In this document: positions 1 to 57,835 of the stretch, piece by piece | Layout of the letters: each line of letters starts with the position of its first letter | How positions within the stretch are numbered: position 1 is the first letter of the stretch | From: a virus | Taxonomy: Duplodnaviria; Caudoviricetes | Direction: 5' to 3' (one strand) | Length of the DNA: 57,835 nt | Virus record (IMG/VR): IMGVR_UViG_3300037462_000280 | Span: 1-57,835 of that record | Notes under the pieces: model-generated | What the model was told of the DNA's origin: nothing | Database searches by the model: none | The model's input: only the letters and a program-made list of their open reading frames with translations | Made by a program: the position numbers and the translations under genes

Positions 1-127
1 AGAACGGGACATCTTCAAACTCATCTCTCTCGACCGCGCTCTCACGCTTCTCACCACCCCCAATGAACTGCACCGTACTCGCACGAATGCCCAAAGACGC
101 CTGCGCCTCCCCAGACTTGCTCACATA
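1..127. repeat. Terminal direct repeat (assembly overlap), identical to 57709-57835; circular genome
   Basis: First 127 nt match the last 127 nt exactly; the ssb ORF continues across the join. Confidence 0.97.
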
Positions 128-373
128 CGCCGACACGCTCACCTCCCCAACCACCAATACCTGCCGCCCCTTGCTCAGGTAACGCGCACTCGCCTCGGCA
201 CCCTTACCCCACTGCGTCACCTTGAACCACGTCGTTTCCTCACGCTTCTCCCCACCGCTCGTCGTCCACTTGCGGCTCACCGCCACGCTGAACTCACACA
301 GCTTCGTACCGCCAACCTCTTTCAACTCTGGTTCCTTGCCGACATTCCCGACAATCGTGATTTGCTGATACAT
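1..373 (-). CDS. ssb: Single-stranded DNA-binding protein (124 aa; stop codon wraps to 57707-57709)
   Basis: Manual translation, absent from ORF track: MYQQITIVGNVGKEPELKEVGGTKLCEFSVAVSRKW...EETTWFKVTQWGK...LSKGRQVLVVGEV...acidic tail EFEDVPF. Confidence 0.95.
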   Translation of the reverse strand, partial: MYQQITIVGNVGKEPELKEVGGTKLCEFSVAVSRKWTTSGGEKREETTWFKVTQWGKGAEASARYLSKGRQVLVVGEVSVSAYVSKSGEAQASLGIRASTVQFIGGGEKRESAVERDEFEDVPF

Positions 374-549
374 CACTTCACCTCTTCCCGCGCCTTGCGC
401 TTCTCAACCAAAACCACACCCTTACGCCGCTCAAACACCCGCTCCAGCGCTACCCACAACCCACGCTTCACCCGCCCCTCAGGCAACCCCTTCACCAAAC
501 CCATCGTCTCGACCAACATCTTCCCAAACTCAGAATGCTTGTTCTTCAC
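373..549 (-). CDS. Small hypothetical protein (58 aa)
   Basis: GTG start overlaps the upstream stop; its TGA overlaps the ssb ATG (TGATG coupling). Confidence 0.6.
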   Translation of the reverse strand: MKNKHSEFGKMLVETMGLVKGLPEGRVKRGLWVALERVFERRKGVVLVEKRKAREEVK

Positions 550-962
550 CGCACTTCCTCCCCGATACGCCGACTGAACACCAAAAACACCGTGTCATCC
601 CTCACCATCGTACCGTGCAAACGCTCCCAGTACGCCCCAGTCTGAGCATCCTTACTCAGAACAGCATACACCCCTCTTGAAACACCCTTCCCCTCAATCT
701 CGCAACCTGCCCAAATCGTCATGCCATCGCTTACCGCCTCGTCAGGCTTTGCCTCCATCACTTGCACTTCACCTACCGTAACCCCACCCTTCAGACACAA
801 ATACATGTCACCTAGCTTCACTATCTTGTCATTCACATCAGAATCATGGAACGCCGTCGCGCATCGCTTCGCCTCCATCTCAGCCTTCTCCCGTTCAAGG
901 TAAAACCCCATGCTCATCTTAAACCCACTACCCTCAAACGCCAGCACACTCACAACGTACAT
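546..962 (-). CDS. Hypothetical protein
   Basis: RBS GAGGGGAG upstream; fits the leftward operon. Confidence 0.75.
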   Translation of the reverse strand: MYVVSVLAFEGSGFKMSMGFYLEREKAEMEAKRCATAFHDSDVNDKIVKLGDMYLCLKGGVTVGEVQVMEAKPDEAVSDGMTIWAGCEIEGKGVSRGVYAVLSKDAQTGAYWERLHGTMVRDDTVFLVFSRRIGEEVR

Positions 963-1025
963 CCCGTTCTCCCCTCAGCCTACACAAATAGGCAACTTTT
1001 GACCCTTTACCAGACGAACCATTGC

Positions 1026-1037
1026 ATTATACCACAC
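1026..1037 (-). promoter_or_regulatory. Extended -10 promoter GTGTGGTATAAT
   Basis: TGnTATAAT; the same motif recurs at 2190(-), 14505(+), 26541(+), 55037(-). Confidence 0.6.
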
Positions 1038-2149
1038 TACAAAAGCATCGGCTGTGTCACTTTCATCCCTTCTACCAAAAACTTCCTGATGTTCTGCCCG
1101 CTAAACCACACCAACTCATCATACGCAATCGTGTAGTTCAGTATGGAACATTCGATGTTCCATACCCCACCATCAAACACCATCCCATTCTGTGCATTCC
1201 GCTCGTGCACATTGTAATCCACCGACAAAACCTGCGCCCCTATCCCTCTCATCTTCACAATCAAATCCAACTGCGCCTTCGGGTTCCCCCCCAGCAAATG
1301 CACCCGACGACCACGCAACTGCTCAAGTGGCGGCACATATCCCGCATAACTGCTCGGCACACTCACCGCAACAATGCAATCCCGAGGAATGTCCTGTATC
1401 GCACCTTCAAACTTCGGCACAACCCCAATCCGCAAAACCCCCAACCCACGCAACATCTCTATCTCGCGCAACATCTCCTCTCTTTGCTCTGCACGCTCAT
1501 AATCCCGTACCATCGCAAACACAGGACGATACTTCTGCACAAGCGGAATAAAACGCCTCTCATACTCCTCAGTCGTGCTCAACTTTTTCCAGTCACAATC
1601 CAACATAAACGGCCAGTCCCGCGCACCCTCACTCGAGCGCGTCCCATACGCCATCCCAGAATACCCCGCCCACGCCGGCACCTTCCGATTACTCCCCTGA
1701 CAATGTATCGCCAACAACCTCATCTCCCATACATTCAACGGGCGCTTATGCCCATCCTCCACACCCACCATCTCAAACCCCAAACCCGCATAAAACATGT
1801 TCGACCCCACCATGTCAGCAGGGCACTTCAACCGCACCGGCGTCGGCACCGCATACACCAACGAACGGCCTATCCCAACCCCCTTATACCCACGCCTCAC
1901 CGCCACCTCATATATCGTATTCCACCCATCCTTCCGACCATACCAACTCACAAACCCCACAACCTCCCCATCTACCTCACAAACCAACAACTCCCCACGC
2001 CTCGCTGCCTCACGCAACGACGCCAAATTCACAAACCCAAACGCCTCAGCATTCTCCCTCACTATCCCCTGACACACCTCAGCATCCCCAACCAACCCAT
2101 AACGCAACTGCCGCCTCACCCAATAACACTCCAACGGCTTCTTCTTCAT
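1037..2149 (-). CDS. GNAT acetyltransferase fused to a TGT-like (DUF6610-like) domain
   Basis: N-terminal GNAT motifs (VCEVDGEVVGF, IYEVAV, YKGVGIGRSL, SNMFYAGLGF); C-terminal MLDCDW, VVPK, SVPSSY, RRVHLLGG, SVD; ATG 2149 after GAAGGGGGAG. Confidence 0.7.
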   Translation of the reverse strand: MKKKPLECYWVRRQLRYGLVGDAEVCQGIVRENAEAFGFVNLASLREAARRGELLVCEVDGEVVGFVSWYGRKDGWNTIYEVAVRRGYKGVGIGRSLVYAVPTPVRLKCPADMVGSNMFYAGLGFEMVGVEDGHKRPLNVWEMRLLAIHCQGSNRKVPAWAGYSGMAYGTRSSEGARDWPFMLDCDWKKLSTTEEYERRFIPLVQKYRPVFAMVRDYERAEQREEMLREIEMLRGLGVLRIGVVPKFEGAIQDIPRDCIVAVSVPSSYAGYVPPLEQLRGRRVHLLGGNPKAQLDLIVKMRGIGAQVLSVDYNVHERNAQNGMVFDGGVWNIECSILNYTIAYDELVWFSGQNIRKFLVEGMKVTQPMLL

Positions 2150-2189
2150 CACAACTCCCCCTTCAATCACTCATTACCCCAATCAATCC

Positions 2190-2201
2190 ATAGTACCACA
2201 C
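2190..2201 (-). promoter_or_regulatory. Extended -10 promoter for the leftward operon (GTGTGGTACTAT)
   Basis: Matches the recurring motif; lies ~40 nt upstream of the ORF start. Confidence 0.5.
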
Positions 2202-2546
2202 TTTAACAAAATCTGGGGCGGCTGAAACCCAAATTTTTCGCAGGGGGGACAATACGCGGCGGGGCTGGCTTTTCGCTAAAATGCAGAAACCCTGTCCCGA
2301 CGATGTTACAATCCTCTCATCCTCGGTTGCTGCTCAATGGCGAGGCTGGCTAGGCCATATCGCTATGCTAGGTATCAATCCACAATCGCCACAATCGCGC
2401 TAGGATAGGCCTAATTTGGACGCTAGGGGGTGCTACGGCACAATCTACCGCAAACGCGCCTAACCCGCTTAAATCGCGTGTTTGGGGCGTGTTTTGATAT
2501 TGCACCCCAATAATTGGGGGTCGGCAGACAATTGTGTTTTTGGCGC

Positions 2547-2576
2547 TTGACACATTTTCGGATTAGGCGTTATGAT
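2547..2576 (+). promoter_or_regulatory. Sigma70-type early promoter
   Basis: TTGACA-18 nt-TATGAT. Confidence 0.7.
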
Positions 2577-2582
2577 GGTGGT

Positions 2583-3033
2583 ATCAAGCGAGGACACAAG
2601 GGAGGGCACGGCAAGGCGGGACGGTAGCCACGTCCGATAGGCGGGATAGGCAAGCCAAGGTCAGAATAAATACACGTGCGGGACTCATATGTGCAGCGCG
2701 GGGACAGGTGGCAATAGCCACTAAGCCGCGGTACGTGCAGCATGGGATGGAATACGTGCGCCGCGAGGTTGACTGGCGGACACGGGCAACGCGCCTGACT
2801 TGAAACAGAGTCGGGGTACGTGGGCATAAGACTGTGCAAATGCGCTGACGCGGCGCTAGGCTTGCTAGAATCTCTGGCACCTTAACATATCGTCATGGGT
2901 GGAACCCGCTTGCCTGCTGGGCTTGCGCTGGACACGACGCATACGGGGCTACGTTTGCCTCGCACGATTGAAAAAACGTACAAGCGCGTGCCTAAGCACG
3001 CAAAGTCGAAACACGCCCATACGTGGGCGTGTA
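2583..3033 (+). ncRNA. Putative ~450-nt structured non-coding RNA
   Basis: No credible ORF; many GU-containing hairpins, a candidate pseudoknot; bounded by a promoter and a hammerhead cleavage site. Confidence 0.6.
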
Positions 3034-3072
3034 TGCGTGAGTTGGCTACTCACGTGCTGATGAGACAAGCCA
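3005..3072 (+). ncRNA. Type II hammerhead self-cleaving ribozyme (cleaves after GUA, 3033)
   Basis: GUC-GAAA-CACGCCCA(UACG)UGGGCGUG-UA-UGCGUGAGU(UGGCU)ACUCACGUG-CUGAUGA-GAC, then AGCCA complementary to loop I. Confidence 0.92.
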
Positions 3073-3094
3073 CACCACTAGGGGACAAACAACC

Positions 3095-3361
3095 ATGAGC
3101 ATCTTGACCAAACTGCAAGCTATCCGCAACCAACAAGCCAACGAACGCAACCAACAAACGATTGAACGGGTTTTCCCGCGCTTGCAAGCGCGCTACGCCG
3201 CGGCCATCAATCGGCGTGACGTGTTGGCCGCCGAATTGCAATACAGCCGTGACGCGGCCACCCGCCGCGATTACGCCGCCGCGTGCGCAGAAGTGGCCGC
3301 GTGCGAGGCTATCGCCGCTCGTCTGGACAATCTGGACATGTCGGCAATTGCGGAAGTCTAG
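3095..3361 (+). CDS. Hypothetical helical protein, first early gene
   Basis: RBS AGGGGA, ATG. Confidence 0.7.
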   Translation: MSILTKLQAIRNQQANERNQQTIERVFPRLQARYAAAINRRDVLAAELQYSRDAATRRDYAAACAEVAACEAIAARLDNLDMSAIAEV

Positions 3362-3574
3362 TCCGCTGATTGAAGAAACTTCACACTGGTTAACTTTGCG
3401 GTTTGACCAGTGTGAAGTTAACCACGGTTAAAAGTAGGCACGTGTCGCTTAGTCGCATATGCGGGTAAGCGGGATTTTCAGGCTTAAAGTTTAGGATAAG
3501 CCTAGCTTATGTCAGTTGTCATAAGTTTGGCTTATGGATAAGCTATAAGCAAAACCGATAGAAGGGGTGATGAG

Positions 3575-3850
3575 ATGAGCGATAACAAGCCAGTGGGTTA
3601 TTGGGATTTTCAGGTTGATTTAGGGGATGGGCGCGCTACCACGGTTATCACGGAGGTATCGCCCGATGAGTTCACCTATGGGGATTGGGCGCGTTTGGTG
3701 GCTTGGCGTGCTACCAATCATGGGGAAACTGTGACGTATCACAAGCGCTCATTCCCAGATGGGATTGAGAAGAAGGTAGCGCTTGGGCGCGCCTTGCGCG
3801 TGCGTTGGGCGTATCGGCATGGGGGGTGTGAGCGTCATGAGCGGGTTTGA
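3575..3850 (+). CDS. Hypothetical protein
   Basis: RBS AAGGGGTG. Confidence 0.7.
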   Translation: MSDNKPVGYWDFQVDLGDGRATTVITEVSPDEFTYGDWARLVAWRATNHGETVTYHKRSFPDGIEKKVALGRALRVRWAYRHGGCERHERV

Positions 3851-4085
3851 GGTTGAATTGGGCGGGTTGTTAGGGGCGATAGTGGGTGGCGTGTTGGTGT
3901 CTGCACCGCTACCGCTGATCTTGTGGGCGTTGGGTTGGGCATTCGGCAAGCCTAAGGGTAAGGGGGATGATAGCGCGCCTGTTGTGAGCGAGCGGGTTAT
4001 GAATCGGCGGCTTAAGGCGTTGGAGGCTAAGGCGCGCCAAATTGAGAATGAGCGTGACGCTGAGTATGGGCGTCGGGCGCGGTAG
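3837..4085 (+). CDS. Small membrane protein with coiled tail
   Basis: Hydrophobic N-terminus GGLLGAIVGGVLVSAPLPLILWALGW. Confidence 0.7.
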   Translation: MSGFEVELGGLLGAIVGGVLVSAPLPLILWALGWAFGKPKGKGDDSAPVVSERVMNRRLKALEAKARQIENERDAEYGRRAR

Positions 4086-4178
4086 GTTTGCCGTAGCGTG
4101 TGGCTATCTCATCCCAGATAGCCACACCATAGGGCAATTCTGCGTGTGCAGAATGTTTAGAAGTGAAGTGAGGGTGTC

Positions 4179-4490
4179 ATGGGCGCTATGGTGTCTTTGG
4201 GTTATTGTGAGGGTAAGTCTTTTGAGGAAGTGGAGGCCTTACAAGATAAGTGGTCAGACAAGCGCGCCTACTATTTCGACAAAGCGATGGTGAAGTTAAG
4301 CGGCGCTTGCATTTGGCGCAAGCGGGAGGGCTTATGTGAGCGTTTGGCGCGTTTGGAATTGACGTTAGAATCGTGTTGGGGGGATTTGTATTTCTCTGGC
4401 TATTTTGAGATGGACGACAAGCCCACCTATACCCTTGCCTTGCGTGCGGAGATGTACGAATCGTACATCCAACCCCCTACACCCCTTTAG
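4179..4490 (+). CDS. Hypothetical protein
   Basis: RBS GAGGGTG; follows hairpin element. Confidence 0.7.
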   Translation: MGAMVSLGYCEGKSFEEVEALQDKWSDKRAYYFDKAMVKLSGACIWRKREGLCERLARLELTLESCWGDLYFSGYFEMDDKPTYTLALRAEMYESYIQPPTPL

Positions 4491-4570
4491 AATGACCCTA
4501 GCGCGCCCCTCACCCCTTAGGTGGGGGGCGTCATAGGGCAATTCTGCCTATTTAGAAGTGAAGGTGTGAC

Positions 4571-4972
4571 GTGAGCAAGATGACACAAAAGAACGCAATC
4601 GCCAAATTGAAGGCGATATATGGGGACAAGTTTATGGGCGCCTATGGGGGTGTGCGGGGGGTTTGTGTGGTTATTCGTGACCCTATCCCAGACCGCTACG
4701 TGCCGTGGGCGAAAATTGCTACCCTCACCATCACTGCAAAGTCTTGGGCGCGCCTATTGAAATTGGTTGCCAACGCGCCGGTCTATGGGGAGATGGGGTG
4801 GGTGTGGGCGTCGGAAGATGCACGAGAAGTGTTTCTTAATGAACAATGGGCGCGTCAAGTCTGGTCAGATTTAGCGCAAGACGCACTGTACGCACACGGC
4901 AAGATGACGACAACGCGCCTCCCCGCCCCGTGCGCGCACGCTGAAATTTCAATGTACTCTGACCCCCGCTAA
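4571..4972 (+). CDS. Hypothetical protein
   Basis: RBS GAAGGTG, GTG start. Confidence 0.7.
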   Translation: MSKMTQKNAIAKLKAIYGDKFMGAYGGVRGVCVVIRDPIPDRYVPWAKIATLTITAKSWARLLKLVANAPVYGEMGWVWASEDAREVFLNEQWARQVWSDLAQDALYAHGKMTTTRLPAPCAHAEISMYSDPR

Positions 4973-5070
4973 CCCTCAACTGCGCCGCTCACACCCTCCG
5001 GTGTGGGCGGTTGAGTTGGCGATTAGCCACCCGTGCCGCGCCGGTTCTGCGCGGGCAGAAGGAGTCTGTT

Positions 5071-5547
5071 ATGCCTAAGCGAGTGACCCTCAAGCATGTT
5101 GAGGACGTGTTTCGTAATGGTGTGTGGGGAGGGTTCCTCATGCCCGCGGGCTACACCCCCGAACACTTTGTGTTCTTCCATGTGAACGGCATGTGCGCGC
5201 TAGACATGCGTTTGTTGGGGGGAAGTTCCCGAATCGACTTAGCGCGGGGCACGGCGCGGGAATTGTTGGGGGCGGTGCAGAACCCTGACACGTTCGCGAA
5301 AGCCCAACAGTGGGCGTGGGAGAAAGAAGTTGAGGTTGAGAATGAGGTTATCGGCCAACGAATCGGGTTTGCTGAAACCTTCCCCCACTACACGGGGCAA
5401 TTGGAAGTCATCCAAGATCCGAACGCGGCGGAGGGCAAGACCGCGTACCGCTTGACGTGCGAGCGCCGGTTCATGTCGGGTTTTGCCCTCAAGCTTGAGG
5501 TACAATCGCCTTGCCTGTCCGAGATTATCCCGCATATGCCCCGCTAA
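5071..5547 (+). CDS. Hypothetical protein
   Basis: RBS AAGGAG before ATG 5071. Confidence 0.75.
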   Translation: MPKRVTLKHVEDVFRNGVWGGFLMPAGYTPEHFVFFHVNGMCALDMRLLGGSSRIDLARGTARELLGAVQNPDTFAKAQQWAWEKEVEVENEVIGQRIGFAETFPHYTGQLEVIQDPNAAEGKTAYRLTCERRFMSGFALKLEVQSPCLSEIIPHMPR

Positions 5548-5630
5548 CCCTCACCCTGCTACGCCCTATATCATAGGGCGTAGTGCGGTGGTGATTAGTT
5601 TAGCCACTAGGCAAAACAACGGAGGTGCCT

Positions 5631-6107
5631 ATGACACACAAAGAACAATTTGAAGCCGCCCTCTACGCAGAATTGCAGAGGCAGGATAACGGGGGTGAAT
5701 TAGGGGTATACAATGCGTTTTGGACTAAAGAAGACCAGCGACATTTTGACTGGAGGCAATCCATCCGAGACGATCTTCACGCCCGCCTGAAGAAGAAGAA
5801 AAACGGGTGCATTATTGAAATCCCAACCCATGACGCGGATATGATTCGGCCAAATGGGAGTGTGAGGTTTCAATATCGGGATAGAAAATCAGAGGTGCGA
5901 AAGTACACGCCCGAATCAATTGCACGCTACGGGGTCGAACATGGGGTGAAGCGGGTTAGTGTTCTGCGTTGGGTTCAAGACACCGATGGGATAATGTGCG
6001 TAACGTCGGAAACATGGGAGATTCAGGGGGATAAAGCGGTTAAGTGGGTCTATCGCCCAAACGACACAACCCCTAAGAAAAAGAAAGGGCGTAACATTAA
6101 ACGCTAA
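5631..6107 (+). CDS. Hypothetical protein, basic C-terminus
   Basis: RBS GGAGGT. Confidence 0.75.
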   Translation: MTHKEQFEAALYAELQRQDNGGELGVYNAFWTKEDQRHFDWRQSIRDDLHARLKKKKNGCIIEIPTHDADMIRPNGSVRFQYRDRKSEVRKYTPESIARYGVEHGVKRVSVLRWVQDTDGIMCVTSETWEIQGDKAVKWVYRPNDTTPKKKKGRNIKR

Positions 6108-6194
6108 CCCTCACCCTGTAACCCTCTATAGTCTATATAGAGGGTTGTGCGGTGGTGTTTAGCCACTGATACGCATGTGAGCATGGAGGCTAAA

Positions 6195-8048
6195 ATGCGT
6201 GGTGAAGTTTTAGAGGATTCTCTGAGCGCGGGGATTAAAGCGCTCAAGAAAAACCTCGCCTCGGCGGGTGCGAAAACCGCCAAAGACCAACGGGACATCC
6301 CTGTTACCCTGTCGGTCGGGACACGTTCAGACCTTTGGCTATCGGTGCAAAACCACCGTTTGGCCGTAACCCCTGTTCGAATCGCGTGCAATTGCCACAT
6401 GAGCGGCGCGGTGCAACTGCCCGCTGGGATTGTCACAGGGGTGTTTCTCAAGTCGCTTAAGGGGTTTGGGCGTGTAGAATTGGTGGCCGATATGGACACC
6501 CTCAATGTGATTGGTGTGGGGGGGGCAAAGTTCGCCCTCAACATCCAACGTGCCCCTGAACCCTCATTAGAGGCTGAACAGCCTGTGTGGGAGGCGATTA
6601 TCAGCAAGACCGACGCTAAGGCGCTTGCCGAATTGGTCGGGTTGGCAGATGAGAATGACTATACGCCCGCTATGCGTTGCGCGTATGTGTCGTGCGACGG
6701 TCAAATGCTGAAGGTGCAATTGGCCAACGGTTACACCCTCGGGGAGTACAGGCGCACATTTACGGGGCGTATACCTGAACTGCCTCGCGTTGCCCTGCTA
6801 CCGGTCAGCCTCGGGCAAGCCCTGCGGTCGGTCAAGACCGCAAAGTCGGCTTACGATGTCAATCTCAAGATGTTCAGCAATCGCTTAGAGGTGTGGCAAG
6901 ACAAGCGGCTAGGCGAATCGCCCATCGTGCAGGAAGTCAAATGCCCGTTTGACCCGCTCGACAACTATCGTCAATCGCCTGAAATTCAGGTATGGATGGA
7001 TGTCGATGACCTCATTACGGGGGTTGAACGTGCCGCGTGTGTGGCGCAGGGTGCTATCACCCTCAAGTTTTGCCCAAATGACCGTATGGTCATCGTTTCG
7101 GGGGAAAATGACAACGGTATCATGGAAACAGAGCGGGATGCGACATACGTATCTTGTGATTTGTCGAACCGCAAACCAACCATAACCCTCAACCTCAACA
7201 CCATGTTGGTAGCCCTGCGGGCAGTCAAACAGACCACCCGCACCGTGTTACTGCGGGTCGGGGATGGGTTCTTTCAAGACAAGGTGAGGTTTAGTGGGGA
7301 CGGCGCACACGTCATGATTTTGGCAATGAACCCTCCCGAACGTTCTGCCCGCGCAGAAACGCCCAACCCTGATGCTGAGATGCTAAGTCAATGGTGGTGG
7401 CAAAAGAGTGAGGCGGCGCGTCGTCGGGCACAAGCGCGGTCGGCAAGCAAGCCACCCACGATTGACCTGAATGTCAACATTCACGCCACCGGCCTGCTAC
7501 CACACGGGCAAGCCCTGTACAAGCTCGACTCTTTGGAGAAGTTGCAACAGTACGCTGAAAAGACTTGGGCAACGGCATCTCATTCGGAACGGGCTTGGGC
7601 GCTCAAGAAAATTTGGGAGCGCTTGCCCTCGGCGGCCAAAATTCGCGCCCAACACACCGCCCGCGTGCTCATCTCTCGCGCCACTGCGGATAAGCACCGT
7701 GACCGGATTGCAGAGTTGCACGTGCAAATGGGACATATGCGCCTGATGTGCCGAGAGATGCTTGAGAAACTGTTGCAAGCCAAGACAGACTGGCACCGGC
7801 TTGACGCTCTGTACGGCACTGCTATGGCAGTGGCTCGGATGGTAGAAAATGACGATGAGTTGCGCCCGCAGGGGTTGCAAGCCGTGCTTGCCGCACACGA
7901 CAACGTGAAGGCGGCCAAAAAGCTACTCGACATCGCCCTGAGTAATGCGCGCCGCTGGTTTGGGTACCTGCGCGAGATGCAAAATGAGATTGCAACCCTC
8001 ACGGAAAAGGTGCAAAGTCTTGAGAAAGTTGAGGTTGCGACGGCATAG
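6195..8048 (+). CDS. DNA polymerase III beta-clamp-like protein with ~230-aa helical C-terminal extension
   Basis: DnaN-like pattern (SGAVQLPA, LKVQLANGYTL, DDLITGVERA, ITLNLNTMLVAL, HVMILAM), then coiled coil; RBS GGAGG. Confidence 0.7.
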   Translation: MRGEVLEDSLSAGIKALKKNLASAGAKTAKDQRDIPVTLSVGTRSDLWLSVQNHRLAVTPVRIACNCHMSGAVQLPAGIVTGVFLKSLKGFGRVELVADMDTLNVIGVGGAKFALNIQRAPEPSLEAEQPVWEAIISKTDAKALAELVGLADENDYTPAMRCAYVSCDGQMLKVQLANGYTLGEYRRTFTGRIPELPRVALLPVSLGQALRSVKTAKSAYDVNLKMFSNRLEVWQDKRLGESPIVQEVKCPFDPLDNYRQSPEIQVWMDVDDLITGVERAACVAQGAITLKFCPNDRMVIVSGENDNGIMETERDATYVSCDLSNRKPTITLNLNTMLVALRAVKQTTRTVLLRVGDGFFQDKVRFSGDGAHVMILAMNPPERSARAETPNPDAEMLSQWWWQKSEAARRRAQARSASKPPTIDLNVNIHATGLLPHGQALYKLDSLEKLQQYAEKTWATASHSERAWALKKIWERLPSAAKIRAQHTARVLISRATADKHRDRIAELHVQMGHMRLMCREMLEKLLQAKTDWHRLDALYGTAMAVARMVENDDELRPQGLQAVLAAHDNVKAAKKLLDIALSNARRWFGYLREMQNEIATLTEKVQSLEKVEVATA

Positions 8049-8062
8049 AAGTATGCTATAAT
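8035..8062 (+). promoter_or_regulatory. Sigma70-type promoter
   Basis: TTGCGA-16 nt-TATAAT with TGn extension. Confidence 0.55.
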
Positions 8063-8155
8063 GTAATGAAGGCTTGACACTCTGTCAGCCCATCGCCGCG
8101 AGGGGGTGGGCTGAACGGGCAATCTAGCCCTTTAGCCATATGGAGGCTATCTGAA

Positions 8156-8485
8156 ATGGTCTTTGATGTGACCAATGCAATGCTCAACGCTATCCATTAT
8201 GCAACGCGGTTCCATGCCGAACACGAGCGAGGTTATATCATGCGCCTCGTAGGTTACGATTGGGGCGCTGGAACCGCGTTGGTAAAAGGAACCGGCGCGG
8301 TTGACTGGGTAAAAACCACTGATGGGAAGCTCATTTGGGCTGACCGCCCACAGGTCTGGATAAATGGCACAGACCTGATGCTATTGATAGCGTTGCAACC
8401 TGTCAAATGCGAGTGGCAGGGTGACTACGTTGTTTTCACCCGTAAGGACGGGGGCATCTTCAAAATCAAGAGTCGTAAGTCATAA
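8156..8485 (+). CDS. Hypothetical protein
   Basis: RBS GGAGG. Confidence 0.75.
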   Translation: MVFDVTNAMLNAIHYATRFHAEHERGYIMRLVGYDWGAGTALVKGTGAVDWVKTTDGKLIWADRPQVWINGTDLMLLIALQPVKCEWQGDYVVFTRKDGGIFKIKSRKS

Positions 8486-8575
8486 ACAGCCGCGCCGTTC
8501 GTACAGGGGTGTACGGGCGGTCGGGCTGGGGATGAACATTCGACAACCTCAGTACACGCCTAAAGGAGGCAATCA

Positions 8576-9067
8576 ATGCACAACATTCACACCCGCTTTT
8601 TGAACGAATATCACCCCTCTCAATCGCTCGAGGCCGCTATCCATAGTCAGGCGCTGTCGGTGGGAAACAAAGAAATCCGAAACAAACTTAGGCGAGACGC
8701 GGCGGAATTCAGTGCCGCAATCGAAGGGAAGCTGGCGGAATTCGCACAACGGTACGGCAACGTTGATTTGCGTGGCAGTCTGTATGAGGGAGAAGGGTTG
8801 CCCCCGACCGGCATCACCGCACAACAGATGCTCTGGAATGAGGTTGCGCGTCTTCTGTTCGAGCGTGGCGGGGAGTGGCGTCCCTACACCCAAGTGGACG
8901 CGCAAGGGGTTGTTTCCGCCCCGTTGCCGGAGCGGATGACGGTGTTTGAGTGGTATTTTGCCTACGACGTGGTAAAGGCAGTTGGTGAGGCGCTGTCGGA
9001 GATTTTCCTTTCCATCGGTCGTGACGGCGCGTTTGACGCCGAACACTATCACTGGTTGCGTTCGTAA
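8576..9067 (+). CDS. Hypothetical protein
   Basis: RBS AAAGGAGG. Confidence 0.75.
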   Translation: MHNIHTRFLNEYHPSQSLEAAIHSQALSVGNKEIRNKLRRDAAEFSAAIEGKLAEFAQRYGNVDLRGSLYEGEGLPPTGITAQQMLWNEVARLLFERGGEWRPYTQVDAQGVVSAPLPERMTVFEWYFAYDVVKAVGEALSEIFLSIGRDGAFDAEHYHWLRS

Positions 9068-9158
9068 ATAGTCGCGCCCTGTACGCCCCGCCCGACCGGC
9101 GGGGCACCGCCCCCTGACCAGATTAACCGCCCCGATTGGGGCAGAAGGAAACGACACC

Positions 9159-9836
9159 ATGACCAGCGAGAACCGCCGTGCGAATCTGATGCTAAAAAAC
9201 TATGAAGGCCAGATGCTGGCCGAGTCGATCTTCGAGGCCTGCAATCTCCGGGAGGCGAAGTTCCAAAACGCCAACTTGGAAGGCTCCAATTTTTGGCTGG
9301 CCGAATTGACGCAGGCCGACTTTCGCGGCGCCGACCTGCGCCGCGCCAACTTGGACAGTGTGAAGGCGCGTGGCGCCGATTTTCGCGGCGCCGACCTGCG
9401 AGGCGCGAACTTGTGCGGCGCGAACTTGACGGACGCCGATTTTCGCGGCGCCGACCTGCGAGGCGCCAACCTGCGCGGCGCCGAAATGCAATGCACGGAA
9501 TTTCGTGGCGCCGACCTGCGCGGCGCGCAAGTCGGGATATACGAAGACAGAGTCGGCGGTATCGCCGGTGCGCGTTTGTTCGATGGCGCTTATCTGGATG
9601 GCGCGATTGGGGCTTATCGCTCCCCAGAAAGAGGGCTGGTTCTCAGCCCTTTTATGGGGTGGGAGAGCTACAGGCCGCGAGAAGAGTACGCCTATGCCGT
9701 CCTCACTGAGGACGGGGCGCTGATGCTCCACCACGCATACAATGTGGTGGCAGAGATTCGACACGTTGAAATCGTGTCGGAATTTTATGCCGACTTTGAG
9801 CGATACGTTCAAGGTCGAATCAGCCAAAGCCGATGA
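9159..9836 (+). CDS. Pentapeptide repeat protein
   Basis: Tandem ADFRG/ADLRG/ANLRG repeats. Confidence 0.92.
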   Translation: MTSENRRANLMLKNYEGQMLAESIFEACNLREAKFQNANLEGSNFWLAELTQADFRGADLRRANLDSVKARGADFRGADLRGANLCGANLTDADFRGADLRGANLRGAEMQCTEFRGADLRGAQVGIYEDRVGGIAGARLFDGAYLDGAIGAYRSPERGLVLSPFMGWESYRPREEYAYAVLTEDGALMLHHAYNVVAEIRHVEIVSEFYADFERYVQGRISQSR

Positions 9837-9965
9837 AACGCCCCGCCCCCACCCTCGCCGGTGGGGGCACAGCCACCCTCTAACCCTCAACTGCGCCGCT
9901 CACACCCCCCCCGGTGTGGGCGGTCGGGTTGGCGATTAGACCAACTATGCCCAGAGGAGGCACAA

Positions 9966-10337
9966 GTGAAGACGAAAGCAGAGTACTTCTACACCTACTC
10001 GTACAGCAAGAAGCGCAGTAACGCAATTTACGAGTTGGTGCGTGAGCACAAGTTCAGTGGCAAAGGCCGGATGCAATTCGGGAAGTATCGCCTTGCAATC
10101 GGGCGGAAGTGGGAAGACCGTAACACGGTCTTCTTTTACGAGAAGAACGGTCGTGATTGGGTTGTTGCCGCATTCATGGAAAATGACGGGACGTTATACG
10201 GCAACGATTCGACGATGAGCATCGCGCACGGTCGCACCGAGTGGGAGAAGCCAGAGCGCCTCAAGCCGCTGGTGACGGCATTCAACGCTGAGATTGAGAC
10301 CATCCTGAAGGAGGTGCAAGATGGCAAGCAAGCGTAA
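9966..10337 (+). CDS. Hypothetical protein
   Basis: RBS GAGGAGG, GTG 9966. Confidence 0.7.
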   Translation: MKTKAEYFYTYSYSKKRSNAIYELVREHKFSGKGRMQFGKYRLAIGRKWEDRNTVFFYEKNGRDWVVAAFMENDGTLYGNDSTMSIAHGRTEWEKPERLKPLVTAFNAEIETILKEVQDGKQA

Positions 10338-10518
10338 GGGGCACAACACCGACACGGGTCGTCGGGAACTGGAGGCGATGTTTGCTCAGGCAATCGAGAA
10401 GCACCGCCGTGAGGAAAAACTGAAGCGTGACCTTCTGCATAAGCAGAAGCGTCGCAACCGCCGTGTGAGCCAACACAACCGCTGGGAGATGGATTGGGGG
10501 TTGGACGATGTTTTTTGA
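10321..10518 (+). CDS. Small basic hypothetical protein
   Basis: RBS AAGGAGGT. Confidence 0.65.
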   Translation: MASKRKGHNTDTGRRELEAMFAQAIEKHRREEKLKRDLLHKQKRRNRRVSQHNRWEMDWGLDDVF

Positions 10519-10663
10519 GATTGTCGGGTCTGCCCTGCTGGGCGGGTTGGCCTGCGGCTTGGCGGCGGGCACCTTCACTTACTGGGCACTGTCAGCCTTG
10601 ATGATGCCCGCAATTGCTAAATTCAAACCGGATGACATCGAAGGGAGTGAGCAAAATGAGTGA
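10508..10663 (+). CDS. Small membrane protein (51 aa)
   Basis: MFFEIVGSALLGGLACGLAAGTFTYWAL...; fills the operon gap. Confidence 0.55.
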   Translation: MFFEIVGSALLGGLACGLAAGTFTYWALSALMMPAIAKFKPDDIEGSEQNE

Positions 10664-11309
10664 ACCCACCGCCAACGAGCTTATCGCAATCATCACCCAC
10701 TATCGTGAGGTTTCCTCGCGGTCGTGGGCAGATGTGACACGCGCCGAAAAAGCCCTGTTTGAAGCAGGGCTTGCCAACCCTGACGCGCCGGTCTCTTTCG
10801 CTGAATACGCCGTGTGCCGTGGGGTGGCGTTGGCCGCCGATGAGCAAGTTGCTAAGGCTGAGGCGAAGCTGGCCGCCCTACTCCCCGACGCGACGCAAGC
10901 AATCATGGAAGTGGACAAGGCGCAAGCTGAGATTGACGCCCTCGAGGCGCAATTGGTGGCAAGCCGCACCCCTGAGCAAATCGAGTTGCAAGCGCGTATC
11001 GAGAGCGCGCAGGCAACCCAAGCAATCCTTGTCAAGATTGCCAAAGAGTGTGTTTTGGCCGCTGGCAAGTCGCCCTTAGGCGGGTTCAGCGTGTCCAACA
11101 ACACGACCGTGACCGCTACCGACTTGGGCAAGTTGCCCGAGGGAATGGTGACGACCACCACGACCACGACGATTGACGCAAAGAAGGCGATTGCGCTACT
11201 GAAAGACGCGCCTGAAGTTGCCAAAGAGGCGGGATTAGAGGTGGTGATTGAACCGAAGTCGGTCTCATTCACCCCCTCAAACCTGCCCTCGCGTAAGGGT
11301 AAGAAGTAA
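10656..11309 (+). CDS. Coiled-coil protein, siphovirus Gp157/Gam-like
   Basis: Long helix, then TDLGKLPEGMV...IDAKKAIALLKD..EV..AGLEV. Confidence 0.5.
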   Translation: MSEPTANELIAIITHYREVSSRSWADVTRAEKALFEAGLANPDAPVSFAEYAVCRGVALAADEQVAKAEAKLAALLPDATQAIMEVDKAQAEIDALEAQLVASRTPEQIELQARIESAQATQAILVKIAKECVLAAGKSPLGGFSVSNNTTVTATDLGKLPEGMVTTTTTTTIDAKKAIALLKDAPEVAKEAGLEVVIEPKSVSFTPSNLPSRKGKK

Positions 11310-11388
11310 GACGATAGCCGCGCCCGTTTGACTGCGGTCAAGCGGGTCGGGCTGGTGTCTTACCAGCTATGCCTAGAGGAGGCACAAC

Positions 11389-12048
11389 ATGATTATCGGG
11401 ATTGAAGGTTTGGAGAAGGCGGGCGTGACCACGTTTGCCAAGCAACTGGTTCAGACGTTGGAGGTCAATCGCATTGCGCTGGCGCGCTACTTTGACCCGC
11501 TGGCAAGCTCGTGGGTTGAAAACAGCCCTATCCGTGAGGGCTGGCGCAAGACCATCGACACCCACGACATTAACCTTTTGGCGGGGGCGCACCGCAATAC
11601 CCTCGCTGGGGCGCGGCGGTTCCTCGATTTTAACCCCAACGGCAATCACCGCATTGCGGTCATCGACCGCACTATGTACAGTTGGCTGGCGCAGTGGGGC
11701 GGTGGTGGTTCGTATAGCCCGAAAAACCTGCAATTTGACCTCATTGTGTACCTTGACACGCATGATGACATTCGGGCAGAACGTGCCGCTGCGGTCGGAG
11801 AGAAGCTGAACACCGACCGCGATACCGAGACCAGTGAGCGCTACAGTGAGTTGTTGCCCGATTGGTTTGACGGTACGTGCCACATCATTACCGGTGGCAA
11901 TCCGGTTGAAAAGCTTGTTGCCCAGTTGTGGGAACGCAAGCTACGCAAGGCGATGCAAATCCGCGAGGTGGCGCGTGCGTACAGCTTCTCAGAGAAGCCG
12001 ACCCGTATGCCACACAAGCTTAGCCAAACCAGTGAAGGGGGTGTGTAA
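11389..12048 (+). CDS. Thymidylate/dNMP kinase-like protein, degenerate P-loop
   Basis: MIIGIEGLEKAGVTT, VIDRTMYS, DLIVYLD. Confidence 0.75.
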   Translation: MIIGIEGLEKAGVTTFAKQLVQTLEVNRIALARYFDPLASSWVENSPIREGWRKTIDTHDINLLAGAHRNTLAGARRFLDFNPNGNHRIAVIDRTMYSWLAQWGGGGSYSPKNLQFDLIVYLDTHDDIRAERAAAVGEKLNTDRDTETSERYSELLPDWFDGTCHIITGGNPVEKLVAQLWERKLRKAMQIREVARAYSFSEKPTRMPHKLSQTSEGGV

Positions 12049-12356
12049 TGGACATGCCGATTGTCGTATCGACAAGTGATATTGAGGTTGCCGAGGGGTA
12101 CGTGATGAAGGGCTACGTACCGTTCGGCGCGGGGGTGACAGTGAACCCGAAGACATGCGTGGTCGTCTACCACCTGTGGTGCCCGACCCAATTCGACGGA
12201 CTGAGCCAGTCTGAAGCGCGCTTGGAATATCTTGAGGCGCAGGTTTCTGCCCACGCGGAACGGCAAGCGCGGGAGAGTAAGCTCAAGCGTGAGCAACGTG
12301 AGCGTGAGAAGGTCAAGCCGGTGTTTGTTGAGATTAAGGGGGCGCGAGATGAGTAA
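12048..12356 (+). CDS. Hypothetical protein
   Basis: Coupled TAATG start. Confidence 0.65.
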   Translation: MDMPIVVSTSDIEVAEGYVMKGYVPFGAGVTVNPKTCVVVYHLWCPTQFDGLSQSEARLEYLEAQVSAHAERQARESKLKREQREREKVKPVFVEIKGARDE

Positions 12357-12585
12357 GCGTATCACCCTGAAACTGCACGTCCCCGAAGAACACACCCGCC
12401 GCACCCGCAAGCGCCGCTGTCATTCATGCGGTGGGGACGGGTTCATCGGATACGAAGACCCCGAATACCCTCTCATGCGCTGTGGGTATTGCAACGGTAG
12501 CGGGGTGGTAAGCAAGCGCGTTGCCACCCAGCACAAGAAATCCTTGCTACGCCCACTCACGTGGGAACTCCCCTTCTACCCCTAA
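12349..12585 (+). CDS. DnaJ-type zinc-finger small protein
   Basis: CHSCGGDG...CGYCNGSG. Confidence 0.7.
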   Translation: MSKRITLKLHVPEEHTRRTRKRRCHSCGGDGFIGYEDPEYPLMRCGYCNGSGVVSKRVATQHKKSLLRPLTWELPFYP

Positions 12586-12600
12586 CCGAAAGGAACCACA

Positions 12601-13173
12601 ATGGCAATCAGCACGGAACTCAAAGCGCGCATTATCTACCTGCTCGAGGGAGGCAAAACCTACGCTGAAATCGCAGAGGCGACAGGCGTGACCCCAACGG
12701 TTATCGGTTCAATCAATCGCCGTGGGAATTACAGCCCACGCCTTGCTGGTCGGCGCAAGGTCATGCCCAGCGCAAGCGAGGCGCATGACACTGCAATCCG
12801 CCTGTACTGGAGCGGTTTCAATCACGATGAGATTCGCCGCACGACCGGCTTACACCAAAGCCACACCCTGCGCGTGATGTATCATGAGCACGGGGTTGCG
12901 AACGCGCAAGAGTATTCTGGGGGGCGCACCGCTGAACAGGCTCGGGATAAGGCGCGTGAGTTGCGCTTGGCGGCGATGGAGCTTGCACGTGAGGCGCTGG
13001 TAATGGAGCGCATTGCTGAGGTGATGGGTGCGCGGCCTGAGAGACACGCCGATACGAACGTTGTAACCCCTTGCGCGGGCTGTGGGGCACCCACCCACCC
13101 GCACAAGCCTGAAGCGCCCGCTGAGGCGCAATACTGCACGAACGTTGCTTGCGACCGCTACACCCCGTTTTAG
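12601..13173 (+). CDS. HTH protein with C-terminal Zn-ribbon
   Basis: GKTYAEIAEATGVTPTVI; CAGC...CTNVAC. Confidence 0.7.
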   Translation: MAISTELKARIIYLLEGGKTYAEIAEATGVTPTVIGSINRRGNYSPRLAGRRKVMPSASEAHDTAIRLYWSGFNHDEIRRTTGLHQSHTLRVMYHEHGVANAQEYSGGRTAEQARDKARELRLAAMELAREALVMERIAEVMGARPERHADTNVVTPCAGCGAPTHPHKPEAPAEAQYCTNVACDRYTPF

Positions 13174-13187
13174 AGAAGGAGAACACG

Positions 13188-13631
13188 ATGAACGACTACA
13201 GCAACTACTACCCAAACCCACACCGCACCCCAACGCTTGAGGCTAAGCAATTATGGAAGGCTCTGCGTGAGCGCGGGACAATTGCGGGATACACCATTAC
13301 GTATGTTGACTTCCGTCCCGACCGGTTTCTGCTGGCGGATGGCAAATGCTACGCCTACATAACTCAACGGGGCATTAGCTGGAACCCGCTCGTTATTGCA
13401 TGGGAAGACCGTGACCGCTTGACCGCCGAACTATTGAAGGCGCTTGATGCGTACCCGTCGTCTTGGGGGCGCGCTATCCGCGAGGGGCAACCCGTTCAGG
13501 CCAGTTATTTGGGAAGCCTCATCCTTGTTTGGGTGAAGACCCTACACGCCGAAGAAGGCTGGGCTGAGTGCGCCGACACATGCGGCGAAGTGCGGAATCA
13601 TTTGCTTGAAGACCTCACCCCGCTACTCTAA
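13188..13631 (+). CDS. Hypothetical protein
   Basis: RBS AAGGAG. Confidence 0.7.
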   Translation: MNDYSNYYPNPHRTPTLEAKQLWKALRERGTIAGYTITYVDFRPDRFLLADGKCYAYITQRGISWNPLVIAWEDRDRLTAELLKALDAYPSSWGRAIREGQPVQASYLGSLILVWVKTLHAEEGWAECADTCGEVRNHLLEDLTPLL

Positions 13632-13651
13632 TCACACACAAGGAGACCACG

Positions 13652-14449
13652 ATGTTAACCCCTGAAGCGGTAAATCAACTGCTTGCCCCTTTCCCATTCG
13701 GCGCGCATGAGTGGCTGAAAGGCTTTGTCTACGTAACCGAGTACGACATCACCAGACGCCTATTTGATGTTGACCCCAATTGGTGTTGGGAACTGCGAGA
13801 GTTGCGTGAGACGGTTATTGCAACCCAGACCATGTACATCGCGCACGGGCGGCTGACCATTTGCGGGGTATCCCGTGATGGCATTGGGCAAGCGGTTCAA
13901 GAGTTGACCAAAGACGGCGCACGCCCGATGGGTGAGGCTGGGAAGTCGGCCACCACCGATGCCTTCAAACGTGCAGCGCGCATGTTCGGGGTAGGCAATT
14001 ACCTACTCAACAACCCACCCGCCTGCGGTGCAAGCCCAACGCCACAGGAGCGCAAGGCGTTTGAAGCTTGGTTGCAAAAACAGGGGGGCATGACGGTTGC
14101 TGAGGTTGTGCAACACCCCGACCCAATCAACACTCAAAGCAATCCAGACGGCGGTCGTAACCGCAAATCGGTGCGTTTGCTTGGATGGGAGAAGAAAACA
14201 GGCAATAACGGCAAGCCCTACTATGTGTTTTCAGGGCATGGTCTTGACGGGGTGGTATTTTCACGTGACTTCAGACGGTTTAACCAAGCCGATTACAATA
14301 CGAGAGGCTGGGAAGAACAGCCCAACCACAAGTTCAAAATTTGGGACACAGGTTTTGACGCATCGGCAACCGTAGTTGAGATTGAAGCGGGCAAATGGGA
14401 GATTGAAAAAGTCGATTACAACCCTGCGGCGGTAGAATACAGCCCCTAA
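13652..14449 (+). CDS. Rad52/22-family (Sak-like) single-strand annealing protein
   Basis: LLAPFP, YV..ITRRLFDVDPNW, LTICGVSRDGIG, KSATTDAFKRAARMFGVGNYL. Confidence 0.88.
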   Translation: MLTPEAVNQLLAPFPFGAHEWLKGFVYVTEYDITRRLFDVDPNWCWELRELRETVIATQTMYIAHGRLTICGVSRDGIGQAVQELTKDGARPMGEAGKSATTDAFKRAARMFGVGNYLLNNPPACGASPTPQERKAFEAWLQKQGGMTVAEVVQHPDPINTQSNPDGGRNRKSVRLLGWEKKTGNNGKPYYVFSGHGLDGVVFSRDFRRFNQADYNTRGWEEQPNHKFKIWDTGFDASATVVEIEAGKWEIEKVDYNPAAVEYSP

Positions 14450-14504
14450 GCGGTTAGACTGTTCGTCTTCAGGGGTGCGGTTACACAATACCGCGCCCCG
14501 CACA

Positions 14505-14516
14505 GTGTGGTATAAT
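14505..14516 (+). promoter_or_regulatory. Extended -10 promoter GTGTGGTATAAT, preceded by hairpin 14472-14499
   Basis: Consensus TGnTATAAT in an intergenic gap. Confidence 0.65.
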
Positions 14517-14546
14517 ACAATGACATCGGACAAAAGGAGGCAAACA

Positions 14547-15362
14547 ATGGACGAGAAACTCAACGCACTGATGCTGGAATGCCTGACGCGCCATCAAGCG
14601 GTCTTGGACGCGCAAGCCGAACTGCAACGCTTGATTGATGATGTGCTGGGCAATGCATTGGCTGCGATTGAAACAGTAGACATGATGGGCATCTACCACC
14701 GATTGGCGAAGGTCGAGGCAGGGAAGATAATGGTAAAAATCGCTGAGGTACGTCTTAAGAAGGCCGAGAAGGCGCTATTCGAGGCTTACCCCGACTACGG
14801 CGTGCCCTACGCTGAGGTTGCAGCGGCTTTGCCGTTTGAACACTACCTTGCGCCCGACATGAACCCCGACCTGAACTTTGTGTGGTATCAGCCCAGCAAC
14901 AAGATGGTACGTAACTACGCCTACACGTTCGCTGGGACGGTGGAAAACTTTGTGAAGGTGGGCGTTCCTCTTGAGCAAGCGCTTGAACTCGCTGGGCAAG
15001 CGTGTGACGCATTTACGGGAGCAAACGGGTCTATGCCAGCGTATGCCTATGGGTTCCTTAAGGCAATTCAATGGCCACTTGCCGACACGGCCTATCAGTG
15101 GCTTGTCGAAAGTCATGGGGTTCCTCGCAAGGTGCGGGAGTTGCATGACCAAACGCTGGCGCTGGGGCGTGAACTGCTTGCCGCCCGTGAGGATAACCAC
15201 CAAACAACGGTTGCATGGCTTGCGGTTGTCGAGGCAGAACTCAACGGCACATCGCCTGCCACTGAATACGGGAAGCAAGCCTTTTGGAAAGGCATGAAAC
15301 TAGCCTGTGAGAGCAAGCTGCGAATCTACCGTGAGATTTACGGGATTGGGTCTGAGGAGTAA
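14547..15362 (+). CDS. Hypothetical helical protein
   Basis: RBS AAAGGAGG. Confidence 0.75.
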   Translation: MDEKLNALMLECLTRHQAVLDAQAELQRLIDDVLGNALAAIETVDMMGIYHRLAKVEAGKIMVKIAEVRLKKAEKALFEAYPDYGVPYAEVAAALPFEHYLAPDMNPDLNFVWYQPSNKMVRNYAYTFAGTVENFVKVGVPLEQALELAGQACDAFTGANGSMPAYAYGFLKAIQWPLADTAYQWLVESHGVPRKVRELHDQTLALGRELLAAREDNHQTTVAWLAVVEAELNGTSPATEYGKQAFWKGMKLACESKLRIYREIYGIGSEE

Positions 15363-15365
15363 GAC

Positions 15366-16289
15366 ATGTCTCAACAAGAAAACATCACGGAAACACAAAA
15401 AGCGATTGACCGTCTTTGGCGGCAGATAGAGGCACGACTTCAGCGATATTGGCCGGTCTACAGTCTGTCAGGCTTTCCCGATGATGAAGCGAAAACGCTC
15501 GAGGTCTTTAGGGTTGGGAAGCTCATACATCCAGCCGATGTGCATTTCAACTATGAACGACTAAGGGACATTGATGAGTACCGCAAGAGCTTGCAAATCT
15601 ACATGAGGGAATTGGATATGGGAGCGCTACTCGGTATGCGAGGTACTGACGCTAACCCAAGAGCCATGTGTATCTGGGAGTTAGAACGGCTGCACAACGC
15701 GGGGCACTCTCTCGTAGGGTATACGACGTTCACTGACCGTCCTTACCAAATCATGACGGGTGGCAATTTTGATGGGGCTGACTTGCGTGGCGTTAAGCGT
15801 GCACATTTCAAGTCATGCAGCCTTAGAGGCGCTAAGTTCAATCATTCAGTAGAGGACAATGGTTATCCGTACCCGCCCCACTTCACGTTTGAGGATTGTG
15901 ACTTGACCAACGCAAGCTTTGCAGGAGCCTTTTTGCATGTTAAAGCCTACCGATGCGACTTGACATCGGTAGACTTTAGCAACGCGACACTTCACCGCTC
16001 GTTAATCAAGGGCTGTGTGATGACAAACGTGGTACTGGATTGGACTTCCCCAACCGAAATCGGGCTATCCAACCAAGTAATCATCGGGGGCGATGTTAAT
16101 AAACCCAACCTCATTGTCTACGCCGTCTATCACCGCACTGCCTCAGGCGCACCTCGCATCATGTTCAAGCGGGGCAAGTACTGGGGTGAGGCTGAAGGAC
16201 TATTGGCAGGTCATCGTGCTGTTCGGGGGGAACTATCAGAGTTTGTGACCAAGGCAACAAAATCGCTCATCGCACGGAATGGAGGCTAA
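15366..16289 (+). CDS. Protein with central degenerate pentapeptide repeats
   Basis: GNFDGADLRG, CDLTNASFAGA, CDLTSVDFSNATL. Confidence 0.7.
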   Translation: MSQQENITETQKAIDRLWRQIEARLQRYWPVYSLSGFPDDEAKTLEVFRVGKLIHPADVHFNYERLRDIDEYRKSLQIYMRELDMGALLGMRGTDANPRAMCIWELERLHNAGHSLVGYTTFTDRPYQIMTGGNFDGADLRGVKRAHFKSCSLRGAKFNHSVEDNGYPYPPHFTFEDCDLTNASFAGAFLHVKAYRCDLTSVDFSNATLHRSLIKGCVMTNVVLDWTSPTEIGLSNQVIIGGDVNKPNLIVYAVYHRTASGAPRIMFKRGKYWGEAEGLLAGHRAVRGELSEFVTKATKSLIARNGG

Positions 16290-16292
16290 CAC

Positions 16293-16946
16293 ATGATTGT
16301 CGCATTCGAGGGGTTGCGCTACACCGGCAAAACCACCACAGCCAAGAAGCTTGTCGCGGGGCTGAACGCAATCGAAGGGGTGCGGGCGCTATACATCCAC
16401 CCGTTCGAGTTGGTTGACCGCTACTGGAACCGCCCATACCGTGACCTCATCGCTGAGACAGAGGGCGAGGCGCGGCAAAGCATGATGCTGGTGGCACACG
16501 CGCAAGCGATGCAGGTGGCTGAGCATTTTATCTCTGAACGGCCACTGAAAGTGGCCGTTATCGACCGCTCTATCTTTAGCTTCTACGCTTACGGCGGGAT
16601 GGATTGGACACCCAAACTCATGCGCTTTGACAACGTTGTGTGGATGAGTTGCTCGCCCGAAGAAAGACTGCAACGTGCAAACACAGGCGGGCGGGTGCGT
16701 GCAGCAAACGACCAAGACGGGAACTACAATGAGTTTGAAGTCGCCAAGCGATACAGCGATATGTTTCGTTGGCGTAACATCATTTACATCGGTTCCCCGT
16801 TGCTTGAACCCAAGCCCCCTTACGAGAATGCAAACCAGTGCTACGATGCTATGTTCTCTGTGCTGGCTGCAAACAACGCGATTTTAGGGTGGTCGGGCGC
16901 AAAGACCTATCCGTTACCTTTTGACCTGCCTGACGTTGAGGCGTAG
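16293..16946 (+). CDS. Thymidylate/dNMP kinase-like protein
   Basis: MIVAFEGLRYTGKTT, VIDRSIFS, CSPEERLQR. Confidence 0.82.
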   Translation: MIVAFEGLRYTGKTTTAKKLVAGLNAIEGVRALYIHPFELVDRYWNRPYRDLIAETEGEARQSMMLVAHAQAMQVAEHFISERPLKVAVIDRSIFSFYAYGGMDWTPKLMRFDNVVWMSCSPEERLQRANTGGRVRAANDQDGNYNEFEVAKRYSDMFRWRNIIYIGSPLLEPKPPYENANQCYDAMFSVLAANNAILGWSGAKTYPLPFDLPDVEA

Positions 16947-16952
16947 CAGGGG

Positions 16953-17423
16953 ATGAAGAACGTTCGCTCATTGAACTGGGTTGCCAAAGAGGCGCGACAT
17001 CGTGGCCTTAAACGCACCATGCAATGGGCACAGCTTAGGCTACACCGCTACCCCAAGCGGCTTAAGACCAGCGGCGGCTGGGGGGTGCTGCCGCAAGATG
17101 CTGAGGATGCAATACGATACCTATTCAAGGAGGCGAAGATGAAGCAATCCGCAATCGACACACAAGAGACCCCGATGGTTATGATTGAAGACGACCCCAC
17201 CCCAGTGCGCGCCACCCTGCCGACAGAGCGTGAGCCGATGACATTGGACGACCTGCGAGGGTTGCTTGAAAGCACGTCAACAGGCGTCGCGGGGGTGGTC
17301 AAAGTGACGGTCAAAAAGAGTGGCAAAGAGGTCGATTTGTCCCTCGAAATGATGGGCAATTTGCCTGACGGAACGTATACCACATTCGTGCATTTGGGTG
17401 AGTGGGAGAAGGAGAACCGCTGA
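16953..17423 (+). CDS. Hypothetical protein
   Basis: Operon position. Confidence 0.65.
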   Translation: MKNVRSLNWVAKEARHRGLKRTMQWAQLRLHRYPKRLKTSGGWGVLPQDAEDAIRYLFKEAKMKQSAIDTQETPMVMIEDDPTPVRATLPTEREPMTLDDLRGLLESTSTGVAGVVKVTVKKSGKEVDLSLEMMGNLPDGTYTTFVHLGEWEKENR

Positions 17424-17890
17424 TGATTTTCACCGAGAACCGGTATGAGCAAGTTCTGCGCGGGCAGAAGACGCAGACGCGCCGAATGATGAAAGAAATG
17501 GAGAGCGGAATACGCTATGATGGGTATTTATGCGTGCAGTACTCTAGCGGGATATGCTTGGCCTTACCAGCTTATATTGGAAAAGAGACCGTGGCATACT
17601 ACACGATATACGCGGTTTGCCATGACACAGGGCGAGTGAAGTGGGTAGTTGGTAAGACCTACGCAGTGCAGCCCAAGCGTGCGGCGAAGTCAGGCGGGCG
17701 CATCAAGATTACGCGCCTCGGTTACGAGTTGGCCGGTGACATCAGCGAAGAGGACGCGATTGCAGAAGGCTTTGAGACCCCCCAGCAATTCATCGAGTGC
17801 ATCATGCAGATTTACAACCTGACCGAAGGCGCTGCACGCAACACTTGGATGTGGGTCATCGAGTTTGAGTTGCTGGAGGTCTATGGATAA
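17423..17890 (+). CDS. ASCH-domain protein
   Basis: MIF...VLRGQKTQTRR...DISEEDAIAEGF...WVIEF. Confidence 0.85.
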   Translation: MIFTENRYEQVLRGQKTQTRRMMKEMESGIRYDGYLCVQYSSGICLALPAYIGKETVAYYTIYAVCHDTGRVKWVVGKTYAVQPKRAAKSGGRIKITRLGYELAGDISEEDAIAEGFETPQQFIECIMQIYNLTEGAARNTWMWVIEFELLEVYG

Positions 17891-18107
17891 GTACAGTCTG
17901 TACTGGCAACCCTACACGACGAAGCACCGCGTATTCCTCGCCACTTACAACAGCATCGAGGAATGTATGCTCTACGCTAGTCGGATTGAAGACGAGAGCA
18001 ACTTGTACGGTTACGACCCTTCAAAGTGGCGCACGAAAATCGGGACGGGGGTGGTAGCACACTACGACTACATGCTCGACGGGGAATACACCATCGTCAT
18101 CGAATGA
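17883..18107 (+). CDS. Hypothetical protein
   Basis: RBS GGAGGT. Confidence 0.7.
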   Translation: MDKYSLYWQPYTTKHRVFLATYNSIEECMLYASRIEDESNLYGYDPSKWRTKIGTGVVAHYDYMLDGEYTIVIE

Positions 18108-18108
18108 G

Positions 18109-18137
18109 TTGACAGCGTTGTAGAAGCGTGCTATATT
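18109..18137 (+). promoter_or_regulatory. Sigma70 promoter for sRNA-A
   Basis: TTGACA-17-TATATT with TGn. Confidence 0.8.
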
Positions 18138-18143
18138 GAGTGG

Positions 18144-18219
18144 GTCACAGATTGCCTCCGCTCCGTGATTGCCTCCTCAGGCGCAAAACCCCACGCCATC
18201 CCCCGTGGGGTTTTGTTTT
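18144..18219 (+). ncRNA. sRNA-A: two GAUUGCCUCC anti-SD motifs plus intrinsic terminator
   Basis: Promoter, repeated anti-SD motif, terminator CCCCACG/CGTGGGG-TTTTGTTTT. Confidence 0.75.
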
Positions 18220-18235
18220 GCCTACCCATCGCCGT

Positions 18236-18299
18236 AAAAAACAACAAAAACCCGCCACATTTGAGCGTGCCGTAAGGCATAGGCTTGGCGGGTATAGTC
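18236..18299 (-). ncRNA. sRNA-C candidate or large terminator hairpin
   Basis: TGtTATACT at 18305-18313; stem ACCCGCCA/TGGCGGGT plus U tract. Confidence 0.4.
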
Positions 18300-18314
18300 A
18301 TTGCAGTATAACAC

Positions 18315-18471
18315 AAAACCCCAGCAGTCTGGAAACTGCTGGGGCGTGTCTCTTACAGGTTGTAAGAGACTGCGCTTGACGTTGGCGCGTCAAGCGCGGT
18401 ATTGCAGCTCATCATCGAGTTGAGCATTCGCTACTCTGAGCGCCAAGCGGAAAGGAGGACACTTGACGCCC
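18315..18471 (-). ncRNA. sRNA-B: 5' hairpin with UGUCCUCCUUUCC anti-SD loop, three more hairpins, terminator
   Basis: Promoter TTGACG(18504-18499)-17-TACACT(18481-18476); GU pairs fix the - strand; terminator 18315-18344. Confidence 0.75.
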
Positions 18472-18487
18472 CTACAGTGTAACACAT

Positions 18488-18670
18488 TTATGGCCAGTCG
18501 TCAACCACACTATCGGTTGCATCGTCATCCAGTGTGTCATACACATCCATCTCAGGGTCTTCCCAATCCTCAGCGATGAACGCAAACAGGTGGCGCAGGT
18601 AGATAAGTTGCTGGAGTTCAAGCGATGGAAGCTGATTCGGTTCAATGGGGGTAAGCGGGTCAGGTTGCAT
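18488..18670 (-). CDS. Small acidic protein, antitoxin-like
   Basis: AEDWEDPEMDVYD motif; RBS AAAGAGG. Confidence 0.6.
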   Translation of the reverse strand: MQPDPLTPIEPNQLPSLELQQLIYLRHLFAFIAEDWEDPEMDVYDTLDDDATDSVVDDWP

Positions 18671-18704
18671 AATGCCTCTTTGGGTTTAGAACATAATATC
18701 ATCA

Positions 18705-18733
18705 TTGACCGAATTTGTGTGCGGGTGTATGAT
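18705..18733 (+). promoter_or_regulatory. Sigma70 promoter for the hairpin/tRNA-like transcript
   Basis: TTGACC-17-TATGAT. Confidence 0.75.
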
Positions 18734-18854
18734 GTTAAAGGGTGTTGTGCAGAAGCACTACCTTCACACCCTAGCGCGACACCTGCACAATACCCCACCG
18801 GTCTGGAGTGACCTTGCGGCGCAACTCTAGACCCAACAGGTAAACCGCTGATTT

Positions 18855-18928
18855 GGGGCTATGGTGTAAGAGTAGCATGGCTGGCGTATGAACGGCTGGA
18901 TAGGGGCGCAACTCCCCTGTGCCCCACA
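18855..18928 (+). tRNA. Degenerate tRNA-like RNA 1 (anticodon not assignable)
   Basis: GGGGC/GCCCC acceptor, D arm GUGU/GCAU, GCUG/CGGC arm, T arm AGGGG-CGCAACU-CCCCU. Confidence 0.5.
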
Positions 18929-18929
18929 A

Positions 18930-18999
18930 ACGGTCTTGGTGCAGACAGTAGCACGCCCGCATTGGAGCGGATGACACCGGTGCAATTCCGGTAGCCGTA
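18930..18999 (+). tRNA. Degenerate tRNA-like RNA 2 (loop AUUGGA)
   Basis: ACGGU/GCCGU acceptor, D arm GUGC/GCAC, CCGC/GCGG arm, T arm ACCGG-UGCAAUU-CCGGU. Confidence 0.55.
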
Positions 19000-19005
19000 C
19001 TGAGT

Positions 19006-19083
19006 AAAAAGCAACCCCGCAACCTGTGGCAAGGTGTGCGGGGTCTGCCTAGCGCTGAAAGGAGACTTCATGCGCCAGAGTTA
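19006..19083 (-). ncRNA. sRNA-D: hairpin carrying CAUGAAGUCUCCUUUC (anti-AUG plus anti-SD) and terminator
   Basis: Promoter TTGACG(19116-19111)-16-TATAAT(19094-19089); terminator CCCCGCA/TGCGGGG plus U tract. Confidence 0.72.
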
Positions 19084-19194
19084 TAGCCATTATACCTAAA
19101 CTGCCCTACCCGTCAAGCCACCGCTGAATCAGCGCGTGGCATTTTCGCTTACCCAGAAAGTCTCTCGCATACCAAACACACAAGGAGTAACCCC

Positions 19195-19545
19195 ATGACA
19201 CCGAAACCTATGAAGCGCTGGCTTGATGCTTTTGCCTGCGCAATTATTGACCGTGAGGCCGTCCAATTGTCTGACGGTTTTTTAGCCGAGGCAGTTGAAA
19301 GCCCGCGCTGGAATAGGAATATCCTCGGCTGCTACTTAGAAGAAATCGTCGTGCGCCACGACGGTCACGATGTTCTAAAGCTCGGCGCGCCTTACACGCT
19401 GTGGGTACATCCCGAAGGTTATGATGTAGCTCCAGTCGAGGTGGAGATGACCCCGCAATCAGAAGACGCTGCGCTGGTTAAGGCCGCTCGCGTCGCAATG
19501 ATGAAATGGCTGGCCGCTGAGTTGTTGAGCGAGGCGCAATCATGA
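19195..19545 (+). CDS. Hypothetical protein
   Basis: RBS AAGGAG. Confidence 0.7.
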   Translation: MTPKPMKRWLDAFACAIIDREAVQLSDGFLAEAVESPRWNRNILGCYLEEIVVRHDGHDVLKLGAPYTLWVHPEGYDVAPVEVEMTPQSEDAALVKAARVAMMKWLAAELLSEAQS

Positions 19546-20378
19546 GCCAACCATTTAAGGGTTACCGCGCCCCTACCTTCACCCAGACCCCTAATGAGGC
19601 GTTTGACGCTATGCCTGAGCTTACGGGGGCAGAGTTCAAATGCCTGATGTACGTCGTGCGAAACACGTTCGGCTACCACGAACGGGTCAAGCAACTCAGC
19701 CTCACCCAATTCTGTACGGGCAGAACCAAGCGAGATGGGACAGTGCTAGACCGTGGCACTGGTCTGAACCGCGAGACGGTCGTTGTTGCGTTACGCGGGC
19801 TTGTCGAGAAAGGCCACCTCATTGAGTATGTCGATGAGACGGATAAGGGGCGTGTCTCTAAGGCTTATGGGCTAAACATGTTGCCTGAAGACGCTGATGA
19901 AGACGCTGGACTAGTCGGAAAATCCGACTACCCCCAGTCGGAAAATCCGACTACCCCTAGTCGGAAAATCCGACCCCGTACTAAGAAAGAAACTATAGAA
20001 ACAAACCAAGTACATATTCCGCTGGGCGTTGCCAGCGGGATGAGCGATGAGCGCAAGCCAACGTTCGATGACCTCTTTGGCTCTCACACACGGCCTACCG
20101 AGTTGCCATTATCCGTGCGGCTTCACACCGCAATCCGCACGGCCTTCTATCAAGACCGCAAGGTCACGCAATCAGAAGAGTTCCTCATCGCGCAAGCCGT
20201 CAAGGACTTGGTTTCTGTCGAGTTCAAGCCTGAGGACGTGCAAGGCTTCTATGACTGGCTCATGGGCAAGGGCTTTACCGCCCTGACCCCACGGGCGATG
20301 GGCAATCACGTCAACACTTACCTCGGGGAGATACAAGCCCCGAAGGCGCGCCGGACATTCACGATTGAAGGGGAGTAG
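19542..20378 (+). CDS. Phage replication initiator (lambda O-like wHTH)
   Basis: FTQTPNEAFD.MPELTGAEFKCLMYVVRNTFGY...GTGLNRETV; internal iterons. Confidence 0.85.
   Translation: MSQPFKGYRAPTFTQTPNEAFDAMPELTGAEFKCLMYVVRNTFGYHERVKQLSLTQFCTGRTKRDGTVLDRGTGLNRETVVVALRGLVEKGHLIEYVDETDKGRVSKAYGLNMLPEDADEDAGLVGKSDYPQSENPTTPSRKIRPRTKKETIETNQVHIPLGVASGMSDERKPTFDDLFGSHTRPTELPLSVRLHTAIRTAFYQDRKVTQSEEFLIAQAVKDLVSVEFKPEDVQGFYDWLMGKGFTALTPRAMGNHVNTYLGEIQAPKARRTFTIEGE
19912..19974. repeat. Three palindromic iterons AGTCGGAAAATCCGAC(TA), 22-23 bp period; probable origin
   Basis: Copies at 19912, 19936, 19958 inside the initiator gene. Confidence 0.85.
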
Positions 20379-20394
20379 GGGGCAAGATACGCGA

Positions 20395-21282
20395 TTGAAC
20401 GCGATAAGCTTGTTTAGCGGGATAGGGGGTATAGACCTCGCATTTGCAGCTGCCGGTTTCGACATAGTAGCACAAGTCGAGATTGACCCATATTGCAGGG
20501 AGGTTCTAAAACATCATGCCAAAACCTATTGGCCACGTGCCACACAATACGAAAACGTCACCGACTTTGGGGCAACGCAAGTCCAATGCGCTGATGTCAT
20601 CTTTGGGGGGTTCCCGTGCCAAGACATATCGGTCTCGAATCGCAACGGCGCTGGTATTGAAGGCGCACGTTCTGGCTTGTGGTGGGAGTTCTTCCGTATC
20701 ATTAGGGAAGTTAAACCTCGGGCTGTTCTCTTGGAGAACGTTTCAGCAATCGCTTTTCGAGGGGGAACTACAGTTATTGCAGCGCTTGCCCACTTGGGGT
20801 ATCACTGCCGATGGGGTGTTATCAGCGCTGCCGACGCCGGTGCATCTCACACCCGTGCCAGATGGTGGTGTGTGGCCTACGCCCGTGGCAACCGATTCGA
20901 CAAACAGGTTGCCACCAAAGAACCCAGTGTTTCTATCGACAGGGCTGGTGAGGCAACAGAATACGGAATACCAAAGCCAAGTGCGACTTGGGCAAGCAGT
21001 CAAGCTGTTCGGCGACACACAGGCTTTCCTCAATCCCGACTGGGTAGAAGCATTGATGGGTTATCCGCCTTCTTGGACAGACCTATCTTCCCCAGCGGGC
21101 CGCACGTTGCGCCTTATCCGTGGGAACCACCCCGACAAGTGGTATCTCGTGCGTCAGATTGGGCGCACCGTATTCACGCCTTAGGCAATGCGGTTGTTCC
21201 AGCAGTTGTTTATCCTATCGCAAAAGCGATTTACCAAGAATTGAATAGGGGGCAAGATGGAGACAACACGCCAAAAGGTTGA
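20395..21282 (+). CDS. C5 cytosine DNA methyltransferase, large subunit (start uncertain, 20365-20395)
   Basis: SLFSGIGG, GGFPCQD, LLENV, HTRARWW, ALGNAVVP. Confidence 0.92.
   Translation: MNAISLFSGIGGIDLAFAAAGFDIVAQVEIDPYCREVLKHHAKTYWPRATQYENVTDFGATQVQCADVIFGGFPCQDISVSNRNGAGIEGARSGLWWEFFRIIREVKPRAVLLENVSAIAFRGGTTVIAALAHLGYHCRWGVISAADAGASHTRARWWCVAYARGNRFDKQVATKEPSVSIDRAGEATEYGIPKPSATWASSQAVRRHTGFPQSRLGRSIDGLSAFLDRPIFPSGPHVAPYPWEPPRQVVSRASDWAHRIHALGNAVVPAVVYPIAKAIYQELNRGQDGDNTPKG
20516..21184 (+). CDS. Nested alternative-frame MTase small subunit (motif IX); true start likely internal
   Basis: WPTPVATD...LGQAV...LNPDWVEALMGYPPSWTD. Confidence 0.7.
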   Translation: MPKPIGHVPHNTKTSPTLGQRKSNALMSSLGGSRAKTYRSRIATALVLKAHVLACGGSSSVSLGKLNLGLFSWRTFQQSLFEGELQLLQRLPTWGITADGVLSALPTPVHLTPVPDGGVWPTPVATDSTNRLPPKNPVFLSTGLVRQQNTEYQSQVRLGQAVKLFGDTQAFLNPDWVEALMGYPPSWTDLSSPAGRTLRLIRGNHPDKWYLVRQIGRTVFTP

Positions 21283-23119
21283 GGCGTATCTGGTATCGAA
21301 AGGGTTCAAGAACAAGGGCAACTCATGGGATGGGAACTGCCCGTGGCGTGCCGACGCCGATAGCAAGTCATTCCGTGTCACGTTCGGCGATGATGAACAC
21401 GGCGCGTGGGTTGACCGCACCCACAACGAATCGGGAAGCTTGTACGAATTCTGCCAGCGCGTCGGGATTGCACTGCCCGAGAGAACGCTCGCAAACGACA
21501 CAAAACGGGGCTACACGGGGCTTGAGGACTACGCACGGGCACACTGGGCACCCCTAGAGGCTTTCGTGGCTGCAAAGTGGCAAGAAGGCGCGATTTACGG
21601 GCGCCCTGCAATCTCTTTCCCAACCGCAAGCGGGGTGCGCTACCGGTGCATTGATGGGCAGAAGCCACCCTTCATCAACGAGAAGGGCTACACCGCCTGC
21701 TGGTATGGGATTGGGCGCGCTATCTCAGTCGCTACCGAGATGCAATCCCCCATCGTTCTGACCAACGGTGAGGCGTCTGTGGTGGTCGGTCAATACTGGG
21801 GCGTGCCCGCGTTGGCCGTCACCAGCGGTTCCGAGAAGAAGCTGGCCGACCACCTGTTGGCAGAACTGAAGGTCAAGTGGGGTGGCAAGCGTATCATCAT
21901 CGCCCTCGACTGTGACGATACGGGGCGTAAGGCCGCCCAAGACCTCGCTGCACAACTGACTGAGAATGAGTTTGTCGTATCGGTCGTTGACCTCATGCTC
22001 ACGGATAAAGGCGACTTGTGCGACTTCTGTGGGCTGTATGAGCGGGGCGCGTTTGCAGAGTTACAACGCCGTGCCACGTTCAAGGTGCAAACGAAGGCCG
22101 ATACGATGTTGCTGGGGTTGCAAGCCCTTCAGCCCGAATTAGCCAAGCTTGAACGCTTGCTCGTAAATGGAGACCGGAAGTCCCCGACCGCGATTGAGCA
22201 ACTCGAGAAGCTGTATGCGCGCATTGGGAATGTCTTGCGTGGTATGCCCAGCAACGTGCGTATCACCGGCGACCAAATGGCGGACATGCTGGCGGTGCGG
22301 TACAGCGCAAATGACAGCGGGGGGCTAGATACGGGGCTGCGCTTGCTCGATGAGCGCCGCAAGGGGTTTCGGGCGGGCATTCACATCGTGCTGGGGGCAA
22401 CCGGCATGGGCAAATCGACATTCATGCAGAGTGTGGCTGGGCACATGATTAAGACCGGCCACCGCGTGTTGATTATGCCTACCGAGATGGACGCGATTCA
22501 ATGGGCTACAGGCGTATGCGCCTACCTGCTGGGCGTTACGACCGATGTGATTGAAGACAAGCGCTTGACGCCTGAGCAACAATCACGCTATGGGGACGTG
22601 CTGGAGCTTGTGCAGCGCAACACCGTGTTTGTTACGTCCAATCGCGTCACCATTGCAGGTCTTCAGCAACACATCGACGACGCCCGCCAAACCGGCGCGC
22701 TTGACGCGGTAATCATCGACAGCATGAGCAACCTCATGGGGCAATACGGCGACAACTTTGCGATGCAAGGGCACCACGCATATGGGGAACTGATTGCGTT
22801 GCGTAGCGCTACCAACGTGCCGTTTTTCGTGACCCACCAGATTGATGGGCGCAAGAAATCCGCTGAGAGTGACAACATCAAGCTTCCCAACATGTACGAT
22901 GCAAAAGGCTCATCAGGGGTTGAAGACGCGGCGGATACGCTGATGTTTATCTACTACCACCACTACTATGTGCTAAAGGGCTTCTCCAAGCCTGACGACG
23001 CATTCCCCGAGGGTACGGCGCACATCGGGGTGTTGAAGGTGCGCGGGCGGGCGGCAAAAGAGGATGTACTCATCCCTGTGAAGCTCGTGCGCGGTCAAGG
23101 CTTTTACAATCTACGCTAA
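21257..23119 (+). CDS. Primase-helicase (Zn-binding, TOPRIM, DnaB-like)
   Basis: CPW, IIIALDCDDTG, KGDLCDF, Walker A GATGMGKS, VIIDS, GSSGVEDAAD. Confidence 0.9.
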   Translation: METTRQKVEAYLVSKGFKNKGNSWDGNCPWRADADSKSFRVTFGDDEHGAWVDRTHNESGSLYEFCQRVGIALPERTLANDTKRGYTGLEDYARAHWAPLEAFVAAKWQEGAIYGRPAISFPTASGVRYRCIDGQKPPFINEKGYTACWYGIGRAISVATEMQSPIVLTNGEASVVVGQYWGVPALAVTSGSEKKLADHLLAELKVKWGGKRIIIALDCDDTGRKAAQDLAAQLTENEFVVSVVDLMLTDKGDLCDFCGLYERGAFAELQRRATFKVQTKADTMLLGLQALQPELAKLERLLVNGDRKSPTAIEQLEKLYARIGNVLRGMPSNVRITGDQMADMLAVRYSANDSGGLDTGLRLLDERRKGFRAGIHIVLGATGMGKSTFMQSVAGHMIKTGHRVLIMPTEMDAIQWATGVCAYLLGVTTDVIEDKRLTPEQQSRYGDVLELVQRNTVFVTSNRVTIAGLQQHIDDARQTGALDAVIIDSMSNLMGQYGDNFAMQGHHAYGELIALRSATNVPFFVTHQIDGRKKSAESDNIKLPNMYDAKGSSGVEDAADTLMFIYYHHYYVLKGFSKPDDAFPEGTAHIGVLKVRGRAAKEDVLIPVKLVRGQGFYNLR

Positions 23120-23130
23120 CCAAAGGAGGC

Positions 23131-23505
23131 ATGATGTCACGCTTGAAACAGACCCTAGACCGTGTTGAGGCATTCGAGAAAGAGGTCGGGATTGAAACAC
23201 CCCCAGCACCCGTTGAAGCGCCGGTCGTGATGACGATGTACGAGGGGATTGTTGTTGGGGCGCTACTGTCTGCGATGATGAACCACAAGCGCCGCTGGCA
23301 GGTGCGTTTTGAGACCGACCCGCGTTCTGCCGAGGCAGAAGCGCGCATGGTGCGTGACGGGTTTGTCACGAAAGACGGGTCGTGGTGCGTTGCAACCGAG
23401 AAAGGCAAGCAGTTCTTGCGCGATAAGGGGTGGGTAGGCACCTTACAGGCCGCGCCTGAAGCGCCTCAGCAACCCTTCTACAACACGAAAAAGAAGCGTC
23501 TGTAG
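23131..23505 (+). CDS. Hypothetical wHTH-like protein
   Basis: RBS AAAGGAGG; TEKGKQFL. Confidence 0.65.
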   Translation: MMSRLKQTLDRVEAFEKEVGIETPPAPVEAPVVMTMYEGIVVGALLSAMMNHKRRWQVRFETDPRSAEAEARMVRDGFVTKDGSWCVATEKGKQFLRDKGWVGTLQAAPEAPQQPFYNTKKKRL

Positions 23506-23515
23506 GGGGTGTTTT

Positions 23516-24019
23516 ATGCTTGAACAGTACCCATTCCCCGAGAACCCTTACCCTGACGACTTGGATGGGCAAATCGACCGCTTGTACAACGATATTGGGT
23601 GTACCACCGAAGAACAGCGCGCACAGTTCCGTGCAGAGCGCACGGCTGATAAACCGTGGTGGGGCGTGCGTAACGAGGCTGAAGGGCGCGTCTACCGCGC
23701 CCCCTATCGCCATAAGCCCACCCTTGAGATGAAGAAGTTCCGCAAGGCGAAACAGGCTGTTTGGCACGTCATTCACATGACCATCAGCGGCCACACGGAA
23801 CCCTACAAGGTATCGTTTGATGGCCACAAGACCAATTACCCGACAGAGACGGAAGCGATTAAAGCCTGTGAGCGCTACATCCCCAGCATCTACCCCACCG
23901 CGAAACGGATTGAGCGCGGGTGCTGGGATGTTCGGACGGGCTACGGTGAACACTTCCGGTTGCAAGTGTTGTTCTTTGGCCGCAAAAGCACGTCGTACAA
24001 GCGTTTTGATAGGGAGTAG
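23516..24019 (+). CDS. Hypothetical protein
   Basis: Operon position. Confidence 0.7.
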   Translation: MLEQYPFPENPYPDDLDGQIDRLYNDIGCTTEEQRAQFRAERTADKPWWGVRNEAEGRVYRAPYRHKPTLEMKKFRKAKQAVWHVIHMTISGHTEPYKVSFDGHKTNYPTETEAIKACERYIPSIYPTAKRIERGCWDVRTGYGEHFRLQVLFFGRKSTSYKRFDRE

Positions 24020-24025
24020 GGTATA

Positions 24026-24415
24026 ATGGGGAGAAAGAAGACAGAGGCGCAAACCAAAGCGCCAGCCAAAAAAGAGCCGGTCACTCCAAGTAGGCACAAG
24101 ACCGCCAAAGAGTATGCCGATGCAGTGTGGGCGCGATACCTGTTTTGCACCCCACAAGCAATGCGTCGGCACATCATGAAACTCATCACACAAGAACTGT
24201 GCCCCGACATGTCGGTTTACACACCCCTATCACGTCTCTCGAAAGACCTTTCCATCCCCGCCCTATGCGCTTGCTTGCAAGCATTGGAGGTAGACCCGTG
24301 TCATCCCTACTGGATTTTGTCAACCGTTACTACCCTGCCCACCCCACCGCGGACTACCACCGCTCCATCGAAGCTGAAGCGATTGGGCTTGTACAAGAGT
24401 ACAATTCACGTGTAG
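24026..24415 (+). CDS. Hypothetical protein (3' end overlaps next ORF)
   Basis: ATG after GGGAG. Confidence 0.5.
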   Translation: MGRKKTEAQTKAPAKKEPVTPSRHKTAKEYADAVWARYLFCTPQAMRRHIMKLITQELCPDMSVYTPLSRLSKDLSIPALCACLQALEVDPCHPYWILSTVTTLPTPPRTTTAPSKLKRLGLYKSTIHV

Positions 24416-24963
24416 ACGCTGGGAAGTGGGCAATCGGGGTGGTCGGGGCGCTGGTCATTCGTGGGCGCAAGGCCGGTGATGGGCAGTACACTATCCAAAA
24501 CATCGCCCGCACTGTTGGGGTAGACCACAAGACAGTCTACAGTTACGCCGACATGGCGCGCTTCTATACCATCCCTAACGTGCTGCAATTCATCACAGAC
24601 CTCAGCCCAACCGCAAACGTTGCGCCGATTTGGTTTACGGGGTATCGTGAGGTCATGCGCCACTGTCGGGTCAAGGACGCGCCAGAAGGTGGTGACACGG
24701 GTCTAGACAAGGCAATGGGGCTTCTCGAGGCTGTGCGCGGCCTTACCGTGGCGGAAACGCGCCTTTTCTTGAACGCCCAAGCCCGCAAACCCGCGCAAAC
24801 GACGCGGGTCGTCCTCGACCAAGACGCCGAGGTTATTCATGTGTTTCCAGACGGGCGCGTGTTGCTTGATATTGGTCAAGCCGCGCTAGACCGTCTTGAA
24901 AATGGTAAGCATATCCGAATCAAAGCAACGGAGGAAGTCGATGAGCGAATCGCAACTGTATGA
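24298..24963 (+). CDS. HTH-containing protein, possible paralog of 32691-33428
   Basis: WAIG...IQNIARTVGVDHKTVYSYADMARFY; GTG after GGAGG. Confidence 0.6.
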   Translation: MSSLLDFVNRYYPAHPTADYHRSIEAEAIGLVQEYNSRVDAGKWAIGVVGALVIRGRKAGDGQYTIQNIARTVGVDHKTVYSYADMARFYTIPNVLQFITDLSPTANVAPIWFTGYREVMRHCRVKDAPEGGDTGLDKAMGLLEAVRGLTVAETRLFLNAQARKPAQTTRVVLDQDAEVIHVFPDGRVLLDIGQAALDRLENGKHIRIKATEEVDERIATV

Positions 24964-25657
24964 AGTGGAAGTCAAGGCGCTGGTTCCCAGCAGTCGAATC
25001 ATTGATGTGCATGATGAGTTGGCTGGAGAGTGCGAAAGCTTGCGTATCGAAAATCAAGTCAACTGGTACTACCGCGTCCCTACCCGCTCGATGTCCAACA
25101 AACCCCTGACCGCGCTCGATGATGCGTTTTGGAAGCCCTATATGGGTTCAAAGCGGGTTCTGCCGCTCGACATGCTGAACAACCAAGAGGTGTACAACAG
25201 CATCAGCGTTCGCCTGCGCGCCCAAGACGAAACCCAAAAGGATACCATCCTTGTGGTCAAGGCCAGCCAAACGGGCGACGCGGTGAATGGTGGAGAACGT
25301 CGTGAGTTTGAGGTGAACCTGCCCATCACCATCGGCGAGGCTGAGGAACTGTTGCTGTCCGCAGGGTACGGGGTTTCGTCCAAGTGGTCACGCCGCCGTC
25401 GTAGCTACGTTATCGAGAACTTCCCCAGCATCACGGCCACGCTCGATTACAACGCGGGCTACGGTTGGGTCTTGGAACTCGAGACGATAGTGTTTGCGAA
25501 CGAAACGACCACTGAGGCGCGTGAAATGCTGTTGCGCTCTCTGAACAAGATGGGCTTAGAGGAACTGCCTCAGCCGCGCTTGCAACGTATGTTCAAGCAC
25601 TATGAGGCGTACTGGCAACACTACTACGGCACTGAAAAAACGTTCGTCATCGAGTAA
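24941..25657 (+). CDS. CYTH-domain (triphosphate tunnel) protein
   Basis: YEVEVKA, QVNWYY, VRLR, RREFE, RRRRSY, LDYNAGYGWVLELE. Confidence 0.85.
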   Translation: MSESQLYEVEVKALVPSSRIIDVHDELAGECESLRIENQVNWYYRVPTRSMSNKPLTALDDAFWKPYMGSKRVLPLDMLNNQEVYNSISVRLRAQDETQKDTILVVKASQTGDAVNGGERREFEVNLPITIGEAEELLLSAGYGVSSKWSRRRRSYVIENFPSITATLDYNAGYGWVLELETIVFANETTTEAREMLLRSLNKMGLEELPQPRLQRMFKHYEAYWQHYYGTEKTFVIE

Positions 25658-25673
25658 CCACGAGGAGGCAATC

Positions 25674-26528
25674 ATGAATATTCAAGGCAAGCTGCACAAC
25701 GGCAAGGTAAGCGGGGGTATCGAATGGGTCAAGACCATCCACCCTGACGGTACCGAAACACAAGGCTACACATGGAACCCAGTCGGCGGGTGCAAACACG
25801 CCTGCCGCTGGGATATGCCGGATGGGAGTGTAGCGCAGTGCTACGCCGAGGAATTTGCTACCAAGTACCGCTCGCCCAAGTTCTACGCCGAGGGGTTTGA
25901 CCACCACTACTTTAACGAGAAGGCGTTGGATGAGCCGTATCGCGTCCACACGCCCGCTCGTATCTTCTTGGACAGCATGTCAGACCTAATGGGGCATTGG
26001 GTTCCAGATGAGCAAATCCAGCGCGTGCTGGAGGTTGTGCAAGACAACCCCCACCACACGTTCTTGCTACTCACGAAAAACGCCCCCCGCCTGTTGCAGT
26101 TTGAGTTCCCCGAGAACCTGTGGGTTGGCGTGTCTATGCCCCCTACCCAGATGTTTGGGAAGCCTGTGAGTGAAAACCAACGGCGCTCGTATATCATGCG
26201 CGCCTTGTCTGTCCTGTCCGATGTCCGTGCGTCTGTCCGGTGGATGTCGTTTGAACCACTGTCGTATGACGTGGTGTCGGACATGTATGCGTGGCAGATG
26301 CACCGTATCCAGACTGAAGCGCCCTCGGTGTACTTTCCGCTGGATTGGGCGGTCATCGGCGCTGCAAGTAGCGGGCGCAAAGTGTTTCAGCCCAAGCCGC
26401 ACCACGTTCGGCGCTTAGAAGAGGCGCTTGGAGAGATTAGCCCTCAGTTCCCCGTGTTCTATAAAGGCAACTTGCGAGGTAACGCCGGTATCACGGAATG
26501 GCGCGAGGAATACCCCGCGATTGGTTGA
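25674..26528 (+). CDS. DUF5131 (phage Gp37/Gp68 family) protein
   Basis: IEW, TWNPVGGC..AC...CYAE, IFLDSMSDL, LLTK, WMSFEPL, LDWAVIG. Confidence 0.88.
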   Translation: MNIQGKLHNGKVSGGIEWVKTIHPDGTETQGYTWNPVGGCKHACRWDMPDGSVAQCYAEEFATKYRSPKFYAEGFDHHYFNEKALDEPYRVHTPARIFLDSMSDLMGHWVPDEQIQRVLEVVQDNPHHTFLLLTKNAPRLLQFEFPENLWVGVSMPPTQMFGKPVSENQRRSYIMRALSVLSDVRASVRWMSFEPLSYDVVSDMYAWQMHRIQTEAPSVYFPLDWAVIGAASSGRKVFQPKPHHVRRLEEALGEISPQFPVFYKGNLRGNAGITEWREEYPAIG

Positions 26529-26552
26529 CGCGGTTGTATAGTGTGGTACAAT
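26525..26552 (+). promoter_or_regulatory. Sigma70 promoter followed by 5' hairpin 26554-26584
   Basis: TTGACG-16-TACAAT with TGn. Confidence 0.65.
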
Positions 26553-26604
26553 GCAGTGGGTGGTGAGACAGGCTTGCCACCCACTTACCTTGAGGAGGTG
26601 TGAT

Positions 26605-27027
26605 GTGAGTGAGATTAATGGGTTTGCAAGTGGTCAAGAGTTGCGTGCGTTGGCGGAAAGCTATTTGCACGACATTGCAAACGGACAAGATGCAGTGATG
26701 GTTTTTCAGTGGCGTGTACCGTTCAACGGTTCCGACCGTGCTGACTTTTTCAGCTTTAGGTCGTTAGAGATTGAGCATATTCACAACTACGAGACGGCCA
26801 AAAAAGCCATTGCTGCTGTCTGGAACGCGGTTAAGTTAGACAAAAGAATGTGGCCAAACGGGTTTGCTGATAACCCAGACCTTATGCAGATTGGGCTATT
26901 CGTTCTAGATGTGAAAGAGGAACCGCCCTGCAACTTGATTTTGATGTGCCACTGGTTTGACAAGCAATATGCCCACCTCACTGGTTTTGGCATGGGCATG
27001 GCGAACCACAATGGAGGTGCGCGATGA
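26605..27027 (+). CDS. Hypothetical protein, tandem paralog A
   Basis: RBS GAGGAGGT; shares LMQ...LILMCHW...GMGMANHNGGAR with next ORF. Confidence 0.75.
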   Translation: MSEINGFASGQELRALAESYLHDIANGQDAVMVFQWRVPFNGSDRADFFSFRSLEIEHIHNYETAKKAIAAVWNAVKLDKRMWPNGFADNPDLMQIGLFVLDVKEEPPCNLILMCHWFDKQYAHLTGFGMGMANHNGGAR

Positions 27028-27428
27028 GTGTCGATACGTTTTACCCGTTTATGAGTGCCGAAGAGTTGCGTTTCGAGGCTCTGAGTGCAAATCAGCAAGA
27101 CAAACCAAACAGAGGTTTTGTTGTGCGGCAGTGGCGCAACACTGTTAGGCATGTAACTGTAGAACGTCATGAGCTTTCAGTCGCCAACTTTGAGACAGCA
27201 GCCGGTGAAATTGCACGGTTGTCGCGCAAAGCGGTAAGAGATTCCAACTGGTTGTTGCGTCAGCAACCCACCCCCCCGCTGATGCAAATGGCGGTGTTCG
27301 TCGATGACACAGGGCTATCAGGCAACCCCTATGGCCTAATCTTGATGTGCCACTGGGTAGCGCCCGAGTATCGTCATCTTGCGGGCTACGGCATGGGTAT
27401 GGCGAACCACAACGGCGGTGCGCGATGA
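27024..27428 (+). CDS. Hypothetical protein, tandem paralog B
   Basis: Same C-terminus as paralog A. Confidence 0.75.
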   Translation: MSVDTFYPFMSAEELRFEALSANQQDKPNRGFVVRQWRNTVRHVTVERHELSVANFETAAGEIARLSRKAVRDSNWLLRQQPTPPLMQMAVFVDDTGLSGNPYGLILMCHWVAPEYRHLAGYGMGMANHNGGAR

Positions 27429-28405
27429 GTGTCGATTACGGTGAAATTGAGGCACGCTATAATAGCGCTTACACCGCTTTCCGTAGCACCTACACGACAC
27501 AGCACCCACAACCTACCGCGCAACAATTCGCACGGCGCAACATCCGCAACAACAAAAGCTTGCGCCGGTTCCTGATTGCGCTGGTCATCGCGTCCATCAT
27601 CGTCTCGGGCAGTCACACCATCCCAACGTTTGCTGAAAGCCTCCCAGATAACTGGGGGTTCTTGCGCGTCGTCGTCGGCCTTGCCGCGTTTGCAATGGTT
27701 GAACTCGGGGTCATCCTGTACGCCTATCAGCGCGTTGAGAAGTCATACCAAGAGAACGCCAACTATGCCCATACCATTAAGCACCTGATGGGTATCGGGA
27801 TGGGGCTGGGATTGGTCGTCGCGCTGGGCGCAAACCTGTACAGTAGTCTGAAGCCGATTTTTGCTGATGCTACTGAAACCTCGGCAGCCGGTTGGGATGT
27901 TGTCCAACTCATCGTCTTTATCCTTGTCGGTATCAGTGCCCCTATCCTTGCGTTCATCGCTGGTGAGGTGTTTGGGATGCTTGATGTCGAGGAACGGCAA
28001 GCCCGCGCTAAGACCATCGAGGACTACGAAAACGCGCTTCTGGCTTGGGAGGAGGGGTTGCGTGTAGCGTGGGGTGAGGCTGAAAACCAGTGGGGTGCGC
28101 GTGTAAAGCTGAAAGTTGAGCGCCCGTCCGCTGTCCGTCTGTCCGATACGTCTGTCCGTTTGTCCGATACAGGCAGACAAACGGACAATGTATCGGACAA
28201 GCAATCGGACAGACACGGACACGGGGTCGGCTACACCCGCCGCCACAACGCGATGCAGATGGTCATTGACCACCTGAATGCCCAGCCTGAAGCCGCTACT
28301 CTGACCGCACGTCAACTTGCCGAGGTTGTGGGGGTAGCGCCTGATACGGCCAACAAGGGCAAAAGGGCATGGCAACAGGCACAACAGGGGGCAACCAATG
28401 AGTAA
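27425..28405 (+). CDS. Multi-pass membrane protein with C-terminal HTH
   Basis: About four TM segments; TARQLAEVVGVAPDTA. Confidence 0.75.
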   Translation: MSVDYGEIEARYNSAYTAFRSTYTTQHPQPTAQQFARRNIRNNKSLRRFLIALVIASIIVSGSHTIPTFAESLPDNWGFLRVVVGLAAFAMVELGVILYAYQRVEKSYQENANYAHTIKHLMGIGMGLGLVVALGANLYSSLKPIFADATETSAAGWDVVQLIVFILVGISAPILAFIAGEVFGMLDVEERQARAKTIEDYENALLAWEEGLRVAWGEAENQWGARVKLKVERPSAVRLSDTSVRLSDTGRQTDNVSDKQSDRHGHGVGYTRRHNAMQMVIDHLNAQPEAATLTARQLAEVVGVAPDTANKGKRAWQQAQQGATNE

Positions 28406-28919
28406 GACGGTTTACGCAATCGAGTTTGAAGGTGGGTCACAGCACCCGCATCGCCCTGCCCCCAAGTTTGTTTGCAGCACGCTTGACCACGCGATTGAGA
28501 TTGCCAAGCTCCAATGCGTGTTTGAAGGTGAAGCGCCTCGACCCGTGAGGCACATGAAAGACGGTAGCTACTACTACACGATTGGGGATGTGGCTATTTG
28601 GGAAGTGCAGCTTGACCCGCACCCGATTGAAGCGGTCAACTCTATAAAGCTACACCGCCGCTGGAACCGCTGGTTTTCTTGGAGTGTCCATTACTGTCTG
28701 CCGGACGCCCAAAATGCGTTCGTCGCACAGACAGACGGTAGAGAATACCGGACGCCTGAACGCGCCAAGCAAGCAGGTATGGATTACCTGTTTCACTTAG
28801 CAGTGACGGCGTGCCTTGAAAGTAACTCGCAATACCGCGTTAAATCAACCTACGACGGCTTTGAGCTAGACCCGTCGTATACAAGCTCGACCGATGAAAA
28901 CACTGGAGGTGGTGAATGA
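28398..28919 (+). CDS. Hypothetical protein
   Basis: Coupled operon ORF. Confidence 0.7.
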   Translation: MSKTVYAIEFEGGSQHPHRPAPKFVCSTLDHAIEIAKLQCVFEGEAPRPVRHMKDGSYYYTIGDVAIWEVQLDPHPIEAVNSIKLHRRWNRWFSWSVHYCLPDAQNAFVAQTDGREYRTPERAKQAGMDYLFHLAVTACLESNSQYRVKSTYDGFELDPSYTSSTDENTGGGE

Positions 28920-29458
28920 ACGTTTGGCAATTGACGATGAGTGGTCTTGATGACAACAATGAGCTTGATGTCCGCTTGTGGTTGTTTTGGCGGGTTCAAG
29001 ATGCAACCGAGTTCATGAAAACGCATGAAATTTTGAAGGCCACTGAGTTTACGCACGTTGGCTCTGAGATGTATGTGGGGACTGTCGGGAACGTTAATGT
29101 CACACTGTTGACTGAGGAAATTCTTGGTGGAGATGAGCTTGTTCAGTTGCGCGCCGAAATCGAACGCTTGCAAGCCGAGAACGCTACACTGCGTGCTGAG
29201 CGTGACGCCCGCTCTGCCCGACCGACAGAGTGGGTTTTGAAGTACCGCATTGAACAAATAAACGACACCGAAGAAGCGTCGTGGCAAACTGAGGTGTTTG
29301 ACACCATAGACGCAGCCGTGTTCTGGGCGAATTTTAATCACCAGTTGCGTTTCGTTCCACTTGCTAAGTGGACTGATGAGGTTTACGGTGGCAGGACGAT
29401 AGCACATGATGGCACGGTCATTACTGTGCGTATTCAAGGCAAGGGAGAACAAAGATGA
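28916..29458 (+). CDS. Hypothetical protein with short coiled coil
   Basis: RBS GGAGGT; LRAEIERLQAENATLRAE. Confidence 0.7.
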   Translation: MNVWQLTMSGLDDNNELDVRLWLFWRVQDATEFMKTHEILKATEFTHVGSEMYVGTVGNVNVTLLTEEILGGDELVQLRAEIERLQAENATLRAERDARSARPTEWVLKYRIEQINDTEEASWQTEVFDTIDAAVFWANFNHQLRFVPLAKWTDEVYGGRTIAHDGTVITVRIQGKGEQR

Positions 29459-29802
29459 AGACTGTCTGGGAACTGATTTACACTACCGATTACGTCGGCT
29501 TGCCCGACTATTTCATGTCGCAACCCAAGACGTTCGATACGCCTGAGCAGGCACGGGATTGGGTATACAATCACCCCATCCTGCGATACACGATGTTATT
29601 CCTGCATGACGACGGCGCGTACTACGGGCGTTCGTTGCACGGGCAAATGAACGTCAGCCTTGTCATCCGGCGCAAGTTCCTTGAGGTCACGCCTGAACAA
29701 GCTGAGATTTACGAGGAACCTAAGGGTACGCCGGTGCGCGGTCGGATTGTCCGCAGCGAGGTTGCAGGTGAGGGCGTCATTGAAGACGGAGATGGGCAAT
29801 GA
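29455..29802 (+). CDS. Hypothetical protein
   Basis: ATGA coupling. Confidence 0.7.
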   Translation: MKTVWELIYTTDYVGLPDYFMSQPKTFDTPEQARDWVYNHPILRYTMLFLHDDGAYYGRSLHGQMNVSLVIRRKFLEVTPEQAEIYEEPKGTPVRGRIVRSEVAGEGVIEDGDGQ

Positions 29803-30209
29803 GCGATTGCACAACAGACCGCAAAGCACGCGAAGAAACGGCATGTCAAAATGCCCTTTCACATGTCATCGACATTGATAAAAAGGCTTACCCGCTTACT
29901 CGTTCGGAGGCTATCGCAATTCTTCACCACAACTCAGATGCTAAAAACTTTGAAGTGTTGGAGTTCCCAAAAACTCAACGCAGGATAGTCCGACTTGTGT
30001 TACTGCCGGAAGAGGGAGAAAAAACCCACGTTGGTTTTGACGCAAAAACAGGGGTTTACAGCGAATATGCTCTCGCAAGCATATTCGCATGGTATGGCGC
30101 GCTTCTTTGGATGGGAGATGGTTGTGCGTGTGTTTTCAACGGATTTGAACTCATCTTGACCAATGACAGCGGAGAACGGTTTTGGTTAAAGTTAGGTAAA
30201 TGCCTATGA
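29799..30209 (+). CDS. Hypothetical protein
   Basis: ATGA coupling. Confidence 0.65.
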   Translation: MSDCTTDRKAREETACQNALSHVIDIDKKAYPLTRSEAIAILHHNSDAKNFEVLEFPKTQRRIVRLVLLPEEGEKTHVGFDAKTGVYSEYALASIFAWYGALLWMGDGCACVFNGFELILTNDSGERFWLKLGKCL

Positions 30210-30337
30210 GTGGCTCTGAGCGCTACCCCCACCCCGTCTTATTCGCCCTGCTGTTGGCCGCCCTGCTGGCCACCTGCGCCCTGTTGACCGTCGCTATCGC
30301 CCACCTGCCGCGTGCGGGTGGGCAACTAGGAGCCTGA
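30206..30337 (+). CDS. Small membrane peptide (43 aa)
   Basis: ATGA coupling; hydrophobic LFALLLAALLATCALLTVAI. Confidence 0.55.
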   Translation: MSGSERYPHPVLFALLLAALLATCALLTVAIAHLPRAGGQLGA

Positions 30338-30339
30338 TT

Positions 30340-30492
30340 GTGAATGACGAAAACATCGCAACCATCCTGATGTTGTGTGTGTGGGTGCTGATTGTCGTGG
30401 TGGTTTTAATTACCCCGATGCAACCCGACCCGCGCCCGACTGCGGTTGAGGTTCAAGTACTGCCCTGCACGACGCCCGAGATTGGAGGTTAA
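30340..30492 (+). CDS. Small membrane peptide (50 aa)
   Basis: RBS AGGAG; ILMLCVWVLIVVVV. Confidence 0.55.
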   Translation: MNDENIATILMLCVWVLIVVVVLITPMQPDPRPTAVEVQVLPCTTPEIGG

Positions 30493-30494
30493 TC

Positions 30495-30761
30495 GTGAAT
30501 GACGCGCTCATCTATATCATCACCACCAGTCACCCTGTGTATGGCGTAGAATCGTTAGGGTTTGCGTTTGCGCTTGAAGATGCCAAGTCCATCGTACACG
30601 CCAGCCTCAATAGCTTGTCTCACTTAGGGTTTCCCGAGGCGCTATGCAATTGGCATCAGACGGGCAAATTGCAATGGTCGGGAGACACGCCCGAAGCGCT
30701 TTACGTCATTCAAGCCTTTGCCTTTACTGGCTATCCCGTGCAATTGCCGATTGGAGGTTGA
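30495..30761 (+). CDS. Hypothetical protein
   Basis: RBS GGAGGT. Confidence 0.7.
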   Translation: MNDALIYIITTSHPVYGVESLGFAFALEDAKSIVHASLNSLSHLGFPEALCNWHQTGKLQWSGDTPEALYVIQAFAFTGYPVQLPIGG

Positions 30762-30763
30762 CC

Positions 30764-30853
30764 GTGGATGACAACACCGCAATTCTGCTCATGCTCTGCA
30801 TGTGGCTACTGCTTATCGTCTGGATGTACTATGAAGCGGGGAGGAAACAATGA
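30764..30853 (+). CDS. Small membrane peptide (29 aa), paralog of 30340
   Basis: RBS GGAGGT; DDNTAILLMLCMWLLLIV. Confidence 0.55.
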   Translation: MDDNTAILLMLCMWLLLIVWMYYEAGRKQ

Positions 30854-31524
30854 CCTCAGAATGCACACATTTGCGCGACAATGAGTTAGGCAATGCGGTA
30901 CGAGAGGCATACGACTTGTATCTGCACCACCGTCAGGGCGTCAACGGGAAAGGTATTCAAATCGGGCATTGGGTCGTAGAAAGGACATCCTACCTCAGCT
31001 ATCACATCTACTACAACAACGCACTTGTCGGTATCTTGGAATTAGGGGAGACCGACAAGCTTTGGTCATTCGATGATGACCCACATAACTCTGTGGTAGC
31101 AGACCGGTTCAATAACCGTTTTGGCAAAATCGCAAGCATCATGTATCAGTGGGTCTGGGAAGGCCGCAAGCACCCATACGATATTTTGCTGTGGGGGTTG
31201 GACAGCCAGCACGCGCTGATTGTTAAGCACCTTGAGGCGCACCCCACGTCTCTCAAAGACATCCCAGCCAACACGATGTCGAGTTACGTCAATCTCCAGC
31301 ACCGCGTCAAGTCTTTCGATGTGACCTTAAGAAATAGCGGTCGGGCGGTGTCTTTCACGGCGAACTACCACAGCGGTGATTGCGCCGATGTGTGGTATTG
31401 CAACGGCAATCACATGATGCACCAACCGGAAGACAATAACTTAGGCGGTGCCCTCAACGGGTGGCGCTTACTTGCTTGGGCAGCCAGCCATGTCATGAAA
31501 ACACAAGTCTCTGGAGGGGAATAA
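30850..31524 (+). CDS. Hypothetical protein
   Basis: RBS GGGAGG. Confidence 0.7.
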   Translation: MTSECTHLRDNELGNAVREAYDLYLHHRQGVNGKGIQIGHWVVERTSYLSYHIYYNNALVGILELGETDKLWSFDDDPHNSVVADRFNNRFGKIASIMYQWVWEGRKHPYDILLWGLDSQHALIVKHLEAHPTSLKDIPANTMSSYVNLQHRVKSFDVTLRNSGRAVSFTANYHSGDCADVWYCNGNHMMHQPEDNNLGGALNGWRLLAWAASHVMKTQVSGGE

Positions 31525-31526
31525 CC

Positions 31527-31745
31527 ATGAAACCACCAAAACTGCAACCCATCGAACGCTATTGGGTCATCCACACCACTTGGACGGGTGCTGAGCGCCT
31601 CGGAACGGCCATGCGCCGTGATGACAAGCAACATGTTGTCGAGGTCAAGTTCCCCGACGAAACGATGGTCTTGCCTGAAACTTCCTTGCGCCGTGTCGAT
31701 TTGCAGGGCGTCTTGGAATACATGGAACGTCAGGGGGTGGAATAG
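31527..31745 (+). CDS. Small hypothetical protein
   Basis: RBS GGAGGGG. Confidence 0.65.
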   Translation: MKPPKLQPIERYWVIHTTWTGAERLGTAMRRDDKQHVVEVKFPDETMVLPETSLRRVDLQGVLEYMERQGVE

Positions 31746-31951
31746 TGGAAAGCCCTGCCCCGATTGTTATCATCACCCAGACACGCGCCGAAAACCTCAC
31801 GCGCACCATTGAGGTTAGGCAAGTTGTTGACGGACGTGATATTGTATGGATGTCGTACACCAACATCGAGGGGCTTGAGAACTACCGCATCCCACCACTG
31901 CTATCACCGCTTTTAACCCTTACCCTAACCCAACCAAAGGAGCAATCATGA
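31745..31951 (+). CDS. Small hypothetical protein
   Basis: Fills the operon gap. Confidence 0.55.
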   Translation: MESPAPIVIITQTRAENLTRTIEVRQVVDGRDIVWMSYTNIEGLENYRIPPLLSPLLTLTLTQPKEQS

Positions 31952-32520
31952 CCACAGTTATCGGCATTAAGACCCCCAACGGTGTTCTCATCGGCGCAGA
32001 TAGTCAAATCACTGCTTGGAACCAGCGCCAAGAGCAACAGTCCAAATTTGCCAAGATTGTCGAGTTGAAGTCTGACCGCCACCCGCACATCTTGTTCGGC
32101 GTGTGCGGGAACGCCGCAATCAACCTCATCCTGAGCTACCGCCTAAAGCTGCATGAGCCGTACCGCAATCAGGGCGCGCTGGCGTATGCTTGCACCCATG
32201 TGTTTGACGCCATTACCGCCGCGTGTGGGGAAGCGCAGTTATCCCGCACGGAAGTCTTCTCGGGCGACATCCTGATGGCAGTCGATAATGAGTTGCTGTT
32301 GATGTCCGAGAGTGGCTTTGTGGCGATGCAGCGCGATATTTGCGCGGTGGGTTCAGGCGCGCAGTTTGCAATCGGCGCAATGGAAGCGGCCAAGATAATG
32401 CGCCCGACCATCAGCCCGTTTGAGTTGGCCGAAACGGGCTTAACCGTCGCTACCAAGCATGACGTGTATACGGCGCGCCCGTTTATTTTCAAGACGCAAG
32501 GGGTCGTCTCTCGTGAGTGA
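31948..32520 (+). CDS. Ntn-hydrolase, HslV/proteasome-beta-like protease
   Basis: N-terminal MTTVIG, GADSQ, K, AVGSGAQFAIGA, D.YT. Confidence 0.82.
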   Translation: MTTVIGIKTPNGVLIGADSQITAWNQRQEQQSKFAKIVELKSDRHPHILFGVCGNAAINLILSYRLKLHEPYRNQGALAYACTHVFDAITAACGEAQLSRTEVFSGDILMAVDNELLLMSESGFVAMQRDICAVGSGAQFAIGAMEAAKIMRPTISPFELAETGLTVATKHDVYTARPFIFKTQGVVSRE

Positions 32521-32719
32521 TTACCTGTACGTGCCAGTGTTTGCCTATCTGCTCGGGCAGAAGGTCTACCGCCTTGACGGGACAGAGGCAATCATCACTC
32601 ACAGAGAACTTGCACCGTCTGGGCGCTACCGCTACCGCCTCGACAACGAACCGGCTTGGTATTACGAACACGACATTCTAGGGGGGACGTATGTCACGGG
32701 ACAGCCTACAGCGGATTGA
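32513..32719 (+). CDS. Small hypothetical protein
   Basis: GTG 32513; operon position. Confidence 0.6.
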   Translation: MSDYLYVPVFAYLLGQKVYRLDGTEAIITHRELAPSGRYRYRLDNEPAWYYEHDILGGTYVTGQPTAD

Positions 32720-33428
32720 GCGTATCGTCCCCAACAACCTTCAGCCTACCGAGGAAAGCCTCAAGGCAATCGCCAAAGAGTTCAAGCGCCTTGCCACGGT
32801 CGGGCAGAGTGAAAGCGTTGTGCTGGGGGAAGTCATCAATCGAGTACTGAGCGCGTTCAAGTTTGACCGGCACAAGCACAACCCGTTTGGGCGCAAGTTC
32901 AAGGTCTCTGAGGTGCTTGCAAAACTGTCAGAGTACAGCGGCTACTCGTCAAACACCTTGCGTAAGTATGGGCAGTTGGTCAAGTTCTATGGGGGTGCTG
33001 AAGCGATGTTGCGCCTGATGAGCCAGTACCCATCGTTGGGGATTGAACACTTCACCCTCGCAAAAGCAGGGCGCAAGATGTCGGAAGCACTCCAAACGCT
33101 TGACCGCTACCGCGAAAACAACTGGACAGTCGATGACGCCAAAGCCTTTAACCTCATTGAAGAGCGCTCATCGACAAGATACCTGCGGCGCAAGCGGCGC
33201 ATTCGGCACGGGTACATAAGAAACGTGACAGGCAACACGTTTGTGTTTGAGTTGTCCGAGGGGCAAGACGATGAAAGTGTACAGGCCGCACTAAGAGAGT
33301 GGTTTCTGTCGCACACTCAACTGAGCATCTTCATTGAGCAGTATGGGTCTGATAGACCGCTGGGGGGGTGGGACAACCACCCGCTGGTCATTCAGATGCA
33401 AGACACCGACGAACCAGACGCCCCGTAA
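32691..33428 (+). CDS. HTH-containing protein
   Basis: VVLGEV...LAKLSEYSGYSSNTLRKYGQLVKFY. Confidence 0.7.
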   Translation: MSRDSLQRIERIVPNNLQPTEESLKAIAKEFKRLATVGQSESVVLGEVINRVLSAFKFDRHKHNPFGRKFKVSEVLAKLSEYSGYSSNTLRKYGQLVKFYGGAEAMLRLMSQYPSLGIEHFTLAKAGRKMSEALQTLDRYRENNWTVDDAKAFNLIEERSSTRYLRRKRRIRHGYIRNVTGNTFVFELSEGQDDESVQAALREWFLSHTQLSIFIEQYGSDRPLGGWDNHPLVIQMQDTDEPDAP

Positions 33429-33435
33429 ACGCACA

Positions 33436-33466
33436 GAACGCCCCATTACGGGGCGTTCTCGTTTTA
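33436..33466. terminator. Terminator between the converging early and late arms
   Basis: AGAACGCCCC-ATTAC-GGGGCGTTCT then CGTTTT. Confidence 0.75.
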
Positions 33467-33522
33467 TAGCTATGTTCGGGCGTATCAGGGCAAACAGCCC
33501 GCACAACCTGCCCGTGTCGCGC

Positions 33523-34218
33523 TTACCACATCAGAGTGTCGGCAAGCGCCTGTGCTTGCGCGAGGGTCAGGGGGTTGGGCAAGGCGGCGAACGCGCCAAG
33601 AATTACGGGTTCAGTACTCGCTGCTCCAACAAAGATGGTAGGTGTCACGCCGTTGGCGTTCCCCCCAAAAACGTTTGTAGCGATTGCGCGTTGTGTAACC
33701 GTACCGCTTGTAGCATTGGTGGCCATCAGTACATTAGCCAATTGACCTGTTGCAACGTTTGCTACGATAAGATGCCAATTGTTGGCGAGTATCGTGCTGC
33801 TTGGGGTTGAGCAGGAGCCTGAACCAACAAAATCCGTAATGCTGAGGACGTTAGTCTGCACCCGAACTCTCATTTCAAGGTTCGATGGGGTGTACAGAGT
33901 AGCGGTTGGGCGTTGGCTACCGTATCGGATTAGATAAACCAAACTACCAATAGCGCCGCCCATAGCTGTGTAGTTAAACTGTGCGCCATTTGGGTCAGAA
34001 ATCCCCGCGTTTGGGTCATTGAGGCTCCCCACCTGATAGGTCGGCGTCCCGACCGGCGTGGCCGCCGCTGTGTTTGACCCACTGTTGGCAAAATTACCCG
34101 ACGCCTCGTCCAGCTTGAACCAGTCGATGGGGCTGTAGCTGGTCATCACGCTATTCCACGTTGCCGCGCTACCTCCTACCGCAAACGGCGGGCTAACCAG
34201 TCTTGGGCGCAAACTCAT
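33523..34218 (-). CDS. LamG/concanavalin A-like beta-sandwich virion protein
   Basis: PIDWFKLDEASG, NNWHLIV, LTLAQAQAL. Confidence 0.6.
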   Translation of the reverse strand: MSLRPRLVSPPFAVGGSAATWNSVMTSYSPIDWFKLDEASGNFANSGSNTAAATPVGTPTYQVGSLNDPNAGISDPNGAQFNYTAMGGAIGSLVYLIRYGSQRPTATLYTPSNLEMRVRVQTNVLSITDFVGSGSCSTPSSTILANNWHLIVANVATGQLANVLMATNATSGTVTQRAIATNVFGGNANGVTPTIFVGAASTEPVILGAFAALPNPLTLAQAQALADTLMW

Positions 34219-34607
34219 GACGCACCCCCAGCCTTAGGCTCATCCGGCTTGTTCACTGCCTCGCGAATGTCGCGAATCGCCTTATCATCCACGGGCGTCG
34301 GGGTAAGGCGCGCTCCCACCGCTGCAAAATCCAGCACGATGTTCAGCAAGCGCGCACGCTCAGCCTTATCGGCGCGATTGGTAATCAACAGGTTGCTGAC
34401 AAGCCCAATCGCAACCAACGATAACACCACCACAAATACCTCATACGTGCTAATGTCACGCTCAACGTCCTCGGTAGCGGGTTCATCCTGAACCACAACC
34501 AGTTCAGGGGTCGGGACGGGTTCTGTCGGGGTGACGGGTTGCGAGAAAATTTGCACGGTCAGCAAGCCTAAACACGCTGACAGCACGAATACCTTGATAG
34601 CTTTCAT
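34215..34607 (-). CDS. Membrane protein, holin-like
   Basis: Signal/TM helices; TPTPVDD motif. Confidence 0.55.
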   Translation of the reverse strand: MKAIKVFVLSACLGLLTVQIFSQPVTPTEPVPTPELVVVQDEPATEDVERDISTYEVFVVVLSLVAIGLVSNLLITNRADKAERARLLNIVLDFAAVGARLTPTPVDDKAIRDIREAVNKPDEPKAGGAS

Positions 34608-35164
34608 TGGGGGTTCCCTTCTTCTGCCTGTGCAGAATTAAATGTCACCACCGCTTTTGCGATGGTGTCAACCGCGTCGGGTTGCAAGATAGGTGCGGCA
34701 CTCAACTCTGCCAGCTTGCGCTCTACCGCTTCAATGCGCTTTTGCATATCTGCAATCGCTTGTGCAAGCGCCAACTGGCGCGTTGCGGAATCTGTACCAG
34801 TAATGGCCACGAGGTCTACCTTGTCGCTGAGTTTGACTAACACTTCCGATAATTGGTCGGCGCGCTTGTTACTTCTGTCCCCTTCTGCTACGACGTACTT
34901 CCACACACTCTGGGTAACGTCCAACAATGTCGATACCACCTGCCCAATCTCCTTCTGGGTTTTGGTAATCTCTGCCTGCCGATTGGTTGTGTTGTCAATC
35001 AGCCCGATGAGCCTCTCGGTAGTTTGCAACCATTGAGGTGTCGCGTCAACGCTAGGCTTAGGCATTTGCGCCATACTACTACGAAACACCTGATACGCAA
35101 ACCACAGCAAAACGCCCGCGCCACCCGTAATCCCTACCGTCTCAAAAATTTGCTCAAGGGTCAT
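34604..35164 (-). CDS. Single-TM coiled-coil protein, putative lysis protein
   Basis: N-terminal TM then coiled coil; follows tail genes. Confidence 0.5.
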   Translation of the reverse strand: MTLEQIFETVGITGGAGVLLWFAYQVFRSSMAQMPKPSVDATPQWLQTTERLIGLIDNTTNRQAEITKTQKEIGQVVSTLLDVTQSVWKYVVAEGDRSNKRADQLSEVLVKLSDKVDLVAITGTDSATRQLALAQAIADMQKRIEAVERKLAELSAAPILQPDAVDTIAKAVVTFNSAQAEEGNPQ

Positions 35165-35251
35165 GCCTCCCTGCCTCTACCTTCTGGATAATCCAACCAC
35201 TGCGTTATACGGTTTATCACGACTTCCTCAATTATACAACAAGACTGTGAC

Positions 35252-36202
35252 CTATATCAGCCACCAATCTGTCCCGTCGCCAATCACACGTTGGTAGTCA
35301 AACAGCCCGTGTAGGCTAATCGTGGCGGAACCGTCGATGTCCCCACCGTTCCCGTCAACCGTAAGGGTGTTGCCCCCGCCAGTAATCCGCTTGATGACAT
35401 ACTCACGCCCCGCACAACTTGCAGGGTCGGGCAACGTAACCGTTACATCCCCTAAACTGGTATCTACCAACACTGTGTAATCCCCAACCGCAAGGGTTTC
35501 ATCGCCTGTGATAGACCGGATAGGGGGAGGTGCAGATACCCATGTCGTCCCGTCCAGTGACCGCACGGTGTCACCGGCGTTGCTGGGCAGTAGTGACTGG
35601 GGCGCACCGGTATCATCCCCGACAAGAATGCCGTTTATCGGGAAGAACGCCTCGGCAAGTTCACTGCCACCTTTTGCCACAAGCGCGCCCGACAACATGC
35701 CTGCGAGGTTGTTGTTCGTGCCACCGTATTCCAGTGCCAACACCCCCGACCCGACCGCGTTGCTGATGTCGAGTAGGCCGCCGTTGGCCGCGTCCTCATG
35801 GTTGTGAACGCGCACAAGGCCGCCAAACCCCAGCGCACCGTCACCCCCATACGCATTGCCCGAGACCCCGCTGAGTTGTTGTGAGACAATCGCCACATCT
35901 GACCCCGATACATACCACTGGATTTTGCCTGCTACAGACTTGTGGTATGGGGTGACGACCACAGCCATGTTCTCGTAATACAGCGCAGTGTTGGCCAGCG
36001 GGTCTACAAGCGCAACTTGGAACTCTGGGTTCTCGAGGTCAAAGCGGATGTACACGGTGTTGGGAACGCCTGTATCAGCGCTTGCAACAACATTTCCCTC
36101 CCCGTCACCTAAGTAGGCGGTGCGCGGCTCGATAATGCGACTACCCAACGCTTGTGTCAACCGCTTAACGGCTGTATCTCGCTTCAGGTTGTTTGCGGCC
36201 AT
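35252..36202 (-). CDS. Tail fibre/tip protein
   Basis: Gly-rich LALEYGGT, DTSLGDVTVTLP, GTDWWLI. Confidence 0.7.
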   Translation of the reverse strand: MAANNLKRDTAVKRLTQALGSRIIEPRTAYLGDGEGNVVASADTGVPNTVYIRFDLENPEFQVALVDPLANTALYYENMAVVVTPYHKSVAGKIQWYVSGSDVAIVSQQLSGVSGNAYGGDGALGFGGLVRVHNHEDAANGGLLDISNAVGSGVLALEYGGTNNNLAGMLSGALVAKGGSELAEAFFPINGILVGDDTGAPQSLLPSNAGDTVRSLDGTTWVSAPPPIRSITGDETLAVGDYTVLVDTSLGDVTVTLPDPASCAGREYVIKRITGGGNTLTVDGNGGDIDGSATISLHGLFDYQRVIGDGTDWWLI

Positions 36203-39198
36203 TACGACACCTCATCCCATGAAATCTCGCGTATCTTGGCCGTCCCGTCAGGGGTAGACGGTGGGTAAACCAACGATGATGACAAGCACACGCGCAACCC
36301 GTTGATTTTGCCTGTCGCGCTTAGGGTGTAGGTCTTGTTCGTCCCCTCTCTCGCACCGGTCATTTGCGCGAATGATTGAGACAGTATCAAGGTTTCCTCA
36401 CCCTCATCATCGACATTGAATAGCCTGAAGCACCACGCTTCATCATCGACCACGGTACCAATGGTCAGGTCGTATTGGATGTAGATACGGCGGATGTTGC
36501 GCGGGCGGTTAAATGAGCGGATGATGTCAACCCCGCTACGCAATTGCCCTGCAAGCGGGGTGTATGCGTCCCCGTCCCATGAGCCACCGCTGGGCATTGC
36601 AATAGAGTTCCCGTTTGAAGTGACAGAGCTATCAGGCGTCCCGACCCCGTACAGGATAATGCGCGTGATGGTCACAAGCCCCTCAGGGTCTCGGGGGATT
36701 GTGTACACGCCCGACACTGGGATGACAACGCCCCACCACCCGATATAGCCCAGAACAAAGAATTCCGCCCCGCTGAACCCGCTGGGTGCTTCTACCAACT
36801 CGCGATTTGACCCGATAGACCATGTGATGGGTGAACCGGTTGATTCAATATGGAACCCGAACGCGGGCACCGCGGCCACGCCGTCTGCGATGTTCAGCCC
36901 AATCTGGTTCACTGTGTAGTAGACGTATGCGCCTCGGGCGTTGGACAAATCCATCGTGCGCGCAATGCCGATGAACCGCCACTTCTTATCTGTACTGCTA
37001 CTGGTTTCTTCACCATAGACTTGGTTAAAGCCTACATCGTTTTGCCAGCTTGCACTAGGGGTTAAGAAGTAATCTGTGAACCCTTGCGTGCCCTCGGTAA
37101 AGTCGTATTCCCACGCCCAATCGAATGTTGACGGGTCAATGTATATGCCACCCCCGCTATCCGGCACAGGGCGATAGTCCCCTAGCACATCAATTACGTT
37201 GACCTGCGGTTGCGTCGTTGTCGTCGGGGGGACGACGGTCACGATTGAGGGCGGTGTCACGACGGGAGGCTGTGGCACAATCTTTGCGCGTTGCCCCCGC
37301 GTAATAGGCGCAAATTGCACGACCAGCCGTAAGATAATCCATGTGTCGCTGTTATCCCACTCGCGAGTGACCGACTTCACCACCCATGAGGTGCTGTTGA
37401 GCAACCCCGTGTTATAGGCGTCGTAGTCATCAAGCTGCACCGTGTACACGTGGTCTTCGCAGGGGTCAAACACATCCTGCACGCCCGTTGTGCGAATTTG
37501 CAGCGCCTTGACAGGGCTGTTGATGATTGACAGCCATCGCCCGACCCGCTCACGCCCGTCCTCTTTGGACAGTGCGATGAAGTCTGTTGCAACGGGTTCC
37601 GTGTTACCCATCCCTTGCGCGCCGTACCGCGCCCGCGCAACAAACGCACGAACCTGTGACGGGTCAGTTTGCGTGATGGTAAACGCGCCCTCAACATCGA
37701 GGGCAGAGGGAATATCGGTGCGCTCATACGACAAGTTCTCTGCTACCCAATCCGCATCAACAGTGGCGCGGATACCCAGCGCGTTGATATACGTGCTGTT
37801 CTCGACAGACGGGTTGCGCTTGAATAGCACCTTACCTTCAGACGTAACGCCGACAGTCGCACCTAAGCACAGCCCCGCGGCTTCCTGCAATGCGCGGTAG
37901 ATAGAGCCTTTGTCGATGCTATACGACGGGCGCTTGAATTCTGCCAGCGCAGAAGCATCAAAATCATGCAAGTCCATCACAAACGGGGCATGATACTCCA
38001 GCAGGTAATAGCAGAAGTACGACAGGTTCCCGATAACAGGCACCGTGCGGTACCAGCGGTTTGCGTTTGAGGCGTTGTTAAGCACCTGTGTCGCGATAGG
38101 CAACGTGTTGTCGAGAAACGTCATCAGGTTCACTACGGTCACGCTAAACGAGTAGACCTGCCCATCCGACTGAACACTCCCAATCTGTGACACATAGCCC
38201 GCAAACGACCGGTTTGCTTCCGGCACGCTTACGCTTGTTTCCCACATATCGTCAGAGAACTCAACTTGCGAGGTCATCAATACCGGCGCGCCGATAAACC
38301 ACGTTTCGGTTGGGTCTGTTGCCCCCGTAACGCGCAGAACAACCGTTCGGCCACGCTCGTCTTGTTCGTCTTGCTCTATCTCAATCGCTTCTTGGTTAGA
38401 AGTGTCCTGATACGTGTCACTGATTGCCCACACATAGCGGTACCCCTTGCGCTTACGTGCTGGGTCAGAACCGCCGACTTCCGTGACCTCGCACTCGATA
38501 ATGTGCGCGCCTTCCTCGTAGTCTACCTCAATCGTCACATCGTCAAGGTTGTACCCGCTGACAAGCGTTGCGCCTGCGGGCAGTGTCCACTCGACTGTAA
38601 ACCCAGTTCCACGCCACACAGTACTGGCGCTGGCGCTGTGCGTAAGGCGTGCATAACCCGTATCAGGGTCTACCACCCCACGTTGCCATGCCCCGAGGTT
38701 TACAACCGGTCTGGGGAATGCGTTCTTGGACAGGGCAGGGGCGTCTTCGTAACGGACATTCTCGTCCCACTTTTTCAACGCACGCGAATCAGTAGGGCTA
38801 ATTCGTGACCAAAATGAAAATGGGGTGCGCGTGGCATACACGGTGTAGGTGTCACCGCTCAGGAAACGCAACGGTACCGTCAACCCCAAGATACCACCGT
38901 CCCCGACACTAATACCCCCGATAAACAAGGTGTTAGGCGTGTCTAGGCTGTAGTCCTTACGCACCGTGCCGCGGTAGTAAATCACGCCGTCGCGGGAGAA
39001 CTCGACCATCATCCCTTGCTTGATGAGGTCTTGGTTGCCGTCCGTCGAGATTTCTACTTGCGCGATAGGGTAACTGGCTACGGATGGGCTACTGCCAAGA
39101 ATGCCCGTGGCGATAATAAGCTTTGGGAATGCGTTTACCTGTAGGCCGACAACCCGTTGGTACGGGAATGTCAGGCGCTCTGCGTTGGGGATGCTCAT
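36202..39198 (-). CDS. Large tail tip/baseplate hub protein
   Basis: 998 aa, two genes after tape measure; Pro/Thr linker. Confidence 0.7.
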   Translation of the reverse strand: MSIPNAERLTFPYQRVVGLQVNAFPKLIIATGILGSSPSVASYPIAQVEISTDGNQDLIKQGMMVEFSRDGVIYYRGTVRKDYSLDTPNTLFIGGISVGDGGILGLTVPLRFLSGDTYTVYATRTPFSFWSRISPTDSRALKKWDENVRYEDAPALSKNAFPRPVVNLGAWQRGVVDPDTGYARLTHSASASTVWRGTGFTVEWTLPAGATLVSGYNLDDVTIEVDYEEGAHIIECEVTEVGGSDPARKRKGYRYVWAISDTYQDTSNQEAIEIEQDEQDERGRTVVLRVTGATDPTETWFIGAPVLMTSQVEFSDDMWETSVSVPEANRSFAGYVSQIGSVQSDGQVYSFSVTVVNLMTFLDNTLPIATQVLNNASNANRWYRTVPVIGNLSYFCYYLLEYHAPFVMDLHDFDASALAEFKRPSYSIDKGSIYRALQEAAGLCLGATVGVTSEGKVLFKRNPSVENSTYINALGIRATVDADWVAENLSYERTDIPSALDVEGAFTITQTDPSQVRAFVARARYGAQGMGNTEPVATDFIALSKEDGRERVGRWLSIINSPVKALQIRTTGVQDVFDPCEDHVYTVQLDDYDAYNTGLLNSTSWVVKSVTREWDNSDTWIILRLVVQFAPITRGQRAKIVPQPPVVTPPSIVTVVPPTTTTQPQVNVIDVLGDYRPVPDSGGGIYIDPSTFDWAWEYDFTEGTQGFTDYFLTPSASWQNDVGFNQVYGEETSSSTDKKWRFIGIARTMDLSNARGAYVYYTVNQIGLNIADGVAAVPAFGFHIESTGSPITWSIGSNRELVEAPSGFSGAEFFVLGYIGWWGVVIPVSGVYTIPRDPEGLVTITRIILYGVGTPDSSVTSNGNSIAMPSGGSWDGDAYTPLAGQLRSGVDIIRSFNRPRNIRRIYIQYDLTIGTVVDDEAWCFRLFNVDDEGEETLILSQSFAQMTGAREGTNKTYTLSATGKINGLRVCLSSSLVYPPSTPDGTAKIREISWDEVS

Positions 39199-39199
39199 C

Positions 39200-39658
39200 C
39201 TAAATCACCTGCACAAGGTTGGTAAATAGCAGCTTGAACTCACGGCTATAGTAGTCACCCGCGTTCACCGTGTTGTCATCGGCTTGCCCGCTCTCGACAC
39301 TCATCAACGCGGTATACGCCACCCAATTGCGCTCACTCCCCGACGCCGATTGGTTGTTAAAACGCCACGTCATCAACGTCACTGGCACAGTTAAAGCGTC
39401 AGGCGCATAGGTGTCGAGAAACCACTCAACCTGTTGGCGACTGAGCGTGTCGAATTGCCAACGTGTTGTCTTGCCGCCTTGCCCAAATGCTTTTTGGCTG
39501 ATGCTCTTAACCCGCTGTGTGTACACACTAACAACCCCTGTTGTATTGACTGACCACCACACGCCCCCCAGTAAAGGGAACCGCTCGACAATGTAATCGT
39601 CGGTGGTGGTCAAGGTTGTGTAATCTACGGTGCCCGCTGCAAGCCTGTAGGTGCTCAT
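39200..39658 (-). CDS. Distal tail protein-like
   Basis: Immediately follows tape measure. Confidence 0.6.
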   Translation of the reverse strand: MSTYRLAAGTVDYTTLTTTDDYIVERFPLLGGVWWSVNTTGVVSVYTQRVKSISQKAFGQGGKTTRWQFDTLSRQQVEWFLDTYAPDALTVPVTLMTWRFNNQSASGSERNWVAYTALMSVESGQADDNTVNAGDYYSREFKLLFTNLVQVI

Positions 39659-42600
39659 GATGTACTCCCCCGACGCCCTCGCGTCAACGCTTCCTCAATG
39701 ATACCGATAATCTCATCTTTCGCACCCTCGGCAACTTCCTGCGCGGTTTGTCGCGCTTGTGCCGCAGACACGACCTCCCCGACCTTCACATCCCCGATGC
39801 TTAGGTTGACTGTCACGTTGACCGATTGTCCTGCGCCAGCACCCCCCAGAATGGCGGGTGCTTTGCTGAGAGGCAATACAAGCTCTGGCTCTAAGCCTTC
39901 AAAGTACCCCAGTCCGCTTTTGCCCTTCGGGATGATACCGCCGTTGGCAAACTGCGGGATAGGGAACGGGATGGGCGTTGCAGGAATGCCACCGGTCGGG
40001 AAGTTGGGTGATGTGCTTGTGAATGGATTGATTCCAGGCGCGACGCCCACCAAAGAGTTCACCCCAAGTGGGTCTATGCCTAACGGGTCGTTGAATACGT
40101 CGTATTGACGATTGGGGTTAGCTGTAAATGTGGGCGTGCCTGTGCCATTGAGTGCTAAAGAACCAATCTTAAGGTCATTCAATGCCTTATTGGTCTTCTG
40201 CATGACACTCTCAAGCAACAACCCGCTCTCATTCATCGTTGCCGAGAGGTTTGCAATGGCGGTACGGGTGTTTGGGATTGCAACATTCGTGAGGGCGTTG
40301 AACGCAATCGACAGCAGGAAGTTTTCGGCAGTAGCGCGGAATATCTGCCCGTTCACCTTGTCAAGTTCTTGCTGGTACGACAACAGTTGCTTCTGGTATG
40401 CGCTCAGGCGCTCATTGAATGCAGCCGTCTCTCGCACCCCATTTTGGAAGGCTTCAAGCGCCTTGCGCGATTGCTCTTCGTTCGCCGCAATCTCAGCAAA
40501 AATCGCAGCGCGCTTCTCCTCAAGTTCAATCTGCTTTTGGATACGCTCTTCTTCACGGGCATAGCGCTCGACAAGCTTCGCGATTTGCGCGTCGGTTTCC
40601 TGTTGCACCAGCGCGATACGCTCAGCGGCGGCCTGTTGTATCTTGACGCGCTCATCATCCAGCGCCTTGATACGGTCACGCACGTTTTGCGCGCCCTTAT
40701 TGCCCTCTAGGGCAAAGTCTTCGCGGGCACGGCGGTCATCAATCCCAAAGTCCTCAGCCTCCCGCTGGAGGGTGACGCGACGATTGGTCTGGCTATCAAG
40801 GAATGCGCGGATGTCGTTGTCGCGAATAGCCTCAAACCGCTCACGCGCAAAGTCTTCTTCAAGGCGACGGACGCGCAAGTTGTAGTCTTCAAGCGCACGC
40901 GCACGCTCAAGCAAGAATTTTGCGAGGCGGTCTAACTCATCCTGTTGCGTCTTCTCCAGTAACTCGCGCTTTTTGGCCTCATTGTCCGCCAGCGCGCTGT
41001 TCTGCTCGCGCAGAATATCCCCAATACGTTGACCTTCAGTTTCCAGCGCATTGACAATCTCTGACCCCAGCGCCGACCGAATGCCCTCACTGAGGTCTGC
41101 CAGCGCCGCCCCAATCGCTTTATCCGTCGCGCTACTGATTTGGAAGATGTTGTCAAGAACATCCCCGAACGTGCCACCGACCTCAATCCCGCGCTCATTC
41201 AACGCACGGAATACACCCTCGGTCTGTGTGCCAAGTTCCTCGACAAGTGACGCGCTGTTGGTAAATAGGGTAGCCGCGCCTTCTAGGGCGCTAAATGAAC
41301 CGCCGTTGACAAGGTTGCCTAACGCTTGACCAATGCGCTCAGATTGCTCTGCGGCACGGTCTTCTAACTCAAACCGGCGTTGTAGTTCCTCATTGGTGGT
41401 GCGGAATTGCTCATCAAGCGCCGCCATCTGCGCGGTGAATGCGGCCTCTTGCGCGGCTGTGGCACGCAATTGCGCCTCACTACGCTGGAACTCGTCAGCG
41501 AGGTTGGCCATGCTTGTTTCAATGCCAGAAGCCTGCTCACGCAAGCTGGCAATCTCAGCATTGCTTTCCTCAAGGCGCTCAGCCAACGACCCGCTTTGCT
41601 CAAGCAGTCCCTCAAGTGAGATTTTTAGGTCGTTGATACGACCAGCGCCACGCGCAAGGACATCTTCGAGGGTCTCGACTTGTGCCGTAGCAATCCCAAT
41701 TTCGGTGTTTAACTCTTTGACTGCATCGTCGTATACAGCAAACGTATCACCAAGTGCAGCGCTAACACCAAAAGAGTCTGTGATTTTCCCTGTAGCCTCT
41801 TTGTAAAGCAACAGAGCGCGTCGCTCATCCTCAAGAAGCGCTAAGCGGGTACGGGTTTGCTCAATGCGGCTTTGTATCTCTCTCGACCCAACAGCCTCTT
41901 CAGACGCAAAAAGTTCCTCTACGAGGTCAAAACGCGCTTGCACAATGCTAGCAGTTTTTTCTGCGGCTTCTCTGAACTTTGCCGTCATCTCGGTGAGCTT
42001 TTGAAACGCGATAAACAAGCCCACACCGGCGATGACCAGCGCGCCCGTAGCGACACTAAGCTTTAGAATTGCAATATTGGCGGCGCTCATACCTGCGGTA
42101 GCACCACGCAACACTTTGCTATTCACAAGCCAGTTGCCCGTGTTCTTTGTGACCTCGATGCTCAGGAATGACAAGGCTGCGCCCATGCGTGGCAGGACTT
42201 TGTTCAGTTCAGCATACGAACCCACCAAATCCAGCGTGTCAGCAACAACGCCATCAATCACCCCCAATTCACTGAGGGATGACGCGGTTTCGCTGAACGC
42301 ATTGAATCCCTGGTCTATTTGTGCAAATGAGCGTGTTGCCGCTTGGCTCTCGCGCAATTGCGGTACCGACGCCTCTGCCGCAGTCGTTTCTGCAAGGTCT
42401 CTCACCTCTTGCAGTTCCGACAACTCTCGCGTCACTTGCTCAATTTGCTCACCTAGAGCCTCATATTCAGAGTTCAGGCGTCTTACCTCGGTAGGGTCTA
42501 CTGAGGTCTGTAGGCGCGCAAGCAATCTCGCACGCTGTTGGCTTGCTTCTTGAATCAGCTTTTGGTTGCGCGCAATCGCAACGTCCAGCTCTTTGAAGAC

Positions 42601-43455
42601 ATCGGCCAACTCGCGGTTTTCTTCACTGCGTAAGTCCGTGACGCGCAACCCATCTGCAATCGCTTCATTCAAGCGTTTTTGCTCGGCAATACGCGCTTCC
42701 GTATCTGCCTTTTCCTGTGCGGCAAATTGCGCGTTGGTGCGCGCAAGGTTGGCGTTACCCGTCAAACCTGCCTTATAAAGCTCATTGAGGCGCAACTGGT
42801 TCTTGGCTTGCGTCTCTTGCAACTTGGTCTCAAGCTCAATTTGCTTTGCGCGTGATGTGTCAGCGGGGAGCGCTGCAATATCGCGGGTGATGCCGCGCTC
42901 TTCTTCTTGCCCACGTTCGACCTCGCTGGCAACCTCTAGAACGCGACGTTGCCCTAGCAATGCCGCTTTACGGTTAGTGTCTTCAAAGCTATCCCCGAGT
43001 TGCTTGACCTGAGCATCAATGATTTCAATAGCGCGCTGACGACCAAGCTCGCGTAATTCTCTATCTGCCTCATTCACCTTTTGAGTGAGTAAGTCAAAAG
43101 ACCCTTGAAGAGCTTGCTGAACAACATCGTCATCTGGGAGGCGGTTTTTTGCACGTGCTACTTGTTTACGTTGTGCGGTAAATTCTGCACGGCGCGAAAA
43201 AGCACCCATGCGGCTTTGCTGAAAAGGGCTTGTCGGGCGGCGACGGCGCGGTGGCTCATCCTGCGCGCTACTTGCACTGCCACCACCACCATTACCGCCG
43301 CCCTTTTTGCCACCCCCTTGCCCTGCGCTGCCCGCCTCAGTATTGGCGGCCTTTAAGGTGGCGCGCAGCTTTTTGCCGAGGCGCTCTACAGCAGCCTCGG
43401 CCTCAGAGGTGTTTGCGCCCACTTGCAAGTCTGCGCGGATTGTTTCGTCTGCCAT
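39655..43455 (-). CDS. Tape measure protein
   Basis: 1266 aa, helical, TM patch, follows tail chaperones. Confidence 0.88.
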   Translation of the reverse strand: MADETIRADLQVGANTSEAEAAVERLGKKLRATLKAANTEAGSAGQGGGKKGGGNGGGGSASSAQDEPPRRRRPTSPFQQSRMGAFSRRAEFTAQRKQVARAKNRLPDDDVVQQALQGSFDLLTQKVNEADRELRELGRQRAIEIIDAQVKQLGDSFEDTNRKAALLGQRRVLEVASEVERGQEEERGITRDIAALPADTSRAKQIELETKLQETQAKNQLRLNELYKAGLTGNANLARTNAQFAAQEKADTEARIAEQKRLNEAIADGLRVTDLRSEENRELADVFKELDVAIARNQKLIQEASQQRARLLARLQTSVDPTEVRRLNSEYEALGEQIEQVTRELSELQEVRDLAETTAAEASVPQLRESQAATRSFAQIDQGFNAFSETASSLSELGVIDGVVADTLDLVGSYAELNKVLPRMGAALSFLSIEVTKNTGNWLVNSKVLRGATAGMSAANIAILKLSVATGALVIAGVGLFIAFQKLTEMTAKFREAAEKTASIVQARFDLVEELFASEEAVGSREIQSRIEQTRTRLALLEDERRALLLYKEATGKITDSFGVSAALGDTFAVYDDAVKELNTEIGIATAQVETLEDVLARGAGRINDLKISLEGLLEQSGSLAERLEESNAEIASLREQASGIETSMANLADEFQRSEAQLRATAAQEAAFTAQMAALDEQFRTTNEELQRRFELEDRAAEQSERIGQALGNLVNGGSFSALEGAATLFTNSASLVEELGTQTEGVFRALNERGIEVGGTFGDVLDNIFQISSATDKAIGAALADLSEGIRSALGSEIVNALETEGQRIGDILREQNSALADNEAKKRELLEKTQQDELDRLAKFLLERARALEDYNLRVRRLEEDFARERFEAIRDNDIRAFLDSQTNRRVTLQREAEDFGIDDRRAREDFALEGNKGAQNVRDRIKALDDERVKIQQAAAERIALVQQETDAQIAKLVERYAREEERIQKQIELEEKRAAIFAEIAANEEQSRKALEAFQNGVRETAAFNERLSAYQKQLLSYQQELDKVNGQIFRATAENFLLSIAFNALTNVAIPNTRTAIANLSATMNESGLLLESVMQKTNKALNDLKIGSLALNGTGTPTFTANPNRQYDVFNDPLGIDPLGVNSLVGVAPGINPFTSTSPNFPTGGIPATPIPFPIPQFANGGIIPKGKSGLGYFEGLEPELVLPLSKAPAILGGAGAGQSVNVTVNLSIGDVKVGEVVSAAQARQTAQEVAEGAKDEIIGIIEEALTRGRRGSTS

Positions 43456-43467
43456 TGTCTATCCGCC

Positions 43468-44180
43468 TTATCCTGCAAGGATGCTCTCAAACCAACGTTC
43501 CATCGTCGCAATATCGCTTGTCCACTCCAAGTCCTCGTCTAGCACTTCCTGTAGGCTTGGGAGTTTGTGTGTTGCGCGGTAACGCATGTACCCGCGCAAC
43601 ACAATCTCAGGGTCAAAGTGAAGCTCTAGGTTTGGGCGCGCTTCTGTAGCCTTTGCACTGTCCACCTTGTCATTTGGGTTGTTTTCTCGCCAGCGCTGAA
43701 CCGCAGGTTTCAGGTGATTCTCGACGAACTCTGCTATTACGCCTCGCCGTCTGGCAAAAAATCAGCATCCTCCTCGGCGCGGCTTGCAGCACCAACCGTT
43801 AGTTCTTCGCTGGCTTTTGGCACATTGCGGCGCGTGTTGGTGTAGGCGTCAATCAGCACGTCTAGCGCGGCCACGATGTCCATATCAGCCATCATCTCGT
43901 AAGCCTGACGATACTTCGACCCCTTAACCAGCCCCAGCAAGCCATCATCCATGACGCGCTTGAACTCGTGTGCCCAGTCTGGCAACTCCCCAGAGAACTG
44001 AACGGACACAAGGTGCGAGAACAACAGAGACACAGTAGCACTGTACTCACTCAATTCAGGGGGGAAAGCATCCTTGAACTTGGTCAAGACAACTTGCGTC
44101 CTGAACGATGTGAACGGCGTCATCTCGAACACAATGCTTGCGCCGTTCTCGAACGTGTGCGTGTAGGTCTTGTTAGCCAT
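43468..44180 (-). CDS. Tail assembly chaperone G (43737-44180) and -1 frameshifted G-T product ending at 43468
   Basis: Slippery T TTT TTG at 43761-43755; -1 frame is open into ORF 43468-43665. Confidence 0.8.
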
Positions 44181-44203
44181 TTCATGCCTCCTTAGGCGTT
44201 AGG

Positions 44204-45103
44204 TTACGGGGCGACAAAGTTGGTCGGGTAGATGATGACAACGCGCTGGCCAGCGGTCGGCGCAGTAGACAGCGTGACAACGCCGGTGGTCGTGTTGATG
44301 CTTGACGGCACAACACGAGTGCCTTCGACAGTCACGACAACAGGGCTGTTCGGGCTGGTGATGCTGGTCACACTGCTCAGCGGGCGGAACGGCAGGGTAA
44401 TCTCATCTTCAGTGCCGTTGCCGATGAACGTGGCCGAACTGTACTGGTACTCACTGCTCAGCATGTGCATCAACGCCTTGCCACTCTCAAGGTCTGCACC
44501 CAAGCCTTCCGGCGCGGCACCAATGAATGTCTGCCCGTTGAACAACACGCCCGTTTCCGAGGGGGTTACGGTGTAGGTCACAGCGTTCGGGTTCACACCG
44601 CCGTCTTGCGAACCGCTCTGACCCCCAACGCGGATGGTCACGCTGGGGTAGACGATGGTCAAGCGCCCAGCCGCGTCATACCCACTATCATCACGCGAAC
44701 GGGAACCCAGCGTCGCGACAAGCGCAAGGCGGGGCAACGTCACGCGGTTGCTGTCGGGCGTAAGCATTTGCGCGCCACCCCAGACGGTACTCACACTCGA
44801 ACCGCTGATGATTGCGTCAAAGGTAAAGTCGCGGTTGCTCACCACGAGGTCAAACGTACCGAACTCGCTCAGGCCGAGGTCAACCTCACCACGAATTTTC
44901 TGGCCACCACGGTCGGTAGCACGCTCAACCGAGGGGGTAAGGGCAGGGATGCTCACAGGGTGAGTAAGGCGGTACGGGGTGTACAAAGTACCGTTGGTAG
45001 GGCTGTTTGGGGTCTTCAGCGTCCCAATCCCGTAGCCGTCGTCGTCAAGGACGATGACCTCGAGATAGAAAAACCCTGCGATGAAGTTGCGTAGTGCTGA
45101 CAT
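44204..45103 (-). CDS. Major tail tube protein
   Basis: Position before chaperones; Thr/Ser-rich with C-terminal Ig-like part. Confidence 0.75.
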   Translation of the reverse strand: MSALRNFIAGFFYLEVIVLDDDGYGIGTLKTPNSPTNGTLYTPYRLTHPVSIPALTPSVERATDRGGQKIRGEVDLGLSEFGTFDLVVSNRDFTFDAIISGSSVSTVWGGAQMLTPDSNRVTLPRLALVATLGSRSRDDSGYDAAGRLTIVYPSVTIRVGGQSGSQDGGVNPNAVTYTVTPSETGVLFNGQTFIGAAPEGLGADLESGKALMHMLSSEYQYSSATFIGNGTEDEITLPFRPLSSVTSITSPNSPVVVTVEGTRVVPSSINTTTGVVTLSTAPTAGQRVVIIYPTNFVAP

Positions 45104-45109
45104 GGTGTG

Positions 45110-45580
45110 TTACTCCTTAGCCTGAGTTCTCAGGTTGCGTTCTAGGTTCAGTGTGAAGATGTACGCGAAATACTGGTCTTTGGCGTCACCGCTTGGGAAC
45201 GGGATGATTTGCAACCCGTCATTCCCAGTCATCGCTGACATGCTAACCAGCCCAGTGCTTACGCCGCCCAAGTTGAGTTGGACGCGCCCGTCGAATTGCG
45301 AGAAGATGAGTGTCTCATAGTCTGTGTCAAGCGATTGCCTTTCTTTCTCACCACTGGCACCCAACGTGTCTTTCTCGAGGTACAAGTACACCTCAATCTG
45401 TCGCGTCTCGTGCACCTCATCTCCAGACCCGCGCTTACGAGTAACCTTGCGAGGCCAGATGAAGCAAGCCGGTAGGTCAGTGTCGTTTATCTTGCGCGGT
45501 ACGGTATCGTAGACCGTCTTGATTTCTTCAACCTCTCGGATGATGTCCCTTACACGGTCATACACAGCCTTCCAACTCAT
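45110..45580 (-). CDS. Tail terminator-like protein
   Basis: VYDTVP...DLPACFI; synteny. Confidence 0.6.
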   Translation of the reverse strand: MSWKAVYDRVRDIIREVEEIKTVYDTVPRKINDTDLPACFIWPRKVTRKRGSGDEVHETRQIEVYLYLEKDTLGASGEKERQSLDTDYETLIFSQFDGRVQLNLGGVSTGLVSMSAMTGNDGLQIIPFPSGDAKDQYFAYIFTLNLERNLRTQAKE

Positions 45581-46176
45581 TCCAAGCCTCGCAATACTAG
45601 CCGCGCAATATCCCCCAGCAGTGCAGGGACGTTGCGTTGCAACTCATCGCGGATGACCCCAAACGCCGCATCACGGATTTCTGTTGCGTGAGGCACCCCA
45701 ACCGCCTTGTGAAACTTCTGTTGCCGGTCAGTGTTGGGGGTAAACCCGCCAAACACAAACCGCGCCCCACCAAAGTTGTTCAAGATAGAAAGGGTCACAT
45801 CAAGCTTCTTGCGGACGTAAATCATGCGCCAGCCGGTTGTGACTTCTTTGGCCTTGCGACGCCGATTGGTAAACCGATTGGTTGCCCAATATGCCCCCGC
45901 TTGCCGAACACTCGTCCACCCGTTTACCCCGTTCTTCTTGAAGTATTCGGCGTATGACCCTGTGCGGCGTTGTGCCAGTTCTGTGGCGGCGGCTTCAGCC
46001 TTGATAACCGAGGCTTCGATGAGCATGTCCAGCGCCTTACCGACTTTGGTGGTCAAGCCACCTTTACGCGCCCCCGACACATCCCCCAGCAATTCCGCCC
46101 CAATTTTGGTCTTGGTACGGATACGTGAGCGGGGGAGCGGGTTGCCCTTGAGGTCTTCAACCAACAGAAACGCCAT
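45577..46176 (-). CDS. Neck/tail completion protein
   Basis: Basic; synteny; ATG 46176 after AAGGTG. Confidence 0.5.
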   Translation of the reverse strand: MAFLLVEDLKGNPLPRSRIRTKTKIGAELLGDVSGARKGGLTTKVGKALDMLIEASVIKAEAAATELAQRRTGSYAEYFKKNGVNGWTSVRQAGAYWATNRFTNRRRKAKEVTTGWRMIYVRKKLDVTLSILNNFGGARFVFGGFTPNTDRQQKFHKAVGVPHATEIRDAAFGVIRDELQRNVPALLGDIARLVLRGLE

Positions 46177-46187
46177 TGTGCACCTTC

Positions 46188-47021
46188 CTACGGGGTATAG
46201 AAGCGCGTGCGCGCCTTCTGCCCCAGCATCATGTACACCCACTCTGGGATAGTCTTGGACATGGTGAATGCGCGGTCTCCCAGTTGCACCGCCTCACCAA
46301 AGTTGTCGCGGGTTTGGTACAGGTATAACGTGTAGTGCGTCGTTGCATACTCAATTGCGCTATCCATCTGATAGAACTCGATGACCGCGCCAACATCGTG
46401 TGCCACAGCTTCATACCCGTTAACCCCACGCTCTACCGTGATGGTATACGTGTCGGGCGTGCCAACAATCGTCTCGTAACTGAGCACCCGCATGAGTTCC
46501 TCGCCCACGCGAATGTGCATCAATGTCTCAACCCCCGTCAGCCCACTCACATCAAACACCGTGTCGGTGTCCGTTGCAGCGCTTGTCAAGGTTAGGGAAG
46601 TCGGCTTGAACATGGTGGCAGGGCTTTGGTTATACCCCCACACGCCGTCCAGCGCGATTGTTTGAAACAGTTGCCAGCCGTTCGGCAAGAAGGTCGTATA
46701 CCCCCCTGACGGCATGATTTGGTAGACCGGCCAGCGGTTCTTATCAAGCAGAACGTATTCTGTCGGCTCGATTTCACGCTCATCCACTGTGAGTGCGTCT
46801 AACACCAGCAAGTCTTCAGACAGGTCAAGCGCAATCCCAGTGGGGATGTCTTCATACAGCACAGCGCGATACGGCACAAACACGCGGTCACACGTCGTTT
46901 CAACAGTGTTCGAGGCCGCCCAGATGAGGCGCTTCAGAAACTCGTCATCCGTGTCTTCCGTGATGTCCATTGCTTGCTTGACCTTCTCGAGAGTGGTCAA
47001 GGGGTTGTTGTACCGCGCCAT
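46188..47021 (-). CDS. Head-tail connector with inserted domain
   Basis: LTTLEKVKQ...DDEFLKRLI.AAS..VE..CDR.F. Confidence 0.8.
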   Translation of the reverse strand: MARYNNPLTTLEKVKQAMDITEDTDDEFLKRLIWAASNTVETTCDRVFVPYRAVLYEDIPTGIALDLSEDLLVLDALTVDEREIEPTEYVLLDKNRWPVYQIMPSGGYTTFLPNGWQLFQTIALDGVWGYNQSPATMFKPTSLTLTSAATDTDTVFDVSGLTGVETLMHIRVGEELMRVLSYETIVGTPDTYTITVERGVNGYEAVAHDVGAVIEFYQMDSAIEYATTHYTLYLYQTRDNFGEAVQLGDRAFTMSKTIPEWVYMMLGQKARTRFYTP

Positions 47022-47032
47022 GCTGTTATGCC

Positions 47033-47371
47033 TTAGCCTTCAAGCATTACATTGACCGTAGGGGTGGAACCCGTCTCAGCGATGATACGCAAGTTGGCAA
47101 CCGCGTTACCGCCTTCAACCTGAAACACCGCGTTCGCCTGCACGCCCGCACTGGGCAAGCCCACAATGCGGATACCACCGTTATCACCACCGGTCGGATT
47201 AGTCCCATCCCAGCGGATGTTGACATTGCCCCCGACAATCGACAAGGTGGCAAGCGAGGCGTTCTGCACATCAGCGGCGGTGACGCCCGAGAAGTCAAGC
47301 AAGCTCACAGCGGTGCTCGTCACAGCCAACGATACAAAGCGGATAGGGGTGGTGATGTCTGCGTAACCCAT
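47033..47371 (-). CDS. Small virion structural protein
   Basis: IRWDGTNPT; head region. Confidence 0.55.
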   Translation of the reverse strand: MGYADITTPIRFVSLAVTSTAVSLLDFSGVTAADVQNASLATLSIVGGNVNIRWDGTNPTGGDNGGIRIVGLPSAGVQANAVFQVEGGNAVANLRIIAETGSTPTVNVMLEG

Positions 47372-47382
47372 GCAAATTCTCC

Positions 47383-47799
47383 TTAGAGGACGACGTAAAA
47401 GACAATGACGGTGGCAAGCCCTGCGGTGGCCGCCGTTCCAGTCGGGATGTAAACAGCGGTCACGTCAACATCGGGCAATTCGGTGTTCAAATAGCCTGAG
47501 ACATTGGTAGACCCCGCACGCAAGATAGCGGCAGTGCCAGCAGCCGCGCCGTCCGCAATAGCGTCACCGTCACCGGTGATACCGAGGTCAAACGTATTGC
47601 TCGACCCTGCATCAAACGCGGTATTGATTTGAATGATTACATCCACAATGCGCGCATACGCGGGCAGGGTGAACAGGGTCTTGGCGGTCGTGTCCGTAAA
47701 GGCAAACGTGCCAATCTTGCAGGCTACCGCCCCCCCGAACGTCGGGGGAGCGAAACCGTAATCATCCGCGTAGAAGTTATCGGTAGTGGTAAAAGGCAT
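47383..47799 (-). CDS. Capsid decoration-like protein
   Basis: LFTLPAYARI...TAFDAG...TAATAG. Confidence 0.6.
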   Translation of the reverse strand: MPFTTTDNFYADDYGFAPPTFGGAVACKIGTFAFTDTTAKTLFTLPAYARIVDVIIQINTAFDAGSSNTFDLGITGDGDAIADGAAAGTAAILRAGSTNVSGYLNTELPDVDVTAVYIPTGTAATAGLATVIVFYVVL

Positions 47800-47814
47800 G
47801 ATGCACCACCTACC

Positions 47815-48222
47815 TTACGAACCGTACTTCTTCTGAGCAACCAGCGTCACGCTGTAGTTCTGGGTCAGGCTCGTCCCTGCAAACGTCACACGGATGTAGC
47901 GGCGCAACAGGTTGGTACGCAACCCGACCACCACATCGTAACCGCCATTTGAGAACGTCGCGAGAGTGACCGGTTCACCCGTCTCGTAGTTCAGGATTGC
48001 ATCAGCGTCTACCGCCGCGTACCCACTGGCAAGCGCGTCACTGTGCTCGATAGCAACCGTCACGGTGCCGGTGCCGCCAGAGCGGGCGTTGATTGCCAGC
48101 GCCATGACGCCGGTCAACTGAGAAATGTCCTTGCCGGTCGAGGCGGTGGTCGTCGAACTGTTCGACACACCGGCGTTCAGCAGAACATCAAGCTCGACTT
48201 GCGCGAGAATGTTGGTCAACAT
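47815..48222 (-). CDS. Capsid cement/decoration-like protein
   Basis: IEHSD...RRYIRV; directly follows MCP. Confidence 0.6.
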   Translation of the reverse strand: MLTNILAQVELDVLLNAGVSNSSTTTASTGKDISQLTGVMALAINARSGGTGTVTVAIEHSDALASGYAAVDADAILNYETGEPVTLATFSNGGYDVVVGLRTNLLRRYIRVTFAGTSLTQNYSVTLVAQKKYGS

Positions 48223-48240
48223 GATTCTGTGTTCCTTTCG

Positions 48241-49647
48241 TTACAGCGCTTGAACGCCGCTGAGAACTTCAAACGCCTCGGGGTACGCGACAGCGGTGTC
48301 AACATACACAGACGCGATAATCGAGACGTTAGCCGACAGAGCAAGACTCTTGTCGGTCGCGCCGGTGATGACCTGCATCTCGATGCTCTGCCCGTAACCC
48401 ATCCACAGGTTGCGCCAGTAGCCGGCGAACACGTAAGTGTTGTTGCTGGTGTTACCAACGGTCACAGTTTGCGGGATTTGGGTGGTGTCGAGGACTTCGA
48501 TACCATCAATGCTACGGGTCTTAACGGTGCCCTGACGGTCAATCATCAACAGCGGTTGACCAGTCGTATCTTTCATACGACGGAAGCCGCCCGACAACTC
48601 AGGGCGCATGATGTACGCGGCGCTATCATCACGCACCACGTTACGCGCTTCAATGCGCTCAAACGCCTTTTGCAGGTCATCCAGCGTCGGCTTACGCCCG
48701 TTCGTCGCAAGCGTGGTGATGTTCACCCCACTGGTGTTCAAGATACCAAGCGGCTCACCGGCTTGATTGGTACCCGTGCGGGTGCCCGTCCCAAACAACG
48801 CAGCCAACTCAATGGCCAGCTTCAGGGTGCGGACAATCTCATCACGGATTTTGTTCTCAAACCCCGTGCCACCCATACGCAACATCGCGGCAGGGTAGTC
48901 CACAGTAGCGCTCAGGCGCTTGGGCGACAAGGTGATGGTCTCAAGCGAGGCATTCGAGACCGCTGGGCTTTGGTTAACACCCAACCATTGCGCGGTGGGC
49001 ACCGCGTTCATCTTCGGCAACGTCAGCGTAGCAACATCGCCCATCTCGTACACGGTGGCACCGGCTTGCTCAAGCACAAGCGCAGGGCGCAAGGCGTCCA
49101 AAATCTCAGTGGCCACCTCTTGGCGCAACACGTAACCACCTTGCTGGCCGGTTTCGTAGTTCATCGCCTTGATGGGGCTTGCGAGGTCGTTGATGGTCTC
49201 GATGAGCGACGGCTTGTTGTATTTGGCCGTCTTACCGTAGCCCTCGTAACGCTTGCTGGCAGCCACACGGGAACCAGACGGTTTCTCATCCGGTGACAAT
49301 GTGGAAGCCACGGGGAACGGCTTCTTGACCGCAGGGGCGCGGTTCTTAATGGCTTCGATGTCAGCCTTCATCGCCTTTGCCGCGCTGGCATTCAGCCCGA
49401 CCGGCTCCAATTGCTCGACAATCCCAACCATCTCACCCAACAGGGCAAACAGTTGCGTGTCGTTCTCGACATCAAACGCCTCACGGTACGACTTGGCCGC
49501 ACCTTCATAGCCTTCTTTGGCCTTGTATTCCTCTTCGCCCTCTTCTTGGAATTGTTCCATCATCTTGTAGAGGGCGGCTTTGACGGCCTCAGGGTTGTCT
49601 TCGACACCCAATGCGGCGGCCATCTTGGTAACGAGTTCAGTGGGCAT
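48241..49647 (-). CDS. HK97-fold major capsid protein with N-terminal scaffold domain
   Basis: GGYVLRQEV, ITLSPKRL, ALFGTG..EPLGILN, PEAF. Confidence 0.92.
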   Translation of the reverse strand: MPTELVTKMAAALGVEDNPEAVKAALYKMMEQFQEEGEEEYKAKEGYEGAAKSYREAFDVENDTQLFALLGEMVGIVEQLEPVGLNASAAKAMKADIEAIKNRAPAVKKPFPVASTLSPDEKPSGSRVAASKRYEGYGKTAKYNKPSLIETINDLASPIKAMNYETGQQGGYVLRQEVATEILDALRPALVLEQAGATVYEMGDVATLTLPKMNAVPTAQWLGVNQSPAVSNASLETITLSPKRLSATVDYPAAMLRMGGTGFENKIRDEIVRTLKLAIELAALFGTGTRTGTNQAGEPLGILNTSGVNITTLATNGRKPTLDDLQKAFERIEARNVVRDDSAAYIMRPELSGGFRRMKDTTGQPLLMIDRQGTVKTRSIDGIEVLDTTQIPQTVTVGNTSNNTYVFAGYWRNLWMGYGQSIEMQVITGATDKSLALSANVSIIASVYVDTAVAYPEAFEVLSGVQAL

Positions 49648-49774
49648 GATACACCTCGGAGTACTGAAGCGCGAAATGCGCCTCAAACGAATGTAACATT
49701 CCGCTTATCCCTCGCCAAGCCTTCCGCCTAAGCCGAGTTTATGCGTGATGTTGGGTAAATTATACACCAACTAT

Positions 49775-50539
49775 TCATTCTGTGTCAATTGTGGCACTTT
49801 CGTCAGACAATGGCACAACTGCCCCTAGCGCAGGTTCAGCCGGTGTCGGGGTCAAGCTGCACCCTGCCAGCGGCCACACCGACAACTCCCCTGTAGCCCC
49901 CTTATACCCCTTTGCCATGATGTGCCCGAGGGTATCCGAACTGTAGCCCAAGTCCCCACGTTCAATCTTAGCTTTGATGGTGGGGTACATGGGGTGGTCA
50001 GTGAACAACTCATGCTCTAACCAAACGCCCCAATCATGCACCTCATGCCCCACGCGCCGCCCAATAGGGGTAATCCCAGTGGCGCTGTGCTCACCGTGCT
50101 CATACCACAGGGGCGCGCCCTGATAGAAGTCAAGAAACAGTTGCGTCTTGGCGGGGAAGAACGTCTTTTGCAGGTCAAGGTAGCGCTCGTCTGCAAAATA
50201 GATTGCCCACCCGCCGATGAGCATCCCTTGCGGGGCGCTCTTTGTCGCAAGCCCAAACCGCTTGTTTCGCATGAATGCACCACGTGCGGCTTGCATCGCT
50301 TTCATCGCGTCACCGGTTTCGTCAAGAACGCGCTTGTACGTGCGCTTGAATACCTCATCTTCTTCGTCGATGGGCACATTCAAGCTCTTTTCTGCGCGGG
50401 CAGACTTTTGCGCGGGGACGTTCAGCGCCAACGCTACAAGATGTGCTTGCGCTTCTTTGGCCGTAGCGTGGCATTTCAATTCTACCCAAGCGTCATCACG
50501 CTTGACCTCGACACACTTCCCTACACGGCGGTATGGCAT
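49775..50539 (-). CDS. Prohead protease with ChaB-like N-terminal module
   Basis: IGGWA, DLQKTFF, LWYEH, GYSS, CSLTPTPAEP. Confidence 0.75.
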   Translation of the reverse strand: MPYRRVGKCVEVKRDDAWVELKCHATAKEAQAHLVALALNVPAQKSARAEKSLNVPIDEEDEVFKRTYKRVLDETGDAMKAMQAARGAFMRNKRFGLATKSAPQGMLIGGWAIYFADERYLDLQKTFFPAKTQLFLDFYQGAPLWYEHGEHSATGITPIGRRVGHEVHDWGVWLEHELFTDHPMYPTIKAKIERGDLGYSSDTLGHIMAKGYKGATGELSVWPLAGCSLTPTPAEPALGAVVPLSDESATIDTE

Positions 50540-50544
50540 GGTGG

Positions 50545-53163
50545 TTACTCCTTAGCCTTCAGCTTGTCATTGATTTTGTTTGCCCACGTGCGCCCCGCGT
50601 CCCCACCCCATAGCAACCATGCGATATAGCCTGCCGAATCAACCCCCCAGCCCTCACCTTGCTTGTCAACCTCATGACGCGCAAAGTATGAGACCATGCG
50701 CCTCACGGTAGACGCGCTCAGCCCACGCCGATTGGAGATGTCACGGGCGCGGGCTACGCCTACCGCAGTGCCCCCACGCCCATGCTTGCGGCGCAATTCT
50801 AAGCCCCGCTCTGCGTTGCGCGCCATTTCAGCGGTTGGGGTGTAATCCTCGGACTTGGTAGTAGCCCCAAAAGAGAATTGCACCACCTTCTCAGCCTCAA
50901 GTTCTGCCATTACCTCGGAACCCGACTTGATTTGAAAGCCTCGCCAATTGGGGTATGCACCGCGATTGACCGGTTCCTCGGTCGGGACGAACAGGCACTT
51001 GCAATTGAAGCCCTTGCACCCCAAGTCAGACGCCTTCGGGCGGATGTTCTGCTTCTTCCATGACTTTGCGCGCCGCACCTGTCCGTTCAAGCGCCCGCAT
51101 GAGATACACCCTTCTTCAGTCTCACCTTGCACCCACATCAGTGCCATATTCTTTGACGCGCTGTATATGCCTTCACTGTAGGCAGGGTAGACCGACTTGT
51201 TAAACCACTCTGCGGCGCGCTGGGCAATGTAATCAGGGCTGTACTTCCCATCGCGGATGTTTTGCGCGGCCTTGTCGTACCACTGGACTTGCGCGGCCTT
51301 GAACCCGTCAAGCCACTGTTGCTCGTCCTCGTCAAGCTCTTGCGAATTCACCCCGCCCTGCATCAGCCCATCGTAATAGGCATCTTCGATGATTTGAGAC
51401 GTGGCCGCTTCAATGCGCTCACGGAACTGTGCAGGTGGTAGCTCACCAGCAATGGCACGCTCGAACAAGCTTTCCACTTCCAACTCGTACTCCAAGCGCG
51501 TCGATTGGATAGACTTCTGCGCCTGTTGCAAGCGGTGCCAATGGTATTTTGCCGCCTTGATGACCTGCCCCTTCATTGCCTCGCGTGCATCTTTCGTCGC
51601 CTCTGGGTAGTCCAGTGCGCCCATCATGCCGTCGATGTAGCCCCACATTTCGCGGGATAGCAAGCGCGTCTCAAACGCCTGCCCCTTGAGGGACTTGGTA
51701 GCCGCCACCTTCATCTCTGCATACACATCGGCTGGCAATTCGGGCAGGTCTTGCCATGCGGAACCGGCACTGCGCGCTTCTGCTGGGGTGCTAGGTTTCG
51801 GATTGAAGTTCTCCCCACTTACCCCCGCCAAAATCTTGTCACTCAACTCAGAAGGGCTATCAACCCGCATGTTGGGTTGGAACCCCTCGGTATTATCAAC
51901 ACCCCCACCACCGGACGGGTCTTGACCGTCTTGACCTTCTTCAGGCTTACGGCCACGGAATAGCAGGTATTCCCAGTAGGTGCCGATGATGTCACGGGGG
52001 ACAGGGATACCCGCAACCATGTAGATGTTCTCCAAAGCGGGGTCAGGGGGGTAGCCCAGATAACGCTGGGCTTGCCCGAGGGTCATCAAGGTTGTCGCAA
52101 CCTTCTTACTGACAACCTCGAGGCGCGCCGATTCATCCTCACGCACCAAATCGCTGATGTCGGCAACAATCCGGTAGCCCGCATAGCCCTCTTCATCGCA
52201 CAGGTATTGCGTCAGCAAACGCGCATACCAGTCGGCTCGGGGGCGAAAGTAACGGTCAAGCCAGATGCTAATCTTGCCTTCTAGCTCATTGTATTGTGAC
52301 TGCCCAGACAGGATAAACGCTGGCTCGACACGAAATGCAATCGCAACATCCTCGCGCAAGTCACGGCGCATAGAAGCCATGTCAAGGTCTTTGAAGTTGA
52401 CCTGCATCTGCTTCCATTCCCAGCGCGCCGCCGTAACCAGCGTGCGTCCAAAATTGACCGCCCCCTGAAACCGGTTCTGCAAGAAACGAATGAGCGACGG
52501 CAATTCTTGCTTGTTCGTCGCCATCATCGCGTCTTTTTCAGGTTGCACGATGGACATGGGGATGGCCATGTTCTGAAAGAATGCCAACAGGGTAGTCTGC
52601 ATCTCTGGCTCGGTTGCAGCCGCTTGTGCGGCCACCTGTGCGCTCGATACCCCGTCCCACTGGTCATCAAACGAGAACTCTGTCAGATACACCGCGTCGG
52701 CGATGTTTAGGTACCCGTTGGGGTTCCTCTGCCCACGCCCCGAGTAGATGAAAAAGCCACGCAAGTAGCCTTCAACCGCATTCTCATCACGGTGGTAGAG
52801 GGTGGGGTTGACCCAGCGCAAATCGACCGTGCGCCCAAACGGGTTGCGGATTTTACGCATGAGGCCGGTGCCAAAGAAGCGCAGGCTAATCTCGGTAGAG
52901 CGCAGTTGGTCACGGAACTTCGCGTCACGCAAGATACGCGCCACAGGGTGAGCCTCTGAAGCATCGACAGGCACGCCCTCAGGGTTGTGTAGCACAAAGT
53001 TGATTGCACTGATGTTGTCTGCCCAGAACTCTGCACAGGACTTGGCAAGCCCGCTGGTTTTGAATAGGCTCATCAACTCAAAGTTGCTGGCACGGGCGCG
53101 CATATACGCAATTTGTGAGCTTAATTCCGCTTTCGCGGCTTGTGTTACCTGCTGTTGGTTCAT
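50545..53163 (-). CDS. Portal protein fused to MuF-like domain and an extra C-terminal domain
   Basis: HK97-like portal (DGVS, FFQNMAIP, VAIAFRV); CISC...GFNCKC; GYIAWLLWGGD. Confidence 0.85.
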   Translation of the reverse strand: MNQQQVTQAAKAELSSQIAYMRARASNFELMSLFKTSGLAKSCAEFWADNISAINFVLHNPEGVPVDASEAHPVARILRDAKFRDQLRSTEISLRFFGTGLMRKIRNPFGRTVDLRWVNPTLYHRDENAVEGYLRGFFIYSGRGQRNPNGYLNIADAVYLTEFSFDDQWDGVSSAQVAAQAAATEPEMQTTLLAFFQNMAIPMSIVQPEKDAMMATNKQELPSLIRFLQNRFQGAVNFGRTLVTAARWEWKQMQVNFKDLDMASMRRDLREDVAIAFRVEPAFILSGQSQYNELEGKISIWLDRYFRPRADWYARLLTQYLCDEEGYAGYRIVADISDLVREDESARLEVVSKKVATTLMTLGQAQRYLGYPPDPALENIYMVAGIPVPRDIIGTYWEYLLFRGRKPEEGQDGQDPSGGGGVDNTEGFQPNMRVDSPSELSDKILAGVSGENFNPKPSTPAEARSAGSAWQDLPELPADVYAEMKVAATKSLKGQAFETRLLSREMWGYIDGMMGALDYPEATKDAREAMKGQVIKAAKYHWHRLQQAQKSIQSTRLEYELEVESLFERAIAGELPPAQFRERIEAATSQIIEDAYYDGLMQGGVNSQELDEDEQQWLDGFKAAQVQWYDKAAQNIRDGKYSPDYIAQRAAEWFNKSVYPAYSEGIYSASKNMALMWVQGETEEGCISCGRLNGQVRRAKSWKKQNIRPKASDLGCKGFNCKCLFVPTEEPVNRGAYPNWRGFQIKSGSEVMAELEAEKVVQFSFGATTKSEDYTPTAEMARNAERGLELRRKHGRGGTAVGVARARDISNRRGLSASTVRRMVSYFARHEVDKQGEGWGVDSAGYIAWLLWGGDAGRTWANKINDKLKAKE

Positions 53164-54404
53164 GTGATGATAGCCTCCCATGTAACGCCCGTGTGCGCGG
53201 CTTCTACCGCAAGGGCAAGTGCGATAACGTGGTCGTCGTGTTGCCCTCTCGGGGCGCTGTATCGCACAATACCTGCGCTCCCTTTACCTTGCGTGGCCTC
53301 GAACATCAACAGTTCCCCAATCAATTCTTGATGGTTTGGGATGCTTATCTCCCCGCGCTCAAACTTCATAATCAGGTTGTCGATGATACGGGTCTTGCTG
53401 GCATTCGTTGTATCAAAAGGGGTGATAGGGAGGTTGGCGTTCTGTAGCATCTCGATAACACCTTGATTGCCCGTGCGCTCGACAACCATCGCCGCAGGCT
53501 GGATGTGGTCTACCAATGTCTTGAGACGCTGGATTTGCTCGGTGTAGTTGCTGTGGTAACTCTCAATCCAGACAACGCGCCCCTCATTCACATCATACAC
53601 AACCGCCACAGTAGGGTCGTGTAGCTTCCCCAAGTCAACCCCCATAACCCACATGTCGTTACGGTTCTGCTTGGGCAGAGTGGTGGGCATCTCCCCGTAG
53701 ATGTTTGCATCGACATTGCTGAACAGAACACCCTCGGTAATAAATTCCGCGTCCCACTCTTGGCGGAATTTAACAGACGGTATCTCACGCTTGACGCGCT
53801 CATACGCCTTGAGGATGTTTGGGTTTGGGTTGTCTCTCGTGCGCCGATGGAACGCGGCAACTTCTGCGCTGTCCCCAAGCTCTTTCATGTCACGCAAGCC
53901 GCGCAAGTACTCAGTATAGAACCAATTCAGCCCTTTAGGGGTTGAAATCATCCAAATATCCCCGTCCGTGTCGGCAACCATCGGTTTCAGCGTCTCGTAG
54001 TAGACGTTTTCGTCGATACGCGCCGCTTCGTCGATGATGATGAAGTGGAAGTTGTTACCGAGGATAGACTGTGGATTGTCCGCTGAGAACAGGCTGATAC
54101 TGCCCCCTGATGAGAACGTAAACTGGTTCTCTTTGCGGTCAATACGCGCTTGTTTACTCGCGACAAGTTCTCGGATAGCCCGTTCTACCATCACCCAAAA
54201 CGGGCGCGCATTCTTATACGTGGGGGTAATCCACGCAACGCGCCGCCCGTTCACTGCATCGAGAATCGCCGCATTACCGCAGGTGGTAGACTTCCCATAC
54301 CGACGCCCAGCCGCAATCACCTTGAACTTCGCGGGGTGTTTCACAATCTCCCACTGGTCAGGGCGTAGCACATCAAGGTACAGCTTGGGCGTCTTGCTCG
54401 TCAT
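53160..54404 (-). CDS. terL: Terminase large subunit
   Basis: AAGRRYGKS, IIIDEAA, ISTPKG, GVDLG, HDDHVIALALA. Confidence 0.95.
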   Translation of the reverse strand: MTSKTPKLYLDVLRPDQWEIVKHPAKFKVIAAGRRYGKSTTCGNAAILDAVNGRRVAWITPTYKNARPFWVMVERAIRELVASKQARIDRKENQFTFSSGGSISLFSADNPQSILGNNFHFIIIDEAARIDENVYYETLKPMVADTDGDIWMISTPKGLNWFYTEYLRGLRDMKELGDSAEVAAFHRRTRDNPNPNILKAYERVKREIPSVKFRQEWDAEFITEGVLFSNVDANIYGEMPTTLPKQNRNDMWVMGVDLGKLHDPTVAVVYDVNEGRVVWIESYHSNYTEQIQRLKTLVDHIQPAAMVVERTGNQGVIEMLQNANLPITPFDTTNASKTRIIDNLIMKFERGEISIPNHQELIGELLMFEATQGKGSAGIVRYSAPRGQHDDHVIALALAVEAAHTGVTWEAIIT

Positions 54405-55000
54405 TGACCCGTCTCACTATCCACCGATTGATTGACCTCAAAGAACTCAGCGTCTTCTACCACTGGTTCACCCCCGACCGGAAGTGCGTCGGGCGCAATG
54501 GCCGCAAACCGCTCTTTGGGCGGGGTCTGGTTGAACACAATCACCACGCCTGAGCCTTCATCGACCAATTGGTCACGCGCACTCCATTCCTCGGGGTCTT
54601 GGCGGCGCAAGTACTCCCCGCTGGCGCGCCAGTCGGCAGGCACATCGCGAGTAACGACCCGTTCTTCTTCAAACGTTTCCTCAACAAGCTCCCCGTCACG
54701 GTTCATCTTTGTCTCTCTGCGCTTGATGACCGTGACCTCTTGGATACGTTGCCCATTGACGGCCATATCGTGCCACTTCATCTCCAGTTGCGCCCGCGCA
54801 AGCGCCATCGCTTGCTCTGCTTCAAACGCAAACCCAGAGAATAGGGTGTCAGGCGTTGTCTTACCCTTATTAATCCAACTACGTATCGTCTCTGGGGAAA
54901 GCCCGACAAGCGCAGCCGCGCTTTTAATCGTCGCACCGGCCTTTAAGGCGTCAATGACCTGCTTGTGGATGAGTAGTGAGTATTGGGTGTTAGTTCTCAT
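54401..55000 (-). CDS. terS: Terminase small subunit (HTH)
   Basis: AAALVGLSPETIRSW; DWRAS.EYL.R..P.EW; adjacent to terL. Confidence 0.75.
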   Translation of the reverse strand: MRTNTQYSLLIHKQVIDALKAGATIKSAAALVGLSPETIRSWINKGKTTPDTLFSGFAFEAEQAMALARAQLEMKWHDMAVNGQRIQEVTVIKRRETKMNRDGELVEETFEEERVVTRDVPADWRASGEYLRRQDPEEWSARDQLVDEGSGVVIVFNQTPPKERFAAIAPDALPVGGEPVVEDAEFFEVNQSVDSETGQ

Positions 55001-55036
55001 CACAATATCCCAAATTATATCCCAAATCCAAACCCC

Positions 55037-55060
55037 ATAATACCACACAAATGGTACAAT
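55037..55060. promoter_or_regulatory. Back-to-back extended -10 promoters
   Basis: GTGTGGTATTAT on - strand (55037-55048); TGGTACAAT on + strand (55052-55060). Confidence 0.5.
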
Positions 55061-55088
55061 AGGTCAAGCATTGTTCAATGGAGGCAAC

Positions 55089-56015
55089 ATGGGGAAGCAG
55101 AAACTCACGTCAGACATTCGCGGTAAGGCATTGTTGACCGCGTTTGAGGCCAGCGGGTTACGCGAAAAGCAGTTCTGGAAACAACACTTAGAGAAGCTTG
55201 GCATTACTTACGACGCATTCCACGGACGCTTGTGGCGTGCAACCCGCAACGCTGGAGACCGCCCCGACCTTTTCGACAGGGGTGGGGCAAAGTCCCACGG
55301 TGCGCCCTTACGTATCAGTGGTGATTGCGTTGTGACGGGCGACTGGCAACTCCCAACCACCAACTACGATTTTGCCGCCCTCCCAATGGCTATCGGGGAG
55401 AAGTACTTAACCGGTGAGCGCACCCTTATCATCGCGGGCGACTTCATCAACGCTGATGCCTTTAGCACATATGATTCAGACCTACCCACGCCCGCGTTTG
55501 AACAAGAGTTGGCCGCCGCCGAGTGGTTGTTCGGGGAGTTGCTGACGGTGTTCAGCCGCATCTTCTGGATTGCGGGCAACCATGAGCGGCGCGTGGGCAA
55601 GCGTACTAAGGGCGCATTGAATATGAACCACCTGAAGCGCCTCATCCGCGATGATGAGCGCATTGTGGTCTCAAACTGGGGGCATATGGTTGTCGAGACC
55701 TCAACAGGGGAGTGGCGTATCACCCACGGGCGCAATTACAGCGTCAATACCCTAACGGTTGCCTCGGAACTGGCGCAAAAGTTCCAACAACACATCATCG
55801 GGCACCACCAGCACCACATCGGGATGTCATACGACCGGTTTGGGCGCTACATCTTGGTGGATAACGGGGGCATTTTCGCCCCGAACCAGATGGACTACGC
55901 AATCCTAGATGATAGCAAAAGCCCCGCGATGAAGGTGGGGTTCACCTTACTCCAAAACGGGGTGGCAACCCTATTCGGCGCACACCCCTTCACAGACTGG
56001 CAACGCTGGCTATAA
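55089..56015 (+). CDS. Calcineurin-like metallophosphoesterase
   Basis: GDWQ, AGDF, AGNHE, THG, GHHQH. Confidence 0.85.
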   Translation: MGKQKLTSDIRGKALLTAFEASGLREKQFWKQHLEKLGITYDAFHGRLWRATRNAGDRPDLFDRGGAKSHGAPLRISGDCVVTGDWQLPTTNYDFAALPMAIGEKYLTGERTLIIAGDFINADAFSTYDSDLPTPAFEQELAAAEWLFGELLTVFSRIFWIAGNHERRVGKRTKGALNMNHLKRLIRDDERIVVSNWGHMVVETSTGEWRITHGRNYSVNTLTVASELAQKFQQHIIGHHQHHIGMSYDRFGRYILVDNGGIFAPNQMDYAILDDSKSPAMKVGFTLLQNGVATLFGAHPFTDWQRWL

Positions 56016-56020
56016 GCACG

Positions 56021-56046
56021 AAAAAGCCCCTCAGTTGAGGGGCTTT
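56021..56046. terminator. Bidirectional terminator
   Basis: AAAAAGCCCCTCA-GT-TGAGGGGCTTT. Confidence 0.8.
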
Positions 56047-56059
56047 GTGTTTGGTTTGC

Positions 56060-56434
56060 CTACCAAGTGCTACCAATCTTGTGGTGTAGACGCTCTAGCA
56101 CAACGTCCGCAAGGTCTCCAATGGTATTCGCAAACACATCGCCGTCTGGGGAGGCTTCCCAACACGCCTTACTCGCGTCTTCTAGCGCTTTTAGCGCGAT
56201 AGAGGCCGTGTTTTCTCGTCTGTGCAGCGCTTTCACAACCTCTTGCAAGCCTTGCGCCGCCTCTTTCCAGCTTAAACCAGCAACACTCATTACGTGTTCG
56301 CTGAATTCTTGCCGCTCGATGACCAAATACTCAACTGCATCGGTGGCGACCTGAAGCGCCTTGCTCACCTCCTGCGCCAGTTGCTCGAACGTCTTGGGTG
56401 TTTCTTGTGCCGGTTGTGCTTGTTTCTTAGGCAT
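56060..56434 (-). CDS. Hypothetical helical protein
   Basis: RBS AAGGAG. Confidence 0.7.
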   Translation of the reverse strand: MPKKQAQPAQETPKTFEQLAQEVSKALQVATDAVEYLVIERQEFSEHVMSVAGLSWKEAAQGLQEVVKALHRRENTASIALKALEDASKACWEASPDGDVFANTIGDLADVVLERLHHKIGSTW

Positions 56435-56452
56435 TGTCTGTCTCCTTATGGG

Positions 56453-56803
56453 CTAAAGGCGGTAATTGACAAGGTAGGGGAAGCGGTTGTCGAAAAACGT
56501 AACCTCGCCTGCCTTCCTGTCATCTTCTAGAGCTTTCACAAATTCCGCAAGGCTCCCACGAATTAGCCAGACGTTACACCCCTCAGCGTACATACCTACT
56601 GGTGTATCGTTCTCTGAAAGAGTAGATAGCTGTTGAGAAAGCCACCCAACCCCATTTGGCGATAAGTACTCGGCTGCAAGTGTAGGGAGTTCCTCAATGA
56701 GTTGCGATATTGTTTCATGCACCCACACTGCCTGTACTGGGGTCAACCCTTTGCCCTTTTCGGCTTTTACCTCATCCCACTTGCCCAGAACCAATGTGAA
56801 CAT
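56453..56803 (-). CDS. Hypothetical protein
   Basis: ATG 56803 after AAGGAG. Confidence 0.6.
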   Translation of the reverse strand: MFTLVLGKWDEVKAEKGKGLTPVQAVWVHETISQLIEELPTLAAEYLSPNGVGWLSQQLSTLSENDTPVGMYAEGCNVWLIRGSLAEFVKALEDDRKAGEVTFFDNRFPYLVNYRL

Positions 56804-56804
56804 G

Positions 56805-57125
56805 CTACTCAATCTCCTTCGGCGGCCAGTCCGCATCAATCGTACCCATCTGTGAAAGGTCAATGCGCGCAAGGCGCACTTGTTCAGCAATGAATGTCCC
56901 GAGGCTGTGGTGCTTCTTACTCGCGTGCTCACCCGCCTTCCCACGCCGCTCATGCTTCCCACGCGGCTTCACCGTTTCCATGTGCTCATGAAGCTCTGGC
57001 AGGGCGGTCGCAAGCAACCGACGCCCCGCCTGCGAAAGTGTCTCATCCTCACCCCGTTGCGCGTCAATCACGTCAATCGCCGCCTCGGGCATGTAAATGA
57101 CCAGTTGCTTGATGTTCGTCGGCAT
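56805..57125 (-). CDS. Small putative DNA-binding protein
   Basis: RHH-like KQLVIYMPE...TLSQAGRRLL. Confidence 0.55.
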   Translation of the reverse strand: MPTNIKQLVIYMPEAAIDVIDAQRGEDETLSQAGRRLLATALPELHEHMETVKPRGKHERRGKAGEHASKKHHSLGTFIAEQVRLARIDLSQMGTIDADWPPKEIE

Positions 57126-57128
57126 GAC

Positions 57129-57365
57129 CTATTCCCCGCACACATACGCGCCGTCGCGCTCATCACACTCGACAAGCGTCATATCACCGTTGGCAAACTC
57201 AACACGCCACACATCCGCAGTCAAGAAGCTCCCCTCTAAGACCAGCGTCGCCTTCTGCGCGCCCGTATAACCCAGCACCACTTCTGCATGGGCAGACCAC
57301 TGCGCTACCGTACTCACCAGCGAGACCGCAAACAAGACCAAGCCCAACAGCACCAAACGCCCCAT
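57129..57365 (-). CDS. Small secreted/membrane protein
   Basis: MGRLVLLGLVLFAVSLV. Confidence 0.6.
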   Translation of the reverse strand: MGRLVLLGLVLFAVSLVSTVAQWSAHAEVVLGYTGAQKATLVLEGSFLTADVWRVEFANGDMTLVECDERDGAYVCGE

Positions 57366-57369
57366 GTTC

Positions 57370-57720
57370 TCACTTCCCTTCGCTGAGCTTGCGCTCGATA
57401 CACTTGATAACCACATCCACACACGCTTTCGGGTCAGTCTCGAGTTGTTGCGTTGAGAACCGAAACACCGCCCAACCTCGTGCAGCCGCCTCATTCATCT
57501 TCTCGCGGTCTGCATCTCGATTGTGCCGCCCACCACCTAAGACCCACTGCCCACCATCCACCTCAACAGCTATCTTGAGATGCTCATCCGCCCAGTCAAA
57601 CCGCCACTTTCGCGGCTTGGCAAACGCATACTCCCCAAGCCATAACACCGCAGCAGGGGAGGCTTCCCCAAACGCTAACCACGCAAATTGCCACAGGCTA
57701 GACTTATCAGAACGGGACAT
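57370..57720 (-). CDS. Vsr/DUF559-like PD-(D/E)xK endonuclease
   Basis: EY.F...RKWRFD.A...KIAVEVDGG.W...GRH....D.EK.NEA...GW.V.RF. Confidence 0.88.
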   Translation of the reverse strand: MSRSDKSSLWQFAWLAFGEASPAAVLWLGEYAFAKPRKWRFDWADEHLKIAVEVDGGQWVLGGGRHNRDADREKMNEAAARGWAVFRFSTQQLETDPKACVDVVIKCIERKLSEGK

Positions 57721-57835
57721 CTTCAAACTCATCTCTCTCGACCGCGCTCTCACGCTTCTCACCACCCCCAATGAACTGCACCGTACTCGCACGAATGCCC
57801 AAAGACGCCTGCGCCTCCCCAGACTTGCTCACATA

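Follow-up and report, generated by a model that had tools for sequence, protein, structure and literature searches.

Between a predicted early promoter and its first early gene, the phage genome analyzed here (an IMG/VR virus record, 57,835 bp long, taken whole and hereafter called the window) carries a noncoding stretch of about 450 nt that ends at a putative hammerhead ribozyme. By analogy with known phage leaders, we lean toward reading this stretch (2583–3033) as a cis-acting regulatory leader cassette of the early operon, which the hammerhead would detach. The slot is read in this way because two sister phages, named L163 and L164, hold in it other cassettes, with a 186-nt fold that covaries and a boxA of consensus sequence. 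This new covarying RNA and the boxA found in the same slot of sister phages are the most interesting solid result of the sequence comparison. The window's own leader is designated type 1 and that of the relatives type 2. We infer from sequence and analogy that the region is transcribed and cleaved in vivo, that the type 1 leader may have a fold and a function, and that it may take part in antitermination.

Genomic Context and Early Promoter

The first and last 127 bases of the record are identical. Rightward genes extend from 3095 to about 33.8 kb, and leftward genes from the far end through base 1 to about 2170. Since gene direction switches there, we consider 2200–3095 to be a divergent control region. 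The nearest leftward genes encode a GNAT-DUF6610 fusion (1037–2170), a 138-aa protein, and SSB, and the rightward side starts with small ORFs without an assigned family. The capsid, portal, and terminase proteins are distant from those of cultured phages: capsid identity is below 30%, and none of 41 records covers 80% of the query.

A TTGACA/TATGAT promoter had been recognized upstream of the leader in a preliminary description made from the sequence alone. It is a near-consensus sigma-70 site (table 1) and is kept in place in both relatives, where it reads TTGACA-17-(G/T)ATACT, with 10 of 12 consensus matches in L164 and 11 of 12 in L163; the sequence beyond the −35 hexamer differs from that of the window. 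Four promoter-like sites, including this one, were counted in positions 1–8000, and shuffled sequences give 5.0; the match itself is strong and the count ordinary. Transcription would be expected to start near A2583. The first early ORF (ORF88) is 81% and 93% identical in the two relatives, and its Atlas model has only generic helical-hairpin look-alikes.

GCTAGG repeats and a palindrome are found upstream of the leader. The palindrome (2505–2519) is retained in L164 with one central change and is a candidate operator. A 19-nt complementarity between 2485–2503 and 3000–3018 was also considered and dropped, as its first arm lies upstream of the promoter and the pairing is lost in L164.

The cumulative GC skew reaches its minimum at the switch from leftward to rightward genes, and the non-template strand of the flanks of the control region is strongly G-rich. 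Together with the palindrome and the repeats, these features would suit an element acting at the DNA level, that is, an origin of replication or a control region bound by proteins, whose transcription is incidental. We consider such an element very improbable. The repeats and a conserved noncoding block are located at 2205–2552, upstream of the promoter and outside 2583–3003, neither iterons nor an AT-rich tract were found in the leader, and the compensatory changes in the leaders of the relatives, described below, are of the RNA type and include G-U pairs.

Table 1. Positions of the Features of the Control Region and Leader in the Window
Feature	Position	Strand	Basis or remark
15-bp palindrome CCCCAAT-A-ATTGGGG, candidate operator	2505–2519		About 30 bp upstream of the −35 hexamer; read from the sequence
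Sigma-70-type early promoter TTGACA-18-TATGAT (predicted)	2547–2576	+	11/12 consensus matches
ORF-free leader (type 1), predicted 5′ cleavage product, 451 nt	2583–3033	+	ORF listing, folding, composition
Hairpin GGACG-GUAGCCA-CGUCC	2619–2635	+	Pair probability 0.33
Hairpin GGUGGC-AAUA-GCCACU	2707–2722	+	Mean pair probability 0.99, single sequence
Hairpin CCUGACUU-GAAACA-GAGUCGGG	2794–2815	+	Pair probability 0.96, single sequence
Hairpin GCGUGC-CUAA-GCACGC	2986–3001	+	Pair probability 0.97; 3 nt upstream of the hammerhead
Type II hammerhead (RF02276)	3004–3075	+	Rfam 31 bits, E 5.4e-4; covariation in three sequences
Hammerhead stem II, 3 bp, open	3005–3007/3064–3066	+	
Hammerhead stem III, 9 bp	3011–3019/3024–3032	+	
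Hammerhead stem I, 8 bp	3034–3041/3049–3056	+	
Hammerhead core: CUGAUGA, GAAAC, GUA	3057–3063, 3008–3012, 3031–3033	+	Same letters in L163 and L164
Shine–Dalgarno-like AGGGGA	3080–3085	+	9 nt upstream of the ATG; identical in L163 and L164
First early ORF (ORF88), 88 aa, predicted helical hairpin	3095–3361	+	No family

A Putative Type II Hammerhead Upstream of the First Early Gene

The Rfam score of the hammerhead lies below the gathering score of 37 bits, and the ribozyme is accordingly unlisted at that threshold. The core is intact, and both it and the cleavage triplet are those given in the preliminary description, which had placed the cut after A3033. The predicted cleavage site (A3033/U3034) is situated 61 nt upstream of the first early ORF. 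Loop I (UGGCU, 3043–3047) can form a pseudoknot with the 3′ tail (AGCCA, 3068–3072), with 5 bp in the window and in L163 and 3 bp in L164; according to the account of these ribozymes in PMC3088659, such a pseudoknot defines most type II hammerheads. Over the 25 pairs compared among the window, L163, and L164, 95.9% of the cells are paired and 8 of the 25 pairs are compensated, against zero or one in slid controls. Stem III is extended by 14 bp in L163, and neither L163 nor L164 gave a hammerhead match in an Rfam search with E up to 1. Because stems I and III differ in sequence and still stay paired across the three sequences, there is good evidence that the hammerhead is functional despite its sub-threshold score, and cleavage after A3033 is predicted. 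In two other phages (L147 and G035), type II hammerheads are located directly between genes, without a leader.

The Window's Own Leader

Sixteen ORFs of at least 25 aa overlap positions 2210–3090. They are short or rich in Cys, Arg, and Pro, and none is credible in 2583–3003 (about 420 nt), which bears out the earlier observation that promoter and hammerhead enclose no credible ORF. A hidden gene for a small protein or peptide might be sought among the ORFs of 31–98 aa present on both strands, but we regard it as scarcely credible: the Cys/Arg/Pro-rich translations are not preceded by ribosome-binding sites, the longest plus-strand ORF (2895–3098) passes through the hammerhead, and no ORF is conserved among the leaders of the window, L163, and L164, a 42-aa ORF of L164 being devoid of its ATG in L163.

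The segment had been described as an RNA of dense structure unlike RNase P, tmRNA, or group I and II introns. The second part of this description agrees with our Rfam search, in which nothing in the whole window reached the gathering score, whether as a match to these RNAs or to ROOL- and GOLLD-type families. At E up to 10 in 2200–3500, the hammerhead was the sole credible match; no ROOL/GOLLD-type family and no second ribozyme upstream appeared. No tRNA or tmRNA was found. ROOL, GOLLD, and similar large noncoding RNA families are included in Rfam 15.

The first part fared less well. All the complementary segments listed in the preliminary description are present. The leader has a minimum free energy of −177.2 kcal/mol (z −2.23; 3 of 100 shuffles as stable), close to what its reverse strand gives (z −2.03). 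With every 421-nt window of the genome, from either strand, as background and with regression on GC, the residual of the leader was −0.31 SD, and 35% of these windows are at least as stable. We scored seven of the proposed helices in the Boltzmann ensemble. Four are supported, with pair probabilities of 1.0 (GUGGC/GCCAC), 0.97 (GCGUGC/GCACGC), 0.96 (CCUGACUU/GAGUCGGG), and 0.33 (GGACG/CGUCC). The other three are at about zero: CACGUGC/GUACGUG (2673/2737; 0.0), CGCGG/CCGCG (2697/2730; 0.04), and the long-range pairing AGGCAAGC/GCUUGCCU (2648/2915; 0.0), which is outcompeted by 2649–2656/2859–2866 (0.93). The robust local hairpins of the ensemble are those at 2707–2722, 2794–2815, and 2986–3001. 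On these values, structure beyond chance is not confirmed, and the leader as a densely structured undescribed RNA in its own right is not established. Purines make up 59% of the leader and U 16%, against 21.2 ± 2.4% U in this genome, where 0.7% of sense-strand windows are equally low.

The loop GUAGCCA (2624–2630) is complementary over 7 nt to loop I of the hammerhead (3044–3050) in the window and in L163. A kissing contact between the two was dropped, as the pairing fails in L164; because of this absence, the complementarity is probably due to chance.

We found neither tandem repeats nor YNNGG arrays in 2583–3033, the longest YNNGG run of the whole window comprising three units. Complementarity of the leader to the rest of the phage does not exceed the level of shuffled sequences, and an antisense target elsewhere in the phage was rejected on this ground. 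The word GGCAAG is repeated in the conserved core loops of the relatives' leaders (6 copies in one and 5 in the other over about 430 nt). It is present twice in the type 1 leader, which is no enrichment, and its use as a common binding word was dropped, since it is frequent genome-wide (75 copies vs. 41.7 expected). These results weigh against a trans-acting role, in which the released 451-nt RNA would be a decoy, a sponge, or an anti-defense RNA binding a host protein or RNA. Such an RNA would have both of its predicted ends protected, by a 5′ triphosphate and by a 3′ hairpin with a cyclic phosphate, which would favor its accumulation, and the relatives' repeated GGCAAG loops could be taken in the same sense. 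The leader is moreover located in the first-transcribed, highly mosaic early region, and counter-defense genes are usually located in the early regions of phages. Weighing both sides, we judge a trans-acting RNA improbable, and the function of anti-defense decoy or scaffold put forward in the preliminary description is not supported.

Exchange of the Leader in Sister Phages

A metagenome scan with the first ORF provided the two relatives. L164 is 85.3% identical to the window over 543–2552 and 86.0% identical over 3057–3562. The approximately 500 nt in between, from just past the −35 hexamer to the CUGAUGA of the hammerhead, show no blastn similarity to L164; in L163, similarity resumes at 3030, three bases upstream of the cut. 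The promoter, the hammerhead, the ribosome-binding site, and the first ORF are common to the three phages, and the noncoding unit, which runs from promoter to ribozyme as first proposed, keeps its position in both relatives. The leaders measure 451 nt in the window, about 447 nt in L164, and about 508 nt in L163, the figures for the relatives being read from the sequence.

A second, freshwater study yielded run contigs (X2–X5) that match the window as far as 2552 and resume at 3030 or 3057, that is, they break at the same places as L163 and L164; stretches left uncovered by run contigs were not counted as evidence. A 252-nt contig from the same study matches 2581–2818 with 23 letters different and is the sole other type 1 homologue found. 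Judging from these sequences, the segment between the −35 hexamer and the hammerhead core behaves like a cassette that can be exchanged, and early leaders would be exchanged by recombination inside the promoter hexamer and the ribozyme core.

Alignment of the window leader with the two relatives' leaders gave Smith–Waterman scores of 16 (7 of 200 shuffles as high) and 12 (112 of 200), the shuffles scoring 12 ± 1.5. A covariance model of the type 2 core (R1) run on 2000–3600 with filters off reached at best 10.9 bits, on an unrelated hairpin at 3380–3416. The window leader shares 26 8-mers with those of the relatives, against 9.2 ± 4.9 for the remaining genome windows, of which 4 of 1127 reach as many. 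These words include GGUAGCCAC, AGGCAAGCCA, ACGGCAAGGCG, and ACCUUAACAU, and their order is not kept. The first 20 nt or so past the start site resemble L163, all three leaders are poor in U (14–16%), and a GC-rich tetraloop hairpin directly precedes the hammerhead in all three phages (CAGCGCG-CUAC-CGCGCUG in the relatives, at the place matching 2986–3001). We read these resemblances as distant kinship or shared constraints and not as membership of the same RNA family.

Further homologues of the type 1 leader were sought, and no alignable one was obtained. Positions 2200–3094 showed no similarity to phage GenBank records (blastn), no homologue among 55 IMG/VR loci with a like hammerhead (nhmmer), and none among 35 loci surrounding homologues of the GNAT-DUF6610 gene (both nhmmer and blastn); the complete virus records from which the latter loci come, 36 in all, gave only chance matches of 14–26 nt. 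Compared by blastn with all the loci collected, the whole window gave a 50-nt match to L147 in the hammerhead, a weak coding match to L059, and nothing else. Scans of IMG/VR returned six stretches for the promoter context, none of them similar, and no stretch for either of two motifs of the type 2 core; single-protein scans of IMG/VR revealed no further relative. In GTDB genomes, the ORF88 alignment gave 44 pattern matches, none confirmed, and the pattern combining hammerhead and ribosome-binding site gave none. Synteny through the GNAT-DUF6610 gene was dropped, its closest homologue being 55% identical and the gene lying within a co-directional cluster in L057 and L058.

The early region as a whole is mosaic. 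The second gene is unrelated among all three phages, and an association between leader type and second gene was dropped, as the three second genes are mutually unrelated. Because of this general mosaicism, replacement of the leader alone proves no function and could mean lack of constraint instead of a swap of functional alleles. The leader might then be a passive spacer, either unconstrained mosaic filler or the remains of lost genes, the hammerhead serving only to trim the transcript and give the mRNA a defined, hairpin-protected 5′-OH end, and the released RNA being inert. The ordinary folding energy of the leader (35th percentile), its similar antisense z score, and the lack of an alignable homologue or an Rfam match would agree with such a spacer, as would the exchange of the adjoining early genes among the three phages and the hammerheads of L147 and G035, which lie between genes without a leader. 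We find it rather unlikely, however, since the leader of the relatives in the same slot is plainly under selection for RNA structure. Furthermore, leader length is kept in the three phages and all three leaders are ORF-free, the excess of shared words and the U-poverty argue for constraint, and a long untranslated stretch downstream of a strong promoter would come at a cost and lie open to Rho.

A Covarying RNA and a boxA in the Leaders of the Relatives

Between L163 and L164, the leaders are homologous (Smith–Waterman score 119; shuffles 12.4 ± 1.5). Their core could be aligned without gaps over 186 nt, with 42 differences. The RNAalifold structure has 96 paired columns, which hold 30 of these differences; 28 of the 30 belong to doubly changed pairs. 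Of the 48 pairs, 14 are compensated, some of them by changes to G-U, and 100% of the cells are paired, against zero to two compensated pairs in slid controls; these counts come from two sequences, with the structure predicted on the same alignment that was used to count pairs. Unpaired columns are better conserved (87%) than paired ones (69%), a pattern typical of RNAs whose loops are functional. The type 2 RNA has no match in Rfam. Its covariance model R1 found nothing in 98 other hammerhead-bearing loci or in the window and, over 100 sources, recovered only L164 itself. The 186-nt core therefore represents a covarying structured RNA that was previously uncatalogued. The preliminary description had presented the transcript as a discrete, structured, first-made RNA. 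This is fair for the slot, because the RNA that occupies it in the relatives has strong compensatory evidence for a fold, whereas the window's own predicted fold is no better than background.

A boxA, GCTCTTTAACA, is present without mismatch in L163 (586–596) and L164 (3674–3684) and in one other of the 164 loci compared. It is located about 160–200 nt upstream of the cut, and its 11 letters form the center of GCGCUCUUUAACA, which is present in both phages about 10–20 nt downstream of the type 2 core. The boxA fits the gamma-proteobacterial consensus GYTCTTTAANA as given in PMC5725501 and also the rrn boxA UGCUCUUUA cited there and in PMC2724277. The relatives thus display, in order, a promoter, a structured RNA, a boxA, about 160–200 nt of hairpins, a processing site, and the ribosome-binding site of the first early gene, an order much like that of the lambda PL leader. 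By contrast, no site within one mismatch of the gamma-proteobacterial consensus exists in 2200–3100 of the window. A site with two mismatches (2877–2887) is at chance level, 11 such sites being found for 11.8 expected, and a boxA in the window was rejected. The suggestion that the RNA is an antiterminator is supported only indirectly, by the boxA of the relatives, and the lack of one in the window speaks against it.

A Model for the Leader Slot

If the stretch is a cis-acting regulatory leader, as we favor, the host RNA polymerase would start at the 2547–2576 promoter and produce the noncoding RNA of about 450 nt. The type II hammerhead would be made next and would cut after A3033. The released leader would keep the hairpin of stem III and have a cyclic phosphate at its 3′ end, and the mRNA would start with a 5′-OH, carrying the hairpin of stem I and a lead of 61 nt up to the first ORF. 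The leader RNA would act on the transcribing polymerase, through antitermination or resistance to Rho. The cut would separate the leader and its bound factors from translation of the first gene. In this way, the hammerhead would take the part that RNase III plays in the lambda N leader, and uncoupling would be constitutive and would not depend on the host.

The type 1 leader may, on the analogy of lambda N/nut and HK022 put, represent a different kind of cis-acting element. Just as well, it may escape Rho by its G-rich, C-poor composition, or be filler. We put forward a more specific scheme as a tentative possibility. The slot might be a swappable cassette for ribozyme-released regulatory RNAs, boxA-bearing and Nus-dependent in the sister phages, and in the window boxA-less and either modifying the polymerase or binding a host factor, in a put-like manner or by a new mechanism. 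The hammerhead would be a built-in RNase III substitute that frees the first ribosome-binding site. If this were true, the type II hammerheads of phages would gain a concrete biological role. The role of many hammerheads in phage genomes is still described as an open question in a review (PMC6765202). The junction of a long noncoding early leader with the first ribosome-binding site offers an unusually clean context for such a ribozyme, and it leads to a testable hypothesis, namely that self-cleavage uncouples an RNA controlling elongation from translation in the stead of RNase III.

Comparison with Known Systems

The likeness of the leader to ROOL, GOLLD, RNase P, tmRNA, and group I and II introns is restricted to size class and phage context. 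The vrRNAs of VIPR are described as RNAs of about 100 nt with 9–16 tandem YNNGG units and a conserved tail (bioRxiv 10.64898/2026.04.26.720920). Like the leader, they are phage noncoding RNAs that occupy extended intergenic regions, and hammerheads release some of them (10.64898/2026.04.26.720920). Identity with them was rejected, the longest YNNGG run being of at most three units in the window and none being present in the leader.

In lambda, nutL is reported about 200 nt upstream of N, with a highly structured intervening leader (PMC5725501). When bound at nutL, N and Nus factors hold down the translation of N, and RNase III modulates this repression (PMC5725501, citing Wilson et al. 1997, 2002). 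The window resembles the lambda PL leader by its early promoter, its untranslated leader of a few hundred nucleotides, and a processing site shortly upstream of the first ribosome-binding site. L163 and L164 alone add to this a structured leader with a consensus boxA about 160–200 nt upstream of the cut. In contrast with lambda PL, predicted hammerhead self-cleavage stands here in place of RNase III, the window leader has no boxA, neither a boxB nor an arginine-rich protein like N was identified, and ORF88 belongs to no family.

HK022 put and lambda N/nut are nonhomologous promoter-proximal RNA modules that occupy the same positions in closely related phages and lead to a termination-resistant polymerase. 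The put RNAs are about 70 nt long and form two defined stem-loops. The pair provides a precedent for swapped leader cassettes, one with and one without boxA. The window differs in that neither a put-like element nor downstream terminators were identified in it.

The closest likeness in the ribozyme itself is to the type II hammerheads of prophages and phages (RF02276), as presented in PMC3088659, with which it shares the core, the open stem II, the pseudoknot, and a distance of about 20 nt to the ribosome-binding site. Its 3′ half, from CUGAUGAGACAAGCCAC to the ribosome-binding site, is 86% common to the unrelated phage contig L147. Among the cases reported in PMC3088659, hammerheads flank genes in prophages, and in the haloviruses HF1 and HF2, one lies 13 nt upstream of the first early ORF, a precedent for the placement proposed here. 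Whereas the known type II cases described there flank genes inside polycistronic transcripts, the hammerhead of the window ends a 450-nt noncoding leader that directly follows the promoter of the operon.

Sequences upstream of the early promoter

The non-coding block preceding the early promoter (2205–2552) is conserved over its whole length in the relatives, at about 85–95%. A palindrome close to the −35 hexamer, which is present with one central change in L164, one of two metagenome relatives sharing the promoter, hammerhead, and ORF88 frame, is a candidate operator. The motif GCTAGG is clustered upstream of the promoter; genome-wide, it is not enriched (16 occurrences found vs. 17.6 expected).

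Coordinates of features in and around the control region and in comparison loci
Feature	Locus	Positions	Remarks
GNAT acetyltransferase fused to DUF6610	window	1037–2170	− strand
GCTAGG, four copies within 80 bp	window	2349–2427	upstream of early promoter
Palindrome CCCCAAT-A-ATTGGGG, perfect	window	2505–2519	~30 bp upstream of early −35 hexamer
Hairpin, 17 bp, near-perfect	window	3377–3419	directly after ORF88
Variable early genes	window	3575–3850, 4179–4490	
Variable early genes	L164	4344–4667, 4988–5563	
Variable early gene	L163	1416–1625	
Intergenic module, two copies	window	4086–4180, 4497–4575	
Type II hammerheads, two	L108 (G035)	2715–2781, 3668–3738	above threshold, 48.7 and 37.7 bits
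Hammerhead	L147	3278–3345	− strand

On the leftward side, the GNAT-DUF6610 gene has 132 homologues at E ≤1e-5, many of them from phage-sized contigs; the nearest is only 55% identical. The + strand displays an extreme asymmetry here: GC skew ranges from −0.4 to −0.7 over 57200–57835 and 1–2200, with 89 C vs. 15 G in 2001–2200. This stretch spans the leftward genes for SSB, the 138-aa protein, and the GNAT-DUF6610 fusion, and the skew breaks off sharply at 2200; in the remaining leftward genes it is only −0.05 to −0.2. The rightward region 3400–4000 is likewise G-rich (+0.3 to +0.5). RNAs transcribed outward from the control region, in either direction, are thus G-rich and C-poor, for which Rho avoidance or R-loop priming are possible reasons. 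In the L164 leader, the 5′ portion (3398–3480), which precedes boxA, is rich in CA and contains (CA)n runs and a repeated GCAAGC; being C-rich and G-poor, it resembles in composition the sequences on which Rho loads.

Genes and a duplicated module behind the leader

After GC correction, no region of the genome is more stable than 3151–3720 (residual −47 kcal/mol). It includes the hairpin following ORF88, the first early ORF. No U-run lies behind this hairpin, which might serve for processing or as a protein-dependent terminator. The relatives vary at this place, with a "goes back 45" joint in contigs. As their second early gene, the window phage, L163, and L164 encode three different small proteins that are unrelated to one another. 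The 103-aa ORF at 4179–4490 of the window is missing in L163; in L164, a 191-aa pentapeptide-repeat-like ORF takes its place. The region immediately behind the leader looks like an accessory-gene hotspot.

The duplicated intergenic module has the order hairpin, CATAGGGCAATTCTGC, TTTAGAAGTGAAG, and start codon. Exactly two copies exist, against an expectation of 0.42 for CATAGGGCAATTCTGC at ≤3 mismatches. They possibly represent phage-specific promoters or translation signals.

Hammerheads in other phages

In L147, an unrelated phage, the ribozyme starts on the stop codon that ends the preceding gene, and the segment from the hammerhead 3′ half to the RBS and start codon is 86% identical to the window over 50 nt. 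This likeness suggests that hammerhead plus RBS forms a mobile module. In L108 (G035), another phage locus, the two hammerheads bracket a single 288-aa ORF, with a start codon ~20–30 nt after each ribozyme, the gene-flanking arrangement known since its description in 2011.

Follow-up and report, generated by a model that had tools for sequence, protein, structure and literature searches.

A stretch of viral DNA of 57,835 bases, referred to here in its full length as the window, carries a short way ahead of its first rightward gene a sequence that a preliminary description took to be a complete type II hammerhead ribozyme with a pseudoknot joining loop I to the 3' tail. The locus raises two questions: whether this sequence is a working ribozyme, and what the cutting of an RNA at such a place would do for the phage. 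A review (PMC6765202) describes the biological purpose of the many phage and bacterial hammerheads as still undefined. The reading favoured here, with a probability of roughly 0.8, is that positions 3004-3075 of the + strand specify a functional hammerhead in the 5' leader of a rightward replication/recombination operon.

The genome and its divergent control region

The record carries a 127-nt direct terminal repeat and is therefore taken to be the whole, or very nearly the whole, of a phage genome of about 57.7 kb. Genes on the + strand run from 3095 to about 33,800 and include those for a single-strand annealing protein, a thymidylate kinase, a DNA methyltransferase and a primase-helicase. 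Those on the - strand run from about 57,800 down to 33,523 and then, across the repeat, from 2170 down to 2, this block encoding SSB, the small and large terminase, the portal, the major head protein and a head-tail adaptor. Because the genes diverge from 2171-3094, these 0.9 kb constitute the divergent control region of the genome, and the ribozyme lies at its right-hand edge. Reading frames are open on both strands over 1022-2206, the real gene being that of the - strand, with GNAT and DUF6610 assignments. The strongly negative GC skew of positions 1-2000 (-0.52) arises because the coding strand of the leftward genes is G-rich.

Two related contigs, L122 and L123, were found by a metagenome scan, the one search that gave any relatives; they show about 85% nucleotide identity to the window across the leftward genes and the first rightward genes. 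No blastn match to window positions 2000-9000 or to the L123 leader was found among GenBank phages, the 633-aa protein had no relatives in the viral or genome contigs, and neither a search with the major capsid protein nor one with the alignment of the 88-aa protein brought up anything closer. A joint pattern running from the ribozyme to the ATG likewise had no matches in viral or genome contigs. The 120 viral loci recovered by the pattern scan described below were considered as possible relatives of this phage and rejected, there being no blastn hits to them and only scattered protein hits. The main features of the region are as follows.

1037-2170, - strand: first leftward gene, GNAT-DUF6610 protein, 89% identical in L122
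2547-2576, + strand: sigma-70-like promoter site TTGACA-18-TATGAT, 11 of 12 consensus matches; consensus match only
2584-3004, + strand: putative leader of about 420 nt, U-poor (16% T), without a conserved ORF
3080-3085, + strand: Shine-Dalgarno-like AGGGGA, 9 nt ahead of the ATG, recognised by sequence
3095-3361, + strand: first rightward ORF, 88 aa, from the ORF list and its translation

The nearest genes upstream of the ribozyme are on the other strand, and an RNA bearing it therefore most simply starts within the 0.9-kb divergent region. The site at 2547-2576 is the best promoter-like site on the + strand of this region and is likely, judging by its sequence, to be where such an RNA begins; the equivalent best + strand sites lie at 2174-2202 in L122 (10/12 matches) and at 253-281 in L123 (11/12). 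The product of the first rightward ORF is 93% identical in L122 and 81% identical in L123 and had no PHROG or Pfam match. That the operon starting at 3095 gives rise to the "first early mRNA", as the preliminary description put it, is plausible from the gene content.

Anatomy of the ribozyme

Re-reading of the sequence confirmed that 3004-3075 of the + strand encodes a complete type II hammerhead with a pseudoknot between loop I and the 3' tail. The preliminary identification was thus right, being borne out both by the presence of all elements and by an independent model (see below); each coordinate that it gave proved correct, as did its distance of 61 nt in the sequence from the cut to the ATG at 3095. 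The elements, all on the + strand, are listed here.

2986-3001, + strand: 6-bp hairpin GCGUGC/GCACGC with loop CUAA, three bases ahead of stem II
3005-3007, + strand: 5' strand of stem II, GUC, pairing with 3064-3066; C3007 is C11.1
3008-3010, + strand: core G12 A13 A14 (GAA), the motif GAAA occupying 3008-3011
3011-3032, + strand: stem III hairpin of 9 bp, 3011-3019 with 3024-3032, loop UACG at 3020-3023
3033-3034, + strand: predicted cleavage site, A3033 (H17) then U3034, from alignment to the hammerhead consensus
3034-3056, + strand: stem I hairpin of 9 bp, 3034-3042 with 3048-3056, loop UGGCU at 3043-3047
3057-3063, + strand: core CUGAUGA (C3 to A9), exact
3064-3066, + strand: 3' strand of stem II, GAC; G3064 is G10.1
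3068-3072, + strand: 3' tail AGCCA, pseudoknot partner of loop I, one base past stem II

The order of these elements, and the alignments to both the Rfam model RF02276 and the independent model R1, give the type II permutation, in which loops close stems I and III and stem II is open. Stem II has three pairs, among them the closing pair G10.1-C11.1 (G3064-C3007), and the nine pairs of stem III include A3011-U3032, which is the A15.1-U16.1 pair. The inverted repeat of stem III is 100% complementary and its pair probability was 1.0 in all three contexts folded. The pseudoknot between UGGCU (3043-3047) and AGCCA (3068-3072) consists of five Watson-Crick pairs at an offset of 1 nt. The cleavage triplet is GUA (3031-3033), so that H17 is A3033 and not G; this is a minority choice, A being found in 10 of 143 comparison hammerheads and C in 129. 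Together with the two basal pairs of stem I, which are G-U wobbles, and the reduction of the pseudoknot to three pairs in L122, this minority H17 counts against reading the sequence as a functional ribozyme.

The nested hammerhead fold of 3001-3078 has a predicted energy of -27.8 kcal/mol, against a minimum of -28.8 kcal/mol for the same 78 nt, with the pseudoknot uncounted; as a duplex the latter was assigned -5.8 kcal/mol. Stem I is retained when a context of 151 nt is folded, and gives way to base pairing with the coding region when 301 nt (2900-3200) are folded. This displacement suggests that cleavage would probably rely on co-transcriptional folding.

Statistical and model support

The bare core of a hammerhead is short enough to turn up by chance. 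The pair of motifs GAAA and CUGAUGA on its own is expected 0.78 times per window, occurred at least once in 55 of 100 shuffles, and came out at 1.2 per window by simulation. Adding stem II reduced this to eight of 1000 simulated windows, and adding all three stems to none of 1000.

The preliminary description had named the Rfam Hammerhead_II model (RF02276) as a check, and the outcome was mixed. The match was full-length, covering model positions 1-66 of 66 (E = 1.3e-4 in a search of 301 nt, 0.024 in the whole window), but at 31.0 bits it fell 6 bits short of the curated gathering score of 37 bits, which is an operational threshold and not a structural feature. A default Rfam scan consequently lists nothing in the window. 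Compared with the Rfam consensus, stems I and III are longer, H17 is A and not C, and extra bases stand around stem II; the score is lost because of the longer stems, the insertions and the GUA triplet. The hammerheads of L122 and L123 described below were unreported by RF02276 at E <= 1, and the Rfam threshold thus misses real phage hammerheads.

Since the match lay under the threshold an independent model, R1, was built. A pattern comprising the core and a GUC/GAC stem II found sequences in more than 120 viral contigs, with 150 matches among the matches listed, 143 of them non-redundant, and almost all of these were judged by eye to be type II hammerheads. Of the 143, the 73 selected were those whose pseudoknot had 4 bp or more at a tail offset of 0-1 and whose stems I and III each had 5 bp or more. 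The alignment was made from 71 of the 73; L104, which nearly duplicates L054, and L117, which is truncated by the contig end, were omitted. In this alignment 94.3% of cells pair, a count in which the pseudoknot helix is biased because the rows were chosen for having a pseudoknot, and the covariation score was 0.667, compared with 0.160 for shuffled and about 0.1 for slid partners. R1, which represents 71 other phage hammerheads and excludes the window, matched 3001-3078 with 58.8 bits (E = 3.5e-13) over model positions 1-73 of 73.

These figures bear on the reading of the locus as a chance look-alike or as a decayed, inactive relic, an idea to which the sub-threshold Rfam score, the G-U pairs at the base of stem I and the expectation of about one bare core motif pair per window all lend something. 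That reading is nevertheless judged very improbable, given that the full descriptor appeared in none of the 1000 simulated windows, that R1 scores the sequence so highly, and that syntenic relatives compensate the stems and leave the core invariant. On the sequence evidence the ribozyme very probably cleaves itself.

Place among phage hammerheads

In the type II consensus of Perreault et al. (2011, PMC3088659), a pseudoknot forms between loop I and the 3' tail and stem II may be as short as two pairs; in mutants whose pseudoknot was shortened from 6 to 4 bp, cleavage was about 20-fold slower. On that description and on RF02276, the window agrees with the type in its permutation, its invariant core, its short stem II and its setting in a phage or prophage, as well as in having a pseudoknot of at least 4 bp that starts 0-1 nt past stem II.

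The pseudoknot can be followed, free of the selection bias just mentioned for R1, through all 143 phage hammerheads. Four or more consecutive pairs between loop I and the sequence after stem II were present in 84, compared with a mean of 31 and a maximum of 45 when the tails were permuted (200 permutations), and five or more in 69, where permuted tails gave 14 on average and 23 at most. The prevailing tail offsets are 0-1 nt. There were 51 distinct pseudoknot helices, the commonest of which, UGGCU/AGCCA, occurred nine times and is identical to that of the window.

The loop UGGCU together with the tail GAC-A-AGCC is common to 13 phage loci (e.g. L028, L054, L059, L062, L083), which may be treated as a sub-class. 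The window resembles its members in the loop, in the tail GAC-A-AGCC(A/G) and in the combination of a 9-bp stem I with a 5-nt loop, found in 10 of the 13. When the window was aligned with 12 of the 13 loci (L104 omitted), eight of the nine stem I pairs were seen to be changed on both sides. The sub-class differs in its cleavage triplet, which is GUC in all 13 and GUA in the window, L122 and L123, and its phages are unrelated to that of the window. Close relatives of the sub-class might already stand in the supplementary alignments of PMC3088659.

Hammerhead clusters were described in the same paper as flanking prophage genes, and two contigs from the scan exemplify this clustered arrangement: L047 has an array of seven type II hammerheads in about 3 kb (8402-11317) and L048 one of five in about 2 kb (2702-4800), each within one phage contig.

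The window itself contains one hammerhead only, the next best R1 match in the 57.8 kb reaching 8.3 bits, and no other ribozyme family was found in it at the Rfam threshold. It is thus scarcely credible that the ribozyme works as a pair with a second one to excise, circularise or splice an RNA, a reading that would draw on the frequency of clusters in phage contigs (seven matches in L047, five in L048). Apart from it the genome gives one hint of a ribozyme, a weak match to twister-sister that lies inside an ORF at a distance of 6.6 kb.

The ribozyme in two related phages

A hammerhead is present at the equivalent place in both relatives, at 2622-2699 in L122 (54 bits) and at 734-840 in L123 (44.8 bits). 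Between L122 and the window stem I keeps eight of its nine pairs, four of them changed on both sides, and stem III keeps nine of nine, again with four changed on both sides, while the pseudoknot of L122 is reduced to three G-C pairs (GGC/GCC). L123 has the stem I of the window; a 36-nt insertion lengthens its stem III, the base of which is retained. The core residues are invariant in all three phages and each uses GUA. Compensated stems about a fixed core are the pattern expected of a ribozyme under selection, as far as two homologues only can indicate it.

The conservation extends downstream. The stretch AGGGGACAAACAACCATG around the Shine-Dalgarno-like site is identical in L122 and L123, and between tail and start codon the window, L122 and L123 all carry the same AGGGGACAAACAACC-ATG. 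Upstream the situation is quite different: blastn homology to L122 ends at window position 2552 and resumes only at 3057, and with L123 it is regained at 3030, no more than three bases from the cut. The leader of the window could not be aligned with those of L122 and L123, whereas the sequence 3' of the cut is 86-87% identical.

Position relative to genes

The preliminary description considered the arrangement, with a ribozyme just ahead of the first gene, to be the notable part of the locus, and on this point the comparison went the other way. A same-strand ORF of at least 60 aa lay downstream of 133 of 150 hammerheads, and in 51 of these 133 the ORF started no more than 30 nt past the end of stem II, which is true of 9.6% of random positions; in the window the corresponding distance is 28 nt. 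The pseudoknot belongs to the published consensus, and there is a precedent in the haloviruses HF1/HF2. According to PMC3088659, a hammerhead stands there 13 nt ahead of the ORF that comes first in an early polycistronic transcript, and the 5' end mapped for this RNA is no more than 3 nt from the cleavage site. This HHphage ribozyme resembles that of the window in standing shortly upstream of the start codon of the transcript's first ORF, and differs in belonging to an archaeal virus, in its variant core with insertions, and in its spacing (13 nt from the start codon, compared with 28 nt from the end of stem II in the window); the account of it drawn on here mentions no long variable leader. 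The arrangement is therefore typical.

Activity is also documented for the class. PMC3088659 gives type II hammerheads in prophage clusters as active, and PMC8782182 states that type II hammerheads near phage-like genes in Desulfovibrio vulgaris cleave both in vivo and in vitro. The window ribozyme is an unexceptional example of a class whose great abundance in phages is well established, and adds no new kind of ribozyme.

The leader and its proposed removal

The proposed course of events begins with transcription from about 2584, directed by the promoter-like site at 2547-2576, which would produce the leader and then the ribozyme. The latter would fold and cut between A3033 and U3034, and from the chemistry of hammerheads the products are predicted to carry a 2',3'-cyclic phosphate and a 5'-OH. 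A released leader of about 450 nt would end in the stem III hairpin with the cyclic phosphate, and the operon mRNA would start with its 5'-OH on the stem I hairpin, 46 nt ahead of the ribosome-binding site and 61 nt ahead of the ATG. In this way a leader that varies between lineages would be removed and the mRNA left with a constant 5' end that carries no phosphate and is shielded by a hairpin. Ends bearing 5'-OH disfavour the RNase E attack that is stimulated by 5'-monophosphate, and bacterial mRNAs are stabilised by hairpins at their 5' ends. In this scheme, the point where transcription starts, the cleavage in vivo and any effects on the stability or translation of the mRNA are what we infer.

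The leader differs among the relatives and what follows the cut is conserved, which is most simply explained if the ribozyme makes the operon independent of whichever leader precedes it. Whether removal of the leader or insulation of the mRNA is the function actually selected is rated at about even odds. Synthetic ribozyme insulators of the RiboJ type, reportedly the work of Lou et al. in 2012, are said to use a hammerhead between promoter and ribosome-binding site in the same manner, removing a promoter-specific leader and leaving a constant 5' end with a hairpin. RiboJ is, however, said to have been engineered from a type III satellite-RNA hammerhead, so that the likeness is one of working and not of family. 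It may be suggested, tentatively and with the balance somewhat against it, that the hammerhead marks the joint of two modules, an exchanged leader of 420-450 nt and a conserved early operon, and acts as a natural insulator of the RiboJ kind. Were this so, leader RNAs could be swapped ahead of the same operon with translation and stability undisturbed, and the swapped leaders would perhaps be functional non-coding RNAs released with a cyclic-phosphate end. The three related phages agree in the position of the promoter and have identical ribosome-binding regions and a compensated hammerhead, but each has its own leader, and this makes the insulation idea testable with reporters.

A different emphasis, compatible with removal of the leader, is that the ribozyme's selected job is to form the 3' end of a non-coding RNA encoded in the leader, the mRNA end being a by-product. 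Several properties of the leaders point this way. They are alike in length from promoter to ribozyme (421 nt in the window, 413 in L122 and 447 in L123), all are U-poor, and no ORF is shared by the three. In each phage a hairpin stands 3-6 nt ahead of the ribozyme; that of the window (2986-3001) has a predicted energy of -10.4 kcal/mol and z -2.8, and in its place L122 and L123 have a 7-bp hairpin of other sequence with z -4.0. L122 (2294-2479) and L123 (385-570) moreover have in common a structured domain in their leaders, about 185 nt long. Of the 69 pairs predicted for it, 18 differ in both bases and still pair, a count that comes from two sequences only.

The window does not bear this out. 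Model R2, made from the 185-nt domain, found nothing better in the window leader than 8.8 bits (E = 0.76), and no other sequence with the same leader as the window was found. The window leader was also considered as a structured RNA in its own right and set aside, its fold being undistinctive (z -1.87, with 6 of 100 shuffles equally good). As to the domain itself, it had no Rfam match at E <= 1, and R2 had no matches in 120 viral loci and two genome loci. A pattern derived from it gave no viral matches and two genome matches, neither of which matched R2 or R1. The proposal that the leader RNA is what is selected is accordingly held to be doubtful, with perhaps one chance in a few of being right.

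The leader could also act upon the ribozyme, by pairing with it, blocking cleavage and so tuning early expression. An exact 8-nt complement at 2937-2944 spans the cleavage site (3031-3038), and a second copy of the tail motif, AGGCAAGCCA, occurs in the leader at 2648-2657. Chance 8-mers are nevertheless estimated at about 0.5 for a 70-nt target and a 450-nt leader, and the best duplex between leader and ribozyme was matched by 97, 70 and 97 of 200 shuffled leaders in the three phages, which makes a conditional switch of this kind improbable.

Other features of the genome

A number of further observations were made in the course of this work. Within the control region, GCTAGG and CCACAATCG recur in the conserved stretch 2330-2440 and might serve as operators, and TACGTG occurs four times on the + strand of 2732-3025, some 300 nt that lie in the leader and reach the stem III loop, compared with 17 times on the + strand of the whole window. 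The twister-sister match (RF02681) at 9662-9733 on the + strand scored 25.6 bits against a threshold of 34 with one stem missing; it lies within a pentapeptide-repeat ORF (9159-9836) and is probably due to chance. Two copies of a long intergenic hairpin, 89-94% alike, are present on the + strand at 4965-5026 and 9876-9939; each has about 23 pairs (z -6.2 and -3.9 respectively) and no U-run behind it, and L122 also has a copy. On the - strand, 18250-18292 is a near-consensus abiF-motif RNA (RF03085; 33.8 bits, gathering score 37), with one mismatch among the aligned consensus letters and one inserted base. It is preceded by a terminator-like hairpin and a TATACT box and has a U-run behind it, and looks like a stand-alone small RNA gene within the block of + strand genes.

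Follow-up and report, generated by a model that had tools for sequence, protein, structure and literature searches.

Irregular hairpins in the early intergenic spacers of a siphovirus-like phage resemble the RNase III processing signals of T7

Introduction

The early polycistronic mRNA of T7 has been described as a transcript of about 7000 nt carrying five RNase III processing signals, and the same account gives a 22-bp idealised substrate for the enzyme and single-strand cleavage at loops or mismatches, which leaves stabilising 3′ hairpins (PMC3867540). For hammerhead ribozymes flanking phage and prophage genes, a role in cutting long transcripts into mRNAs the length of one gene or one operon has been proposed (Perreault et al. 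2011, PMC3088659). Small intergenic cassettes have also been reported from T4-type phages, where each PeSL combines a strong sigma-70-like promoter with a transcription-terminating stem-loop (Arbiol et al. 2010, PMC2839356). The hairpin family described below is compared with each of these systems.

Results

Early operon and its spacers

The window (the whole stretch of 57,835 nucleotides analysed) is a complete phage genome of 57.7 kb with a siphovirus-like gene set among the ORFs scanned. Its early + strand operon, at 4.09–11.4 kb, is interrupted by ten spacers of about 80–130 nt each. Searches of PHROGs and Pfam revealed a recognisable RNA-binding or nuclease domain in none of 17 early ORFs, which is weak evidence because most early proteins are orphans. 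Only two good promoter-like sites were found in the early region by consensus scans, and the early rightward transcript likely starts at the first:

2547..2576, + strand: sigma-70-like promoter, the best match (11 of 12 in the consensus scan)
8035..8062, + strand: second promoter-like site with an extended −10 (10 of 12 plus TG in the consensus scan)

The promoter-like total of 7, against a shuffle mean of 6.4, is not above shuffles.

All ten spacers between 4086 and 11391 carry a strong hairpin, with + strand fold z-scores of −2.7 to −4.3 and an equally good fold in just 0–2 of 200 shuffles. The preliminary description had counted about ten related elements, one before nearly every early gene; strong hairpins are indeed present in 10/10 spacers, but the family has only eight members, and of the 13 genes served, eight have a family copy on their 5′ side, two have other hairpins and three (starts at 10321, 10508 and 10656) have no spacer. 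The hairpins outside the family are as follows:

8085..8114, + strand: unrelated 10-bp hairpin of spacer 8049–8155, some 20 nt past the promoter-like site 8035–8062
9085..9105, + strand: unrelated GC-rich hairpin of spacer 9068–9158, found by folding
9845..9868, + strand: additional GC-rich hairpin of 9 bp, after the stop at 9836 and ahead of copy C

The spacer at 9068–9158 may hold a decayed copy, because its 5′ end is similar to the 5′ half of D and of E.

The hairpin family

One stereotyped hairpin recurs in eight of the ten spacers, consisting of a 3–6 bp basal stem, a small symmetric mismatch, an 11–14 bp upper stem and a variable loop. A shared architecture despite divergent sequence had been claimed beforehand, and this single design common to eight copies bears it out; the example coordinates given then (11316, 8488 and 4977) were also correct. 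Type 1 copies (A–E) have a 5-bp basal stem, a 2x2 mismatch with GC on the 5′ strand against CG, CA or UG, and an 11–12 bp upper stem closed by G.U, while in the type 2 copies (F and G) a basal stem of 4 bp is followed by a 1x1 C.C mismatch and an upper stem of 13–14 bp. The copies, in genome order, are:

4089..4136, + strand: copy H, type 1 variant, 12-bp upper stem (4098–4109 / 4116–4127), GC/CA 2x2 mismatch
4496..4538, + strand: copy A, type 1, 5-bp basal stem, GC/CA, 12-bp upper stem closed by G.U, 5-nt loop
4977..5018, + strand: copy B, type 1, 5-bp basal stem, GC/UG, 12-bp upper stem, 4-nt loop
5552..5590, + strand: copy F, type 2, 4-bp basal stem, 1x1 C.C, 13-bp upper stem opening with tandem wobbles
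6112..6154, + strand: copy G, type 2, flanks as in copy F, its own 14-bp upper stem
8487..8528, + strand: copy D, type 1, 5-bp basal stem, GC/CG, 12-bp upper stem, 4-nt loop
9888..9931, + strand: copy C, type 1, near-duplicate of copy B (91% over 62 nt), its loop being longer
11315..11354, + strand: copy E, type 1, flanks as in copy D, its own 11-bp upper stem
4970..4978, + strand: 9-nt box TAACCCTCA, directly 5′ of copy B and also 5′ of copies F (5545), G (6105) and C (9881)

The helix base is where conservation is strongest, the apical loops being free to vary. The mismatch stays unpaired, its 5′ strand GC being invariant in six copies and facing CG, CA or UG. In copy H, which begins 3 nt past the stop at 4085, a G.G mismatch interrupts the basal part, dividing it into 2 bp and 4 bp. 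The hairpin starts 1–5 nt past the upstream stop codon in 7/8 copies. Shared flanks group the copies in pairs (H/A, B/C, F/G and D/E), and the neighbouring genes are unrelated orphans. The box TAACCCTCA has five exact + strand copies, four of them at hairpins, and in three of these four its TAA is the stop codon of the upstream gene.

Strand specificity and covariation

The family is real, and its members are + strand RNA elements confined to the early spacers. Across the eight copies, 134/134 stem pairs are canonical (in part by construction, as the stems were defined by their pairing), 18 of them being G.U or U.G, which fits + strand RNA, as the preliminary description had proposed from its U-G pairs. 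Canonical stem cells fall from 100% to 60–76% after partner shuffling, and 0/1000 shuffles attain the observed value. Structure is also kept while sequence changes, since D/E and F/G share flanks yet differ in their upper stems. This covariation is drawn from paralogous copies within one genome, because no usable relatives or orthologous copies were found.

A covariance model, a check put forward earlier, was built from copies B, C and D (training scores 63.6, 58.2 and 60.2 bits, respectively), and on the + strand it retrieved copies E (31.0 bits, E 6e-6) and A (24.3 bits, E 4e-4). The reverse strands scored lower, at 30.7 bits for B, 19.7 for C and 25.8 for D; copy F was not retrieved on the + strand by model R1. 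A sequence-blind descriptor gave seven + strand matches, all of them family copies within early spacers, against a background of three matches on the − strand and 0–1 per genome in ten shuffled genomes. Furthermore, 12 of 20 strong + strand hairpins fall within 12.6% of the genome (binomial 7e-7). Whole-spacer energy favours the + strand in eight of the ten spacers and the − strand in the other two (9068–9161 and 9837–9968).

Terminator, promoter and Rfam scans

An intrinsic terminator consists of a GC-rich hairpin followed by a U tract, and no such tract accompanies any of the eight copies; the scan for T tails returned a + strand terminator-like site at 0/8, while strong hairpins elsewhere in the genome, including those at operon ends, do carry T tails. 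A weak 5-pair terminator match on the − strand overlaps the 5′ edge of copy E. The consensus scan placed a promoter-like site near none of the eight copies. Lacking both promoter-like site and T tail at 8/8 positions, the copies are not T4-type PeSL cassettes. Rfam 15 gave no matches at the gathering score, and at relaxed thresholds (E up to 1, and 0.5) none of its families, self-cleaving ribozymes included, matched the spacer hairpins.

Alternative hairpins downstream

The two-state fold of the preliminary description is only partly upheld. The alternative pairings quoted there do exist, and re-pairing of the 3′ basal strand with downstream sequence is possible in 8/8 copies, but the alternative fold is statistically weak, the downstream hairpin beating 95% of shuffles in only 2/8. 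The hairpins concerned are:

4132..4158, + strand: downstream hairpin after copy H, its core not overlapping the basal strand
4536..4549, + strand: alternative hairpin using the 3′ basal strand of copy A; 23% of shuffles fold equally well
5017..5029, + strand: weak alternative hairpin after copy B; 36% of shuffles fold equally well
5587..5608, + strand: alternative hairpin using the 3′ basal strand of copy F, from folding
6150..6168, + strand: alternative hairpin using the 3′ basal strand of copy G, about equal to the basal stem (0.3 kcal/mol apart)
8525..8553, + strand: alternative hairpin using the 3′ basal strand of copy D, part of the minimum-energy fold; 2% of shuffles match it
9927..9946, + strand: alternative hairpin using the 3′ basal strand of copy C, from folding
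11350..11368, + strand: alternative hairpin using the 3′ basal strand of copy E, from folding

The two folds lie 0.3–3.1 kcal/mol apart in five of the eight copies, and in H and B the two folds do not clearly exclude each other. Nowhere are the spacers richer in A/U than 3′ of the hairpins, and these stretches form the loops of the alternative hairpins. The ribosome-binding sites sit within small hairpins just downstream of the copies. Cutting at the 3′ side of the mismatch would give a 3′ product with a hairpin 0–5 nt from its hypothetical new 5′ end in 8/8 copies. The protective 5′ hairpin suggested previously thus fits the layout throughout but is statistically weak, the combined P of 0.002 assuming an independence that fails; the copies also share sequence.

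A candidate hammerhead before the first early gene

A ribozyme-like element precedes the first early ORF:

3004..3075, + strand: candidate type II hammerhead ribozyme, its 3′ end lying 20 nt ahead of the first early ORF (ATG 3095)

Stems III and I of 9 bp each, a stem II of 3 bp and a 5-bp complement between loop I and the tail accompany the core letters, and the cut is predicted after A3033. These features match the type II hammerhead as it is characterised in PMC3088659, in which a conserved catalytic core is joined by three stems, stem II among them being open, and loop I forms a pseudoknot with the 3′ tail. The candidate scores 31.0 bits, near but below the gathering score of 37, and 6/14 control genomes also match at E up to 1, none above the cut-off. 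It occupies a slot equivalent to those of the hairpins, where its cut would leave the same layout, and therefore supports a processing role for the hairpins.

Discussion

Comparison with known early-mRNA signals

Five T7 early intergenic stretches were folded for comparison, and we take these to be the named R sites, the T7 records listing no such features; their upper stems measure 9–13 bp. As in T7, the hairpins described here are irregular, lie in spacers of an early operon transcribed by the host, with one site ahead of each of several early genes, contain G.U pairs and variable apical loops, and would be expected to leave a 3′ hairpin on the upstream product. The overall geometry is also of the T7 type, namely about two helical turns (about 19 bp-equivalents here) with the mismatch about one turn of upper stem below the loop, followed by a lower stem that is shorter than in the T7 folds. 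It agrees as well with the 22-bp idealised substrate and with the described single-strand cleavage at loops or mismatches (PMC3867540). All eight copies lie between cistrons and away from promoters and terminators, as judged by consensus scans. In contrast to the T7 signals, the mismatch is small and symmetric (1x1 or 2x2), the lower stem has only 3–6 bp, the stop codon lies right next to the hairpin, the 3′ basal strand has a possible downstream partner, and the gene set is siphovirus-like, with no phage RNA polymerase seen among the ORFs scanned. The best match of model R1 to the 12.4 kb T7 early region reached 9.4 bits (E 1.2), i.e., no similarity; the relationship is therefore one of analogy, not of membership by descent. 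The RNase III reading advanced earlier is partly supported: geometry, intergenic placement, + strand specificity and the slot of the hammerhead candidate fit it, but sequence similarity to T7 is lacking. The hairpins are thus probably a new example, with putative cutting, of an already known type of early-mRNA signal.

The first slot of the early operon holds a candidate type II hammerhead, but the eight hairpins have no ribozyme core and no Rfam ribozyme match, so that a protein nuclease would be needed. PeSLs, as far as their published description goes, are likewise small regulatory cassettes that recur between non-essential early genes whose function is unknown, and pairs of copies could mediate shuffling.

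5′-terminal stem-loops are known to protect mRNAs, e.g., ompA and the processed papA message. The downstream products envisaged here would similarly carry a hairpin at most a few nucleotides from the 5′ end, although the end itself is hypothetical and the hairpins, besides being short, are statistically weak.

Weighing the explanations

That the hairpins are cut-and-protect sites for a host RNase III-type enzyme, as in T7 early mRNA, is the reading preferred here, with a probability of roughly 0.5. Speaking against it are the basal stem of 3–6 bp, short beside the T7 lower stems, the individual weakness of the products' 5′ hairpins, and the two of ten spacers in which energy favours the − strand. 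It is rather unlikely that the hairpins serve as decay barriers or segment stabilisers only, RNase III playing no part; in such a scheme a single-strand-specific RNase E, G or Y-type enzyme would cut just 3′ of the hairpin, where the RNA is less structured and richer in A/U, as happens in other intercistronic processing. The stable upper stems right after stop codons, the position of the A/U-richest spacer stretches and the short basal stems would all suit such barriers, but a simple barrier needs neither a conserved mismatch at fixed depth (11–14 bp) nor a conserved basal stem, and the descriptor matches all share one design. The alternative already raised in the preliminary description, a binding site for a phage or host RNA-binding protein that shifts the basal stem against the downstream hairpin and so controls translation of the next gene, appears improbable. 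Conservation at the helix base under free apical loops, the small energy gap between the folds in five of eight copies and the ribosome-binding sites inside small hairpins just downstream agree with it, whereas the statistical weakness of the alternative hairpins, the lack of a clear switch in H and B and, as weak evidence, the orphan-dominated early ORFs without a recognisable RNA-binding or nuclease domain do not.

A role at the DNA level is very unlikely, although the paired copies with shared flanks (B and C above all), the three repeats that take in the upstream stop codon and the unrelated orphan genes on either side would be natural for cassette boundaries, i.e., repeats for modular gene shuffling, as with the T4-type PeSLs, or integron-like recombination in which RNA structure is incidental. 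An integron attC site has conserved inverse core boxes at the hairpin base, extrahelical bases and a partner integrase. Here, no integrase was found among the 59 ORFs scanned, the consensus scan gives the copies no promoter of their own, the G.U pairs and strand asymmetry indicate RNA, and copies with identical flanks have different stems, a difference for which identical recombination repeats would have no use. Stable, GC-rich hairpins right after stop codons could also be terminators or attenuators without a U tract, each gene having its own unrecognised promoter; this is highly improbable given that T tails accompany operon-end hairpins of the same genome and none of the eight copies, and that the early region holds only two good promoter-like sites in a total not above shuffles.

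Proposed mechanism and implications

Since the hairpins are built like the T7 RNase III cutting signals, they probably cut the early message into protected single-gene pieces. We infer the acting nuclease, the cut position and the protective roles of both hairpins as follows. Briefly, a long early transcript would be made by host RNA polymerase, likely from the promoters at 2547 and 8035, and a double-strand-specific host endonuclease, most likely RNase III, would bind the irregular helix of about 19 bp and nick it where the conserved mismatch lies, some 12 bp beneath the apical loop. After the cut, the stable upper hairpin would stay at the 3′ end of the upstream message, while the downstream message would start 0–5 nt before the small hairpin into which the freed 3′ basal strand folds, with the ribosome-binding site coming next.

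A distinctly doubtful further reading is a translation-coupled toggle, in which the nuclease site exists only while the upstream cistron is untranslated. As the hairpin lies 1–5 nt past the stop codon, a terminating ribosome would have to open the basal stem together with the lowest part of the upper stem, and this melting would free the 3′ basal strand and let the downstream hairpin form. If this were true, the processing, stability and translation of each early gene would report on the translation of its neighbour, and the self-cleaving hammerhead would do the constitutive version of the same at the first slot.

Hairpins in the Spacers of the Early Operon

The ORF map of 4086-11391 contains ten spacers of ~80-130 nt each, and the + strand RNA of all ten folds better than shuffled sequence (z −2.7 to −4.3, with 0-2 of 200 shuffles as good). 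One hairpin design is present in eight of them:

4089-4136, + strand: copy H, variant with the GC/CA mismatch as in type 1, a 12-bp upper stem and an interrupted base
4496-4538, + strand: copy A, type 1
4977-5018, + strand: copy B, type 1
5552-5590, + strand: copy F, type 2
6112-6154, + strand: copy G, type 2
8487-8528, + strand: copy D, type 1
9888-9931, + strand: copy C, type 1
11315-11354, + strand: copy E, type 1

In type 1 hairpins the basal stem measures 5 bp, the mismatch is 2x2, and the upper stem of 11-12 bp has G.U as its closing pair. The 5′ strand of the mismatch is invariably GC, facing CG, CA or UG, while the apical loops of 4-6 nt are not conserved in sequence. In type 2 the base is 4 bp long, one C.C mismatch follows, and the upper stem, of 13-14 bp, opens with two wobble pairs. 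The preliminary description had announced about ten such elements with a 3x3 internal loop (GCG opposite UCG and similar triplets), one before nearly every early gene. That loop is the same structure as the 2x2 mismatch with the closing G.U counted as unpaired, and the family is real, but it has eight members, since the hairpins of spacers 8049-8155 and 9068-9158 are unrelated to it, and copies precede only eight of the 13 genes served. At its start, spacer 9068-9158 resembles D and E in their 5′ half and is perhaps what remains of a copy. Genes abut or overlap at 10337 to 11309 and beyond 11389.

Seven of the eight hairpins begin 1-5 nt past a stop codon, and 32-52 nt separate the hairpin end from the next start codon. 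There are five exact copies of the 9-mer TAACCCTCA (4970, 5545, 6105, 7183, 9881), all on the + strand and within 5 kb; four occurrences lie directly 5′ of a hairpin, three of them with their TAA as the stop codon, and the fifth lies inside the gene of a 617-aa early protein. This 9-mer is similar to the promoter core of T3 RNA polymerase. Its reading as a phage RNA polymerase promoter was rejected because a PHROGs scan of 59 ORFs revealed no single-subunit RNA polymerase; nor did that scan reveal an integrase. Another spacer motif, TTAGCCA, was dismissed: four of its nine genome copies lie in spacers, yet nine copies were reached by 7 of 100 shuffles. At four + strand sites (8130-8155, 8558-8575, 9947-9965, 11370-11388) the Shine-Dalgarno sequence occupies the loop and 3′ arm of a 4-5 bp hairpin before the start codon, which looks like a ribosome-binding-site design common to several spacers.

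Statistical Support, Strand and Pairing

A covariance model built from copies B, C and D recovers E with 31.0 bits (E 6e-6) and A with 24.3 bits (E 4e-4). It gave 36 matches with E of 10 or lower, of which none is convincing beyond these two and the training copies, and the next best + strand match, at 17.2 bits, is without an upper stem. A descriptor ignoring sequence (upper stem of at least 10 pairs, symmetric mismatch of 1-3 nt, base of at least 4 pairs) matched seven times on the + strand, exactly at A, B, F, G, D, C and E, and three times on the − strand; ten shuffled genomes gave one match altogether. Twelve of the 20 + strand hairpins with at least 11 pairs fall in 12.6% of the genome (binomial tail 7e-7).

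All 134 stem pairs are canonical, in stems that were themselves defined by pairing, and 18 of them are G.U or U.G. Read on the − strand, these wobble pairs turn into C.A mismatches interrupting the stems, and the model scores on the reverse versus forward strand are 30.7 vs 63.6 (B), 25.8 vs 60.2 (D) and 19.7 vs 58.2 bits (C). The earlier assignment to + strand RNA is supported on both counts, but whole-spacer energies speak against it in two of ten spacers (9068-9161 and 9837-9968), where the − strand fold is lower. Flanks are common to D and E and to F and G, with upper stems differing within each pair. When 3′ partners were shuffled among copies, which are paralogues inside one genome, 60-76% of cells paired and none of 1000 shuffles attained 100%. 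MAFFT gave no structural register for the copies, and both the pair table and the shuffle control were scripted from coordinates. The proteins flanking the repeats are mutually unrelated (best pairwise E 0.057), so duplicated genes do not account for the repeats.

Alternative Folding Downstream

The proposed re-pairing of the 3′ basal strand with downstream sequence does exist, but its statistics are weak. With a cut assumed at the 3′ side of the mismatch, all eight products fold a hairpin 0-5 nt from the new end, six of them using the 3′ basal strand. Only two of the eight beat 95% of shuffles, and the combined P of 0.002 assumes independence though the copies share sequence. Relative to the basal-stem fold, with the 5′ strand kept unpaired, the alternative costs 0.3-7.6 kcal/mol; the minimum-energy fold already includes the alternative hairpin in D and G.

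A Hammerhead Candidate before the First Early Gene

The slot before the first early ORF (ATG 3095) holds an element of a different kind:

3004-3075, + strand: candidate type II hammerhead ribozyme

In a relaxed Rfam search this element reached 31.0 bits, where the gathering score is 37; the E-value is 0.024 when the whole window is searched and 7e-5 when the search is confined to the local stretch. It has the letters of the catalytic core and all three stems, with 9 bp in stem III, 9 bp in stem I and 3 bp in stem II. All 5 nt in the loop of stem I can pair with the tail directly 3′ of stem II, giving a 5-bp pseudoknot. PMC3088659 describes type II hammerheads with such a loop I-tail pseudoknot and a stem II of down to two pairs. 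In a control search at E up to 1, six of 14 ordinary genomes also gave hammerhead matches, none above the cut-off, and the element is therefore graded, on its sequence, as a strong candidate rather than proven.

Between the end of the candidate and the first early ORF lie 20 nt. Self-cleavage, if it occurs, would set free a leader RNA of ~450 nt (~2583-3033, fold z −2.2); the 5′ product would finish with stem III and the 3′ product would begin with the stem I hairpin, the same layout as that inferred for the products of the hairpin family. For hammerheads next to prophage genes, a role in the processing of long transcripts has been proposed (PMC3088659). A repeated heptamer in the leader was not above chance and was discarded. 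After the first early ORF stands a 17-bp hairpin (3377-3419, + strand), and a hexamer or its complement occurs five times (3496, 3505, 3530, 3538, 3545) within 3490-3550, before the ORF at 3575; this cluster looks like a protein-binding array.

Genome Setting and Search for Relatives

The virus record is complete, with a direct terminal repeat of 127 nt and a genome of ~57.7 kb. Early and replication genes occupy ~2.5 to 33.8 kb on the + strand, and the − strand encodes terminase, portal, major capsid and tape-measure-like proteins between 33.5 and 57 kb; a search of the window for tRNA genes gave none. Two + strand promoter-like sites were judged good, 2547-2576 (11/12) and 8035-8062 (10/12 plus TG), in a region scan whose total did not exceed shuffled-sequence counts. 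The 617-aa early protein (6195-8048, + strand) weakly matches PHROG 947, a DNA polymerase processivity-factor family (E 4.5e-6, residues 73-350). Two pentapeptide-repeat proteins are encoded at 9159-9836 and 15366-16289 (+ strand), one within the hairpin-punctuated early region.

A ~1-kb non-coding hub at 18.1-19.2 kb, where promoter-like sites diverge and both strands carry T-tailed hairpins, contains a sub-threshold match to the abiF RNA motif of Rfam (18250-18292, − strand; 33.8 bits vs gathering score 37). Strand composition is near balance across the genome apart from ~57000-57708 and 1-2200, where the + strand has 12-19% G and 38-43% C (GC skew −0.52 over 1-2000). The leftward genes there, encoding SSB, a GNAT-DUF6610 protein and others, give mRNA that is very C-poor and G-rich.

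Rfam yielded no match to the hairpins, relaxed search included. In phage records, the region's only megablast and blastn matches were to pentapeptide repeats, and cultured phages matched by blastn in this repeat DNA alone. The 617-aa protein retrieved only itself from 5.8 billion proteins, and neither it nor the terminase (TerL) led to a related locus among viral contigs. Six DNA patterns scanned against viral contigs gave 15, 3 and 11 chance matches, without upper stem or model match, as well as 0 and 0. The model matched nothing in 52 viral loci (608,940 bases) with TerL relatives of 28-42% identity or in five whole records, and a hairpin cluster in one relative (L041) proved to consist of ordinary T-tailed terminators. 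Against genome contigs, TerL gave one match, at 24% identity. The major capsid protein matched two metagenome fragments of 2.3-2.5 kb from another assembly (L032 and L033) at 95% and 98% identity, so that a close relative exists, though fragmented; these fragments, the only close kin found, stop short of the early region.

Possible Function of the Hairpins

By analogy, the hairpins may act as RNase III-type cut-and-protect punctuation, a reading to which we assign a probability of about one half. Five early intergenic stretches of T7 folded here, which we take to be the named R sites although the T7 records list no such features, have 9-13 bp upper stems with wobbles above an irregular base. 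Scanned against the early region of T7, the hairpin-family model gave no hit, so the family cannot be counted among the T7 sites by descent. The present helix measures ~19 bp-equivalents, with the mismatch 11-14 pairs under the apical loop; PMC3867540 gives the idealised RNase III substrate as 22 bp and cellular substrates as often below 20 bp, presents the five signals of T7 early mRNA as the classic example, and states that loops or mismatches at the target site limit the enzyme to one strand, so that a stabilising 3′ hairpin stays.

Several rival explanations address the same structures. The hairpins could be plain decay barriers, with cutting by a single-strand nuclease; such a barrier would not call for the mismatch at a fixed depth of 11-14 bp or for the basal stem, both of which are conserved. 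A switch operated by a protein would draw on the same alternative pairing; the early proteins, most of them orphans, show no RNA-binding or nuclease domain. Cassette boundaries acting at the DNA level would suit hairpins placed between unrelated genes, and the wobble pairs and model scores favour RNA of one strand. The hairpins might also be terminators without a U tract, yet in this genome T tails do follow strong hairpins (18183-18216, 33435-33459 and 56023-56046), and no terminator-like site on the + strand coincides with a family copy.

Cut-and-protect punctuation is a kind of element already well known, and the present family would be a further example of such signals; the points of interest are the hammerhead in the same operon and a hairpin design that abuts the stop codon and is able to re-pair. 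If the reading is true, the logic of T7 early-mRNA punctuation would be used by a phage that has a siphovirus-like gene set but lacks close relatives, and a hairpin family of distinct design would be combined with a self-cleaving ribozyme, here a candidate, within one operon. The eight natural variants would form a compact set for studying how bacterial RNase III reads its substrates, and the phage would add to the case that cutting and protecting early transcripts gene by gene is a general, repeatedly invented phage strategy.

Follow-up and report, generated by a model that had tools for sequence, protein, structure and literature searches.

The window analyzed here, the whole 57,835-nt stretch of DNA in this viral record, contains an island of about 1.1 kb located just before the gene for a RepO-like initiator, in which short predicted transcription units run in both directions. 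The initial annotation had placed four promoters and a possible fifth in this region, and promoter scans and reading of the sequence confirm them. The sigma70-like scan gives an 11/12 match with TG at 18109(+) (TTGACA-17-TATATT), and the scan of positions 16000-21500 gives 11/12 at 19116(-), 10/12 at 18705(+), and 9/12 with TG at 18504(-). At 18313(-), the site noted as a possible fifth consists of an extended -10 promoter (TG at 18313-18312, TATACT at 18310-18305) with a poor -35. Six promoter sites are found in the 16000-21500 stretch, compared with 3.6 +/- 1.8 in shuffles. On both strands of the whole 57.8-kb window, ten sites have at least 10 of 12 matches, and three of these ten best sites fall inside the island, which represents 1.9% of the sequence and would be expected to hold about 0.19 of them (P about 0.001 by Poisson arithmetic).

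Structured RNAs and terminators had also been described downstream of these promoters, and they are predicted for four units, designated A, B, C and F, with fold z values relative to shuffles of -4.8, -3.4, -7.5 and -5.0, respectively, and -4.6 for the leader on the + strand. The predicted terminators are a 13-bp stem with a U-run ending at ~18219 (+), stems at 18345-18318 (-) and 19035-19014 (-), and the U-run of the unit B hairpin at 18249-18236 (-). All transcript start and end points in the island are predictions. C/U-rich motifs of the anti-Shine-Dalgarno (anti-SD) type are found in three of the units: GAUUGCCUCC occurs twice in A, UCCUCCUUUC lies in the 10-nt apical loop of C, and UCUCCUUUC is present in F. 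The three different anti-SD seeds that had been proposed are thus present as motifs, but at least two, those of units C and F, also simply complement SD-like sequences found on the other strand.

It may be that most of these units are promoter-like and hairpin sequences that arose by chance in a spacer, and that discrete small RNAs are not made. Consensus scans are no proof of function, transcription here is a prediction, and the relatives compared, all of them distant, show no conservation of the island sequence. However, the crowding of three of the ten best promoter matches into so small a part of the genome, the presence of a hairpin with a U-run 60-160 nt after each, the range of fold z values, and the match of one unit to a curated RNA family make this explanation very improbable.

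Leftward transcription from ~18686 would cover a small protein gene, orf60, followed by unit C and unit B. The gene orf60 (18670-18488, -) encodes a small acidic protein of 60 amino acids with the conserved motif AEDW..P.MDVYD, and reading of the sequence points to a likely extended -10 promoter (TG at 18701-18700, TATTAT at 18698-18693, -). Its homologues are three other proteins (P0065, with 85% identity, P0066 and P0067), and a viral one lies in locus L302; no Pfam or PHROG family was matched, and a search of the ESM Atlas returned nothing above chance level. Because this ORF is conserved, the island is not purely non-coding. The initial annotation missed this gene, as it did an abiF-motif match and two tRNA-like elements. 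The promoter of unit C (18504-18476, -) overlaps the 3' end of orf60 and extends just beyond it, and its predicted RNA (~18469-18310, -) consists of a 5' hairpin with UCCUCCUUUC in the loop, two perfect 10-bp hairpins and the terminator at 18345-18318, the U-tract of which overlaps the unit B promoter. Other ORFs that overlap the RNAs, one of 108 amino acids and several of 61 to 83 amino acids, were rejected as genes; they have no family matches and run through promoters and terminators.

In the rightward direction, the promoter at 18705 (TTGACC-17-TATGAT) is followed by a structured 115-nt leader (together 18705..18854, +). No + strand terminator was found between this promoter and orf116 (19195), and it is therefore the likely promoter of the replication operon, which it would probably drive via a leader that includes a mini-ORF and a pair of degenerate elements resembling tRNAs. 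These tRNA-like elements are arranged in tandem (18855-18927 and 18929-19000, +) and score 23.7 and 32.5 bits, respectively, against the Rfam tRNA model RF00005 (cut-off 29) in a scan of 1.5 kb. Neither is reported by whole-window Rfam scans or by ARAGORN at default settings, and ARAGORN finds the pair solely at relaxed thresholds. The first element has G33 and a mismatched G.A closing pair, the second has a 6-nt anticodon loop, and the T-loops read CGCAACU and UGCAAUU, so that the combination of a UUCRA-type T-loop and a 7-nt anticodon loop with U33 is seen in neither; given these departures, the elements are termed tRNA-like and not tRNA genes. They show no significant BLAST likeness to sequences in five Anaerolineae-class genomes (best E 0.14). 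They may be processing signals for RNase P/Z, or decoys. A tRNA-derived attP site was considered and dropped, as no integrase was found.

Downstream of the tRNA-like pair and upstream of orf116 and the RepO-like gene, reading of the sequence identifies a leader mini-ORF of nine codons (MRQSYSHYT; 19070..19099, +) with a strong SD. The promoter of unit F (TTGACG-16-TATAAT; 19116-19089, -) faces it, and the predicted 78-nt RNA (~19082-19005, -), which ends in the terminator at 19035-19014, is fully complementary to the leader, including both the SD (19057-19065) and the ATG (19070) of the mini-ORF. Unit F could thus act as a cis-antisense RNA over the ribosome site of the mini-ORF, exerting control of the kind known from sar or OOP.

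Unit A has a promoter (18109..18137, +) directly 3' of the stop codon of an upstream 80-amino-acid ORF. Its predicted RNA of ~76 nt (18144..18219, +) contains the two copies of GAUUGCCUCC, followed by the 13-bp terminator hairpin and U-run. The motif is the exact complement of the ribosome-binding site (RBS) GGAGGCAATC of the genes starting at 8576 (RBS at 8565..8574, +) and 25674 (an identical copy at 25664-25673), and it is complementary at nine of ten positions to the RBSs of the genes at 8156, 14547 and 53163(-). With at most one mismatch, GGAGGCAATC occurs 11 times compared with 3.9 expected, a count reached in none of 100 shuffles, and five of the nine copies outside the RNA itself are located at the RBS of long ORFs. 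In a control in which flanks were permuted, the three best duplex energies were reached by 10 of 300 permutations and the five best by 2 of 300; the best single duplex is not unusual (42 of 300). The candidate targets do not belong to one temporal class. The GAUUGCCUCC motif also resembles the 16S tail of the presumed host, GAUCACCUCC, from which it differs at two bases, and there the phage RBS class GGAGGCAAUC is complementary to the RNA and not to the 16S tail. To judge from these complementarities, unit A is probably a trans-acting anti-RBS small RNA for phage genes that share GGAGGCAATC. A search for trans targets, which the initial annotation had recommended, is productive on the phage side for unit A, which complements a recurrent RBS, but not for the loops of units C and F, for which RBS targets are unremarkable (best energies ~2.3-2.7 standard deviations below the mean).

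The island was initially described as occupying the place where temperate phages usually keep their repressor switch. Pfam scans of 89 ORFs detect no integrase, CI/Cro-type repressor or other lysogeny gene (the PHROG scan covered the 16 ORFs around the island), and the phage record has direct terminal repeats (DTR). The earlier remark that no repressor is evident therefore stands, while the idea of a missing repressor switch, given that no lysogeny genes were found, is unsupported. A related possibility is an RNA-operated switch governing immunity or development, comparable to the P4 CI RNA, P1/P7 c4 or P22 sar, in which the small RNAs would time phage genes and the likeness of unit B to abiF RNAs would be incidental. 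Several features would suit such a switch: the promoter at 18705(+) and the extended -10 of orf60 adjoin and point away from each other, unit F matches the leader ribosome-binding site perfectly in antisense, the RNA of unit A is complementary to phage RBSs, and the whole lies just before the initiator gene. We nevertheless regard it as improbable, since integrase, repressor and antirepressor were not detected among the 89 ORFs, the genome ends are DTR, and the near-identity of unit B to AbiF-linked RNAs, described below, would be left unexplained.

Viral contigs scanned with individual proteins (RepO, ASCH and the primase-helicase) yielded no relative containing the island, and the island has no blastn match among 50,697 phage records. 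A profile of primase-helicase homologues matches 69 viral, 80 metagenome and 16 genome loci; all 69 viral loci are distant (at most 44% identity), and only two weak blastn matches to the island are found among them (E = 0.02-0.08). A metagenome relative with 88% identity (L207) is on a 3,956-nt contig that ends before the island; the 4,577-nt contig that encodes P0065 is assigned to the 88%-identical relative as well. Twelve of the 16 genome loci are in Chloroflexota metagenome-assembled genomes (MAGs), and the host is probably a member of the Chloroflexota (Anaerolineae).

AbiF is a recently demonstrated abortive-infection system with an RNA antitoxin and a reported ancestor of Cas13. The abiF motif RNA (RF03085; also AbiFr, RCd22) is the RNA antitoxin of AbiF (Abi_2/HEPN) type III toxin-antitoxin systems. 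Unit B (18313-18236, -, including the promoter; predicted RNA 18298-18236) comprises a hairpin at 18292-18250 followed by a U-tract at 18249-18236, and it scores 33.8 bits against RF03085, 3.2 bits under the gathering cut-off of 37, with E values of 6.5e-4 in a 1.5-kb scan and 0.025 in a whole-window scan; at gathering thresholds, Rfam gives no matches anywhere in the window. In the cmscan alignment, unit B covers model positions 1-37 and departs from the printed consensus by one base and a 1-nt insertion. The loop insert is 14 nt, compared with 9 in the model, and this may be a partial cause of the bit-score deficit. The structure is that of the family, with a 6-bp outer stem, unpaired 5' AAGCCU and 3' GCUCAAAU, and a 3-bp inner stem, and RNAfold agrees. 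A promoter of its own and a Rho-independent terminator, both characteristic of abiF RNAs, are predicted as well. Its position is different from that of such RNAs, which lie directly upstream of abiF/Abi_2: nothing follows unit B downstream except unit A, which converges on it, and the final part of the 80-amino-acid ORF. The hairpin and U-tract of unit B would also serve as a plain terminator of leftward transcripts.

Hairpins that immediately precede AbiF toxin genes in genomes of Anaerolineales have nearly the same sequence as unit B once the loop is set aside, and they share its promoter spacing and U-tail; the one in G002, which precedes an Abi_2 gene, is 91% identical to it. The AAGCCU and GCUCAAAU blocks have exactly the sequence seen in AbiF-linked copies, and the distance from the -10 to the hairpin is equal in the window and in loci L121, L123 and L124. 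In two of these (L123/G002 and L124/G003), the order is sigma70 promoter, hairpin, U-run and Abi_2 gene (184-189 bits). Against RF03085, Anaerolineales copies that belong to this subtype and are linked to AbiF reach 37.2-37.7 bits, compared with 33.8 in the phage. Across abiF-type copies, the sequence of the apical helix varies while its pairing, for which the filter did not select, is always kept; the apical helix of unit B is extended, as it is in the Anaerolineales copies. Covariation in the outer stem among viral copies is partly by construction, because the outer-stem filter selects for pairing.

A subtype-specific hairpin pattern is found at four places in 185,579 species genomes, three of them in Anaerolineae MAGs, and L123 and L124 are two of these three. 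In a BLAST search of 401 Anaerolineae-class genomes, the only strong island matches are at the hairpin (91% in G002, 86% in G268), and the remaining eight are weak (E 1e-4 to 0.01). Abi_2 is present in only three of these 401 sampled genomes, two of which have a different hairpin flavor, and the presumed AbiF target is thus rare among sampled candidate hosts.

The phage itself appears to have no Abi_2 gene: a six-frame search at E <= 1 and Pfam scans of the 89 ORFs both failed to detect one. Similar orphan hairpins recur in other viruses. Searching viral sequences with the core hairpin pattern returned 119 loci, 58 of which have a closed outer stem, and only six of these 58 have Abi_2 directly downstream. 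When the records of stem-closed hairpins were searched whole, Abi_2 was found in 9 of 50 and not in the other 41, a count that omits 6 of 56 hairpin loci; two of the omitted loci (L052 and L118) are probably Abi_2 carriers, judging by their likeness to L031 and L096. Among viral records at least 90% complete, 13 of the 16 with the hairpin lack Abi_2, and these belong to unrelated virus types. Unannotated copies are found in the cultured virulent phages Acinetobacter Acj61 (T4-like) and Roseobacter CRP-143, and others occur in Autographiviridae and in jumbo and N4-like contigs. Three distant TerL relatives of the phage (L009, L013 and L073) each have the hairpin. The subtype pattern search yielded no new viral locus. 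No description of orphan abiF-motif RNAs in phages was found in the literature, although one may already be in print (Zilberzwige-Tal et al., Cell 2025).

One explanation that dispenses with an anti-AbiF role is that the hairpin is a relic, or a terminator captured by recombination from the abiF leader of a host or prophage. The U-tract after the hairpin, a T-run in 48 of 57 copies examined, and the location of unit B at the point where leftward transcription has to end ahead of converging unit A are all compatible with this, as are the RF03085 score under the cut-off and the scarcity of Abi_2 in genomes of the candidate host class. However, a GC stem and a U-run would suffice for a terminator, and yet the AAGCCU and GCUCAAAU blocks are identical to those of AbiF-linked copies; unit B has its own extended -10, spaced as in AbiF-linked genes; another terminator is already present 25 nt upstream of the hairpin; and orphan copies recur in most of the near-complete viral genomes, of unrelated types. 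Such an origin without a role in defence is thus unlikely.

It could also be that the hairpin serves an RNA-binding protein other than AbiF, of phage or host origin, or that it is a phage RNA sensed by AbiF as a trigger. Viral orphans are far more common than AbiF-linked copies, as the 41 of 50 records without Abi_2 indicate, and the viral copies occupy varied positions, beside TerS, portal, SSB or capsid genes and in one case (L128) directly after a tRNA-like element. On the other hand, AbiF is the only partner shown for the motif in those parts of the literature found, where the RNA inhibits AbiF, and selection in phages would act against a trigger. We consider either variant distinctly improbable.

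On balance, we lean toward a joint reading in which the island is a divergently transcribed accessory or regulatory region of a phage probably infecting Chloroflexota (Anaerolineae), and in which unit B serves as a decoy antitoxin that counters abortive infection by host AbiF. The decoy role is suggested by sequence identity, by anatomy, by the missing toxin gene and by recurrence in phages. Host AbiF (an Abi_2/HEPN RNase) would be kept inactive by its cognate hairpin RNA acting in trans. During infection, the phage would make an AbiF-type hairpin, transcribed leftward together with orf60 and unit C and additionally from unit B's own extended -10 promoter to its U-tract terminator. By binding AbiF, this hairpin would maintain its neutralization at the point where infection should set the toxin free, thereby preventing abortive infection. 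Since unit B is a stand-alone copy of an AbiF-silencing RNA, the phage probably uses it to disarm the AbiF defence. With an orphan antitoxin RNA, a cis-antisense RNA and an RBS-complementary RNA present, the original suggestion of an RNA-based control or host-takeover module describes the island fairly as a whole, although not in its temperate repressor-switch framing.

A broader and more tentative possibility is that stand-alone abiF-type hairpins are a widespread, unrecognized class of RNA anti-defence elements in virulent phages, and that the island is a counter-defence cassette built wholly of RNAs, each of its units mimicking some RNA of the host. Unit B would mimic the AbiF antitoxin, the tRNA-like pair would be tRNA mimics serving as decoys or substrates for tRNA-cutting defences, and units A, C and F, which carry GAUUGCCUCC, CCUCCUUUC and CUCCUUUC compared with the 16S tail GAUCACCUCCUUU of the presumed host, would mimic the 3' tail of 16S rRNA. 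If phages routinely carry the antitoxin RNA alone, it would represent a class of RNA anti-defence gene that is simple and can be searched for by sequence. It would also give direct access to how AbiF is activated and how phages escape it, and phage RNA motifs could hint at hosts or host defences. To our knowledge, nothing has been published on gene control in Chloroflexota phages, and the island is a compact set of testable phage small RNAs in this lineage.

Units A, B and F have counterparts among known systems. P22 sar and lambda OOP are cis-antisense phage RNAs, and unit F is like them a short, terminated RNA (~78 nt) that originates inside its target region and is fully complementary to a ribosome-binding site on the opposite strand; its target, however, is a nine-codon leader ORF ahead of replication genes. 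RsaE/RoxS are C-rich anti-SD small RNAs, and unit A shares with them repeated C-rich motifs complementary to the Shine-Dalgarno regions of several mRNAs, but is phage-encoded. Unit B has the 6-bp outer stem, the AAGCCU and GCUCAAAU blocks, the sigma70 promoter at equal spacing and the U-tract of abiF RNAs, and it differs from them in that the phage has no Abi_2, whether adjacent or elsewhere. In the ToxIN system, the antitoxin is a set of tandem 36-nt pseudoknot repeats, and the mimic in phage PhiTE reportedly arose or expanded in escape mutants. Clostridioides difficile RCd22, which has two abiF motifs where unit B has one, neutralizes AbiF in trans by direct binding (10.1101/2025.04.15.648962), and Prevotellaceae AbiF is likewise described in reviews as held inactive by a hairpin RNA in trans. 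A hairpin at the cos region of the lactococcal phage sk1 is reported to inhibit AbiF and protect against it (Rince 2000 and Zilberzwige-Tal 2025, cited in PMC13064643 and PMC12184496). Like it, unit B would be a phage-encoded, AbiF-inhibiting RNA hairpin; the sk1 hairpin is described in a review as without resemblance to the AbiF ncRNA, whereas unit B is a near-copy of that ncRNA. PhiTE is reported to have escaped ToxIN abortive infection via RNA-based molecular mimicry, by its pseudo-ToxI (PMC3475682). As proposed here, both pseudo-ToxI and unit B are phage-borne type III antitoxin RNAs that lack a toxin and allow escape from abortive infection, but pseudo-ToxI belongs to another toxin-antitoxin family, and unit B would be a standing gene with its own promoter.

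The island (18109-19116) falls in the window's only long region that lacks a large ORF. It is flanked by an 80-aa ORF that ends at 18107 and a 116-aa ORF that begins at 19195, beyond which come a RepO-like initiator (19542-20378), a C5 methyltransferase and a primase-helicase. The 57,835-bp record appears complete, with direct terminal repeats, and also encodes a terminase, portal, capsid, a Rad52-like protein, a pair of thymidylate-kinase-like proteins and pentapeptide-repeat proteins. Two ribozyme-like matches occur elsewhere. A probable type II hammerhead (RF02276) at 3004-3075 (+) contains the CUGAUGA and CGAAAC cores and scores 31 bits against a cut-off of 37 (E 1.7e-4 in a 400-nt scan, 0.024 over the whole window). 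A weak Twister-sister match at 9662-9733 (+), within a pentapeptide-repeat ORF (25.6 bits, cut-off 34, E = 0.27), is probably due to chance.

All four promoters named in the initial annotation were recovered in a scan of 16000-21500: 18109(+) and 19116(-), each with 11/12 matches, 18705(+) with 10/12 and 18504(-) with 9/12. Its possible fifth, at 18313(-), is an extended -10 promoter (TG-N-TATACT). Only 10 sites with at least 10/12 matches occur on both strands of the window, and three are in the island, which represents 1.9% of the sequence. The predicted RNA 3' of each promoter folds far better than shuffled controls (z -3.4 to -7.5), and the predicted RNAs terminate in a hairpin and U-run. 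The predicted promoter-RNA-terminator island is therefore confirmed at the sequence level. The proposal of an RNA module is retained, but that of a missing repressor switch is not, as Pfam searches of the 89 window ORFs revealed no integrase or CI/Cro-type repressor.

The most informative element is unit B, in which 18292-18250(-) matches all 37 model positions of the abiF RNA motif (RF03085). At 33.8 bits, the match is below the 37-bit cut-off (E 6.5e-4 in a scan of 17900-19400, 0.025 over the whole window). However, a pattern for its subtype, defined by an extended apical helix (UGCC-loop-GGCA), matches four places in one-genome-per-species collections, three of them in Anaerolineae MAGs. 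In two of these, a sigma70 promoter, the hairpin and a U-run precede an Abi_2 gene (184-189 bits). These bona fide AbiF-linked copies score 37.2-37.7 bits, and the whole subtype therefore sits at the cut-off. The phage hairpin is nearly letter-identical to them except in the loop (91% identity over 55 nt to that of one Anaerolineae-class genome, G002), and its distance from the -10 hexamer is the same. When the whole island was compared by BLAST with 401 genomes of the class, strong matches were confined to the hairpin (E 6e-13 and 1.5e-8), and the remaining eight were weak (E 1e-4 to 0.01). Chloroflexota MAGs account for 12 of the 16 genome loci with relatives of the phage primase-helicase; the likely host clade, judging from these sequences, is therefore one that contains the matching AbiF loci. 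The phage itself has no Abi_2 match at E <= 1 in a six-frame search. No close relative containing the island was found among those retrieved in sequence searches, and comparative support is thus confined to unit B.

Orphan hairpins of this type appear to be common in phages. The core pattern occurs in at least 119 viral loci, although by a rough estimate chance alone might give about as many. A closed outer stem is present in 58 of the viral loci listed, two of which look like chance, and Abi_2 is directly downstream in only six of the 58 (the downstream check covered 47 ORFs from 36 loci). The other stem-closed hairpins adjoin small terminase, portal, T7-type SSB, tail tube, RtcB or Macro-domain genes, or no ORF. 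Whole-record searches of 50 of 56 records, leaving out six near-duplicates or extras, detected Abi_2 in nine; 13 of the 16 searched records that are at least 90% complete have none. Unannotated copies occur in Roseobacter phage CRP-143 (Autographiviridae) and the T4-like Acinetobacter phage Acj61, where the hairpin (77195-77235) occupies the intergenic space separating a hypothetical gene from a GIY-YIG homing endonuclease gene, about 2 kb from the tRNA cluster. Three distant relatives of the phage (L009, L013 and L073; TerL 26-39% identity) have the hairpin at other genomic positions. In an Anaerolineaceae MAG (L121, 1482-2523 (+)), a hairpin with a consensus promoter has no Abi_2 gene downstream and sits 5' of a Gp49/HigB-like and HTH_3 gene pair resembling a type II toxin-antitoxin system.

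The remaining units are more varied. Unit A contains GAUUGCCUCC twice. The complement of this motif, GGAGGCAATC, is enriched in the genome (11 sites at <=1 mismatch versus 3.9 expected, a count reached in 0/100 shuffles). Genes that start at 8576 and 25674 have GGAGGCAATC as their RBS, and the RBSs of 8156, 14547 and 53163(-) match it at 9/10 positions. Two genomes of the class have the canonical 16S tail GAUCACCUCCUUU, from which the unit A motif differs by two bases; there, the GGAGGCAATC RBS class complements the sRNA and not the 16S tail. When flanks were permuted 300 times with CCUCC cores kept, the best energy was reached by 42/300, the top three by 10/300 and the top five by 2/300, which provides modest sequence-based backing for putative targeting of RBSs by unit A. 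Among the 27 GGAGG-type RBSs in the window, the next base is C (GGAGGC) in 14 and T in 10; none of the 27 has the UGAUC continuation that would fully complement GAUCACCUCC, the canonical 16S tail of the candidate host class.

A 60-aa acidic ORF, orf60 (18670-18488, -), is considered a real gene because its AEDW..P.MDVYD motif recurs in a homologue with 85% identity and in two more distant homologues. Its predicted extended -10 promoter is back to back with P18705, and the unit C promoter is located at its end. Unit C is predicted to expose UCCUCCUUUC in a loop of 10 nt, with three perfect hairpins after it, and the U-tract of its terminator also forms the spacer in the abiF-unit promoter. Downstream of P18705 come a structured leader and a tandem pair of tRNA-like elements (23.7 and 32.5 bits, Rfam). 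ARAGORN folds these two as cloverleafs only when its settings are relaxed; their anticodon loops and T-loops are non-canonical, and neither element resembles the tRNAs of candidate hosts. No + strand terminator was found 3' of the leader, and P18705 therefore probably drives the replication genes. The tRNA-like elements may act as decoys or mark the transcript for RNase P/Z processing. On an Anaerolineae-class MAG contig (L128, 1502-1621 (-)), a tRNA-like element (42 bits) precedes an abiF-type hairpin by 3 nt, an arrangement that suggests that some orphan hairpins are freed by tRNA processing; the class search gave no Abi_2 match in that genome. Predicted unit F is antisense to the leader along its whole length and spans a 9-codon mini-ORF's SD and start codon.

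AbiF, an Abi_2 HEPN RNase, has the abiF motif as its RNA antitoxin, and the motif-bearing C. difficile RNA RCd22 binds and neutralises AbiF in cis and in trans (10.1101/2025.04.15.648962). Reviews describe the same RNA neutralisation for a Prevotellaceae AbiF, and AbiF as a Cas13 ancestor (PMC12737573, PMC13064643). The informative core of the island is unit B, an orphan AbiF-antitoxin-type RNA; the simplest reading of our analysis is that it is probably a decoy antitoxin against AbiF, used in counter-defence. Against this, Abi_2 is present in only 3/401 sampled genomes of the class, and two of those three have another hairpin flavour; the element would also serve as a plain terminator. The two divergent AbiF loci (L303 and L304, in genomes G120 and G161) have ACGCCUCU ... 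GCG(A/C)A in place of AAGCCU ... GCUCAAAU, a difference that may point to specificity classes among antitoxin RNAs. As a decoy, unit B would parallel the pseudo-ToxI of phage PhiTE (PMC3475682). A hairpin of phage sk1 is also reported to inhibit AbiF, but is said to be unlike the AbiF ncRNA (PMC13064643). RNA mimicry is an already known strategy, of which a phage decoy of the AbiF-antitoxin type would be a new form.
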